A model generated the notes under the pieces. It saw only the letters and a list, made by a program, of their open reading frames with translations, ran no database searches and was not told the DNA's origin. The translations under genes were made by a program, and so were the position numbers. Shown in pieces: positions 1-64,000 of a stretch of 64,000 nt of DNA; positions within the stretch are counted from its first letter, which is position 1; every line of letters starts with the position of its first letter. Source of the DNA: Dimorphilus gyrociliatus (Eukaryota > Animalia > Annelida); assembly GCA_904063045.1 (NCBI GenBank), contig CAJFCJ010000019.1, positions 2,982,684 to 3,046,683 of the forward strand. The letters are read 5' to 3'.

Positions 1-3000
1 TAAGAAAATTCTTACAAGCCCTTGGAGCCTTTATTTTTGTCGCTTCCTTAATAAGCGAATCGATTGTCTATAACTGAGAAAATTTGACGCCCCCTCAACC
101 TTTCGTCTTACCGACTCTTTGGCATGAAAATTTTTTACATATAGAATTAGATAAATATCGATCAGTTGGATATTTACCAACTTTCATGATGCCATCTGTT
201 TTATCTGATCATTTAAGTATGTGTTTTCCATTTATATCCATTAATATTTTTAAAAGTGTTGACTGTTGTCATATAACCTCACAAGTTGATACATTAATTA
301 TGTAAATAAGTTTACCGTCTTCCCCTTTTGCAAACGAATCGATAAGAGACACGAAAGAAAAGATAATTATATATGTTAATTTAGCACAAGGAAATTTATG
401 CATATCCAAGGATTTAAAAATAACAAATGAAATTATTTTGCATTTTTATGTGTTTGCTTAAATGATTAAATATGTCATTTCATTGCATTCGACAGATGAA
501 AAGCTAAAATTTGCTGTATTATGTGATCAGTAACGCATACAACTCAAATATATTTGTTGCCTAAAATGCACTCGGCCTCTTTTCTCATTATTTATGCTCA
601 ACTTTTTGAGATTCATCTATACTCTATTAAAAATCCTGTATATTTAAATAGGTTAATTAAGTATTCTAAGCCAATCTTGTCTATGTTACAGACCACGGCT
701 AATCAAGGGAACTTTGTTTAAATATTTCATTGTCTATAAAAGAAGCATCATTTATAAATGAATAACCTTTGGCAGAAGTTTACTTGTTTGTTTTTTTCTC
801 TTTGTAAAAGAATTGTTAAGGATTACCATTAAATATTGAAGAAATATACATAAGGATTATCGAAAATGTTAATTATAATGAAATTTTATTCAGTGTCATG
901 AAAGAATAATCATAAATTAAGGAATCAACCGAAATAATGAATAATCCAGAATGTTACTTTTCATTTAAGTTACTTAATTAATCACAACTTAATTGTTGGG
1001 GTATCCAACATAAATATGACTGAATAATAAAAGACAATACAACAATATATTCAAATTCAAAATCAAAATCAAACTTTGATCTGATTCCTTCTCTAGGGAA
1101 ACAGTATATTTAAAACTCGTATACTACATTTGATAAACATGGATCATTTGTTATTCTTTGTTCTTAAAGTCGATATGCAGCTTTCGAAAAAGACCTTGAC
1201 CAGTAATAACTTTAACAGCAATTTTTAATATTTTCTATGAACTCTCATTTATTGTCTTTAGTAATAACTACTATAATGATAGTTAACTATTATATATTAA
1301 TCATAGAGATACATATACTAGATATATATATATCTTATATCGTAGTAAACCCATTACTTTGAAGCTGAATAACACGTAAACAGCTGGATATAAATTATAT
1401 TTTCTTCTAAACCGTATTGCTGGTATATACAGTATACTCTCTACTGCAAAATAAGGGTACATATTTAATAATTCATATTTAAAGATAAAACTCACACTTC
1501 AAAAATATGATCTAATAAAAAGAGAATAGTTAAACAACCTAATTAAAGCAGGCGAAAAACATTGGACACGCCTTGCTTTCCATCAAATTAAGTTGGCATG
1601 ATAACAGTTTATGAGCTTGTATAAAATCGCTTTTAAAAATTTGTATTATGAAACGTAAGATTAATTAGAATAGACAATAAACACAGAGAGAAATTTTCAT
1701 GCGTGCTATAGTTCTTTTGTAATTGACATTTTCCTAACAACGATTATACTGAAGGAAAAAATGCCAGCAGCTGCAAATGACATTACGACATTATCCTATA
1801 ATCGCGTGCATGTCACTCTCTTAATAAAATTTTCAAAATATTCTTTATAATGGAACTTGTAAGATATATTCTATTCTACGAATAAAATAATTGCGTAACT
1901 TACCTTCTGCTAGGCAAAAAGTTGAAATACAAATAGCGAAAGCTAAGAGTGATATTCTCGTGAAAGCGTTCATTATATGGTAGTAAATTAATCTTAATAA
2001 CTCGGATGCCAATTTTCCTTAGCGATTACAGTGCAGGCGAGAAGCGGTCGACATCGACGACAAATGCTTTCTGGCGGGAACTAACTGTCTACGCCTATAG
2101 TCTGGTTTCTGAATCCACACAGAGCTTCTATTCGCTTAAAAGGCAATCTGACTAGGTACCTATCCACGAAGTGATAAGAGCGTCGAATCAATAGGAATTC
2201 CTAAAAGATAAAAAAGGATACCCTTCACGATGCATAATGTTACGTCTATCTTTGGTATTTCATAAAAAAACTCGTCAAAGTGAATTGCTAATATTAATTG
2301 TATTCTGATTCCTTTCGAAAAGAATAAGAGTCGAGGGATTTTCGATATACAATATTACTACTGCGTAATGTAAACAAAGCCAATAATAGGATAATTAAAG
2401 TTTTTCTTGAAAAAATGAATTAATGTTATACAGTTACTATGGGAATAGTATGGAAAAGATTACGATATCACTGCTTGGGAAATAATTAAACCGTCGAAAT
2501 CTGATTGCAATGACTTGAAAACTTTGCACGCGTCCTCTGGGAGTTTTTTCTATATATTTATTTGACTTTGTTTTTATACTAAAAGGCAGGAATTTGAAAA
2601 ATATTATATATTTAATAGTGTAAAATTGGTAAAATACCATAGAGATATACGAAATATCATCTAGATTAAAACGGATTACAAATGGTGTCGGGTTAAATGT
2701 TTTAAACAATTTATGTAAAATGTACACATATAACTTTTGAATAACACTAATATTTATATTGAAAAGGCAAATATCCAGATTCTTTATGATAAAATCACGC
2801 TTATACATGGAGAATGCATCTCGGAGCTGCAAGTCATTTCACTGTATAAAGATACAATAGAGTAACATTGTACATTACATACATAGGGAGTTTCCATAAA
2901 GAAAATTAAAATCTACACTGCTGCGACTAAAGAAAGATCTTTTTATGATATTTCTGTACAGTAATTGATGAAACTCGACAAATATATAAAGCTTAATTAA

Positions 3001-6000
3001 GGAGTAGAATACATAATCAAAATCTTATAACATATACACAAAACGAATAGAGGACGAAAAGGACAACGATTAATTATTATATTTATAAATTTGAATAAGT
3101 AGATGCTTTCATCACATAGAATATACTTTTGCGATATATTATACTTTTAAAAATGTATGCTAATCAATTGCGACAGTATTGTCCTTTTTCTAAATGAAAA
3201 CGTTGAAAAATCATACTGGAAAATTTACGGCAAAATAATTCAATACTAAATTCATCAATATGAATAAATGAAAGGTAATAAAATGCAATTGCAATGTCAG
3301 CTGTTTACTTAGGAAAAAATAGAGGCTTATCCTTACAAAATCAGATTAATAAACAGTAAAAAAATGTGTTGAAAATCCCCCATCCTTCAGCTTAAAGCTA
3401 AAAGTAACCATCCTCTTCAGTAAACGTTAAATCCGCGATGAGTCATTACGGAAAGAACATGGAAAATCACTAGTACTTCGTTGGGATAGTCTTTGGCTAT
3501 GAAATGACTCTAAGCATTGGCCAATGTTGAGATAGAAAGAAATATTATTACTCCGCATCTGCAAAGTATAGAAGATGGCTTATTCTACACTCTGAAGCTC
3601 TAGTAATTGAAAGAAATAACAGAAAAAACGGATTGAAATATATATGCCTTAAAATTTTACAGTAAATGGTTTCAGAAAATCTTCTTTCGTCGAATACTCG
3701 TATGTTAAACTATTTATTATTGAAAAAACAGGCCAATTAACATATTGTTACTAGGAATAAGTGTCTAATGAACAGGATATGACTTTGTTTTATACGTAGA
3801 ACAAGATTCTTATAATACATTTACTGTATAAAATTTATATATATATATATATAAATACATTTTTTTAATTATTTAATGACTATGGGATATCACTGTTGTC
3901 CTGTAAAATATATATTTTACTCTCTTCTATGTGTCAATTTTCAGATATACTTGAATCTGTGGTAACATATCTCGTAAATCGTTATTGTTTAATTACGTCG
4001 ACCTTCAGTCACTGAATTGAAAGGAGAATACATAATGAACTTAAAATTTGCATACAAGCTTCTCTACGGGTGGAATGTTAGAACTTTGAATAGACACTTT
4101 AGTCCCTGGAAGGTATGATGTATAAAAAAAAATCCCCTTATTTCAATATTCTATATAATTGAAAAAATATTAAATTTAACATTCTTCCACTTTCTATCTA
4201 TTACTTTATTTTTGGAATTTAAAATGTCATACTAGAATATCCTGTATCTAAACAAAGAATCTATAAGTTGATAGATTAGAAAGAAATGACGGCTCACCAG
4301 CAATTTATATCCGAGAATTGGAAGAGCATCTCGTACTGAAGAGGTCGAAAAAATGCGTGTAGGGGATTAAGACGGATTCGAGTATGGCTAGAGGTTAAGA
4401 GAAGTCAACGTCGAAACGTAAATAAAATGCGTATAAAGTATTGATTAATTATCGACTATTTTCACACATTTTTCCCAGGAGTATCGTGGCCGAATATCCA
4501 CTGAAGAATTCCGTGCGTTAACGCGATTTATTTAGTTAGAAAATATATAATAGATATTCTACTTTCTCTTTTCTTCTTTTTCCTATATAACTGACTCAGT
4601 CGCTTATCGCTCAAAGGCAAGACGCACGCAATATGACTTTACAATCTAAGCGGATTAAGGATTTACAGCCAATTATCGCCTCCAACTTGATGTATTACAT
4701 ATAATATATAATAATAATTTATTTATTGGACTAATTTTCAAGATTGCTTAAGACTATTCGACAGATTTGGAATACAGTATGTTAGGACTACCAAATTAAA
4801 GCGATTGAGAAATTTCGTCGAGTTTTATTGTCTTCGTAAACCAATGACTTCGTTTCGTATAACATTTCAGTCCAATGTCTTTAAGTAAATATATAAGACG
4901 TCTGAATTGTCGTCCACCCCTCTTCCATCTCTTTCATTTTTAGAGGATAAATTTTTAGACGCATGCAGGAATCCTTATGTAGCAACGACATCTGCAGAGT
5001 TCTCATATTCGCCATTGTCACAATGTGCTAAAATGCCCTTATAAAAGATTCTCCACTTGTATTCGCTCAATTTGCTTCTTCACCTAATTTTTATATATGT
5101 AAAAAAAAACGCTTTTGCTACTTCTCGTGAAAGAACTAACGTATTTTCTTTTCTTAAGGCCTTTATTTTCTTGGTAACCTATTTTTTCTGTTTTGAAGAG
5201 TTTAATCTTTTTCTTATTGTTTTTATAAAAGGTTTGCATCTATGCAATTAAAAGATATTTTTGATCTAAAAGCATTTCGGGCAACAGTCTTTTCTCCTTC
5301 TTTATTTATTCTACTCTAATAAAAAAGGTATATCATCATTTCCCATTTAGAAAGGGCTAATAAATATAACAGACATAATTTTATGATCGTTCTTACAATT
5401 TACTGATTTGAAAAGCCTTCTGTTTCTAGTTACATTCCTAATAGCACATCCATCATTTAAATCCTTTGATTATCAATCTTCTACTCTCTACAGTTTTATG
5501 TATCAACTCTACCTGGGAAAAAAGAAACAAACCTTGTGTTTTTTGTTGTTCGAAAGTATAGAAATAATTCGACAAAACCCTTTGAAAATATAAAAGTATC
5601 TTTTCAGCAGGCATTCTCTAATTGACAGACTACTCACAGACTATCATACTATTAGCTAGGTGAATTACAGCTATATTTTATGCTATATATACCTGCTCTT
5701 TTATAATTACATCAATATTAGTGATGAGACTTTAATTATCTTAGAGATTCGTTACTTGAAATAATTGCACCAACCCCTTTCACTTGTTGAATAAATTTTT
5801 TTAATAGAACAGAATTCATAACGAACAATCCGGAAGTAATAAATTCAAGTTTTTAAATGATCCCTTTTTTGTTATTAATACAGTGCTTTACCGCTTTTTT
5901 TCTATTAGTAATTGTTACTTATTCTATTACTTTATCGTCTATAAGTAGGTTATCTATATTTTCAAAGTTAAATATACTTATATTTTAGAATTTATCCAAT

Positions 6001-7833
6001 GGAATTTTTAAAGGAAGACGTTATGACTTGAGTTTTCTATTCAACCAATAGGTGGGGTTATACATGATTTTTATGGGATAGTCAAAATATGCAAAATACT
6101 TTCTATAATTAAGCCTTTAATTAACTGAAGGAATTACTTGAAAGATAATGGGCTATAGTTAAAAGATGAGATTAAAATGGAGAAATGTTGGAAACATTCC
6201 GTAGCGTCGAACTTTTAATTTAATTAAATTAATAATTACAAATTTGGATGCCATAAAATTTAATAGAGGTAGGCTTAAATTTACCGAGAGAAAACTGTCC
6301 AATTTCCTGAGACGTTGAATTATAAAATGGGAAGATTAGCATTTGTCGACTATCAAATTTTCAACAAGCTATGAAGTAATCAAGTACTGCACTAGTTTCA
6401 GCTATTCAGATAATTTAGCAATGAAAACAGTTTTAACTTCGAAAACGCCCCAAATAAATTAGCGTGAATGAAACAAGACAAAAAGCATACAGATTTTTTA
6501 CGATATATCACGTATCTTATGCGGAGAAATTAGCTATCAGAGTTGCGTGATAAGTTACAGTCGTTCAGGAGCGCCCATCGTAATCTGGTGGAAATTCAGC
6601 AGGAAATGACCCTAACCTTTTACCTTTCCATGATTATGTAATTTGTAAGAGGCTGATAATTAGGTCATTTGGCCGCCCGTAATCTATAAGATGCTGCTTA
6701 CTTTGAAAGATAGACTAAGACATTTGTTAATTAGACGACTTTTCTTCTGATGTGTTATGTAAGTTCCCCATCGAAGCTTTCAACACTAAAAGAAGAATGC
6801 ATCTAACACTTTGCATGTGAAATAGACTGCCTAAAAAAATGTTTTCTTTAGGATTTGTTTGAAGATTTCCTAGGATTGCGTGACAACTGTAGCATATATA
6901 CAAGTGTAATTCATAATTTTACGATTGTATCCTTCTTTTTTCTTGTACCTGTATAGCAGCTTGAAGTACAAGCTGGTAAGGTTATTATTTTTTACTAGCT
7001 CCTCATCTCGTAATCTTTTTAAGCGTAAGTAAACTCAGCATTTTGCACTCTAGAATAATTTTTCAATCGTGATTAACGTTATTCTTCCCCAAAGTTTAAG
7101 ATAAGAAATCGAAATGTTTCAATTGTAAAATGTCTTATATCGTCAATTTTTTTCGTTATAACATTTCATTAAGCGTAACGATATCGTAATAAACAATATA
7201 AAATTTGCGTGATTTTACGTAATTATTTCAGTTTTATCCCTTAAAAGACTATAGGCACTTTTCAACGGTGAAGATTTTTAATATTTCATCACTGATCATT
7301 TGAATATTTTACATTATTGAGTTTTTATGACTGCTCATCTCCTCTTTTATAATATTGCTGTACCTGTTTTATTTACGTAATGTACCAATTATCGTGTTAC
7401 AATTAAATTCCCTTGTCTCAACTGAACATGTTATATAACAGCTTTCCATATTTTTAATTAATAAACTGTTTATAGCTTTTTAGCTTTATAATTTAAACTG
7501 TTGAGAAATTCTTTACGGGCAACGCGACAAACTTCATCCAACAGTTGGCGCTTTCGTCGCGAAGTATTCTTTCGTCAATCAGATGATCGCTGTAGTTCAA
7601 ACGGAGCGGATCGTTAACTAAGTGTTAATTAGAAAGCTTTATTGATCAAATCCGGAGTGGAAACTCTAATTTTTTATTTACCTAGGTGAGATTAAAAAGA
7701 AGCATCTTCCTTTTTTAGAAACTAACACAAAAGGAAAAATTCGCATGGGACGTCATACTGAATAGAATGAGAAGAAAAAGATAGAAAATTAGCTTCATCG
7801 CAATCTGAAAGAGGATTGACAGTTACGTCACGG

Positions 7834-10630
7834 ATGAAATCGATCTTCCTCTTCTTCTTTCCCTTTCTTCCCTTTTCCCTTGCTGGGCCTATTCAGCTTC
7901 TCTTCAGCATCAAAGAGGAACTACCCCGAAACTCGGTCGTGGGGAATATTTTGAAAAATTCCACAAGAAATTTCGCGCTTCGCATAATTCCAAAACCAAA
8001 AAGTAATGCAGGACTATTATTCCGGATACATGAGAACGGTGACCTAAGAACAAGATCAAGAATAGACCGAGATGAAATATGCCCTCGACAGGAAAAGTGT
8101 GATATAGAAATGGATATATTCGACAGAACAGTCTTCTATAAAGTCATTGTTGAAATAAAGGATAAGAATGATAATAAGCCAAAATTTACTGAAAACTCAA
8201 CTACATTTTTTGTGTCAGAGGCAACTGGACCCGGATTTTCAATATCATTACCCGCCGCTCAAGATAATGATAGCCCGAAATACGGTATAAAGAAGTATGA
8301 GATTCCTGATCTCCGTAAGAAATACTTTGAATTTACATGGAGAAGGCTAGAGGATGGAACGGATGACCTAAAATTGTTATTAAAGAGAAAATTAGATAGA
8401 GAGAGAAAAGAGAAGTATAATATGGTTCTAAAGGCAATTGATGGTTCAGGTAAAAGTGACAGCTTGAAAATTCTTATAATAGTGACCGATGCTAACGATA
8501 ACATAGCTGTTTTTGAGGACCAGCATTACGAAGGGGAAGTCTTAGAAAACAGCCCTAAAGGTACAAGCGTCCTTCAGGTTATTGCCAGGGACGAAGATTT
8601 GGGACCGAACGCAGAAATTGATTATTTCATTGTTTCTTCCGACTATCTGCCTTTTGAAATAGATGAGTCGGGAGTGATAAAAGTAAAGGGATCCATTGAT
8701 TACGAGGAAAATCATTCTTATGAATTCTCAGTACGAGCTCGAGATAGGGGACCAGATCCGCTATCGAGTATCGCTTCCGTTAAAATTAAAGTTCTAGACG
8801 AAAACGATTGCACACCGAAGATTCATGTTAAAGTAAGTGTAAAATTCCTCTTCGGAGTTGATTGGTTGACACATTAATAATTAATTATTTAGGGAAGAAG
8901 GTATGAATAAGATAAATATAGTATAGAGGGCGAATTAAAGAATTAGGCGAAGAGAATAATTACGTATATAGTATAAATGTATTTTGAGATGAAAGCTGCC
9001 AAGAAATTTGTAACTAAAATAACTTGAATTAACTTATTATTCAAGTTTCTATCTTGTTAATAAATCATTTTCTAGCAAATATTACATCGATTATTAGTTA
9101 ATCTGATAAATTATTAAAACACTATTTTCTCTTTCTTTATAGACCTTACAAGTTGACAATTCCTTTGCAACAATGGAAGAAAATCGGCCCGAGAAGAATT
9201 TTATTGCTTTCGTTACAGTTGAAGATCCCGACTCTGGCAAAGGAGGAGAAGTAGAATGCGACTTAAAAGATAATAAAAGTCATTTCTTATTGAAGAAAAT
9301 AATTCCGAAAGAGTACAAGCTTGTTAATAAATCACCTTTAAACAGAGAAGATCCAAGATTTGATGATAAAGGAGAAATAGGTATCGTTATTCTATGCAAG
9401 GATTTAGGTAAGAATCCAAATATTGGAAGTAGTTTTGTCCTGCTGAAAGTGCTCGATCAAAACGAATCCCCACCAGTCTTCAAAGACAGTGAAGTATTTA
9501 AAGCTATTCAAGAGAATCAAGGTAAAGGAAAACTGCTGGTAGAAATAGAAGCAAACGATCCAGATGGAAATGATCGTAATTTAAGTTTTCGTTTCAAAAA
9601 TAAGCGATTCGAGAAATACTTAGAGTTGAAAGAAGACGGAAATCGTGCTAAAATTTACACTAAAGTTAGCTTGGACCATGAGGAGACTCCGGAATTGCAT
9701 GTGAAAGTAGAAGCTTGTGATCAAGGTGGAAAATGCGACGTATGCACTATACATATTCAGATACAAGATTTAAATGATAATTATCCAGAATTTCGAGAAA
9801 ATTTTTACAATTTCTCAGTTTTAGAAAACCAAAAATCTTCACTTTTTGTCGGAAAAGTCAACGCTTTCGACCGAGATTCTAAAAGCCTAAATGAATTCTG
9901 CCTTAAGTTGAAAGGAGAAAAGGATTATCATTTTAAAATTGATAAAAATGGAACCATTCGAACAGCAAGAAAGCTTGATCGGGAAAAAATTTCAGTATAT
10001 CATTTATCTGTTTATGCTCTTCCTGACACATGCAATTTTTTGCCTACGGCTCCGGGAGTCCGCAAGGCAATTGTGGAGATCTGGATCTTAGACGAGAACG
10101 ATCATTCTCCAGAGTTTAAATGGCCTGCCTCATCCTCTTATACAATATCAGTTAATCCCGATTCGAGGGTTAATAAGGTGGTAGCTAGCCTAGTTGCTTC
10201 CGACAAGGATACTGGATTAAATTCAAAAATTCAGTATGAGCTTTTGTCCGATAAACCAGCAGGATTTTTCCAGTTAAATCCATTCACAGGCGTTGTAAAA
10301 CTAGCCAAAAGCTTAGAAACGTTCGAGAACGGAGCAGTTATCAAGTTTATTGTCAAAGCTTCAGACATGGGAGAAAAGTCTTTATCTTCAGAAGAGAGAA
10401 CTTTAAACTTTATGGTAAATAGGACGTCGTCCGGAGAATTTTTCGGTGAAATATGGAATACATATGTCCTCTGGGTTATTATTGGACTAGGAATCCTTGG
10501 CGCTATTCTTCTTGTTGCTTGTTTTGCGTTAATCAGGAGAGGAAGGAAAAGAAGTGATGAAGTAGACGAAGGATCTCCAGTTAAAGAGAGAATGTTAGCC
10601 GTTAAAGATGTTCATTACGTTCCTAAAGAC
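7834..10630 (+). CDS. Delta-type (non-clustered) protocadherin: signal peptide, 7 cadherin repeats, TM helix, start of cytoplasmic tail. Coding exons 7834-8832 and 9143-10630; 3' end lies further downstream
   Basis: ATG at 7834 then hydrophobic MKSIFLFFFPFLPFSLAG. Repeated DxNDN/LDRE/DxD cadherin motifs. EC1 has the protocadherin IDRDEIC-x5-C signature. GTAAGT donor at 8833 and TTTATAG acceptor at 9142 join in phase 0. TM segment WVIIGLGILGAILLVACFALI; GTAAGT donor at 10631. Confidence 0.95.
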
Positions 10631-12432
10631 GTAAGTATATAAAAGAATATCTTACTTTATTTAAATAAGAGTTTAAAAAGATGTTTGCCTATTTGTTCTT
10701 GTATTGGTATTCTTTAGTCTAACAATGAATTATATAAAGACTGTCGACAGCTAAGATGGCACTTAATTTAAAATTACTGGCCTCAAATAAGGCAATACAT
10801 TTGATCGATTTAAAGAATTAGAAATAACAGGGCTTCTGTCTGTTTAACTCTTAAACATTCTTCTATCATCGTTACCGATGTAACAAAGTTGCTTCAAGGG
10901 TCGATACGACAAAAAACATATCAAGTATGTCAATTCTCCTTAATATTTGCTAAAAAAGTGGGCGATAAATACAAATATTTTCATTGTCAGACGAAATACT
11001 GCCACTATCCTCCTCTTGTGCGCGTTTTAACGATAAACAAGCTAAACAATGATAATAAATAACAATGACGATAATTAGACAATATAGTTGTCAGGTGGGA
11101 CCCAAGTTTTTCGTGACAAATTCGTTGATAGTTGTCTATAGGAAATCTATCGACTGAACGATTGATAGTGGGCAAGAATCAATGGAATCGAGTGAGAGTA
11201 GGAGGAGCTGTTTGTATCTCGGCAACTGATCTTACTTAGATAGCGCTCGTCTAGTTTTTTACGCACCTAAAAATAACTTTTCTTTTATCTCCTTTATTAA
11301 AGAATTATTTTTATAAATTTTCTAGAACAAAGCTTTATTGCCCGTTTTTTGGATGCTTAGATGTAGAAAAAAGTTATATAACATACAGTTCCGCCTTAAA
11401 CCCCTTTTACTTTCATTAAAACTTCAGTATAGTATAAATATTTGACATGCAAATGATATGCAAATGAAGTTACATAAAAATGTGAATAGTCACGGCTTGC
11501 AGATGGTTTTTATATCCTATTAAACTAGCATCGTCTCCCCTTCCATCATTAATTATTCATATTCGTATAAGGAAGCGAATTAGGTGTAATTCTTAGAAGG
11601 CGTCTATTCATTCCCTAATTACGGAAGCCAAAGAGAGAAACGCTTAGATTATGAAAAATGTGACGATTGTTATTGATTTGTATAGTTGAGTACAAGACTA
11701 TACAATTATAGATCGACAAAAAGACAGAAAACAGATATTATAGGAAATTGTTAACTAGAAAAAAAAATGCTCTGAGACGGCTATCTGCAATGGATATTTA
11801 TGCTTAATAGGCGGCTTTTTACAGTCATTACATAATTTATCGAGCCGTTAAATTGTATGGGCGATTATTGACTTGAGTTATGTTTGAAGTAAGGCTACAA
11901 AGACTGCAATTTTAAGACTCCTACGTCGTTATAAATCTGTGCCAGTACCATAATATTTCTGCTTGTTTTAAAAGGTACTAGAAGCAAACTAACCCAGTCA
12001 TGGTTTTTTCCGTCATTGCACAAAATTTATTTACGGCTTAACATTGCATTTTACGGTGACAAAACCACAATTTCAAGTTAATAAGCATCCTATATATTTT
12101 AGGCCGACAAATGATACTCTCTTTATTAGCTTCATTGCTAAAAAAAATAATTGTTTAAGTTAAGCGAAAAGAAACTGAAAGCATCCTCTCAAAGCATGTA
12201 AGAGGAAACTATAAAAACCCCGTTATTTATGATAGACAAGTGAATGGAAGCAGATAATTTAAGTTAATAGATCCCTTAATCAAAGTAAGAAATGCGGTAA
12301 CAGCTAAATTAAAAGATCAGAGCATCTCTAAAGTATTCAATGACTCCTTCTCTGACAGACACTCTTTCCATTGTTGAGGAGGCAAAATAAAACAAAATAG
12401 AGTGTGATAGGACACAACAAAAACGAATTTAG

Positions 12433-12678
12433 GCCGACTTTTTTTCACAATCCGCTCTCGATTCGCTCCGTACAACATTCAATCAAGTTTGCATCTGCTT
12501 TACAAACATCAATTTATTGCCTCCACTGCAAAATGTCACTCAATTTGCCAGACGCCTCTTTGCCAAGATAAAAAGAAGAGGTGAAACAGTGTCGCCCCAA
12601 AATGGTTCTTCTGCTTGTTCCGTTACAAACGAGTGTTTGTCAAAGATTCATCTTCATTCGGATAATGTCCGTAAATGA
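12433..12678 (+). CDS. Candidate terminal coding exon of the protocadherin (81 aa, ADFFSQSALDSL...HSDNVRK*)
   Basis: AG at 12431-12432 followed by 81 open codons in phase 0, matching the donor at 10631. The pyrimidine tract is weak and no known motif is recognised. Confidence 0.35.
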   Translation, partial: ADFFSQSALDSLRTTFNQVCICFTNINLLPPLQNVTQFARRLFAKIKRRGETVSPQNGSSACSVTNECLSKIHLHSDNVRK

Positions 12679-15375
12679 GATAGACAAGCGTTTCACTAAT
12701 CACATTGTTCCTCCCGGCAGCGAATGTTTTTACGGGACAATTTTTTCATTGGATTTATTTAATTCTATATATTGGGATTGGGGGCTACTTTTCTTAATTT
12801 TTTTTGCGGTCAAATTCGCCTTAGGAAAGCAAACAAAACATATTTCCTGACTGAAGCATATCCCTTCATTTGGCCTAAAAGAATTTCAAGGAGATTAGAG
12901 ATTCTTTCTAGGCACGTTTCATAAAGTTTATTGAATGATTCGAAGAATTTGCAGAATTGATAAAATATTTGCAGTAAAAGTGTTTATCGAGTACACTTAC
13001 ACTAAGTTGGAAGGTAATAAAATTCACACAGGACGGTCCAATTAAATTTTCCCTCCTCTAGCAGTTCAATTAACAGCAATCTATAATATTTTCTGTGTTT
13101 CCACAGTTTTTTAAAAATCAATAACGTCGCCGAGGGCCTTCATTCATAAGCCAATCGTTTTCATGAAAGTGTTATATTTAGATCATACCATAAAAAGAAA
13201 TCACCCCCACCCCCCTCTTCACCCTCTTCCTTTCTCAGCCATCACATAAAACTTTCAAACATTAATTTATTCATACTAGAAAAACAGCAAATTAGTACTG
13301 GCAATTTGTTTCCCAAAGAACTATCATAAAGCGCTAATAATCAAATTAACGCCATTTATCGGCCGTCTAATGACTTGGTAGATGATTCGACTAATCGAGT
13401 CAAGGAATGTATAGCTTTATAATAGGCACTTGACTAGAACGAATAAAGTAGAGAGAGGCACAGGGTGAAGATTGGGGTTGAATTTGGTGGAAAACCGCAA
13501 CCTAGCGAAAAATAACTTTTACGAAATAGCCAGAGGCACAAAATTCGGCGTGTGTATATATAAAAAAAAAAGAAAAGAAAAAAAAAAGAAAAGTACGAAA
13601 CTATCTTCTGTTTTATTTATTTTTCTGTTTTTCTTTTTTTGCAGAAAGCGCGTACGGGAACTGCAATAACTTACAATCAGGTAACTTTTGATTGTTGATT
13701 TTTGTCTGATTATATATTTTTCTTAGAGAGATCTTCTTCCCTCCTACCAATAGAAATTAATTATAATTTATTCAAACTGTTAGCATGGTTCGGAGTCCTG
13801 ACTAGAAAGATTCAATATTGTTGGTGCCTAATCCACAAAGTGGTGAGGCAGAGTCTTAAACAACACTTAACCCAAAACTTCCTTCATCAAATAACTTTAT
13901 CATATTTGCAAGCCTCAGTACACTTTAAGTGTCTAAACAAAGAAGACTTCAAATTATTGATAAGACATTTAGGCCTCTGTCGAGTAGTCCATTTCTCACA
14001 CATGTGGTTAAATGTTATGAAACACATTATAATAAGATATTGTAAAAGTCACTAGGTGATGAAACAGCACAGTAATATACATTAACTCTAATATTTAAAT
14101 GGAAGCAGCTGTGATAATGACACTAATATTTTGTTACTTGTTTCTCTTGTATATAGAATTTTAAAGATACCAGTTTAACTTATTTTCACCAATGTCTTTA
14201 AGATATTATTTAAAAGTTTCATAAAAGGGATATTAACTAACGTGTACCTCCCATACAGCCAACGGACGACAATAGCATAAAAGGTACGACACTACTCGAA
14301 TAAATTTACATTAATTTGCCTATTAAACCTAATTCTTCCTTTCAGCTGCCACACTGGATATCCGCAATACTCAAATAAAAGATTGCAGATTTTATGAAAA
14401 CTATAACACCTTACCTGTCTTTAGAGTTTGCAATGTCAACGAATCTGATGTTTAACCAATTAATGCACAACTGTGTTCATAAAATTAAATAAAGATATAT
14501 ACATAATATACTGTGAGTATATGTTTATTGCTCATGAATATTCAATTTTCTTTTTAAAAAAAAACAAATAATTTACATTTACTATGCTTTTTTGCTTGAG
14601 AATTCTTTACAAGAAAATTTTACTGTAAAAAGTCTTTGTTATGTATTTTTAATACGAATTCTACTTTAATAATTAATCGCACTGTAAAATCGCTGGCTTT
14701 TTTTTTATCCTCCGTTTGCTTCATTCCAAAAAATTTATCTTATCTTCTTTTCTTTTCTTTTCTTTTTTTGACTATTTAAACTCTGGAATGAATACAAAAT
14801 AGAAAAAAAACAATAATTTTCTATACTCAAAATTATTCTATATTTGTTTATTAATACTATTATAATTAATATATAAATAAATACATATATATATATATAC
14901 TGTATATATACTAATATATATATTTATATATAGAAACTTGTGCTAAACAGAAGTATTTGAATAAAGTTTTAACAAGACTTTACTATTGTTTTCCCCTTCT
15001 TTTCATTCATTCTTCTTATTTGAGAAAATATTAAACTAGTCGTCTAGATGTTATACCAAATATTTATAGCGTCATAGCCCAATTAAAAGGAAACCATTGA
15101 CCTTACATCGATCTATAGGTCATCTTACTTTTACACGGTTCAATACCTTATTACATGTCGATGCATTGACCGAATCGATTGACGAGCCGAGTGTTGCATT
15201 TCAAAAAATATTTATCAATAAGCAACCGTCTAAAATGACACCCGCTTAATGTTAGCGTTTCGTCGATAAAGCTGTTCGATAAGGACCCCTTAAAAATTAA
15301 TTAACTTCTTTCAATAATAAAATTCGTCAGCTGAATGGAATTATGGAACATTTAACGGTATTTATTAGGATTACC

Positions 15376-15380
<5 letters not shown>

Positions 15381-15410
<30 letters not shown>
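15381..15410. repeat. (AT)15 microsatellite
   Basis: Read directly from the sequence. Confidence 0.95.
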
Positions 15411-15414
<4 letters not shown>

Positions 15415-18400
15415 GGCTTTCAACATATAAGAGCAACAGTTTGAAAGAGAAATTAAATACTCGTTTTATAATTCAATGAATAGTTTGTCTCTCTAAACTT
15501 TTTAATCCATGTCCACTACTACATTCATATCTTTTGAATATTCTTTTCCAAAGATCTTTTCATTTCAGATTTTGAATGAAACGGTAATTTTATCGTAAGA
15601 TAATCTTTTTAGAAGGAATCTAGGAGAGGATAATAGACGATTTTCCCGTATTAACGAGTATATTGTCGGGATCGCAGCGAGGGAAGGGCAGGGACTTGTT
15701 GCATCGGCTTCCTTTGCATTCGAAGGGCGTAAAGAGGGCGTAAATAATTCAAAATTGTCAGATGGTGGAATTTTCGTGCAATTAATTCGTTTGCACAGCG
15801 GGAGATACCTACAAATAGCTGGGTATGTGATTAATTAACAACCCATTGGATACGATTTAATAACCTTGAAATAGATTAAAACAATAAGGAATTACCGATT
15901 AATATTCTTCTAATTAGACTTAAGATTTAAGAATTTTACTAACTCCAAAGTAAGGAAATACTATCCGTATTTACTATATATCTATATATTATATATATAT
16001 TCTGTATATATCTATATGAATAAAGAAACAAAAGACTCTGTAGCGTTTTTTTTTTAAAAAAAATATAACGAAGCAGAAAATGAAAAAGAATAGAGTAAAT
16101 CCAATGCGGCCATTAAGCTAGAAAAAGACCGGTATGTTTTAACTACAACACGTCTAAAATTTGAAAAGATATCCAAGAGAATACTCTACAAGCGCTTCTT
16201 TTTTAACAAGACGAAACGTTTCCTTATAGTCGATTTTATCATCTTAAAGATGATAAAACATTCAGGAAAATAACAATCTTTCCCTTGGAAACATTCAGTT
16301 ACACTATAAAAGAAAAAAATTGCGTGAAAGTACAGCGCTTGTAGGTAAATTATTCATAATAAAACTCTGGTTTTTCAAAGAGTAGAGAAATTGCATGTGA
16401 CAATAGCATTTTTATTAAATTAATAGCCGAATTATTTTATTAATTATTGTTAATTTTACACTTAAATCATTGTTTGAAGTATTTTGACGAGAAAATATAG
16501 AGGAGTCTTAATAAATGGGAAAATCCGATATTGCAGTAGATGTTAGTGATGTGCGAAATTATTGATAGTAAAGCTTTTGAAGTACTGTAAAGGTGGTATT
16601 AACGATTAGCCAAGCCGAACGAGAATTCTACCGACGGTTAAGAAGTCGAGTCGAGTTATAATCAATAAGGATTTTCGACCAATTGATTATAGGGTTGATT
16701 ATTTGTCGGAAAGCGATCCTTTGACGAGAAATAGTGCGAACTGTGTTGAAATTTATCCTGCGAACACGTAGCTTTCGCTACCAACTCGACATCCAGACTA
16801 AATTCTTCGTCTTTAATAGCGTTAATTGCCTTTCAATTTCTCAGTAGCATCCTAAATATCTACGCTTGGGAATTGGGTCTCTACATTTCCAATACATTTA
16901 TATACGAAATATATGATAAATGACATCTCCCTAGGTAAAAACATGGCATAATTCAAAGTCTAGCTGACGCTATGATGTCTTATAGTGAGTTACGAATCTA
17001 CGAAGAATGGATTGAGGAATTTAGAAAACTTCCTATCCCTAATCCGACTCTAACCCTAGTCGTGACAAGTGATTACACTCTACCGTCCGCGCACTTAATC
17101 TGCATCTTCTTCCTTTCGGCGCTTTTTTATATATTTGCTTTGTATTATAAACTAACTTATGGAATAAACTTCTGCAAAGAAAGTTAGATGGAAGGTTTAT
17201 ATATATATAAATACGGTATATATATATATATAAATCAAACAAAAATCCTTTCGTTTCCTCGCCATCTACTGGCCTAATTATTTCGTTTCTCGTATGTAAG
17301 ACAGGCAGAGAATTCTGAATAAAAGCCATTCTGTCACATATTGTCTAATTAATCCTTTATAAAAACGAACTTTCATTCTTTATGCTCATTGAAGAGTAAT
17401 TGAGCTGCTTGAAGATTGTAAAGAAGTCTTTGAACTATAGTTAACGCTTTCTTACGCATATAGACATTAATATCATTTATTTAGTCATTATATCAATAGA
17501 AACTATAAATTATAAGAGGTTGTTTTATAATACTGTAATTTGTAAGGGATAACACCTTAAACTCTTAAACGCCTAATACTATTAATCTGAAAATCTTTGC
17601 TCTGAAGATTCAATCAATAAATAGCTGATTTTCGATAAACTTGTACTACTTTGCCAACATTTATCTATAATTTTAGTAGAATAGGAAATTATCAAGCTTG
17701 TAAGCGAACTCTCTGATTGTAAAAAAAAACAAAAAAAGCAAAATTGGTGGCAAAGTCACGCTACATCAACTGAGAGAAAACATGAACGGCTTTGCGGTCG
17801 ATCCGCTACTTATTAGTCTCGCCGTATAAACTGTAAACAGTAGTATTCTCGAAATTGATAGTTTTCAAATATATTCAATATATAAATATTATTATTATTA
17901 TATACACAGTAGCCTTAATAGCATTGAAAAATTATGATTTTTTCATTATGTTTTCAAGTACTAATTTTTAATTAATATCTTTTCAAAAATTACATTACAT
18001 GAAATTAATTAAAATATTGGATTATTGTTAGATGCACTAATCCCAAGAGAAATCTGTTATAATAATTAGTTTCCTGAAAAAATCCACTTTTACCGTTTTA
18101 TTAACCGACTTCAATATGTAATTAACCCCCTCTTTCAAGCAACAGACAACATCAATCAGCTTCAGTTCATCCAGCCATTTAATTTGCATAAAATTCCATC
18201 CGTCATAGCGTGACTAAAAAACCAGATTAAAACGGAACAAAAAAAACACAATTTTCCCTCCTCACATCTCACGCTATGGTTTTCTGTAATAATTTACAAT
18301 TTTTGTAAGAAATATTCCTAAAAGAGCGAATACTGTCAGGTTCAAGAGACTACATGTGTAAACTTTGATACTTTCTTATTCTTAATGTCCTTAAAATATT

Positions 18401-21400
18401 GTCAGATATTTGTCATAATGGCTTCAATCAATTATACTCCACTATTTACAGTTTGTAAAATATAGCAAGGCAATTTGAGAGGACTTTATTCATAATCCTT
18501 CCTGAAAATTTCCCTATACTTACGAATAGAGAGGAGAGAAAGTGTAGAAAGCTGGAATTTTTTGCTGAGATTCATACTAGATATTCTATAGTAATAGTTG
18601 TATAAATCGACGTCAACATCTATTAACTTGTCATAACTGTTTTTTTACAATAATCTTATTTACACAGCGTAAATGAACGATTGAGAAAGAATTAAAGATA
18701 AATATTTAGGTGAAGATGTTCTTTTCAGGAGTTTCTTACAGTTTATAAAACCTATTCGCCCCTTATGATTTCATAAGAGTTGGGTTTATAATTAAGGTAA
18801 TATGAGTAAAAGATTAATTGAAATTTCTACTCCTATTACTAATAAGGATATTATTTCGTAAGAGTGCAATCTTTACGAAAAATACAAGAACCTTTAAATC
18901 ATTGTAAATAAGAAAGCTTGTAACATAAATATATAATTTATTGTTACCAACAGTACAGCCTCATAAAACAATCCATCACTTCTAAAGATTCCGCTACGGA
19001 AAAATGATCGTAAAGATTGGATTCGTTACTTTCCCGGTGAAATACTTTGCAGAATTTAAGACAATTGATGAACTTGAACTCTTAAAGATGAATAAGTTAA
19101 TTTTTTCGATCGGGGTAAAGTATCAATAAATTTCAGTAATTGCTTAGTCAGTGATCAGTCTCCTGAAACAATCTGTCGCTGCAGTAAATTTTACGCTACA
19201 GTAGAGAAAAGGGGCGATAGAAGTGTAAGTATGTGTATATTTTTAGTTATCGCTTTGAAGTTGCGAAATGTATTGAAACTAATCTGTCAAAGCTGCCTTA
19301 GACTAATGACTCTGATCAATTTGAAGGAAATGAGTGAGTATGCCGATCGAATAGCCGAATTCTCTACTTTTGCATCAATTTCTGTGGACTTCGACCTTGA
19401 CCTTTTTACAAAAGGGTCATCCATCGTTATGGTTGGTTTATTTTCCTGTTACTTAAATTGTTATGGTGCATTGGACATAATATTAATATATAATTGATCG
19501 ATTAAATCGAGCGTTTCCTTATTCATTTCGCTATAATTCAGTATACCTGCTTTCCTGTTAATAAAGAATTGTTTTTTAAAGTTTTGATACTATTGATATA
19601 TTGACAAAAAATATTAATATTTCCAAATAATGATGACAATAAAAAAGACTTATAAATAAAAAAAACAAATACAAACTAATACATTAAATAATTCTTCTTG
19701 AACTTTTGAGAAGCTTATTGTAGCTTTATTGCAGCTTATACGAATAATTAAGCCTCCATTAAAACAAGTACTTACAGAGTGCTTAAACAATTATTTAGTC
19801 TTAACGAGTCTGTCAAATGTTTAAAAAAAGACTATTTTCTTTATATTTATATATAAAAAAAAGAAAAAACAGTAGGGTTTAATAAAAAACACCCTGCAAT
19901 ATTTTTATTAATCTTAATTGTCATAATAGGTTGGTTAATTGTACTTGAAAAAGGTTGGTTTTAAAGAAAACTTGCATTTATGAAAGCGAAAGAGAAAACT
20001 AGCCTTTAGCTGATGAAATAAGATCAAAAGTCATTTCTTAATTAGGCAATAGTTTAAGGTAACTAAAGGTTCTTTTCACTTTTTTCAACATACTAATAAA
20101 AGATAGAATCTATATGAAATTCATTATTTTGTGGTACATCTTAATCACTTTGTAAATGATATATCATTTAGTTAAACAAAAGGTAGAATTATCTTATAAG
20201 CCTGGAGAATTTGCCATTGTTAAGATCAACCAACTCTTTACCTCGGCAATTATCCTGTCTTCCTGTCTATATGTTTACTTCAAATTTGCAATTCTTTAAC
20301 CGTGGGTGTAATTAAGGGCGAGGCGTTATTTGTTGAGCTTTGACATTTCGCAAAGAAGAAAGACAAACGCCTTTATCTTGTCAATTTATATTGGCCAAAC
20401 TGGGTTTGTAATAGAAAGCCCTGAAGCTGTGAGTGAAGATAAAACTAATAGGCGCTTAAATAGCTCCCCTTTAGCACCGTCAACTCGAAGGGAGAAAATC
20501 CTTATACTTAATTGCAAAAAAAGCATCCGAAAAATGTGGCAAATATTCCGTTCAATAAACTACGGATTAGCGTATGATCACAAGCGATTCTTATTAATCT
20601 CTCTAGGCCCTCTCAAAACGACTTGACTGACGGAGGCTATAAGGCAAACTCTCCCAGCCAATTGACGAAACCAGCTGGGATTATAGCGGCTAGCAAACAA
20701 GAACAGTTAACTATATATATATACTCTCAAAAAGAAAGGGCAAACAAGTCGTGACAAACTGGTAAAATATATAATTGTCTTTTCTTATTTTACCGAACTA
20801 GATAAAGTAGCTTAAATGTGCGCAACTTTCTTTTAGTCAGACTTTCTTGAGAAGATTGCACCATTTTGTTTGTCAAAGACAAATAATTTTGTTCTGAGTA
20901 AGAACTGGGTATTTGAGTTAGAATACAAACTACGTTTGTATATTCCCATCTATATAAAGGTCAGACCGAAATCACTCTCAGTTTGCCAAGGGCTAGTTGT
21001 CTCTCGATATGTCATAAGGCTTTACGATTATTTATGAATAAATAATCTACTTGCAACTAAAATACGTTTGTCAGCGAAGTTTTTAGACAAAAGAGTTTGT
21101 CTGATGAGCTCAGTTCTCGCCTGACTGTCCAATTTGATCAGTTGCACAAACGCTTTGGCTGTTTGTCAAAGCTTTTGGCTCTAATTATGCCCTATACACT
21201 GCTACCTCTCTCCAATCAACCTTTCAATTTGTCACGAACACTGACCTTGAGCGCCTTCCTCAAGGTTATATAACCTGCTTCAGTTATCCCAATCTAACAC
21301 TCGAAAATCCTCGACGCCATTTCTATTTCATTTCTTTTTTGTCCCTAAACTTGGAAGAAAACACATGTTCAATTCATATTTTCGTATCTTCAATCACGTA

Positions 21401-22592
21401 ATAACCGGTGACAAATAGTCGACTTAGGTATGTCAAAGTGTGACGCTCAAGTGACGCTGTATAGACGTGACTAGGAGGCTGTCAATTGAGCAGAATGAAA
21501 AAGATAAATGATGCAACATTCCTTCTATTTTAGACATTTTTACTCATCTCCTAATATTGTTTCAGTCGTTTTCTTCTACAATCTTTCCGTAAACGTCATT
21601 ATATAGTATTTATCGCTCAGCACGCGGTTTCTTCTAATCTGATTACGGCCTAATTGAGCAAAATAGGCCTATCAATCACTTCTAAGCTTCTCCAAATGAT
21701 ACTGAGCGAAAAAAATGGTTTGTTTTTGTCCCGATATGCCTGTTTATGAAAGATTATAGAACATTTAGAGATTGTTCGATTTCGAGTACAAAACCTGCAA
21801 GATTTTATTTTTAGTTTCCGTTAGTTGTCTTTACTATAAACCTTAAACTTAATTCATTAAATTGACAGCTTGATCAAAAGTCTTTTAGAAAACACCACTA
21901 ACGAAGTTTTTCGAATACTTATAAGGGAACAAGGGTGCTGTATTGAAGGCTTTTCGAGTATCTTCGAATTATGCATAGATCTGGCGACATCGTCTTACAA
22001 GATAGAATGGAAGAATATTGCTTTCAATCAACTGTTTTCAATCCAAGCTTTATTTAGCTTTTTCTCTAGAAAAATTTCACCAAAATTCAATAGTTGTGAA
22101 ATTTCGAACTGACTTTTTTAAGTTCTTTATTTAAAGATCAACAGATGGCGTTATCTCTTATATTGTAATTTGGGTTATTGCCTTAAAGTTACTGGTTTTT
22201 TTATATATTATATTTGTGCTTTACTATATTGTAACAGGATTTTTTAAGATACAATTAACATTTGGTTTTAACCATTGCTAACGCAAAATAGGATAGATAG
22301 CATTTATAAGGTTATAATTAATGCAAGAAATACATCAAGTATAACCCTGTTTGCCTTAGTGCACTAACTAATATCTTCCCCAAAATATGATTTGTCAGTA
22401 AACAATGTCATTTTCTTTTATTCGACAGATGGCGTTCAAACGGTTGCTATGAAATTTTCATATGGCGGCTGAATAACACTGTTAATGACTAGGAGAAAGA
22501 ATTTCCCAATATTACCAGATTTTCCATATCTAGAAACAATATTTTAAAATTATAGGCGAATTAATGTTCTTATTGAATAAATACCTTCGACC

Positions 22593-24568
22593 ATGTCTCT
22601 CTCGGATGAAAATATGAAGCACATTGTAAATTCACTATCAGAAGAGGTTCTTACGGATAAATTAAATTTTGAATTTCTCAAAGCCGCTGAAAATGAAGCA
22701 TCTAGACTCGAATCAGGATTGGCTGATTTAAAAGATTATGTAATATCTGGCTTAAAACAATCAGGTCATGAACAAAAATTAGCAAATTTTGTTTTAAGAA
22801 GACTACCTCATATTAAACAATTGCATCATCATTTAACTCCTGAGGAACACAAAAAAGAGCCTATTACATACATTCGAAAGAGTCAAGTGAGTTAATAATT
22901 GTATTTAATTGAAAGAAGTCAAGCCTTTATTAATATATAGTTGGCTTGGGAAAAAAGGATATGGAAGAGCCTAAATAGCATGTGCACAGAGCTTAGTTTA
23001 CCATTAGCCAGAAAGGTATTTATAAATTTGTTTATATTTATAATTTATTTCTACTAATTAATTCTAACCTTCCGTAGCGTCCTGATAAAGATTTTAAAGA
23101 TATGAATAGAAAATGGTCCGAGTTAGGCAGTGATGAGCCTAGTTAGTACCCTTCTTCTTTTATTTTGTTTCAAGTCACTGTTTTTCAGATCTATCGCAAA
23201 TCCGTCCTGTTTATGCGCCTAAGGATTTCTTAGAAGTTGTATCAGGAGTAAAGAATCCCAACTGCAATGATTTTCCCTTATATAACAATTGGGGTTTAAT
23301 TCAAGCTACCTTAAAAGTAAAATCATTACACGAACTGGTCTGTTGATACTATTTGACTTTTTTAAATAATGTACAATTTTTAAACAAATTATTTTTACGT
23401 TTCAGCGGCTACAATATAGTCACATGTCCATAAACCAAGCTCAGAGTGGAGTGGACGATTTAACCAGGACACCAACAGATATATTCCAAGGAGAAAGAAA
23501 TAAACTTGCAAAAAAGGTGATAAAAAGTTGCATGGCTGGAGCAGTACAGGAATTTCTCAAGAAAGGATCTCCAACAGGATGCAGAAATCAAATTTGGAAT
23601 AGCATTTTAGGAATCGAAATTGGAGATGAAGAGAAGTTGTATTACGATCAATTGAAAAATAGCGTATTAGTACATGACTTATTAGTAGATAATTTAATCT
23701 ATAAAGTAAGTAAAGTACTTTATATTCCCACTTTTTAAAGTATTATTGAATGTTTTTTAGGACATTAAATTAACAGCAACTAATGACGACCAGTATTTTG
23801 TGTTCGAGGATTATCTTTATCAAGTTTGTCTTATTCTATTTATTTCAAAGTTTAAGACTTTATCTAAGGTATATTTAATTTTGTTCTTCAAGGTACTTCT
23901 ACCATTTTTTCGAGATTTAGTTATCTTGGAAACGATAAAAAAAAGTACAGCAACGCCGGCAAAAAGTTATATTAGAGGAAAATTAGGTAATGAAGAATAT
24001 GCTGTATTTTATCCTCCAAATGGAGTAATTCCTTTCCATGGATTCTCTATGTATGGTAAGAAAATAATATAGCAATGTGTATCGTAAGTATTGAAATCAC
24101 ATTTTTCCAGTGGCACCGCTATGCTATTGCTATGACGATCCGATAATGCTTTACTACGTGTTTCGAGCATTTTATGCAAGATTTTTTCATCATCTCCATT
24201 GTGTATCTTCTCACCAGCAAGGAATACTTTCATTGAGCCTATTATTCGAGCGTCTTCTCCAACAAATTGAACCACAATTATTCTACCATTTATGCTCCAT
24301 TGGTGTTCAACCATTAAAAATATCTTTCAAATGGATTATAAGAGCCTTTTCTGGGTATTTATGTTCAGAACAAGTTTTACTGCTTTGGGACAGAATTTTA
24401 GCTTATGATTCATTAGAAATTTTAGCAGTATTGGCTGTTGCTATTTTTTCTTTTAGAAAAACAAATTTACTCCAGATTCAATCATTTCAAGCAGCTGAAG
24501 CAGTTATGAACGATCTCACTGGACTGAAAGTAATACCACTTTTGCAGCTTACACTATTTAGTGAATAA
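22593..24568 (+). CDS. TBC1D19: TBC1 domain family member 19 (multi-exon)
   Basis: Spliced translation contains KEPITYIRKSQ-LAWEKRIWKSLNSMCTELSLPLARK, RPVYAPKDFLE, KSYIRGKLGNEEYAVFYPPNGVIPFHGFSMY and LLWDRILAYDSLEILAVLA, all matching TBC1D19. GT-AG introns join in frame. Confidence 0.95.
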
Positions 24569-24970
24569 AAACATCCAAAAAAACAACAAATATTTTCATT
24601 AAATTATGAAATATTGCGTCCAGTCAAATTTTGTTTGCATAAACAGGGTTTCAAAGTGTATTTAGCATAATAAAGCACCAAACGTACAGAATAGGTTTCA
24701 AGGTATAAAGCTTCATCAAAATACAGAAAAGTAAAATTACTTATAGAATCTTGGTTGCATTTCGTATAAAATGGCACGCTTATAAAAATTAAAGGTTCAA
24801 AACGAAATCTGTCTTTTAAGCCAATAATGGCAAGACCTAAAAATTCTACCGGATACTTTAATCATTATTAGTAAAAATGAATTTTATACCAAACATGATT
24901 AAAAGTTTAAGCGAGTGGAAAAATAGATAGGATCTAATCTACAAACTATGCTAATTCTTGCTTTGAAGAA

Positions 24971-27349
24971 TTATTCTTTCTGAGGATCTGGCAATCTAAT
25001 GTTCATGGAGCCCAAAATATTGGAAGTAGGACCTGCTCCTCCATCTTGGCTGACATAGGACTCCAGTAGGTTTTTAACAACATTTAGATCAATATCGACT
25101 TCTGGCAAATTATCTGAACGTTTGCTTTCTTTACCTTCTTTTTGCCCACCAGTGATTTCATCTTCTTCGCCTACTTTGACAAAACTTTTTCCAACATTCG
25201 TTGGAGCTAGCTCTTCATCCATCATTGCCATTATTTCTTCTAAACGTTTATCGGTTTTTGTTTGACTTTTTTTCTTGGACTTTGCAGCCTGTGTTTCCAT
25301 TTCATCTTCGCTTGAAAACTCTCCGTACTCATCCATTGAATTGGATGAATCACTTAGAAAGTTATCATCTTGCTTTCCTGTTGTTAAACATTAAATTATA
25401 TCTGAATTCTCATTTCATTTATTACCTATAGCATCCATATCTTTTAGAGATTTCATAAACTCTGTAGGTTGAAAATCGATGTCTCCACTGAAACAAAGTA
25501 TTTAATTAACAAAAAACCCTAAAAGTACAACTTACTCTGGGATTTCAGCACCGTCAATGTCACCCTTTTTGTCCAGAAACTGTTTGAGTGCGAATGGTAA
25601 ATTGTTTATTTTGAAATCTTCCGCTTTCTTTGTCCCTGATGTTTCAGCTAGCATTTCATCGAGTTTATTTGGAGTTAAATTAAGCCAAGTGTCGTCTGAG
25701 AACAATACACTATATTATAAAACTCCTCATGCTGTTTTTATTTATTTATTTAATTTGAAGTAAAATGACACCCACCATCCTCGGGTAAGATGTTTGTCTC
25801 CTCTTTTCTCATAGACTCGATGTCGAAGTTTAAGCAATCATATAAACCAATGATCTCCTCTCCAATAGTAGCCATGCTAAAATCTTAAATTGAGAAACTT
25901 ATCTCTCTTTACATAAAATCTTACTTATTTCTATTCTGATTATCCTCTTGCCTGACCATATCCAGATAAAAATTTTGGGCCTGCCTTTCTAAATTCAACT
26001 TTGTCTCAGTACTTGTATCTTCATCCTACAAATCAAAGCTTCATAAAAATTACATGAAATGAATTATTAACTCATACTTTAAAATAGCCAAACTTTCTTA
26101 GAGAATCTTTAAATTTTTCCCATCTCTTGTCGCCTTCAGTGACAGTCATAACTTTGGTGGTGTTACTTGTTTTAGCTTTAGAACAAAGTATCTCTGCTCC
26201 GTAGGCCTATAAAAATTTCATATATTTAATTACAAGTATTAGTATTTGGTATATTTTTAGTGAATATTATACCAGTTTCACACCCAGGTCGCAGCTTTTA
26301 TAAGTTTTAGATGATGGATCTGGTAGATCCCATCCTGATCGCTTATCAGGTCTGAAATTTTGATGCAATAACTGAGCATACATGCATTTATTCATTTTGA
26401 TAGCCCTTTTCACACGTGTGCCCGGTCGAAAGTACTTGAGTGTTGCACATTTCTACAAAATGGAACAACTAGGTTAGTCTGAGCCGTTGCGCGTAATTTT
26501 ATAAAACATACTTTCATATCAATTGCATCTCTATTCCAAAAAGAATCGACAATTGAAGATATTAACTGAGGTTTATAATCCAGTAACTTTCCTAGAAATG
26601 CAGGAACATAACAATGACAAGTGTGCAATAAAGTCGAAATTTTTTTAGGAAAAGCCTGTATCCGATGCAAGATATCTTTTTGTATCTCCTCGGAAGCTCG
26701 TGTTTTCAAAGGATTTTGTCGAACAATAAAAACACCTTCCGAAGGTGAATTGACAACAGGATATTCAGATTTTGAAATTATATGTAAATTTCCTTTAAAA
26801 ATATAAACCTGAAAGAAGTAATTTAGTATTCTAAAGCCAATCACAAAAGTTTCTTTCTCACTCTGTTCTTGGCTTTATCATCTGATTGAAGCCACTCTGG
26901 AAGATTATTCGATGCTTCGATTAGTAGAAACTCCCCATCATTGTCCCATACTCTGCATAAATGTACCATTAAATTCAAAAATCTTAAATCCTCGAAAAAG
27001 CTTACTTGGCTACTAAACCTTCGTTTTGACGAGAAAGCTCAAATAGTAGGTAAACAATAAGCCATTCATCTTCTATGTTATCGCCGAATTTTGTGTTTCC
27101 CGCAAAATAATCTTTATCGTTATCTAAAATAAATTACATTTGAAGGTAGTTCAAGATGGATTTCCGCAAACCTTTAGGGACGTCTACTAGAAAAGAGTCA
27201 TTTTGCCAAATATATGTGGAAACTATAGGAAAAACTTGAGCCAAAATTCGGTCTTTTATTTCTTTAAAGTATTTTTCATATTCATCCTCACGTACCTCAG
27301 CTGGAATCTGAGGAAATATAAAATATTCGACTTCATTCTCATCACCCAT
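24971..27349 (-). CDS. ECD: Ecdysoneless homolog (ECD/hSGT1), multi-exon
   Basis: YIWQND near the N-terminus, DFEGNIEW segment, acidic C-terminus ending DIDLNVVKNLLESYVSQDGGAGPTSNILGSMNIRLP, typical of ECD. Confidence 0.92.
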
Positions 27350-27496
27350 TACAAAAGCTGTCTGCTAATAAAAATATCTGCCAATAGGCGGCATTTCTGT
27401 GCCAATAACTCCGCCATTTTATGTATCGGCATTGAACTAAATTTTTTTAATTCAAAAGTGTTATCTTAGTGTATCGCGAGCATTTAACATTGAATC
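27350..27496. promoter_or_regulatory. Compact bidirectional promoter between ECD and RAC1
   Basis: Divergent start codons only ~148 bp apart. Two GCCAAT boxes and a YY1-like CCGCCATTTT (27411-27420). Confidence 0.65.
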
Positions 27497-28824
<1,328 letters not shown>

Positions 28825-29088
28825 ATGTCAAATGGCTGCTGGTACAGGATAAATCCTGTTCGATTTTTTATTTACTTTCTGCACATTTAAACATAATTAG
28901 CATAAATATATACCTTCGTTGACTTCAATTACGTAAGCTTTTTTATCAAATAAAAATTTTACAGTATCTAACCTACTACAGCTGAAAATTATTAGATTTT
29001 ATAATTTTGCAATTTATTATATTCACATCTCGACACAATTTTACAATCGCGATGAAATAAATACGAATTCATAAGATTTTGATAAACA

Positions 29089-32000
29089 TTAATTATGTAT
29101 CTTGATCGCCTTCTCCATGTATGAACTATACTTGGTTCTTTTCGCACTACTTGACCTATTAGGATGATCAATACCAATCCATGGTTTTGAGTTTCCAGAT
29201 ACGGCTCGAAAATTATCAATGTCAATCTTATTAGTAGATTCTGTTTGAATGTATACAGGTTTGTTTGACTGAATGAGTGCCAAACGAACATTATCAGAGT
29301 CAGAAATAACATCTGCTTTCTCTAAAACCTTAGAACGAATTTTCGACCAAAGTTCACCATCAGTAAGCTTAACGACAAAAGGTGAGGAATGAGTTGAAAA
29401 TGTATCTTTATGGAAGTGCGCACAGTAAACGAAAGCTTCGCTAGCAGTTAACTCCATTTCATCTTTAGGTATCGGTTCTACTCGAAGTATTTTATTTGTC
29501 GAAGCTCCAGTCGTTCCGACAGATTCAACTGCTGCAGTTAGTTCATGTACTGTAGTGATCCGATAAGCAAATATCTCGAGCAAACGAAGTTGTTGTTGAG
29601 CAATTTGTCTATCACTTTCGGGTACTGCTCGTCGCACTTCATCTAAAATATCTTTAACTGTACCTGATCTAAGAGGATAAATCGTTAGTGTGACACCAGA
29701 AGACGTCGGTATTGGCGTCCATAAAATTTGTAATTGGCGGCGAACTTCCAATTCTGTTACTTGTATAGCTAAAATGTCATAAAAGAGGTGGTGTGTTTTC
29801 TGCGGACTAATTAAATCTTTTAAAATTCCGTCAAAATTTCCTTTAACTGGATTTGCTGGGGAAAGTGTACAATTGTGAGCTCTGATTAATTGAACAGTTA
29901 ATGAATCTTCAACATTCAGGTGTTCGGCTACTGCTTTTACTATATCATGATATTTCATGCTAACAGTCAATTCGAGAATAAATCCATCCTCATTTGGCCT
30001 ATGTCTATATCGAAAGTGAACATCAATCTTTTCAGCTAAATATCGAAAATATGCTGGTGCATTTGGAAGATCCAAACCACTGATTATGTAAACACCATTG
30101 GCATTAACAGATCTTCTAGACTGTTGAGTTCGAACAGGTTTGCTAACAGCCTTTTCAAAAACCAAGATATCGCCGTCGATAAGTTCATCAAAAACTTTAT
30201 CAACAGGCAACCTGACATCATGAATCTGTTCTAATCTTGGCATACTGACTTCCTCGTACACTAACAAATCGCAATTTGCAGGCAAACCAGCTGCAGTTCT
30301 CATCACAGGCAAAATGTTTTCTAACGACTTGGCGATATTTAAATGCGCATGGCCCACGTAAGATAATGTGCGAGTGGTTCGATCATAGTACTTGAGCATA
30401 AATAAAACATCCCGTTCTTTGTTATAAGCGGGCAAGCAACGAAGGTGTGGCGGGGGTAATTCAACCCAAATAAGAAATGGACTGGAACTAGGTCCAGATT
30501 GATATGCCTGCTCGTGGTATACGTTTAGGATGGTCTTGTTTTTAGTGTCATCCCAATCTAGCAGCATAGGACGTAAGGATCCATTAGTTCGCGTTGCAAG
30601 AGGCCAAATTCGCATTTCATCCTTTCGATATTTTAGAGTTTGAGACAGCTGCGTTAGCATTTCAGCAAAAGTATCGTTCTTTTTTACTCTCATAACGATT
30701 GGCTTGACAGTGCTGGTATCAATAAGATCTGCTCCATGATGTAAACCTAAATGATGATCTGTTAGAACACGTACTGTTAAATATAAATGAGCCTCATTTC
30801 TTTCACGTCGCTTTTGAGTGTCAACTCTCTTTTCCTCGGTCAGTCGTTCAACAAGAACGTCGGGTATATCCTCTTCTCGAACATTTTTCAGTAAGGAAAG
30901 TATTTTTGAGCGACGCATATAGACTAGCATATAAGCATTCGTGCAATTACGAACGGGGGGAGAAGAATCATCGTCTTCACCAGGTGACCCACCAAAATTG
31001 TGGTCGATTGCTTCCTGCTTTGTGCAAGTAGATACTACGTCATCATCAAACTTGCACCATCTTTGTCCGTCTCCAGACGAATTTATATAAACCACATAAT
31101 GGCCACCATGAATATCTCCGGAGTGAACTAGTACCGCATGTAAAACATAAGTAGCGGGATCATCGTCATCAGATCGCTTTAGATAACTATCCAGATTTAT
31201 CTGTTCAAAAAATTCGAATCGATCGTTATCTTTCACCATACATTCAGCGGCAGGATCATAATGAAATCGTAATAACTGAAGGTGTAGTACAGGTGGTAGA
31301 GAAATAAAAGATACACCTTTTTCAGCCTCTTGCATGCCGTGTTCCCCTGCATCATACTTATTATCGCCATCAAGAGTCTCAACCGCTATATAATTTTTAA
31401 AAGACAGATGCAAGTCTTTCTGTCCTTTAACTCTCAACTGAATATCATAAAACGCTTCTTGTCTCTCTGACACGTAATCTATGTGTTTGCATTTGATATA
31501 TGACAACATTTTACCCTCGAAAAGGCGAGGTATTGTACCCTCTACACAGGTTCCTTTCATTTTGCTTTCCATATTATCCAATAGAACTCTGGATAGCTCT
31601 TGAACATCGTGTTGCATGAAAGAGTCTAAGGTTTCCCATCCAAAGGATTTGGTCAATTTTTTAGTACCTACCGCTTTATCTGATGTTTGCAGTTCATAGA
31701 AAACACGTTGTAGGGCTAGTGGAACACTTTTTGAAGGATCGTCAGAGTCTGTTGGCATCATATAAACAGCCTTCCGCAATTGATTTGTAAAAAATAGAGT
31801 TTGAAGTAAGGAATTCATGTAACATGTTGCACCTTGATTCTTCAAACCAACGAAACCTGTGTGTTTTTTGCTGTCCCAACAAACACCATGAGGAGCGTCT
31901 GCCCTGACCCATACTTCCAAAACAATGGCATCATCTTTTATGAAACCTTTATGAGGATCTATTAATTCATCCCACGCTATAAAATGGCTGAATCCCCAAT

Positions 32001-32548
32001 CATTTTCTTTACTATAAAACAAATGATGTATTTGACGTTTAACAGGCTCAATACTATCTCTTTGTGCTAATAATCGAAGTTCTGCACTAGCATGACAAGA
32101 CCACATTGTTGATTCAGAATCAGCATTACATTGTAGGAAAAACCCTAATGATTTATGTTTTTCTACAGCATGTGCAGAAACTCTTTGCATAGCCAAAATT
32201 TTCCAGGGAAGACCTCGTACCATACAAGGTTCACTCAAATGGCTATCACGTTCCTTCATTTTACTTACTCCGATTAGCTTGAACCGGAATGTTGCTTCTG
32301 CACGAACTTCATCATCTTCCATTTTTTCATCTTCCAAAATAGGAACTACAGCACTTGAAGATACCTTGTCGGAGAGTGAGTCAGGTTTATCTTCATCCGT
32401 TTTTGCCATGGTAATATCTCCACAACCTTTTGTTACAAGAGGATCTATTCAAAAAGAAAACACATCAGTTTTTATAAATTAATAGGTATTTAAATTTTTG
32501 AAAAAAACCTGTATCCATTGGCTCGACTTTATCATTGTTATTATTCAT
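29089..32548 (-). CDS. USP7: Ubiquitin-specific protease 7 (MATH + catalytic + UBL domains), 1131 aa. Coding exons 32548-32509 and 32444-29089
   Basis: GLKNQGATCYMNSLLQ Cys box, VLVHSGDIHGGHY His box, KFDDDVVS; conserved C-terminal YMEKAIKIHN. A 64-nt GT-AG intron (32445-32508) joins MNNNNDKVEPMDT in frame. Confidence 0.97.
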
Positions 32549-33556
32549 GTTCGAATTGGACAGTGCGACAACAGAAGATGGGTGTTTATTAGATTTCTGT
32601 TGTGACACTGTCACTTTGTGTTTGCTTGCAATTCGCCCAATGTCTGCTGAATTGTGCAATTTAAAAAAGCAGTGTAGAGGACGAGTTGAACGCTACTGTA
32701 GCGATCTCTCAAAACTTGTTAAGATTTACATCGACGACATTCGATCGAGTCTATCGAACAGAAAATTTCGATTAGTAATTTAATAAAAAAGAAACCAATA
32801 CTGTTTTCAGAATAAAAAGTTTAGCATAAATATTCTTCACAGAATAAATTGGAAGTCATTTTAACTAAAAAAAAAAATAACTTATGAAAAGAAAAGAGCA
32901 GTTATCCTACTAACTCTGCAAAAAATTCTGACTATTAATTATAATAAAACGTACCTGACGTATATGATCCCTTTCAGATAAGAAACAAAGATGATTTTTC
33001 CTCTTACAGTGAAGGCTCCGGCTAGATCAACATGGCCGCCACCGAAGAAACAACGTTATATGTTCGTATTTTTCACTTATTTTTGTTGCTTCACTCTGTT
33101 ATTGAACAACTATTAATATTGTATTAGACATTTATAATTGTTGAGTTAAGAAAATTACGAAACTTGATTATAAACTCTTTTAATTGCTATTTTGATTCTA
33201 TAAAACAAATATTATACAAATAATTTTCTTATTTCAGTTGCAAATCATGTAAAGGATTTAAATGAACTATAATTTTTGGCCATTTCTGCAGTATTTTATA
33301 ATAAATTAAAATATAGATTTCACTAACAATATCTAAATCAGTGAATTAAATATTAGTGTGGCATTTATTTTTAATTGTATCATTAACACTCAACATAAAA
33401 TACATTGAGTTTAACCGAAAAAACGTTATATAAAAACTAGCGTTTATTGATATATGAAGAAGCTACCTGTTTTCACCGCTAGCACTTCCTGTGTGTTAGA
33501 GAGCTGACGACAACGGTTACACGATTCAGAATAGTGGAATCTAATTCATATCAGAT

Positions 33557-34744
33557 ATGGCTAATGTAGTATTTCTGCACCCTGACCTGGGTATTGGTGG
33601 AGCTGAAAGAGCTATGATTGATGCTGCTTTGGCTTTGAAAGGACGAGGACACAATGTTCAATTCTTAACGTCTCATCACAGTACAACACATTGTTTTGAG
33701 GAAACTAGAGACGGTACTCTAAAAGTTACTGTTTCAGGAAATTGGTTACCAAGGTCTATTTGCGGACTCTGCTATGCTTTGTGTGCTTACTTGCGAATGA
33801 TGTGGGCTGCTCTTTATTTAATTATATCTGGTATAAAATTTGATGTTGTCATTTGTGACCAAGTTGCTACCTGTGTTCCACTTTTAAGATGGTTTACAAG
33901 AGCCAAAATTATATTTTATTGTCACTTCCCAGATCTTTTGTTAACAGAAAGAAAGACTACTCTGAAACGTATTTATCGTAAGCCTCTTGATTATTTAGAA
34001 GAATACGGAACTGGGAAAGCTCATGTTATCCTAGTCAATTCTCAATTTACAGCAGAAGTTTTTAAAAAGACATTTACTTCATTAAATGATGTATCTCCTG
34101 AAGTTGTCTATCCTATTCCCTCCTTTGAGGCTTTTGCTACAGATGTCAGTAATGTACAAATAGAGGATATTCCACAAAATATACGCATTTTGTTTCTCTC
34201 CATCAATCGCTACGAAAGAAAGAAAAATCTATCACTGGCATTACATGCCATGTCCAAATTAGAAAATCTAGATGGGGTTCACTTAGTCATGGCTGGTGGT
34301 TATGATGATCGAGTAAGAGAAAATGTCGAGTATTATGAAGAATTGTGGAGATTGAGAGAAAAACTGTCTTTAAAAGACCATGTCACTTTTTTGCGTTCAA
34401 TATCATTTGAACAAAAATCTGCTCTACTGCGAAAGGCAACTTGCTTAATATATACACCGTCGAATGAACATTTTGGGATTACTCCTTTGGAAGCAATGCT
34501 CTGTCAGACACCAGTTATAGCTGTTGCTTCTGGGGGACCTTTGGAAACTATTTCTCACAATGAAACGGGATACTTATCGAAGGAAGAACCCAATGAATTT
34601 GCTAAGTATATGAAAAAATTTGCAGAAAACCCTAAACTGGAAAAAACCATGGGAGAAGCTGGCGAAAGGCGAGTTAAGAGAAAATTTTCGTTTGAAGCAT
34701 ACTCAAATCAATTGGAGCATATAGTTCATGATCTTTTAAGATAA
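33557..34744 (+). CDS. ALG2: Alpha-1,3/1,6-mannosyltransferase ALG2, single exon
   Basis: VVFLHPDLGIGGAER, FYCHFPDLLLT, SINRYERKKN, YTPSNEHFGITPLEAM. Confidence 0.97.
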   Translation: MANVVFLHPDLGIGGAERAMIDAALALKGRGHNVQFLTSHHSTTHCFEETRDGTLKVTVSGNWLPRSICGLCYALCAYLRMMWAALYLIISGIKFDVVICDQVATCVPLLRWFTRAKIIFYCHFPDLLLTERKTTLKRIYRKPLDYLEEYGTGKAHVILVNSQFTAEVFKKTFTSLNDVSPEVVYPIPSFEAFATDVSNVQIEDIPQNIRILFLSINRYERKKNLSLALHAMSKLENLDGVHLVMAGGYDDRVRENVEYYEELWRLREKLSLKDHVTFLRSISFEQKSALLRKATCLIYTPSNEHFGITPLEAMLCQTPVIAVASGGPLETISHNETGYLSKEEPNEFAKYMKKFAENPKLEKTMGEAGERRVKRKFSFEAYSNQLEHIVHDLLR

Positions 34745-34816
34745 ACTGATAAACATTTATTCCAAAAATTATGTAACATTCAGAGAATATATTAGTGTCA
34801 AAAATTATAAATCAAA

Positions 34817-35243
34817 TCAGCTGAAGGTTGCGCCGCAATTTTCGCATCTCTTTTCCCTGCATAAGATGCAGCAAAGCAATCCAATCGGAAATAAAAAAAG
34901 TGCACATAATATCCCAAGACAAGTAAATTCGTCACTTAGGACCCCAACCTATTAAAAAATATTCTTTATTATGTTTAACATAATTTCAAAAACTTACTCT
35001 GCAAGCAGGACATCCTCCAACAATAACTATGTTTGGAGCAGGTTGTTGGATTACAGTGGTTGTGGTGGGAGGATACATGTAAGAGGGCTGCTGTTGAGCT
35101 GTTCCATTGAATCCTGGGGGCCCGGAGTATGGTCCTATTTCAAGAATCATTTAAACATTTTAAAAAATGTCAAATCTAATTTTACCAGTTGCAGTGGCAT
35201 ATGAAGGTGGCTTATCGTTTATCAATGGTCTGTTTTCTGCCAT
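34817..35243 (-). CDS. BRI3: Brain protein I3 homolog, 108 aa. Exons 35243-35186, 35134-34998, 34948-34817 (absent from ORF track)
   Basis: Hand-spliced protein [17 protein letters not shown]...[54 protein letters not shown] matches the BRI3 pattern. Both introns are GT-AG and in phase; total 327 nt. Confidence 0.95.
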
Positions 35244-35620
35244 TTTTCTGTTTCAATGTTTTCTGATCGGTAAATAAAATTTCAAGAACTTGATTGAGAC
35301 GGTGAAGCGGTTTAGGAACTTGTTCGCAGTATTTGCGTCGAAATAACTATAATCGTCTAACCATATACTCTCGTATCAGAAGTTCTTCGCGATCAAAACT
35401 CGAATCATGTGACAATGATAAACTTCCGTCGTGCGCAAAAAAATAATCTAGTTTATTTTATAAAAATTAAAATTAGACTGCGATCCTTTAAATCTAATAT
35501 TTTTATTAGAAATTAGATATATATGCAGATATATAAATATATTTAAAAATACGAAAACAACTTCTGTAACTTTCGTCGCTTGCTTGCGTCACGTGGTTTA
35601 CGAAACGTATTTTCCACATC

Positions 35621-36443
35621 ATGTCTTACAAGTCTGATGCTATGAATGATTGTCGAATTTATGTCGGTAATTTACCACCAGATATAAGAAGCCGAGATAT
35701 TGATGATCTCTTTTATAAATATGGCAAAATAAACTATATTGACTTGAAGAATCAGCGTGGTCCGCCATTTGCATTTGTAGAATTTGATGACTCCCGGTAT
35801 GTTTTCTTTTATGTTTTAAGATTGTTCTTGCATTTAATCATTTAGGGATGCCAAGGACGCAGTTCGGGGAAGAGATGGATATGACTTTGATGGATATGCG
35901 ATCCGAGTTGAATTCTCACGAGGTTCAAGAGACTCACGCGGTGGGGGAGGCGGCTATCGGTCAGGTGGTGGTCGAGGGTATGGAAGAGGGGGTGGAGGAA
36001 GGAGACCAGGAGGAGGAAGCGGAGGCGGTGGTGGAGGCGGCGGCGGCGGCGGCGGCGGAGGCGGTGGTGGTGGTGGTGGTCGAGGTGGACCTCGACGATC
36101 AGATTACCGCGTCGTCGTTACAGGTCTTCCACCAACAGGCTCATGGCAAGATTTAAAAGATCATATGCGGGAAGCAGGAGATATTTGTTTTGCTGATGTC
36201 TTCAAAGATTGCACAGGAATCGTAGAATTCCTACGACATGATGATATGAAATATGCTGTTAAAAAATTGGATGATTCCAAATTTAGATCCCATGAAGGCG
36301 AAACAGCATATATTCAAGTAAAGGAAGATAGTAGCCGCTCTGGAAAAGACTATCGTAGATCGCGCAGTCAAACCCCTGATCGCCGTGGTAGGGAAAGCCC
36401 AAGTTATTCACCAATGCGTCGTTCTCGATCGCCGAATTACTGA
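35621..36443 (+). CDS. SRSF1: SR splicing factor of the SRSF1/9 family (RRM, Gly linker, pseudo-RRM, short RS). Exons 35621-35796 and 35846-36443
   Basis: [36 protein letters not shown] pseudo-RRM, [15 protein letters not shown] tail. SRSF9 cannot be excluded by eye. Confidence 0.92.
36021..36080 (+). repeat. GGN codon run encoding 20 consecutive glycines in the SRSF1 inter-RRM linker
   Basis: GGA/GGC/GGT codons in frame with exon 2. Confidence 0.95.
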
Positions 36444-37820
36444 GACGAATGGCAAATGTGTATGTTTTTCTACATATGTAGCCTTAGTTATTCTCTCTTT
36501 TCTGATAAAAAAGTTTGCTTTTGTTGATATTTTACGTAGTAACTTTAACTCGGCGCTTGGGTAATAAACGGATTCATATTTTAAATGGCTATTTTAATTC
36601 CTGCAGGAACAAGGTAAATAAAATTCTAAGAGAGGATTGCTAGACGATAAACGGGACAACATTCCATAAAAGATGATGTTGCATTTAAAGAACATTGGAA
36701 TTTAAATAACTGGATAATGTTGTCCCTGATTTGACTGTATGAGGGGAGTGAACGTGAGGAGTCTAAGGAGGGACTGAAGTGGGAGGGAAAGATCTTGTCT
36801 CTAGTCTAACAGGATTAGGATGACCTCTCTATCTGTAGGATTTCTGCTAGGGAATTATAGGAACTAGGATATGGTGCGCTACTGAGAACTTAGTATGTAT
36901 ATTTCTTTCGTTTCGCAAACACATATTTGTTCTCACATTTACATGAACATCAAAAATCATATCTTTATTTAGCGTAAGTATAAATAATAAAATTATCTTC
37001 TGTAATTTTAAGACTGGAATCGACGGAACACCTGACTTTGCATGATATGATTTCAGCGATTTGTTGCAATGGTTTCCTAAATTTTGTAATGCAACAAGCG
37101 GCATATTGTATAACTCTCCCTAAATATATAGTAAAATCTCAATAATTCAGAAAACATGCTTGTTACTAACAAGTTAAAAAAAGAAACCTTAGTAATTATT
37201 TCATCCAATGTTATCGAGATTTTACTGTATAATTATCATGAAAGATAGATTTATGATGTATAGTATGTGTATCATATATTTTGTCCAATTCATATATTCT
37301 TCCTGTTTCCAAACGGACAAAAACTGGAATACTCTATATTAATCCTGACTAAGATTTAAATTTGTTCGAAGCAAATTGTTAGAGACGCTTGTTACTATCA
37401 TATGCCTTTACTTATTCAGCTGTATTTATAATCAGCTAGCCTTGAAGAAATCTCATGCAAGGACGCTTTTGCGGAGAATTGATTTTATATAACAAAACTT
37501 TTCAGATGAATGAACGAAATAGACATCAAACGAAGAGTTCATTAGGCTTGTCTGGCTATTTACAGACATATTTTTTTCTTGACTACATTCAAGAAATCTA
37601 GCAGAATGAAATATTAGGAGACCAACCATAAGGTTTGTAAATACCTCTAAAATCTTAATTTTATGAAAATACACCTCATTGATAACTATCAATACGTTTT
37701 CTGACTAAAATCAGTTGTTAAATATTATACAAACACTTCAATAAAGGCATATACCAAGTACTCGTGGTAGTATATTTAATATGGCACTTAATATTTCGAA
37801 CATATTTTATCTTTGGCACA

Positions 37821-38118
37821 TTACTTTTTTTTCTTCTTTTTCCCCTTCTTTGGAGCTTCAGGCCAGGCAAATCCCCGATACTCAAGAGCGTCTACAGCGT
37901 TGTGAGCACAATAATAAATCTGCGTTAAGGCATGCTCATTCATTTCCGCCGAAGGTAATTTGGCAGGAGCTGATTTTGGGGCAGCTCTTTTCTTGGCTGA
38001 TTTCTTGCCACTCTTTTTACCCGATTTTGTACTATGAGCTCTTTTAGTTTTTGCTGATTTCTTTGGCTATTGAAATGATGAAATCAAAAATATACCTTAA
38101 AATTTAAATACAAACCAT
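37821..38118 (-). CDS. SMKR1: Small lysine-rich protein 1 homolog, 82 aa. ATG-only first coding exon 38118-38116, 49-nt intron, exon 38066-37821 (absent from ORF track)
   Basis: M-PKKSAKTKRAHSTKSGKKSGKK...ALTQIYYCAHNAVDALEYRGFAWPEAPKKGKKKKKK* matches the SMKR1 YYxAHNxxDxLxxRGFxWPxAPK motif. ATG|GTTTG...CAATAG splice joins in phase 0. Confidence 0.85.
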
Positions 38119-38362
38119 ATTTGATATCGCTCTTAAGTTGATTAAATATAGTCTACTGTATGTTCATATGGCCATATTGATTGTCGTCAAGTAAATGGTT
38201 ATTGATCTCACGATTACTTTTAATATTTTCGTATTATACACTGCAGCTATTTAAAACATTGTTGAAGTGTTTTTGATAGTGTATTATCAACATTAATAAG
38301 CACTTCACTTAACAAGTTCAAAAGTTGCAAATTTTCGTGACATCTACAGTAACTATTCTTGA

Positions 38363-39578
38363 TTAATGCTTCCAGCCGACATCGTGCCCTCCAGCCATTT
38401 GAGGTTCTAGAAATCCTCTGAAGGATTTTCCATCATGGGTCCATCGAGCTCCATATCCATTTTCTTGTCGTACTTCACAGATGATAACATCATGCTAATA
38501 ATGTTAATAGAAAGAGTAATTTCAATTCGTCAGAATACAATTAAAAGTTACCGGAAGCCAGTGAATATTTATCCATGTTGAATTGTCTAGTATTTTTCCA
38601 AGTATTTTAAAGGCATGTTCGTTTTTATCAATCTCTCCTGAAAAAATTGACTGAATGAGTACAAAATGATAAGAATTTTAGGACACTTACTTCCTTTGCA
38701 TTTACCCCACCAGCCATCAGTTTCATCTCTATGGCAATGTTTTGCTAAAGCCCTTGCTCCTACAGTCAGAATAGACCCTGGGCTGAAAATCAAGCTGATG
38801 AAAGTAAAATTAAAAAATATTTTTCTAATTACTTATTGAGTTGTTGGAAAGTATCTTCTAGGAGTTTCCTTGGTGGTGGAAAAATGTCTTTACTCCCCAC
38901 TGTCTTTCTCACACCTAATAGATCCAAAATTCCACGTTTTCCTAATATCTAATAAAAGAAATTACAAAGGAAATAGGAATATTTCTCAAAAAATACCATT
39001 AGCATTTTCCTAACAGAAAAATTTTGTTCAGCTTTGGATGAATGATCCCAAAGTGTTTGAATTCCATCTAGCAAATCAGTAATTTTTTTGAAGTTGAATG
39101 ATCTTTCTTCCAAGTATTCTTTCTCATCCAATAAATCATAATTCGGCAGCTCCATAACTGGAGACTCTCTTTTTTAAAAATTAAAACAATTAATTTTTCA
39201 ACTCTTTAAAAAAATATATTTATATAAATCAAACTTTAACAGATTTTAAGTAAAATTTGCCAATGCAAATATAAACTAGCAAACTAAGAGTACAGTATAT
39301 TTACTTATTTTGAATCCATCTATCAAGCATTACACCTATTGTCTTATAAAGAGGTCTTGTTGGATAGCCGAAAATTCCTGATCTGGTAGTTTCTTCGGAA
39401 AATTCTTCAGATAATAACTCGTTAATATCTTCAGTGGGCAGGAATTTATCATTTCTCTTCAGTTCCTCCGATAAAACCTAGTGTTGAAATAGCTTCATAA
39501 TAAAGGCTACTTTATACTTTTATAAGTTTTATATCAAATGCTAACCTCTTTCACCATATCAACAAAGCTAGTCTCCAT
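38363..39578 (-). CDS. Uncharacterised multi-exon protein with C-terminal LTVGARALAKH...WINIH...GYGARW...FRGFLEP...GWKH domain
   Basis: Hand-spliced GT-AG exons give METSFVDMVKE-VLSEELKRND...-MELPNYDLL...-ILGKRGILDLLGVRKTVGSKDIFPPPRKLLEDTF...-PGSILTVGARALAKHCHRDETDGWWGKCKG-REIDKNEHAFKILGKILDNSTWINIHWLP-HDVIICEVRQENGYGARWTHDGKSFRGFLEPQMAGGHDVGWKH*. The acceptor near 39170 is uncertain. Confidence 0.85.
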
Positions 39579-39788
39579 TTTGTCTTTTGCTAAATTGCCG
39601 CAGAGTCGACTTATTATACTACCTAAAAGTGATGAAATTTAGATTTTTCTGGAAAATTACACAATATTCCTCATAGATTTGTAAAAAATGCGTTTGAGAT
39701 GAGTTTTTCTAAATCGGAAGGCGAACAAGAATTTCGCGATTTTAGGTAATTTCCTGAACTCTTACCAGTTTTTTGTGCAAATTTGGTT

Positions 39789-40196
39789 ATGGCGCCAAAG
39801 AGGAAAAGAGGTCTCAAGACAAAATCAACTGAAGAAGTCGAAGATCTCGCTCATAATAACCAGTCAGTAGAAAGAGATGACTCTTTAGCAAAGAAGAAAA
39901 AAGTCGACGGTACAATAACAGTGTTAATAGAGCATTGCAAATCTTGACGGGTGTATGGTCGCAAAGCGGCCGCCATTATAGAGTTTTTAAGAGCTGATGA
40001 AGACTTAAGTATTGATGAGGTATTAATAAATCAGGAAAAACCCAAACGAGGAGCTTTTGAAATTTCTATTCAAGACTCGGAAGGAAATACCCATAATGTT
40101 TGGACTGGGTTGAAGAAAGGACCTCCCAGAAAGCTAAAGTTTCCTGAACCCGAAATAGTTCTAAATGAAATTAAAACATTGCTCGAGGGCAAGTAA
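39789..40196 (+). CDS. SELENOH: Selenoprotein H, intronless, 135 aa, with in-frame UGA = Sec at 39945-39947 (CKSU redox motif)
   Basis: ATG at 39789 reads MAPKRKRG...VLIEHCKS-TGA-RVYGRKAAAI...KPKRGAFEI...VWTGLKKGPPRKLKFPEPEIV, matching SELENOH. SECIS element 30 nt after the TAA. Confidence 0.96.
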
Positions 40197-40225
40197 GCTA
40201 GTTTAATTAAATGAACTTTGAAAAC

Positions 40226-40299
40226 TGTCTTTTTGAATTTATGACGGTTTAAAGTGAAAGCATAAGAAGCTTTTTACCTGATAGTGCTTCATAAAGACA
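40226..40299 (+). promoter_or_regulatory. SECIS element in the SELENOH 3' UTR
   Basis: Helix I TGTCTTT-T-TGAA / TTCA-T-AAAGACA. Core ATGA (40241-44) opposite TGAT (40279-82). Helix II GGTTTAAAGT / GCTTTTTACC (8 of 10 paired). Apical AAA at 40257-59. Confidence 0.9.
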
Positions 40300-40730
40300 C
40301 ATTTCAAAATTTCATAAATTATACTTCCCTTAAATTTTATTGTGTAACATATTTAAAAATAAAACATTTGCATTGTAAACAAACTTCACAAAAAAATTGG
40401 TTTTGTTTATCCTCCTCCAAACTAGTAAAAGCAGTAATAAAGACAAAAAAAAAGACTGGGAATGTAAAAAGTCTGAATGGTTTTTATGTGTGTAACTACA
40501 CTTTAAAAAAAAACATTGCATTTTAGAAAACTACTCATTCATTGGTAAAGAACATGATAAAACTCAGTAAAGTAAAATTTCAAAGGTTTTATAGAACGAT
40601 AAAAGTGTTGATATATGTTGTTAGAGCGTTTGGAGTATATTATTTTGATAATATGTTCTGGACAGATAATTAATTTTTTTTTTAAACTAAATGAAGTAAA
40701 AAAGATTCGAAAGTTTTCTGCTAATATAAA

Positions 40731-41917
40731 TTAACAATTTGCTAGGGCTACTGGTCTTTTTAAAACAAATAAACCATCTTTTGTATGGATGGGATTCCCT
40801 GAAGTAACATAATGCCTAATTAAATGACTGATGGAATTGAATGCCTGTGTTTTTGTGCGAACTATTCCATTCGGGTCTACGAGAAGAAGGTGGCGTACTG
40901 TGTGATTATGTTTTCCGCTTAATACGTACTGACCAATGCAATTTGAAGTTAATCTAACGAGAAAATCCCCATCTTCTTTTAAAAGCTCCTCTGCTTGACT
41001 TCTTGAAATGTTTCCATGAAACCACTCTTCATTTGTAGGATCCCCGGCACCAATGCAGCCTTCGAGTGTAAAAGGCTCCATCCCAAAGTCATCTGTTGAA
41101 TTATGAACTACCTCAGTTGGTGTTTCAGTTGGCTTATGATCGTTATTATCGTTTCCTTTATCTTCGTCAACTTCGTTAGTGAGAGGCGGTGCACTTGGTT
41201 CAGCAACGTAGCAATTACCGACAGCCCTAGAATCGATCATAGCTAAACCTAGAAACTGTTTGTATCGTAATTCGAAAGCCTGACCAAGGGTATTTAATAT
41301 ATCATGAGATGATTTGTTTCCACATTCTAAAATGTGACAGAATCGCCCCCGAATAACGTCTTTGGATACAATTGTCACAAAGTCTAAATCATTATCTCCA
41401 CTTGATGTAAATGATACAGAATTTAAAGGGTATAAACCTATAGATCTCTGATTATCCAAAGATATTAGTTGGATAGTTTCAGTATCTATTATTACTTGAC
41501 AATTACTTCCTGCATTTGTCATATCAGGGGTATCTTTGATTATATCAGTTAAACTTTTGTCAATTTTTTTCGTACTTGATGATCTCATACCGGCCGCAGA
41601 AGTTACTATGATTGTGCACTGTCTAAAGTTTTAGTGAATGCTTAGCTTTGATTAAGAGAAAAACTATTCCCTATGCTTACTTTGTCACAGCTTTTCGAGT
41701 CTCAAATGACATTGATCGCATGCTCTGAGTAATTTCCAAACACCCCATGTACTTAAAAATAGTTAAATTCAATATTTATTTCAATATTTACACCAATTTC
41801 ACTTACTCTAACTGGATATGACACTCCATTGCCAGGTAAGAGCTGATGATCTTGATGTAGCCAACCTCCTATTGGCTTATTTCTAAAACTACCATCATCG
41901 TTCCACTGATTTGACAT
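40731..41917 (-). CDS. SHC1: SHC adaptor (PTB-CH1-SH2), 357 aa. Exons 41917-41807, 41751-41681, 41622-40731
   Basis: FRNKPIGGWLH, VSYPVRYMGCLEITQSMR, CHILEC, TLGQAFELRYKQFL, WFHGNISR, GDFLVR, HLLLVDPNGIVRT. Pre-duplication invertebrate SHC; the symbol denotes the family. Confidence 0.93.
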
Positions 41918-42340
41918 TTTATCTTCGGTCCCAAATGAAAAAAATAATTTCCAACAAAGAAGATTTACATAAAGAATGAATAAAACAAATTAAGAAGTTT
42001 TGTATCGTTGTATGAGTAAATCAAGTTTTAGTGCCTTCTCAAGAAGGAAAAGGGAATATGTCGTGACATAGGTAGTTGATTACTGACTGCAAGAAGTTTA
42101 AACACTAATAATATTTTTCCAAAAAATTATTTTTTTAAATAAAGCTTTGAAAAGACGTTTACTTGAAGAATTCAGAAAATAGTTTAAAATATATACGAAA
42201 AAGAGTAGTAAACACAATATCCGGAAGTCGAAAGTAATCAGCCAATGAGCTTAAACCGTAGTTATTTTCAAGACGTTTTGCGCTCAAGAGGGAGAAAGTA
42301 TCACTAAAACAAGACAGAAACTTAATTCCTTTACCTTATC
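41918..42340. promoter_or_regulatory. Bidirectional promoter between SHC and CKS
   Basis: Divergent ATGs 423 bp apart. CCGGAAGT (ETS, 42221-42228) and GCCAAT (42241-42246). Confidence 0.6.
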
Positions 42341-42661
42341 ATGTCTCACAACGGCTTTTATTATTCAGAAAAGTACTGCGACGACCTTTATGAGTACAGG
42401 TTTGTATTGTGTTCTGAATACATAACTAGAAATCTACAGAATATTTACCGCCATTTCAGGCATGTTGTGGGACCGAAAAACATTGGAAAAATGATAACGA
42501 AAGCCAAGCTTTTAACGGAAGCTGAATGGAGAAAACTAGGGGTACAGCAGAGTCAGGGTTGGGAACATTATGCAGTTCATAATCCAGAGCCCCATATTCT
42601 ACTTTTTCGTCGTCCCTTGACCCACCCGAATGCCGGACCGAAGAAAATTGAAGGCAATTAA
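42341..42661 (+). CDS. CKS1B: Cyclin-dependent kinases regulatory subunit (CKS1/2 family). Exons 42341-42399 and 42460-42661
   Basis: [46 protein letters not shown]. 60-nt GT-AG intron at 42400-42459. The symbol denotes the family. Confidence 0.93.
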
Positions 42662-42961
42662 ACTTTGTGAAAGATCAATTCTCGGACTATTCGTTTTATG
42701 TGTTTTCCCATTCTTTTGTATTTATCCATTGCGTAAATTACAATAGATAATTTGCTGCTGTAAAGAAATTGTATGTTTTAAGTTAAATCCGTAAGATGGC
42801 ATTACTTTTCTATTTCTCCTCTGGTGTTTGAAACCCGCTGGCACCACTCGTCAGCCGGAAGAATGCTTATGGAATGTTTAGTTAGTACGAGGCTACAAGC
42901 GTAGACTGACTAAAGCGCGTTTTCGGTGCATTTCGTTTTACAGTCAAAAATAAAAAGAAAT

Positions 42962-44396
42962 ATGAATCCTTCTCGTCAAGTTATTGATGTAGAACTACAT
43001 AAAGGCTCACCTTCGGATCCATGGGGATTTCGGCTACAAGGGGGATACGATTTTCCTAACCCTCTATCCGTTCAAAGAGTAAGTACCAACTTCTAAAAGA
43101 ATTTAGTTGAATCAGCAAAATATGTTTCTGTTTTTAGATCAATTCGAATAGTGTTGCTGAGCAATATGGGCTAAAGGAAGGAGATGTTGTATTGGCTATT
43201 AACGGACTTTCAACAGATAACATGACACATGAAATGGCAAAAAGAGAAATATTGAATGGGGGATTAAATTGTCTCTTTAGAGTGGAACGTTCTGTTGTGA
43301 CAACTTGGAAGCCCCAAGTTGAAATACTTCACGCTGGAAAAGATTTTCTGGATAATAATCAAATGGTTCAAAAGACATCTCTTGCTAGAGATGCCCCTCA
43401 AGTAAATAATAATATTGGATCTGGTCATAATCGCAGTGCAAAACCTTTTCCCAGCAATATGGGATTAGTGAACAATCAGTACAATTCACCTCTTGGCTTG
43501 TATTCAAATTCGAACGTTGACGATGTTTTGGATGCGACGGCCGATGCTCACGCGAATAATCTTGTGAGGTATGTTTGATCAATCGATTACTATCGGGTTT
43601 TATTACCGCATATACTAGACTAAAACATTGTCAAGCGACCTTTCGGCGAATATTTATTTAACGCGCTTTCGAATCTTTATCCACTAGGCCTTTACCGAGT
43701 TTTGGCCAATCGTCCCAGGATCTAGGCTCAGCTTTTGGTAAGATGTTGTATGGAATTACAACTACCTGCATGAAATAACTAACAATACTAGCTAGACACA
43801 GTGTTTTTTTTCTTTTACCGAATGTAAATATTCATATTAATATCAACAGTACAAACCCAAATGGTAACAGTCAAGAAGCGAAATGCTTCAAAAATAGTCA
43901 CGTTCTTGATGCATTACGTGAAATAGATGGGAATGATTCTGAAGTAACCCCACCTAGTGATCGAAAACCCCGACAAAGTTTAACATTTTCTTTATTAGAA
44001 CGTGAGTTGGAAAACCCCGGTTAGTTTGATGTGTTTTTATGCTGTTCAAGTAGACTTGCAAGAAAAATGTCCATGAATTCTCTTGATATAGGTTCTGTTC
44101 AAAGCGAGCCAGGTTTTCGACGCGTTCAAGCTCCAACAACACAACCCCGTCAATCGGCCCCACCGCAACAAGACGCTTCGATCTGCAAAGCTTGTGGCCG
44201 CCTTATAATTGGTGTTTTTGTAAAGGTGCGTGGCAATCCTATGCATGCTGAGTGTTTCAAGTGTAGGCGCTGTGGCAAAAATTTAAAGAATGCTGGCTAC
44301 TTTGTCGTGGAAGATGAATTATACTGTGAAGCTGATGCTCAGCAAGTTGCAACTCCCCCTCAACCTGGAATGGTGGCTAGTGCTGTTTACAAATGA
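42962..44396 (+). CDS. PDZ and LIM domain protein of the ALP/PDLIM subfamily (PDZ, ZM motif, one LIM). Exons 42962-43078, 43138-43568, alternative 43688-43737 / 43850-44001 (or -44019), 44092-44396
   Basis: PWGFRLQGGYDF PDZ, QYNSPLGLYS Zasp-like motif, GFRRVQAP, single C-terminal LIM CKACGRLIIG...HAECFKCRRC...LYCEAD. Confidence 0.92.
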
Positions 44397-44486
44397 TTAT
44401 CGTTAACGGTCGCTGATTGTACCTTATAGGGTATACTCAACATTTAAGAAAATCATTATGCATACTATGCAAATTATCTATACAAA

Positions 44487-44510
44487 ATATATATATATAT
44501 ATATATATAT
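44487..44510. repeat. (AT)12 microsatellite
   Basis: Read directly from the sequence. Confidence 0.95.
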
Positions 44511-45447
44511 TAATATTAATATATTATACATATATATTTATATTAAATGTATATTCGGTGCTTTACAATACACAATAGCAAATAAAAGATTAATTGTAAC
44601 AAAACGGGACTCACAGCAGAGTATTTTATATCTTTCATAGGTCATGTAAAAAAGCAATTGATAAAATTTAAGTGCATATTAATAATACGATAACAAAATA
44701 GATTCCTAATGCTGTTATTTTAGCTAATGCTCTAAATGACATCTTGGAACTCGTCTTTTGTTTGGAATCCATGGCAAACAGGCCATGTTACAAACATTGG
44801 TTTATTTTTTGTCATACATATCACACTAATTGAAGTCAATTATACATCTGTCAACCGCAACAAACTTTTATAACGTAAAATTTCATGTTTGATGATGTTG
44901 AAATGAAAAGTGCAGCCCGTCTTAACAAGCAGTCGTAACCTAAATGGAACGATTGATAAATATATACTTTATATATACAGTATATATAAATAAATATGTA
45001 TATATACATACATATATACATATATATTTATGTATATTTCATATTACTGTGTATAAGTGAAAAATAAATCTTTAAAAATCATCTACAACAACCGATAAAA
45101 TTCATATAATGTTTTGGGTCGAAAGAGACAAACAGTGGAAAATACGTGGACCACAGTTATTTTACGTCGATTTAGTCTATTTACAGGCAAGTAAATCTCA
45201 AAATTACATAAATATGTACAAGGCACAAAATCACACCATCTGCCGTACATCGTGTTCAAGACAAAAATTTTGAGTATATATATAACACAAGAATTCATAA
45301 ACTTTGAGCAGCAGGTCGTCCAAAAACTGGCTATACCTACGCTTGCTACGAGTAGAAGACTGTATAAAACACGTAATTTACTGTTCTATTAACGAGCAAT
45401 AACCGGTCATAAAAATTGTTTTAAATTTCTAACTGTATGTTACACTG

Positions 45448-47583
<2,136 letters not shown>

Positions 47584-49266
47584 ATTGAGACAACGAAAGC
47601 ACGCCGTTTTTAATCCTTAAAGTCTTCGTCTTCAAATAAATGCACAGTTTTTTTTTAATAGATTAGCACTATTATTGGTGGCATAGAAACTGTTCTAACA
47701 TCTCTTTTTATACTTCCGCTTGCCGCCTTCGATTTTCGTTTCGCTGCGAGTAGATGGGATCAGACGGACGAACGATTTTTATGGCACTTTGAGCAGCGAT
47801 TCCTTATGGAATGTTCCCGATCTGATTCGAAGGTATTTCCTTAATATTTGCCTCTTTCTATATACGACGCATGGTGCTCCTGCTGATTCCTTAGACACTA
47901 ACAACTAGGTAGCGCTGATTTACCGGAAGCAGCCTCGTAACCTTAGTAATCTTCCGCGAACATAGAGCATTATATACTTGCTCATAGTCTTCTGTTATAA
48001 ATTGCTAAAATTTACAGTATATCGAAAGTTAAATATGTAAATACTGTAGAAAATAAATCCTATTCTAATGTAATCTTTATAGTCTTTACTACAATTTAAC
48101 TACGCGTATTAATATTTAAACAGTGAAGGGTGATGCCTTTTGCGAATGAATAGTAATCATAATATAGTTTTCTTAAATTATCATGACACTTTTCTCCAAG
48201 TTGTGCCTTACTATTTTTACCAATTTATAAGATGAGACGAGCATTTAAAGCAAACACTTCCATTCCATGAGATTGGAATATTTAATATGATTTGAGCGAT
48301 AATTAATAGACAAAGAGTACGCACGCAATAAGTAAAACAAAGGTCAAAGCAACGCTTACAAAAATGTCTATTTGATGACGGAAGAATTACTCATTTCCTT
48401 TTAGGTATTAATAAGTTTCATTCGTACACTTCCTAAATAAATTCGGTGACTAAGTAAAATAAATTTTGCAGATTCACTACGATCTGAATTAAAAGAACTG
48501 AGTAAACGAATAAAAGTAAGATCGTAACACAAGAGTGAAGCTATTTAAAAAGCATTTCAATTAAAAATGAGAGTGAAATTTTCAATATGATGGAGATATC
48601 GCTTATATCAAGCGTTATACAATCTGCCATTTCTGCTATCGGTAAAAAGAACACTTGATGAGATAATGAGAGCTGATTAAAGCATGGCGCCGACATAAGC
48701 TGCTTGTAGACAAGCAATACACCTCTCTTACAAATTTTCAATATCATTAAAAGCCTTTTTATAATTTTTGTTTTTATATTTTATTTCACTCAAGAATGTT
48801 TAATTACCTTGTACGGTTTTTATTAAAATTTTTTCTCCATAAAAAGACAACAACGGACCTAAAACTACGAATGTTTGTAATAAATAGATTTATTTATTTA
48901 AGATATTTCATGACATTTTTAACTATTTATCTTTTAAAAAAGCATTAGATTGTAATTTCTACATGGAGATAAAATAAGAGAATAAAGTACTTTAGATTTA
49001 TTTAGCAATAATTCTCGAACACCTGTATTTTCTAACAAAGTATTATAGTATTAATTATTAATAAGGTGGATTAAAAAACAAAAAAAGGTAAATCAACATT
49101 TTTATAGGATTTGCTTAAAAATTTTAACAAAGTAACTTGAAAACGTCATATTTCCAGTACAAATTGCATTTCACATAGAATATCTAAAGCGCCATCTATG
49201 AACTAAATAAAAAAGATTTTACACTTGGCAGTTTAAGCTTATTTTCTTTTATTTCTTTTATTATTT

Positions 49267-51616
49267 TTAGTTCAATCTTTCGCATATATCCGATGCTTTT
49301 TCGTTTCTCGATTCAAGCTTTGCTATACGGGAACCGAACTGAATGAATAAGTAAAGACAACATTAATAAACTGTATCAGATGTTAATAATTTGCACATTC
49401 AAAGTCATATTCTAAATATATTTATATATATTCTAATTATTTAATTACATAAAAAATTACCGATGAATTGAGAAAAAAAAACAAAAGACTTACTTGTATC
49501 GCTCTCTTAACGAACAAGGAACACTCTTGTAAACCCAGTTGAATAGCTGCTAAACGTAAAAGTAGTTTATCCCCGATTCCTTTTTCTTGATATAAATTGG
49601 TCTTAACAAAAGGTATAATTATAATATGGTACTTTTACACAAATATCTTTGTAATTATTACCTTTTTCCATATAGGTAATGAGTTTAGAAAGCTAACTAC
49701 TCCCTCGTCAAGGAACGGAAATCTAGCTTCCTTTCCATGATCAGTTATTATTCTGTTAAAATATATAAAGCAAATCAATGATTGATGGGTATGGTGTGTT
49801 CAGTAAAAATAGTCTATACCTATCATCTCTACCAAGGTTTCTCGCTGATATTCTTCTAATATCCATATCTACCTCTTTCGCTAAGTTATCCCAATTTCCA
49901 TTACTGTTATAGAAAAACATTATGTATAATGATATCTCTTCATATGGCACTCAAACAACTTAAACTTCATTCTATGACGGGAATAGCCGGCCAACTGTTC
50001 ATCCGAACCCATTCCAGTTAGAATGACACGAGCAGATGACTTATACAATTTTTCGCCAACACAACCTATCCCATTTGCTGCAAACCAGATGGCACATGCT
50101 ATTGAATCGTCTAAAACAGTACGTAAAGGTTTTATTAAGTTAGCAATAGTGGATTGTCTTGCTTCTCTTAGATCTGAAAGTGAGACGTCAACCTGGAAAA
50201 TATGATACTTATTGCAGGATTAGTACACTAAAAGATTGCTGTTACCGTAATAAAATTAAATTTTCTATTTGGATACATTTTCTGCAGTTGTTTAAAGCTT
50301 TTTAAACCAGTTAATCTATCTGGAACTGAATAACTGTTGTCAGCTGAGAAGGCAACGTTTATTAAGTCGATTGCTTCATTTTCAACTAAATGTGAATGGC
50401 ATAGTGCGGCTATTATAAGGGAGTCAATACCACCGGAAAACAATACGGCAATTTTTGCGTGTTCACAGTTCCTATTATTTTCCTTTATACAATTCCCACA
50501 GAGATTCTGATGATTAGAAATCCTTATTCGAACAGAATCCGATAACTTTTGAAGAAGGCTGTTGGACATTGTCCAATAATCTTCTGAAATGATTGATGTT
50601 AGATCATCGATTGTGGAAATATCTCGTTTAGCACATTGTTTTAAGTTTATATCATCTAATTCAGTCGGCAGATCAAAATTGAATTTATCAAAAGGAGGAA
50701 TGAGCTTTTCTGTTTGTATATCACAAAAATGTTTATTTTTTTCGTATAGTGAATCTTCAGCAAACAATCTCTCTTCATTGATATGTGACCAAGGAAATAA
50801 TTTCGGCTTGTTTGAAGAGTTTACCGATAGACAATACAGACCCAGAGAAGCAACTTCGGTATAATCTACATCCTAAAAGATTAACAATAAAATTTATTTA
50901 ATTAGATTTACTAATCTTTAGAAAAGAGTTATTAGTATTAACTGGATTAACAGCAACTGACGAAAAGCATATCGATTTATCTTGAAATGAATATAAAAGG
51001 CTTCTTCTCCCTAATGAATCTCTACCAAACCAGAGCTGAGACTTTGAATGCTATAAATGTGCATGTATATACAGTATATATATAGTTTTTTAAATCAATA
51101 AAAACTGTTTAGATACCTGCCAATATAGAAATGACCATGGGCCTTTTATCATTGAAAATATATGTAATATTTCATCATTGGTAATTGCTTTTGATAGGAT
51201 ATCTAATAGTTTCTTAGAGTCATTCTCCCCTTTTTCTATCTATTTTATGGTAAATTGCAAATAAAATATTGAAATTAATATAAGAATGTTTAGGATAGAA
51301 ATTACATTGATTCCTCCAAAAATTTCCCCATTCCACAATAATATATTTCCTAGATTATCTTCTAATGGCTGTTTTGTTAAATTTCCCTGCATTTGTAAGA
51401 CACTCCCAAAAAAATGTAGGCAGTAAGCTGAATTATGAATTGATTTTTCTAACCAACTGTCTGGCCCTCTCTTCTTCAGACAATCGAAATTTAATTTGGG
51501 CTGTAAAAATTTAGATTAAATTAAGTATCTTTATTGTTCTTTTTACAATTAGTTACAATATCGGATCTGCAAACATCACCCCCTCCATAAAAGATTACTA
51601 AGCAAATGCCACACAT
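49267..51616 (-). CDS. ASNSD1: Asparagine synthetase domain-containing protein 1 (multi-exon)
   Basis: N-terminal MCGIC (Ntn Cys), [67 protein letters not shown]. Confidence 0.95.
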
Positions 51617-51917
51617 TTCTTGATAATAGAAATTTGGTTACAGAGAAAAGCCTCTGCTTGCATTAAACGGCATGAAATGAAGTAGGCTGATTTTTTGGTA
51701 AAATATTACTTTCATACCAGTTCCCATTGCTCCTAAGCAACGGAAGCAAATTCATAGAATACAATAACTCAGCAATATCGTTCATGAGCGGTCGAAGAAT
51801 ATATATTTATTGACGTTTGATTAAAATGCGAGCTTAGTCTTTGATATTCCATTTTGCTTTCACCAGTATCATTGATAATTCAGCCACTAATTGCTAATTT
51901 AGTAAAGAGCAACAAAA

Positions 51918-54900
51918 ATGTCATCGTCTGCTCTTGGCGCGCAAAATTCTGTACTGCGATGTGATGCTTGCGACATGGTCTTCAACACTCCAAGGTAACG
52001 TGCTTGTTTTAATAATAGACTTCAATTAAAGACCGATAAATGCATTCATACAGTCGTCTACAATCTCACAAAACGAAATATTGTATAGGAGATGGTTCTA
52101 AGTCAAAGCAACAGTTGCCAAATATATTTCAAGAAACTTATCCCATACCCATAGTAAGTTTCGATTTATATATATATATATACTGTATATATATACATGA
52201 TGGTACTAAAACTTTCAAAATTTAACCTATATAATTTAATATATGCTAACATTTTTATACGAAGTTACATCCATCGAAATCTAAAGATAATTTTAAAGAA
52301 TGGCTATACATAAAGAAGGTGATTATGGAAATATACGGAACTGTTTACTTTCTTTTAGTTATAAACTTGTGTACTCTAAAATATATTTTCTTCTTTTCGT
52401 TGTCTAAGATTTTATTGTTGTTTAGAAATTTTAATAAAGTATCCTTTCAGGCCGCAGATCAAAAGCTAATGCAGCTAAGAGAAGATAGAATGAAAGGTTT
52501 AAGGAAAGCTAAACAGATGAGTGAGCCTAGTACTCCTATAGAAAATCTTTGGGATCGAAGGGCAACAGAATTGGATAGATTGAGCAGAGCAGTTAATTAT
52601 AATAAATAACGATACGGTGTCATAATACTTATACTATTTTTTTATTAAATAGAGAAGAAATTCAGTATCAAGCAAATCAACAATTAGTATCAATTTACCT
52701 ATGGATAGTAGTGATGAGGTGAAAAAGTTCTTATTTATTTATAGTACTCTTTGTAATTTTTTATGCTAACCGATAAGGATCCTACCCCGGAGCCTCAAGA
52801 CGGACCCCTCAGTTATAAGCCCTCCAAAAGACTTCAGCATGAGCATCAGAAAGCTCGACGAACAAGATACTTAGAAACAGAAAAGCTAAGAAAACAAAAG
52901 ACCAGTTTGTATAAAGATGGCAAATAATCGTTCATAGTTGACGTTAGTATTTCATAGATTTAGAGCAACAAATTCAACTTCTTGAAGAGAAAGGTGATCC
53001 AGCTGATGAGTGGATTCAAAAGCTGCAAGAAAATCAGAGATTTAACGAAAAAATGCTAGAAGATTTAAGAGATAAGCAGACTGATAGACAAAATAACAAT
53101 GAACTTATGAGAGAAGTTCAGTTAGTTTTTCATTCGTTTTCCGAAACTTAACAATAAAATTAAGTATCATAATAGGCAAATGAGACAGTCATATCTACGC
53201 CGGGGCGGCAATGATCGTAAGATTTTAGAACAAATGGCAATTATGGAAAGTGAAGCTCTGGAAAGAATTAAAAAAACTGATAGTATGTTTCAGAGTCAAA
53301 ACAATAATTAATAACTTTAAAGTATCTTTTTCATTTCAGAAGGAAATGCTGCAATAGAAGCTCAAACTACAGCTTTACAAGAAGAAAATAAGCGATTACA
53401 AGAACAATTAGCTGCCCTCGTGAATTCTAATAACAAAAAGTTGCAATATATGGATGATGATATTGATAACAAAGGTATCTACTAAGTTTTATATGATTTA
53501 TATAGGCTAATAATATTAGAATTTTAACTTCAAAGATTGGTTGAGAAATGAAATAGAGAGAGGTCAGGGAAAGCAAAAAAACCAGTTAGAGATCTTACAA
53601 AAGCAAATTGATCAACTACAATATGACCTTGAAAGAGAAAGGCAAAAGAGAAGAGAGCACACTCATATAAGAGAATTTAATAATATTCCTCCAAAGCCAG
53701 TTGATCTACCTATTGAGTCACATCGCTATACTAGTCACAATGTTCCTGATTTACAGCCATCTCTTTATGATCCTAAGTAATAGTATTCCATTTCAAAGTT
53801 TTAGATTAAATCTATTATCTCTTCTTCAGCTCTGGTTTTACAATTTTTTATGATTTTATAAGTGGCCTTCCATCTATCGTCGTTCAAGTTCGATTGCTAT
53901 CTGCATTATATCTAACACAGCATTTATATAGTACTCCTACTACACTTCCCTTAATTCCGGCAGGATTCGATCGAATAGCAAATGTTGCCTTGATAGCTGC
54001 TACTCAGCCTGTGCCAAAGTAGCCTCATTATAGTTGGAAATACGTTACTAATCTAAATTTTTTGTTTCTAGTTGTAAGGCTTCAACGGATTTATCGTTAA
54101 TTGTCGAGGTTCAAGTATCTGAAGGCGGGGGTGGTCTAGTAAATCGAGCCTGGTGCAAAGTATTATTATTTGATAGTAGCCAGAGGCTGCAGAGTGGTCG
54201 CTGGAAAGTCCCTCTTAGAATAGTACCTGTTAGACAGGAGTTAGCTTCAAGAGATATCAATTACATATCGCAAGTAATATCACAATAGACTTATTTGTAA
54301 ATTATGATAAATTGCTCGTGATTTCTTTTAGTATGGAGCTGCCGAGCTGTATTTTAGATTAGTAAACCATAGAGATGTGGAAAATCAAATGAAACGCATT
54401 GTTGACACTCATGAGTCTTTCTCATACAATTTTATGCCTCCGGTTTGTCTCATATATACCAAACGTATCAGAATATGATCCAGAGTATTTCAGCCATCTT
54501 CACCTCAGTGGACAGCTCCTTCGATAACAATTCCACCACCTCCTCCTTCTGATCCACCACCTGAAAGTCCTATTTTGGAACCTCAAAGATCAATCCGCCC
54601 TTTTTCGCATCAGTACAGGTACTTATAATTTTTATTAGAGAGATACTAACAAAGATATTCCAGAAACATGACCATTCACATTACTTTTAATCACCCCTCT
54701 CACAAATAACTATCACACCAATTAAATCTTGGCAAGTAAAGTTGCAAGAGTGTTTCTCTTTAGCTTAGTTTCTGCTTTTATTTTTCAAAAAACAAAGTCT
54801 ATAGTTTGTAACAATCAAGTAAGAACTTGAAGATTTTTCAAAATTTTCAGAGCAAATGACTATGACATAGACAATCTCTCATTGGGTTTACAAGTAATTA

Positions 54901-57696
54901 GATTAAAGTATGCTGAACCTGGACCAACAAAAATTGATTTTACGGCTTATAATGCAACTACAGGAAAAGTATAAACACTATCATAAAGAAGACAAACAAA
55001 ATGTTTATAAGAGTGAAAACTGACTTTTTTTCTCCCAGGTTTTGAAAACTTTTACAAGACCAGTCCAGAGTTCAACAACAGTTCAGACAGATTATTATAG
55101 ATATTGCATGCATATTTTTGGCAAAGAAGAAATGTTGTTTGAAAATTTATCTCTAAAAAAAGGCTGCATTCTTGTTGTCAGAGTGTACCAATCAACTAGG
55201 GCCGTACCCGAAATTAGAGATACATTTGAAGATTTTAATGCAGAATTGTATGATTTAGAATTGATCGCTTGGTCATCATTACCATTGACAATACCAGACA
55301 CAAACGAACCCAATATTGGATCGCATACATTACTTTTATATCAATTACCCGTTGCAAATATTTCAAATCTTCCCACTGATTATCATTATGCCCCTAAAAA
55401 TTGGAAGCGTTTTGGTAGAGCTGTTTTAAAGTTGCGAATCTTTGTTAATAAATTAGAAGGAGAAAGTTCAGATGAATCGGATGCTTATAGTGAACCGGAG
55501 GAGCTACCATCAGTATGAATGATACTCTTTTTATATAATTAAAAAATAATGTCTTGTAAATATAATAAATTTTCAGACGACGTGGCTTCTGAAACAAAGG
55601 ATGGAGCCGAGTATGCAGCCATATGAAGGAGAAGATGGATTCGATATCTATATTGATGGTTGTATGAATCTTCCAGAAGTTTGCACAATTACAAGAGTGA
55701 GTCGATCCAGATATTCATCGAAATATAATGCTAATTTTTTAAAATTTTACAGATTGCTGGTAGATTTCTTGACAGTACCTACAACAAGCATTGCGCTGAT
55801 ATCAATTGCTTAGGTCAACTAGATAGTGATGTCTGGAATCCTATATATGACCATCGAATGGAAGTTCGAGTACCAAATTTACCACCAACCACAACTCTTC
55901 TTATTAAGGTAGCAAAACTCAACTATTTAGTCAAGTATGATATAAATGTTTTGTCTACAGATCTACACAATTGATAAATTTACAAAAGAAATGACTGTAG
56001 TTGGATTTGCCACTTTAGCAATGTTTGTTACCTCAGGAAGTGAGATGCAACCTGTCGCTAATAGCGGAGGTTATCAAATTTCTCTAAATGCAGGAGCACA
56101 TCAAAGGAGAATATTTTTAGATGGACCCAAAACAGAAAAATTTTCTCAAGACTGTCTTAACTCGGGAAGAATTGTCCCTTGTAGTTCAATTTTAATAAGA
56201 ATCGTTCCAGCTCCAAAAGGGCCAAACAATAAGACTTTACAGGTAAGATAAGCTTTTTACTTGTAATAAACTGAATTATTTAACTCTTAAAGAGATCGGA
56301 AGTACCTGAAGATCATTGGCAACGTGTTGGTTTAGCAGAGTCAAGGCCTAAATATTCTCAACGGGTGTATTTATCAGAATCATGCTCTCCTACAAGAGGT
56401 GAAGCTTTACTTTTCCCTGGCATGGTGAAGAGAACAAAAGTCTCAATAAGGGAAACGGCAAGAATTTTGCTCCAGGAAGTAGGAAAACAAAGGCTGAGTG
56501 ATCATGAACTGCAGAATAAATTAAGGGTAAATACTCACAAATAAAATTTATACTCTTCTTTCATAATGAACTTTTCTTCCTATAGAAACTATTTTTGAAC
56601 TTAATGGATACCATTCCAAAAACCTTAGATATCACATATGTATCACAATATGATCCCAAGATAGGCCTTAGCTTTGCGGTTGATGCTGCAATGAATATTC
56701 CTTGGAAAAACTTTACTCACGTTCAATTTTGCTTAAGCCCACCAGGATCATATTATAAAGTTAATAATAATTTGCAATAATAATAAAAATTCTTACAAGC
56801 AATATCTAACAGGGACTACAGGAAGTTAATTTCGATAGGCCACTGTTCACTGAAAACTTGGATATGGCAGGATCTTCAAATCAACCTGATTGGCATGATG
56901 GCCTTCGGGTAATTATTGTCCTAATTTTATTTCTTATTTATAATAAGAAATTCTTTTGTATTCTTAGCATTTTCCAATGAGGCATTATAACCGTCATCTA
57001 GTAATGATCATCCATCTTCAAGAAATATACATTAGAACACTTAAAGATAGGTATAAATATGGTTTAAATGAGCAAGCATGGACAGTCCTACCAATTTTTA
57101 CTGACAAATTTTGTTACACTGGAGCTTTTCAATTACCTCTTTTTTATGGACCACCGTCACTTGAAGCATTGGCTCAAATAGCTAAGCAACCATATGCAGA
57201 TTGGCTAAAACAATCTCTAGATTCCGAAAGTGTAAGTGTACTTTATCTTTCAATTTAAAATACTCTTTAAATGTGTCATGTAGGTAAAGTATCTAGATAG
57301 AGCATCTGTTTTTGTTCGGATATGTGATGGAAGAAGATTTGAAGAAGTTAGGGAACGGTCTACCATTCAAAATCTTTTAAATGTAAATTATACTGTATAG
57401 CTTATTATTGAAGTATATAATGAAATGATTTATTAACATTTAGTCATCTAACGGGATACAATACGTAAATACGTCTTTTATACCTGAGAGTTCAGCCAAC
57501 GATTACTTATCTACCACCCTATTACCCTCTGGTTTACCAGTTGGAAATGTATATTCTGATCTAATTCCAGCCGAATTAACTTCTGAAAGGTGTAAGGAAA
57601 ACTTAGCTGTAAACTTTCAAAAAGTAAATTTAATAATTCTCATATATACTGTAGATGTTAAAGAGTTTAATTTGTTACAGCTTTGCTACAAAATAG
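51918..57696 (+). CDS. CCDC17: CCDC17-like protein: N-terminal C2HC zinc finger, coiled coils, C2-like domain and a long C-terminal extension; many exons, exact 3' end uncertain
   Basis: CDACDMVFNTPSRLQSHKTKYC finger; coiled-coil exons; SGFTIFYDFISGL...SGRWKVPLR...YGAAELYFRLVN segment typical of CCDC17; further exons that splice in frame to about 57696. Confidence 0.75.
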
Positions 57697-58404
57697 ATAT
57701 TGAATGAGAAATTGCGTTTCAACTGCAAAATTGAATTTTAAGAAGGTTATTTTAAAGGATAAACCAAAATAGATTCTATTTATATTCCACTGCCTATTTT
57801 ATCGATAAAGAAGAATGTATAACTGGCCAATCATTGATTTTTGTTAGTATCTACGAGGAAACGATGAGCTTAAAGCTGATATGTAATCTTTATTTACGGA
57901 TTATATGTCAATATTATTCATATTTTTATGATTGTCTATATCCAGATGTTATTAAAACTTTGTCAAGATTTTCGATTGTAAATTATTAATAGTATATAAC
58001 ATTCATAAATATATAAAAGAATTTTATTTAAAAATCTATTATTTAACGATTTATTACGGGTTTTAGTAATCGAATGTCAAGTTTTAATTCTTTTATTTAT
58101 AAATTGTTTTAGAAAAATAAAAGTTAATAAGAATTATTAGTTTTTTTTAACATTAAAATTCAATGTTCTACGTTAAACTTTTACAAGTTTTACAGTCTTT
58201 TCGAATCGGTTGATAATATCGTCCATATAAAAGGATACTATATATGAATCTTGAATACCATCGCGTTTAGGCCTATTCAAACAGAATAGCTTCCCGACTC
58301 TTGGCAAACTCTGCCTGGCAGTCGTTCTAGCGTTAGTCTATTCAACTGGTACTGATCAATCAATAAATTTCTATCGCTTTAACAGAAAATACTGATATTC
58401 GGAT

Positions 58405-60276
58405 ATGGCAATCTTGTTTTATTTTCTTTTGATATTAAAGTGCATTTCATTGAGTGCTTTATTTTCGTTTTCTCAAGAAAGTTATTCAGTTGATGAAAAA
58501 CTCAGTAAAATTTGGGGCCCAGGTTTAAAGACGGAGATAAATTTACCAGTTAGATACTTTTTTATTCAACTAGTTGATAGCTCAGGAAAAAAGTAAGATT
58601 TATATCTTCATTAATTCCTTCTATATTATTAACTCTGAACTGCAGCATTACAAACTTCCCAAAAGAAGAATTGGCAATTCATTTTTCTGATCATGAAGCA
58701 AATTCTATTAGATTACATTCCGAAATTTTACAAAAAAATGATGGATCTTTCATAGTGAGATTTAGATTATATAGGCCGTTAAAAAACCTCAAGGTTGACA
58801 TATCGTATAGAGGATCGGAGTTGGCGCAGTCTCCTTATCTATTGAAAGGTACAGATAGTTTTTTCTAATTAACCAGTCTTTTTTCTAAATGAAGAAAATA
58901 AAAGGAAATTACATTTATACTCAGGTTGGATTTATCCAGAAGAGTGCGACTGTCCAGAGCCTGATTTTGAAAAATGGATGAAAGATATGCAGTGCAAGTC
59001 AACGTTTAATCAAATAGAGGACGATTTGAAACTGTTTAATACTATTAATATAAAAAAGGCATATCAGGAAATGAAGCAAAGATTTAACCAACCAGGTGCT
59101 CAAAGTTACGTTCATTACGCAATAAAAGATGGAAAAATCTATCGTCGTACGTTTGGACAACACGTCGGCTTTAAAATGTTTATGGATTCGACACTTTTAT
59201 CAATCTTAGGAAAAGTATATTTCATTTCTTGACTTATTGACGTTTACTTAACCCTGAACGTTCTTCCATAGGTAACGCTTCCGGATTTTGAATTTATCAT
59301 GAACTTGGGAGACTGGCCCTTGGAAAATAGAAAACAGAACAGATTACCGATAGTTTCTTGGTGTGGTTCTGCTTCAACGTCTGATATAGTATTACCAACA
59401 TACGATCTAATGGATTCAACAATAGAATCTATGAGCAGGTACTTTGTAAATTATTTCAATTCAATACTATCAAAAATTAACTACTATTTTATTGTTAAAG
59501 AGTATCCTTGGACGTAATGGCTGTTCAAGGTAATACTAGAGTTCCTTGGGATGAAAAAGAAAGCAAAGCTTTTTGGAGGGGAAGAGATAGTCGCCAAGAG
59601 CGATTGGATCTGGTTAAACTTTCAAGAAAGCATCCAAAAGATTTGGACGCTAAACTGACAAATATGTTTTTTTTTAAGCATAATAAAAAAGAATTAGGGG
59701 AATTAGCTAAGCATGTTCCATTCTATGACTTCTTTAAGTATAAATACCAAGTGACTCTTGACGGAACGGTTGCTGCTTATCGATTACCTTATTTGATGGC
59801 AGGTGATGGATTGATATTTAAACAGGATTCTGGCTACTATGAACATTTTTATAGAGGTAAAATAGATTGGCTGCATTCATATTATTAATATAAAGTCTGT
59901 TTTTTAAGATTTGAAACCTTTTGTCCACTATATTCCTATCAAGAAGGACTTGTCTGATCTTTTGGAAAAACTTAAATGGGCAAAAGAAAACGATGAAAAA
60001 AGTAAAGAGATAGCTAAAAATGGTTCTCTATATGTAAATGATAATTTATTATCTCAAAATCTCTATTGCTACCACGTAATCTTATTCAAGGTGATTGTTA
60101 TTTATTAAATTAAACAATAAGTCTATCAGTTATCAACCTTTCCAATTCAGAAACTATCGGAAAAAATGGATAAAGTTGAAATAGACGACGATATGGAACT
60201 TGTTACACAAGCCGAATTGAAAAGCGCTAGAAAGAAGGATTGCTGCTATAGAAACGGATTGAAGGATGAATTGTAG
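58405..60276 (+). CDS. POGLUT2: Protein O-glucosyltransferase 2/3 (KDELC; filamin-like + CAP10 domain)
   Basis: Signal peptide, IWGPGL...[53 protein letters not shown], ending KDEL*. POGLUT2 and POGLUT3 cannot be distinguished. Confidence 0.93.
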
Positions 60277-60503
60277 TTATACTGAAAATTATTTCAGGAG
60301 TGATTCAAAAAAACAAGAATCTTGAAGAAAACTTGTACAAAAAAACACTCCAAATTGGTCTCTATAGTTAAATTTACAATTTGAATTTTTTACTGATACT
60401 ATTTTTATTATTTGGAAATAATAATAATTAGTAGATTAAAGTTAAAAATATCTTTTTAAATCCAATTTTTGGTCATAATGTCATATTTCGTTCAATATGT
60501 TAA

Positions 60504-62451
60504 TTATTCGCTGTTAGATTTCAATCCAGCACCAATTTGCATTAAGCTTTCACAATCATTGACTAATCGTTTTAAAAACATTATTTTGTCATCCAATAAA
60601 GTCTCTAAAAATTCAGAAACTGTCTCATTTCCGAAAACTTCGATCAGATGATTTTGCATTTCGCAGCGAAAATTCTCCACCTCATTTAGAGTATACTTTA
60701 CATTTGGCAGAAAGGAAGAGAGATGAGCGGGATTTGCAAATCTGTTATTAGTGTTATATAGAATAAGTTTAGATATTGAGGTTAGAAATTAATCAATTAC
60801 TTTCTTTTAATGTGATAAGTACTCATCCAACCGCGAATCCTTTCATGTTTTTCAAGCTTTTTTATCTCCTCTCTAAGCTTTAAATACTTTAGTGTACCAC
60901 GATAAATATTGCTTCCGGGAAAGCTGCACTCTACATCCAAATCTTTCAGGGTGAAAGGCACGAGCGGTAGAGTACTTTTAAATTTCAAATCATTCGATAC
61001 CTTTGTATGAAGATTTTCGGAGAATGATCCTGTAATAGTATAATAAAGTATATATAGACAGTATATTTGTTTTCTTAAATAAAGCATTACCAGTATTTAA
61101 TAAATTCAACGATATTGCTAAAGATGGAAAGCCGACTGGAAGAAGTTCACATAAAATAGCATAATGATCATATCTAAAAATTTTATACGTATAAGAAGAA
61201 AATTACTATTAAAATCTTATAGTAATATTAAACCTGCTCCAGCCAGTAGTTACTACGCCCTGGACATTTTTAAACTTTTCTTTCAGCATCGGTAGTAATT
61301 TTAACCATGCTCTATGATTAGCAATATGATATTTTATATCTGTAGCATATTTACAAGGTCCAGTAGCACCTTTAAAAGCTGTCGCTATCCACAAATTTTC
61401 AAACGCTTTGGAATATTTTTCCCACATTTCATCTGGAAATTTCAACTCCTACAGAGAGTTTATTTAATATTAATTTATATAAAGTATTTATCTAACTTTT
61501 CTATAATCCCAAACCATAATATCAACCATCTTACTCAAGTTAAAAGTTAGTAATGTTTCTTGTGGAACATTTCTAAGTATATCATCCCAAATTATTGGCT
61601 GAATATTTTTTTTTTTAACGAATTTAGCGATATTTTCAACATGACCCAAAAACAATTCTTCCTTCGGAATACGTCGCTTTCGACATTTGCCACAATAGCC
61701 AATATTGGAAACCTATAAGATAAATTTAAACAAAAGCTAATTATCGACTAATTAAGCTACCTCGTCGGCTCCGATATGCAACCATTTAGCATTTGGATGT
61801 AAGGAAAGGATTTGATTGATAATTTCATATAAAAATTCGCAACTCTCTAAAAACACATAACTCATTACGTAATAAAAATTTAAATTATTGATTAAAGAGC
61901 TACCTGAGTTTGAAGGGCATAGTGACATAGGATAGTTTGGTACCTCTCTTAAACATTTCAGATTGTCGTGCTTCAAAGCAAACTGTTATTTTATATGAAA
62001 ACTTGATTGAAGAGAACAATAAACAAACAACAAAACACAATATTAACCTCTAAATGTCCAAAAGTTTGAATAAGGGGTATCACTTCTAAATGCAATTTTT
62101 TAGCTTCTGCTAAGATTTGTTCAACATTTTCTTTTGTATATGCCTCACTATTTGATAAAAACTTCAAATTATCAAAATAGGGAAATGTATCCTCGTATTC
62201 CATTAGTAAACCGGTACAACCCCATTCTTTTAGTAGAGGTAAAATCTTTTAAAAGCGATTTGGAAGTGTTTAATCAACGTATAGATTCTCTATTTTGGAT
62301 TACCTGAACTATATAAGAAATCTTTGGAGGAGCACCTTTCAAATCCAAGTGAACAATTCTGAAAAAGATTCCACAAATACCACTTAAAAAGCATGCTTTA
62401 ATAAATTAGATTGTAGACGACTAAATGGAACCTGTGACAATTTATAGCCAT
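60504..62451 (-). CDS. HEXD: Hexosaminidase D (GH20), multi-exon
   Basis: M-AINCHR|IVHLDLKGAPPK, MEYEDTFPY, VIPLIQTFGHLE, HIGADEV catalytic DE pair, WIATAFKGATG, TTGWSRF. The exon-1 ATG at 62451 is a hand prediction. Confidence 0.92.
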
Positions 62452-63602
62452 CCCCTTATTCTACAAAAGAGACTAAAGAGAGTTTTGATGAAAAGCTCTA
62501 TCAATCGGAAGGTCTCAATGAATATAATGTATTTTCGCTCATTTATGCTACTGCCACCTGCAGCTTATTATTTTTTTTTAAAACATCTTCTCATCTATTG
62601 CCACTAGCTAATTTAATTTAACTTATTTAATCTTTAAAAATGCTTAGTTATCCTAGCAGTGCTGTTGAAAAAAGAAAAACAATCAAATTTTTATAAACAC
62701 TTGAACCTTTAAGCAGAATTGATTTTATACCGAAATTGTAAATTCTAGGAATTGTTACCTTCGGAGATTATCATTATTATTTTCTTTTTTATCGAATAAA
62801 ACAATATGATTTAATGTTCTTATTTTAGAAAAGGGATAAGGGAGTTTTCAAGTGTGAATTATTTAGTGAGTGTTCATTGAAAATTCACGTATGGTCAAAA
62901 GATTGATATTCTATAGGGTAATTACAAACAGAAAGTCGGAAAATAAATTTTTAAGTAGGGGTAAACACGAAAATCTTTGGTATTAATACGCTCGCAAAGT
63001 CAAGTAATATTGACGAATACTTGTGCTACAAAAAAGACCTGATAACTATTGAATACCAGAGCCAAACAATACTTTGTTTGTCAATCAGTTATTGAGCCGT
63101 TTCAAATCGTAATCATTCTGCATCCATTAGCAACCACTTATCGTTCTGCCAGTTGACGAACGGAACGTTCAGTGTTTATGTTAGGATAATAATCATGAAG
63201 TGGTCGTAGACGCTATGTAAACATCGAAATGAGTTTAAGAAAACGTCGGCTTGTTAGTATTATGGATACTAATGGGTAATAAAAGAGCTTCTTTACATTA
63301 AATAAACCTTTAATTTAATTGAGATTGCTGTTAGTAATTGCTATTATAAACAACGTAAGATTAACGATATTGCAGAATAATAAAAACGCCTGATGAAACT
63401 GTTAACTTGCCATATATAACGTGCACCAGTTTAGAAAAACTTAATAAGGTTGGTATTGGTTGTTGAACATTTTAATTTTTATTTGGAGATTAATTCTATA
63501 ATATCACACTAATCCTATTTACGGTTGGATTATATACTCTATTGTAGGTAATATTACGACTCGGTTATTCTATACATTTGTGTCATTTATGGTTTATAGA
63601 AC

Positions 63603-63689
63603 ATGAAGGTTCCAAATTCCGCTCCTAGACCTTTAGGTTATGTTCCTATACCACCCGTAAAGCTTGAATACATATCAAGATCTAAGGAG
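63603..63689 (+). CDS. Possible coding exon of a gene continuing beyond the window (MKVPNSAPRPLGYVPIPPVKLEYISRSKE)
   Basis: Preceded by TTTATAG, followed by GAG|GTATGC. No family recognised and no in-phase downstream exon confirmed. Confidence 0.3.
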
Positions 63690-64000
63690 GTATGCTAGTT
63701 TTTCATGTAATATATACTTGTTATTTTACCATGCCTACCTATCAATTTACGATAATCAATAAAGCCATACATTACGGCTCCGTTTCATATACTATAATTT
63801 AAATAGATGTAAAAGTTACAAAGAAAACCTGTCAGAGCGAGCTTTACGTAATTATGTTATTAGTTTTGGCCTGTTTTTTTCTTTTCACCACTTCCTTACT
63901 GGTTTAATAAGATTGTATATCTTAAAAGAAATACATATCGTCTAACAATATAGTGTTTCAATTAATCAATTCAACGGTAAGTCCATAATATACAGTTAGT

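Follow-up and report, generated by a model that had tools for sequence, protein, structure and literature searches.

The locus raises the question of what an animal gene does whose C-terminal domain reads like a ribonuclease toxin of bacteria. Sequence comparisons and structural models suggest that its product is probably an unrecognised cellular RNA-cutting enzyme. Six-frame translation of positions 38300-39700 of the window (the whole 64,000-nt stretch of Dimorphilus gyrociliatus DNA that was analysed) and inspection of the splice sites gave a gene of seven exons on the minus strand (38363-39578), whose introns are all GT-AG and 48-136 bp long; the window is AT-rich (33% GC). The coding length is 804 nt, corresponding to 267 codons and a stop. 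All seven exons are 100% identical to P0220 (DgyrCDS12044, D. gyrociliatus, 267 aa), the exon-versus-P0220 score equals the exon-versus-self score, and at the three split codons (K, N and R) the residues of P0220 match the splice junctions of the model. P0220 is the product of this gene. The peptide strings quoted in the first-pass annotation of this DNA (LTVGARALAKHCHR, GWWG, KNEHAFKILGKILDNSTWINIH, EVRQENGYGARWTHDGKSFRGFLEP and GWKH) were all found again in exons 5-7, and its view that the gene is a resident nuclear gene and no contamination was borne out by the spliceosomal introns, by the ordinary animal genes on both sides and by the copy number, which is one in the 77.9-Mb Dimorphilus assembly. 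The features of the locus are listed in Table 1.

Table 1 Features of the P0220 gene and its head-to-head neighbour; positions refer to the window.
Feature	Positions	Strand	Content
Stop codon	38363-38365	-	directly after exon 7
Exon 7	38366-38494	-	strands 2-4 of the RNase domain with E231, R233, GYGxRW (R241) and FRGFLEP; then C-terminal tail
Exon 6	38552-38637	-	RNase domain helix 2 and strand 1; N201, W217, N219, H221
Exon 5	38691-38782	-	RNase domain helix 1, LTVGARALAKHCHR; K179, H180 (codon 38737-38739), R183
Exon 4	38833-38948	-	eukaryote-specific linker LGKRGxLDLLGxRKTVGS..PPP and start of the RNase domain (~residue 157)
Exon 3	38997-39168	-	helical N-terminal domain; LPxYxLLDEKxY motif, long helices (model secondary structure)
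Exon 2	39305-39477	-	helical N-terminal domain; conserved GYPxRPLY...W motif (family alignment consensus)
Exon 1	39546-39578	-	Met1-Glu11; ATG 39576-39578; N-terminus identical to that of P0220
Inter-ATG interval	39579-39788		210 bp; putative bidirectional promoter and both 5' UTRs
SELENOH	39789-40196	+	candidate gene, single exon; putative Sec codon TGA 39945-39947, in frame, within CKSU
SECIS candidate of SELENOH	40231-40294	+	35 nt after the stop; full-length match to RF00031, 20.7 bits against a gathering score of 35, E 0.24

Pfam assigned the conserved domain to no family when the six longer exons, ten full-length relatives and P0220 were searched, P0220 having no match at E<=1. NCBIfam gave only noise for the gene, including a weak match to PcrP/PA2803 (E 0.001), and Rfam gave no match at the gathering threshold in the entire window. 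Exon 7 alone (43 aa) was then sufficient to find a family of proteins: a phmmer search against 1.84 billion representatives returned 356 proteins at E<=1e-3 and 31 at E<=1e-10, and since as many as 356 were found at that cut-off in a collection of this size, the signal is far above chance. The matching proteins have 250-370 aa, and the match nearly always falls at their very C-terminal end. The family comprises about 400 cluster representatives, and its named members are all annotated as 'hypothetical' or 'uncharacterized', without any Pfam domain except ASCH in streptophyte algae.

The phyletic profile that the first-pass annotation had called for revealed orthologues across eukaryotic supergroups. 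Among animals, members were found in molluscs, annelids, nemerteans, a brachiopod, a flatworm (Macrostomum), echinoderms, a hemichordate, cnidarians and sponges, with about 45-55% identity between phyla. Other opisthokonts and amoebae are represented by a choanoflagellate, Capsaspora, Dictyostelium (DDB_G0284457), chytrids and Mucoromycota, and the remaining eukaryotes by oomycetes, brown algae, Vitrella, Palpitomonas, ferns, angiosperms and streptophyte algae. No chordate, arthropod or nematode member was named in three homologue lists, including the one obtained with an echinoderm query, which suggests that the gene was lost in these groups; no member was seen in Dikarya fungi either. It seems that the family has been overlooked because of its apparent absence from these four groups. 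In the proteins of Mesostigma (P0080), Closterium (P0085) and Klebsormidium (P0394), the N-terminal region and the linker are separated by an inserted ASCH domain (PF04266). P0220 had been described as lacking an ASCH domain while sharing its C-terminal domain with plant proteins annotated as 'RNA-binding ASCH domain' proteins. Indeed, Pfam found no PF04266 in P0220 or its exons, and the likeness to the plant proteins turned out to extend over the whole architecture: in a structure search of the Atlas, residues 1-267 of P0220 aligned to a streptophyte ASCH cluster with a TM of 0.90. A search of the literature for the plant protein name, the gene identifiers and the combination of BECR and ASCH returned gene lists and no functional study. 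P0220 thus belongs to an old, uncharacterised eukaryotic protein family, which is a variant of a known toxin RNase fold, as set out below.

Exon 7 alone found no match in the PDB by phmmer and no informative match in the ESM Atlas; a full-length family profile was required. Searched against the PDB sequences, a profile of 44 full-length members matched one solved structure, 6D7Y chain A, with an E-value of 7e-7, and a profile of 66 members matched the same chain at E 3.9e-7. The profile matches span residues 16-95 of the 96 residues of the chain, and P0220 as a single sequence aligned in the identical register (E 0.04). The structure 6D7Y shows the toxin that forms the C-terminal end of CdiA from P. 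aeruginosa PABL017 and is injected by the bacterium into rival cells; it is a tRNase with a BECR fold whose nearest relative is colicin D. Structural comparison led to the same protein: in a search against structure representatives, the AlphaFold2 model of P0220 matched 6d7y_A with Z 12.8 and an rmsd of 1.8 Å over 92 of 92 residues (33% identity, model residues 157-254), and Foldseek gave a TM of 0.85, a probability of 1.00 and an E-value of 5.7e-4. The best structural matches to the RNase domain were BECR toxins throughout, with colicin D following at Z 7.0 (5znm_B) and 5.8 (1tfk_A) and the CDI toxins 8ey4, 6cp9 and 5i4q, the toxin-antitoxin entry 7vd7 and BrnT at Z 3.8-5.2. The model of the relative P0003 had the same structural neighbours. 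Residues 157-254 are a true homologue of the PABL017 CdiA-CT tRNase tip, with a colicin-D-like BECR fold; profile and Foldseek comparisons therefore both agree with the match to a CDI toxin tip of BECR fold that the first-pass annotation had given. In an inventory of polymorphic toxins from 2012, several BECR clades include some members from eukaryotes, such as Ntox49 in stramenopiles and plants (PMC3482391). Ntox49, Ntox35 and Ntox41 (BECR families of Zhang et al. 2012) were considered as a name for the present family and rejected, since no Pfam toxin model matched.

The models of P0220 and P0003 were predicted with high confidence (pLDDT 94.5 and 92.2, pTM 0.92 and 0.91, respectively). Residues 1 to ~136 of P0220 are all-helical, and in whole-model structure searches this part resembled only generic helical bundles (Z <5). 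It is followed by the linker LLGxRKTVGS..PPP, in which T142 is invariant and G144 and P150 are near-invariant in the family alignment, and by the RNase domain (residues 157-254), which is modelled with helices at 172-183 and 197-213 and strands at 215-223, 227-234, 239-243 and 249-253. This corresponds to the BECR layout, in which an N-terminal helix precedes a four-stranded meander and the active-site residues are located on the helix and the strands. The tail, residues 255-267 (PQMxxGHxxGW[KR]H, with H261, W265 and H267), is found in eukaryotic members only; bacterial toxins lack it and finish at or shortly past the F.GF. motif. Because of the high pTM, the model indicates that the N-terminal and C-terminal halves would be packed as a single unit, and this packing leads us to propose that the N-terminal half may govern the access of the substrate.

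The catalytic role of His3372 in CdiA-CT of PABL017 has been described (PMC9086364, PMC12791740); the mutation H3372A abolishes catalysis, and tRNAs of eukaryotes are also cut by the toxin (PMC12791740). In the HMMER alignment, ...ALSKHAGRH... of the toxin stands opposite ...ARALAKHCHR... of the family. The chain of 6D7Y is numbered 3352-3443, and chain index 25 is residue 3372, the His of SKH, which aligns with H180 of P0220. Non-conservation of the putative catalytic residues would have counted against a toxin-type RNase according to the first-pass annotation, and they are clearly conserved: among 341 full-domain family representatives, K179, H180 and R241 are present in all and R183, E231 and R233 in 340. 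The further histidines H221, H261 and the C-terminal H267 are found in 97%, 96% and 98%, respectively. A bacterial standalone toxin ORF shares L170, R175, A176, K179, H180, R183, G195, N201, E231, G237, G239, R241, F249, G251, F252 and E254 with P0220. R233, W242, H221 and the His-rich tail are specific to eukaryotes, so that the reaction may not follow the same chemistry as in the toxin. As a general point, a fold and conserved residues by themselves are neither a proof of nuclease activity nor a guide to the substrate.

We consider it likely that P0220 is an intracellular protein of an old family that acts as an active, metal-independent endoribonuclease. Homology, the fold and the conserved active site lend good support to the toxin-fold RNase put forward in the first-pass annotation; catalysis, the substrate and the part in RNA quality control or defence that it suggested are inferences. 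H180 would take the place of His3372 of the toxin and serve as general base, and the scissile phosphate would be bound and polarised by K179, R183, E231, R233 and R241. The substrate would most likely be tRNA, and the insertion of the ASCH (PUA-like) domain in streptophytes points to RNA as substrate. An unregulated tRNase would harm the cell, and we know of no inhibitor partner for the family. We infer that the tightly packed N-terminal domain may take the place of the bacterial immunity protein by restricting or directing the access of the substrate, and in plants the inserted ASCH RNA-binding domain would join it in this control.

An active RNase of this kind could also be held in reserve as an effector in stress or defence, such as an antiviral or anti-parasite 'suicide' tRNase, instead of serving in housekeeping. 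The closest characterised relative is a growth-arresting toxin, one member from Phytophthora is labelled 'sporangia induced', and the loss from several large lineages is of a kind frequent for dispensable or conflict-related genes. However, the gene is single-copy, it has kept the identity given above among animal phyla and an invariant architecture throughout, it is without the lineage-specific expansions or fast evolution typical of defence genes and its promoter region is common to a trafficking gene in three phyla (see below). A reserve function is thus unlikely in our view. The domain could furthermore be a non-catalytic RNA- or protein-binding module, a pseudo-enzyme that has kept the toxin fold and works as an adaptor. 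The N-terminal domain, linker and C-terminal tail, all specific to eukaryotes, do suggest new functions, but pseudo-enzymes usually lose their catalytic residues, whereas here 340-341 of 341 representatives, drawn from lineages that diverged more than 1 billion years ago, have retained the catalytic His together with the Lys, Arg and Glu that go with it. An adaptor without catalysis therefore appears quite unlikely, and an active endoribonuclease remains the preferred reading.

The neighbouring gene on the plus strand encodes a candidate for SELENOH, which matched Rdx (PF10262) at E 7.9e-4 with 20 bits, under the cut-off of 22.6, and which we take to resemble human SELENOH (WTGxKKGPPRKLKFPEP). 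The identification as SELENOH is reasonable because the in-frame TGA within CKSU, the near-threshold Rdx match, the sub-threshold SECIS candidate and this likeness coincide. The two genes had been reported to lie head-to-head at a divergent spacing of ~210 bp, and it had been suggested that they may be co-regulated from it. The spacing is correct, the ATGs being 210 bp apart, and this arrangement is what speaks for a functional pair sharing a divergent promoter. Against co-regulation, the adjacency is seen in one very compact genome (77.9 Mb), in which close neighbours are expected, and the pairing was absent from five of the five other genomes checked: the gene tables of Capitella, Lingula, Lottia, Stylophora and Ephydatia contain no SELENOH within 10 kb of the orthologue, and tblastn with two SELENOH peptide pieces found no match in the Capitella and Lingula loci. 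The head-to-head partner is a gene with ENTH and TVHS-like domains in Capitella (tepsin-type architecture, at 1.6 kb), in Lingula (215 bp) and in the sponge Ephydatia (90 bp). In Stylophora, where the orthologue is intronless, the partner is THOC7 at about 100 bp, and Lottia has no informative head-to-head partner. The conserved pairing is thus with a tepsin-like gene, in three of the five other genomes checked, and not with SELENOH. The tepsin-like genes of Capitella and Lingula found no match in the window by tblastx; a search of the Dimorphilus genome with PF25827 (tepsin) was silent, and its controls were equally silent. Co-regulation of the gene with SELENOH as a functional pair is very unlikely, and their adjacency is probably incidental to the compact genome.

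Relatives in bacteria were sought by profile searches in two samples of Pseudomonadota of ~400 genomes each, and 3-4 genomes matched per sample. One locus (L011) has an ORF of 101 aa followed 2 nt downstream by an ORF of 70 aa and looks like a toxin/immunity pair. Another (L016, genome G623) lies at the end of an open frame of 3669 aa in which a PT-VENN pre-toxin domain (E 3.8e-20) is also present, which makes this frame a CdiA. Two loci (L012 and L014) are fragments at contig edges and one genome (G632) carries a copy with one in-frame TAG. The copy behind PT-VENN is a second example of the domain as a CDI tip, in line with what had been proposed, but 'widespread' was too strong a word for a domain found in so few genomes of these two samples, and the Rhs toxin tip that had been named alongside was not seen in the Pseudomonadota samples searched. 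Four additional loci came from bacterial and archaeal genomes that were scanned with patterns derived from the eukaryotic members. These were rejected as bacterial relatives and probably represent eukaryotic sequence that was mis-binned into MAGs, given their introns, a neighbour resembling eIF3J and the complete architecture of the eukaryotic proteins. In a quick maximum-likelihood tree of the domain, from which 6D7Y and G632 were left out (the latter because of its stop codon), 4 bacterial and 71 eukaryotic rows were split by one long branch (SH-aLRT 98, length 2.6). Because bacterial and eukaryotic sequences separate in this way, the domain tree argues against a recent transfer in either direction. 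The nearest solved structure is bacterial and the four MAG contigs carry close copies, which might bring to mind a recent acquisition from bacteria by horizontal transfer or an assembly contaminated with bacterial DNA. Such an origin has next to no probability, as those contigs look eukaryotic, the tree separates the two groups and the six spliceosomal introns, the ordinary animal neighbours and the orthologues throughout eukaryotic supergroups stand against it, introns and phyletic spread having already refuted it.

The most far-reaching form of the preferred reading, to which we would give slightly less than an even chance as a whole, is that of an unrecognised eukaryotic endoribonuclease family, probably inherited from the last eukaryotic common ancestor, which would use a CDI-toxin domain, likely on tRNA, under cis control by the N-terminal helical domain, and whose pairing with a tepsin-like gene would be ancient in several animal phyla. 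Regulated cleavage of tRNA and other RNA in eukaryotes is ascribed to few enzymes, namely angiogenin/RNase A, RNase T2, SLFN proteins, EndoU and the splicing endonuclease. If the reading is true, these would be joined by another nuclease family, conserved almost universally and invariant in its active-site residues, and plants, protists and most marine animals would have an unexplored route to tRNA fragments or RNA surveillance. The family would moreover be a clear-cut example of a small RNase domain that is both a bacterial weapon and a resident eukaryotic enzyme, and would raise the question of how the eukaryotic cell keeps a toxin-type RNase harmless. The proposal is directly testable in tractable carriers, such as Dictyostelium with DDB_G0284457, plants with the ASCH-bearing form, Nematostella and sea urchins.

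Among known systems, polymorphic toxins of CDI or Rhs type have the toxin domain as the C-terminal tip of a large secreted carrier with FHA or Rhs repeats and PT-VENN or a comparable pre-toxin motif, and a cognate immunity gene directly follows, whereas P0220 has 267 aa and no Pfam family; nor does the window contain a small co-oriented gene downstream that could encode an immunity protein, and the neighbours vary between species. With CdiA-CT of PABL017, P0220 shares an RNase domain on which the entire 92-residue toxin domain superposes, the catalytic His, the Lys, Arg and Glu residues and the G.G.R and F.GF motifs. Unlike the toxin, P0220 does not form the end of a very large secreted protein and has neither PT-VENN nor an FHA delivery region, and no immunity gene is adjacent to its gene, which is intron-bearing, single-copy and vertically inherited in eukaryotes. 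The toxin in turn lacks the ~155-residue helical N-terminal region and the 13-residue His/Trp tail of P0220. The tRNase colicin D (Tox-ColD; PDB 5ZNM, 1TFK, 1V74) has the same BECR core of a helix and four strands and likewise a Lys-His pair on the N-terminal helix, but it is only 5-8% identical to P0220, which has no Pfam match to it. From the motifs given for Tox-ColD, [KH]K, Hxx[ED], [ST] and [TS]xxK (PMC3482391), P0220 has a K-H pair, but in the form KHxxR, and Hxx[ED] and [TS]xxK are absent as such. EndoU/XendoU is a precedent for a BECR toxin-type RNase fold in a resident eukaryotic enzyme (PMC3482391). It differs from P0220 in belonging to another BECR clade, in which the BECR unit is duplicated and the triad is His-His-Lys, and was not among the structural matches of the P0003 and P0220 models. 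The streptophyte ASCH proteins differ from the animal protein by the PF04266 domain, which they have inserted between N-terminal region and linker, but they have the N-terminal helical region, the RxTxGS..PP linker and an RNase domain ending in W[RK]H all in common with P0220.

The orthologue was found head-to-head with a tepsin-type gene (ENTH + TVHS-like; PF01417 + PF25827) in the annelid Capitella (1.6 kb apart), the brachiopod Lingula (215 bp) and the sponge Ephydatia (90 bp). These two genes may have formed a bidirectional pair since early in animal evolution. The ENTH + TVHS-like gene is absent from the Dimorphilus window. In the coral Stylophora the head-to-head partner is THOC7, at a distance of ~100 bp, and the orthologue (L008:10001-10804, 804 nt, 267 aa) has no introns, whereas the Dimorphilus gene has six.

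On the other side of SELENOH in the Dimorphilus window, a SECIS_1 candidate begins 35 nt past the SELENOH stop codon. This element is probably the genuine SECIS, belonging to an invertebrate selenoprotein gene that has diverged. An ORF for an SHC-type adaptor lies tail-to-tail with SELENOH, and a small coding region is located on the far side of the gene itself.

Neighbouring features in the Dimorphilus window and at the orthologue loci of other animals
Feature	Coordinates	Strand	Remarks
Small Lys-rich coding region	37821-38070	-	End ...YYCAHNAVDALEYRGFAWPEAPKKGKKKKKK; same strand as the gene, directly downstream
SECIS_1 candidate	40231-40294	+	Full-length model match, 20.7 bits, below gathering score of 35
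SHC-type adaptor ORF, 285 aa	40731-41588	-	PID/PTB E 1.4e-15, SH2 E 7.7e-19
ENTH + TVHS-like gene, Capitella	L005:5431-8430	-	Upstream of orthologue at 10001
ENTH + TVHS-like gene, Lingula	L006:1322-9786	-	Upstream of orthologue at 10001
ENTH + TVHS-like gene, Ephydatia	L009:3772-9911	-	Upstream of orthologue at 10001

The eukaryote-type gene was also present on four contigs (CAZYYU010000171.1, CAVPPT010000007.1, OZ219972.1 and CBDBZY010000007.1; L001-L004) labelled as bacterial MAGs (Gammaproteobacteria, Planctomycetaceae, Stappiaceae and 'bacterium'). The signs of eukaryotic origin are the complete eukaryotic architecture, an eIF3J-like gene adjoining the family member (L002) or exon/intron structure (L003 and L004). 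These contigs are probably eukaryotic DNA that was mis-binned into species-representative genomes.

Among bacterial proteins, the whole Dimorphilus product P0220 was matched to a cluster of 119 proteins of ~221 aa, mostly from Bacteroidota (Atlas score 0.94, rank 3 by features), which may share more with it than the toxin domain. In NCBIfam, the domain in P0102 (residues 21-85) showed weak similarity to PcrP/PA2803 (NF053741; E 0.001, 19 bits), in the C-terminal part of the latter; this match may be due to chance or reflect a distant relative in Pseudomonas. A standalone bacterial homologue of the RNase domain (101 aa) is followed, 2 nt on, by a 70-aa ORF which matches no family. Flanked by dapD on one side and a glycosyltransferase gene on the other, this ORF pair (L011:1465-1985) looks like a free toxin/immunity cassette.
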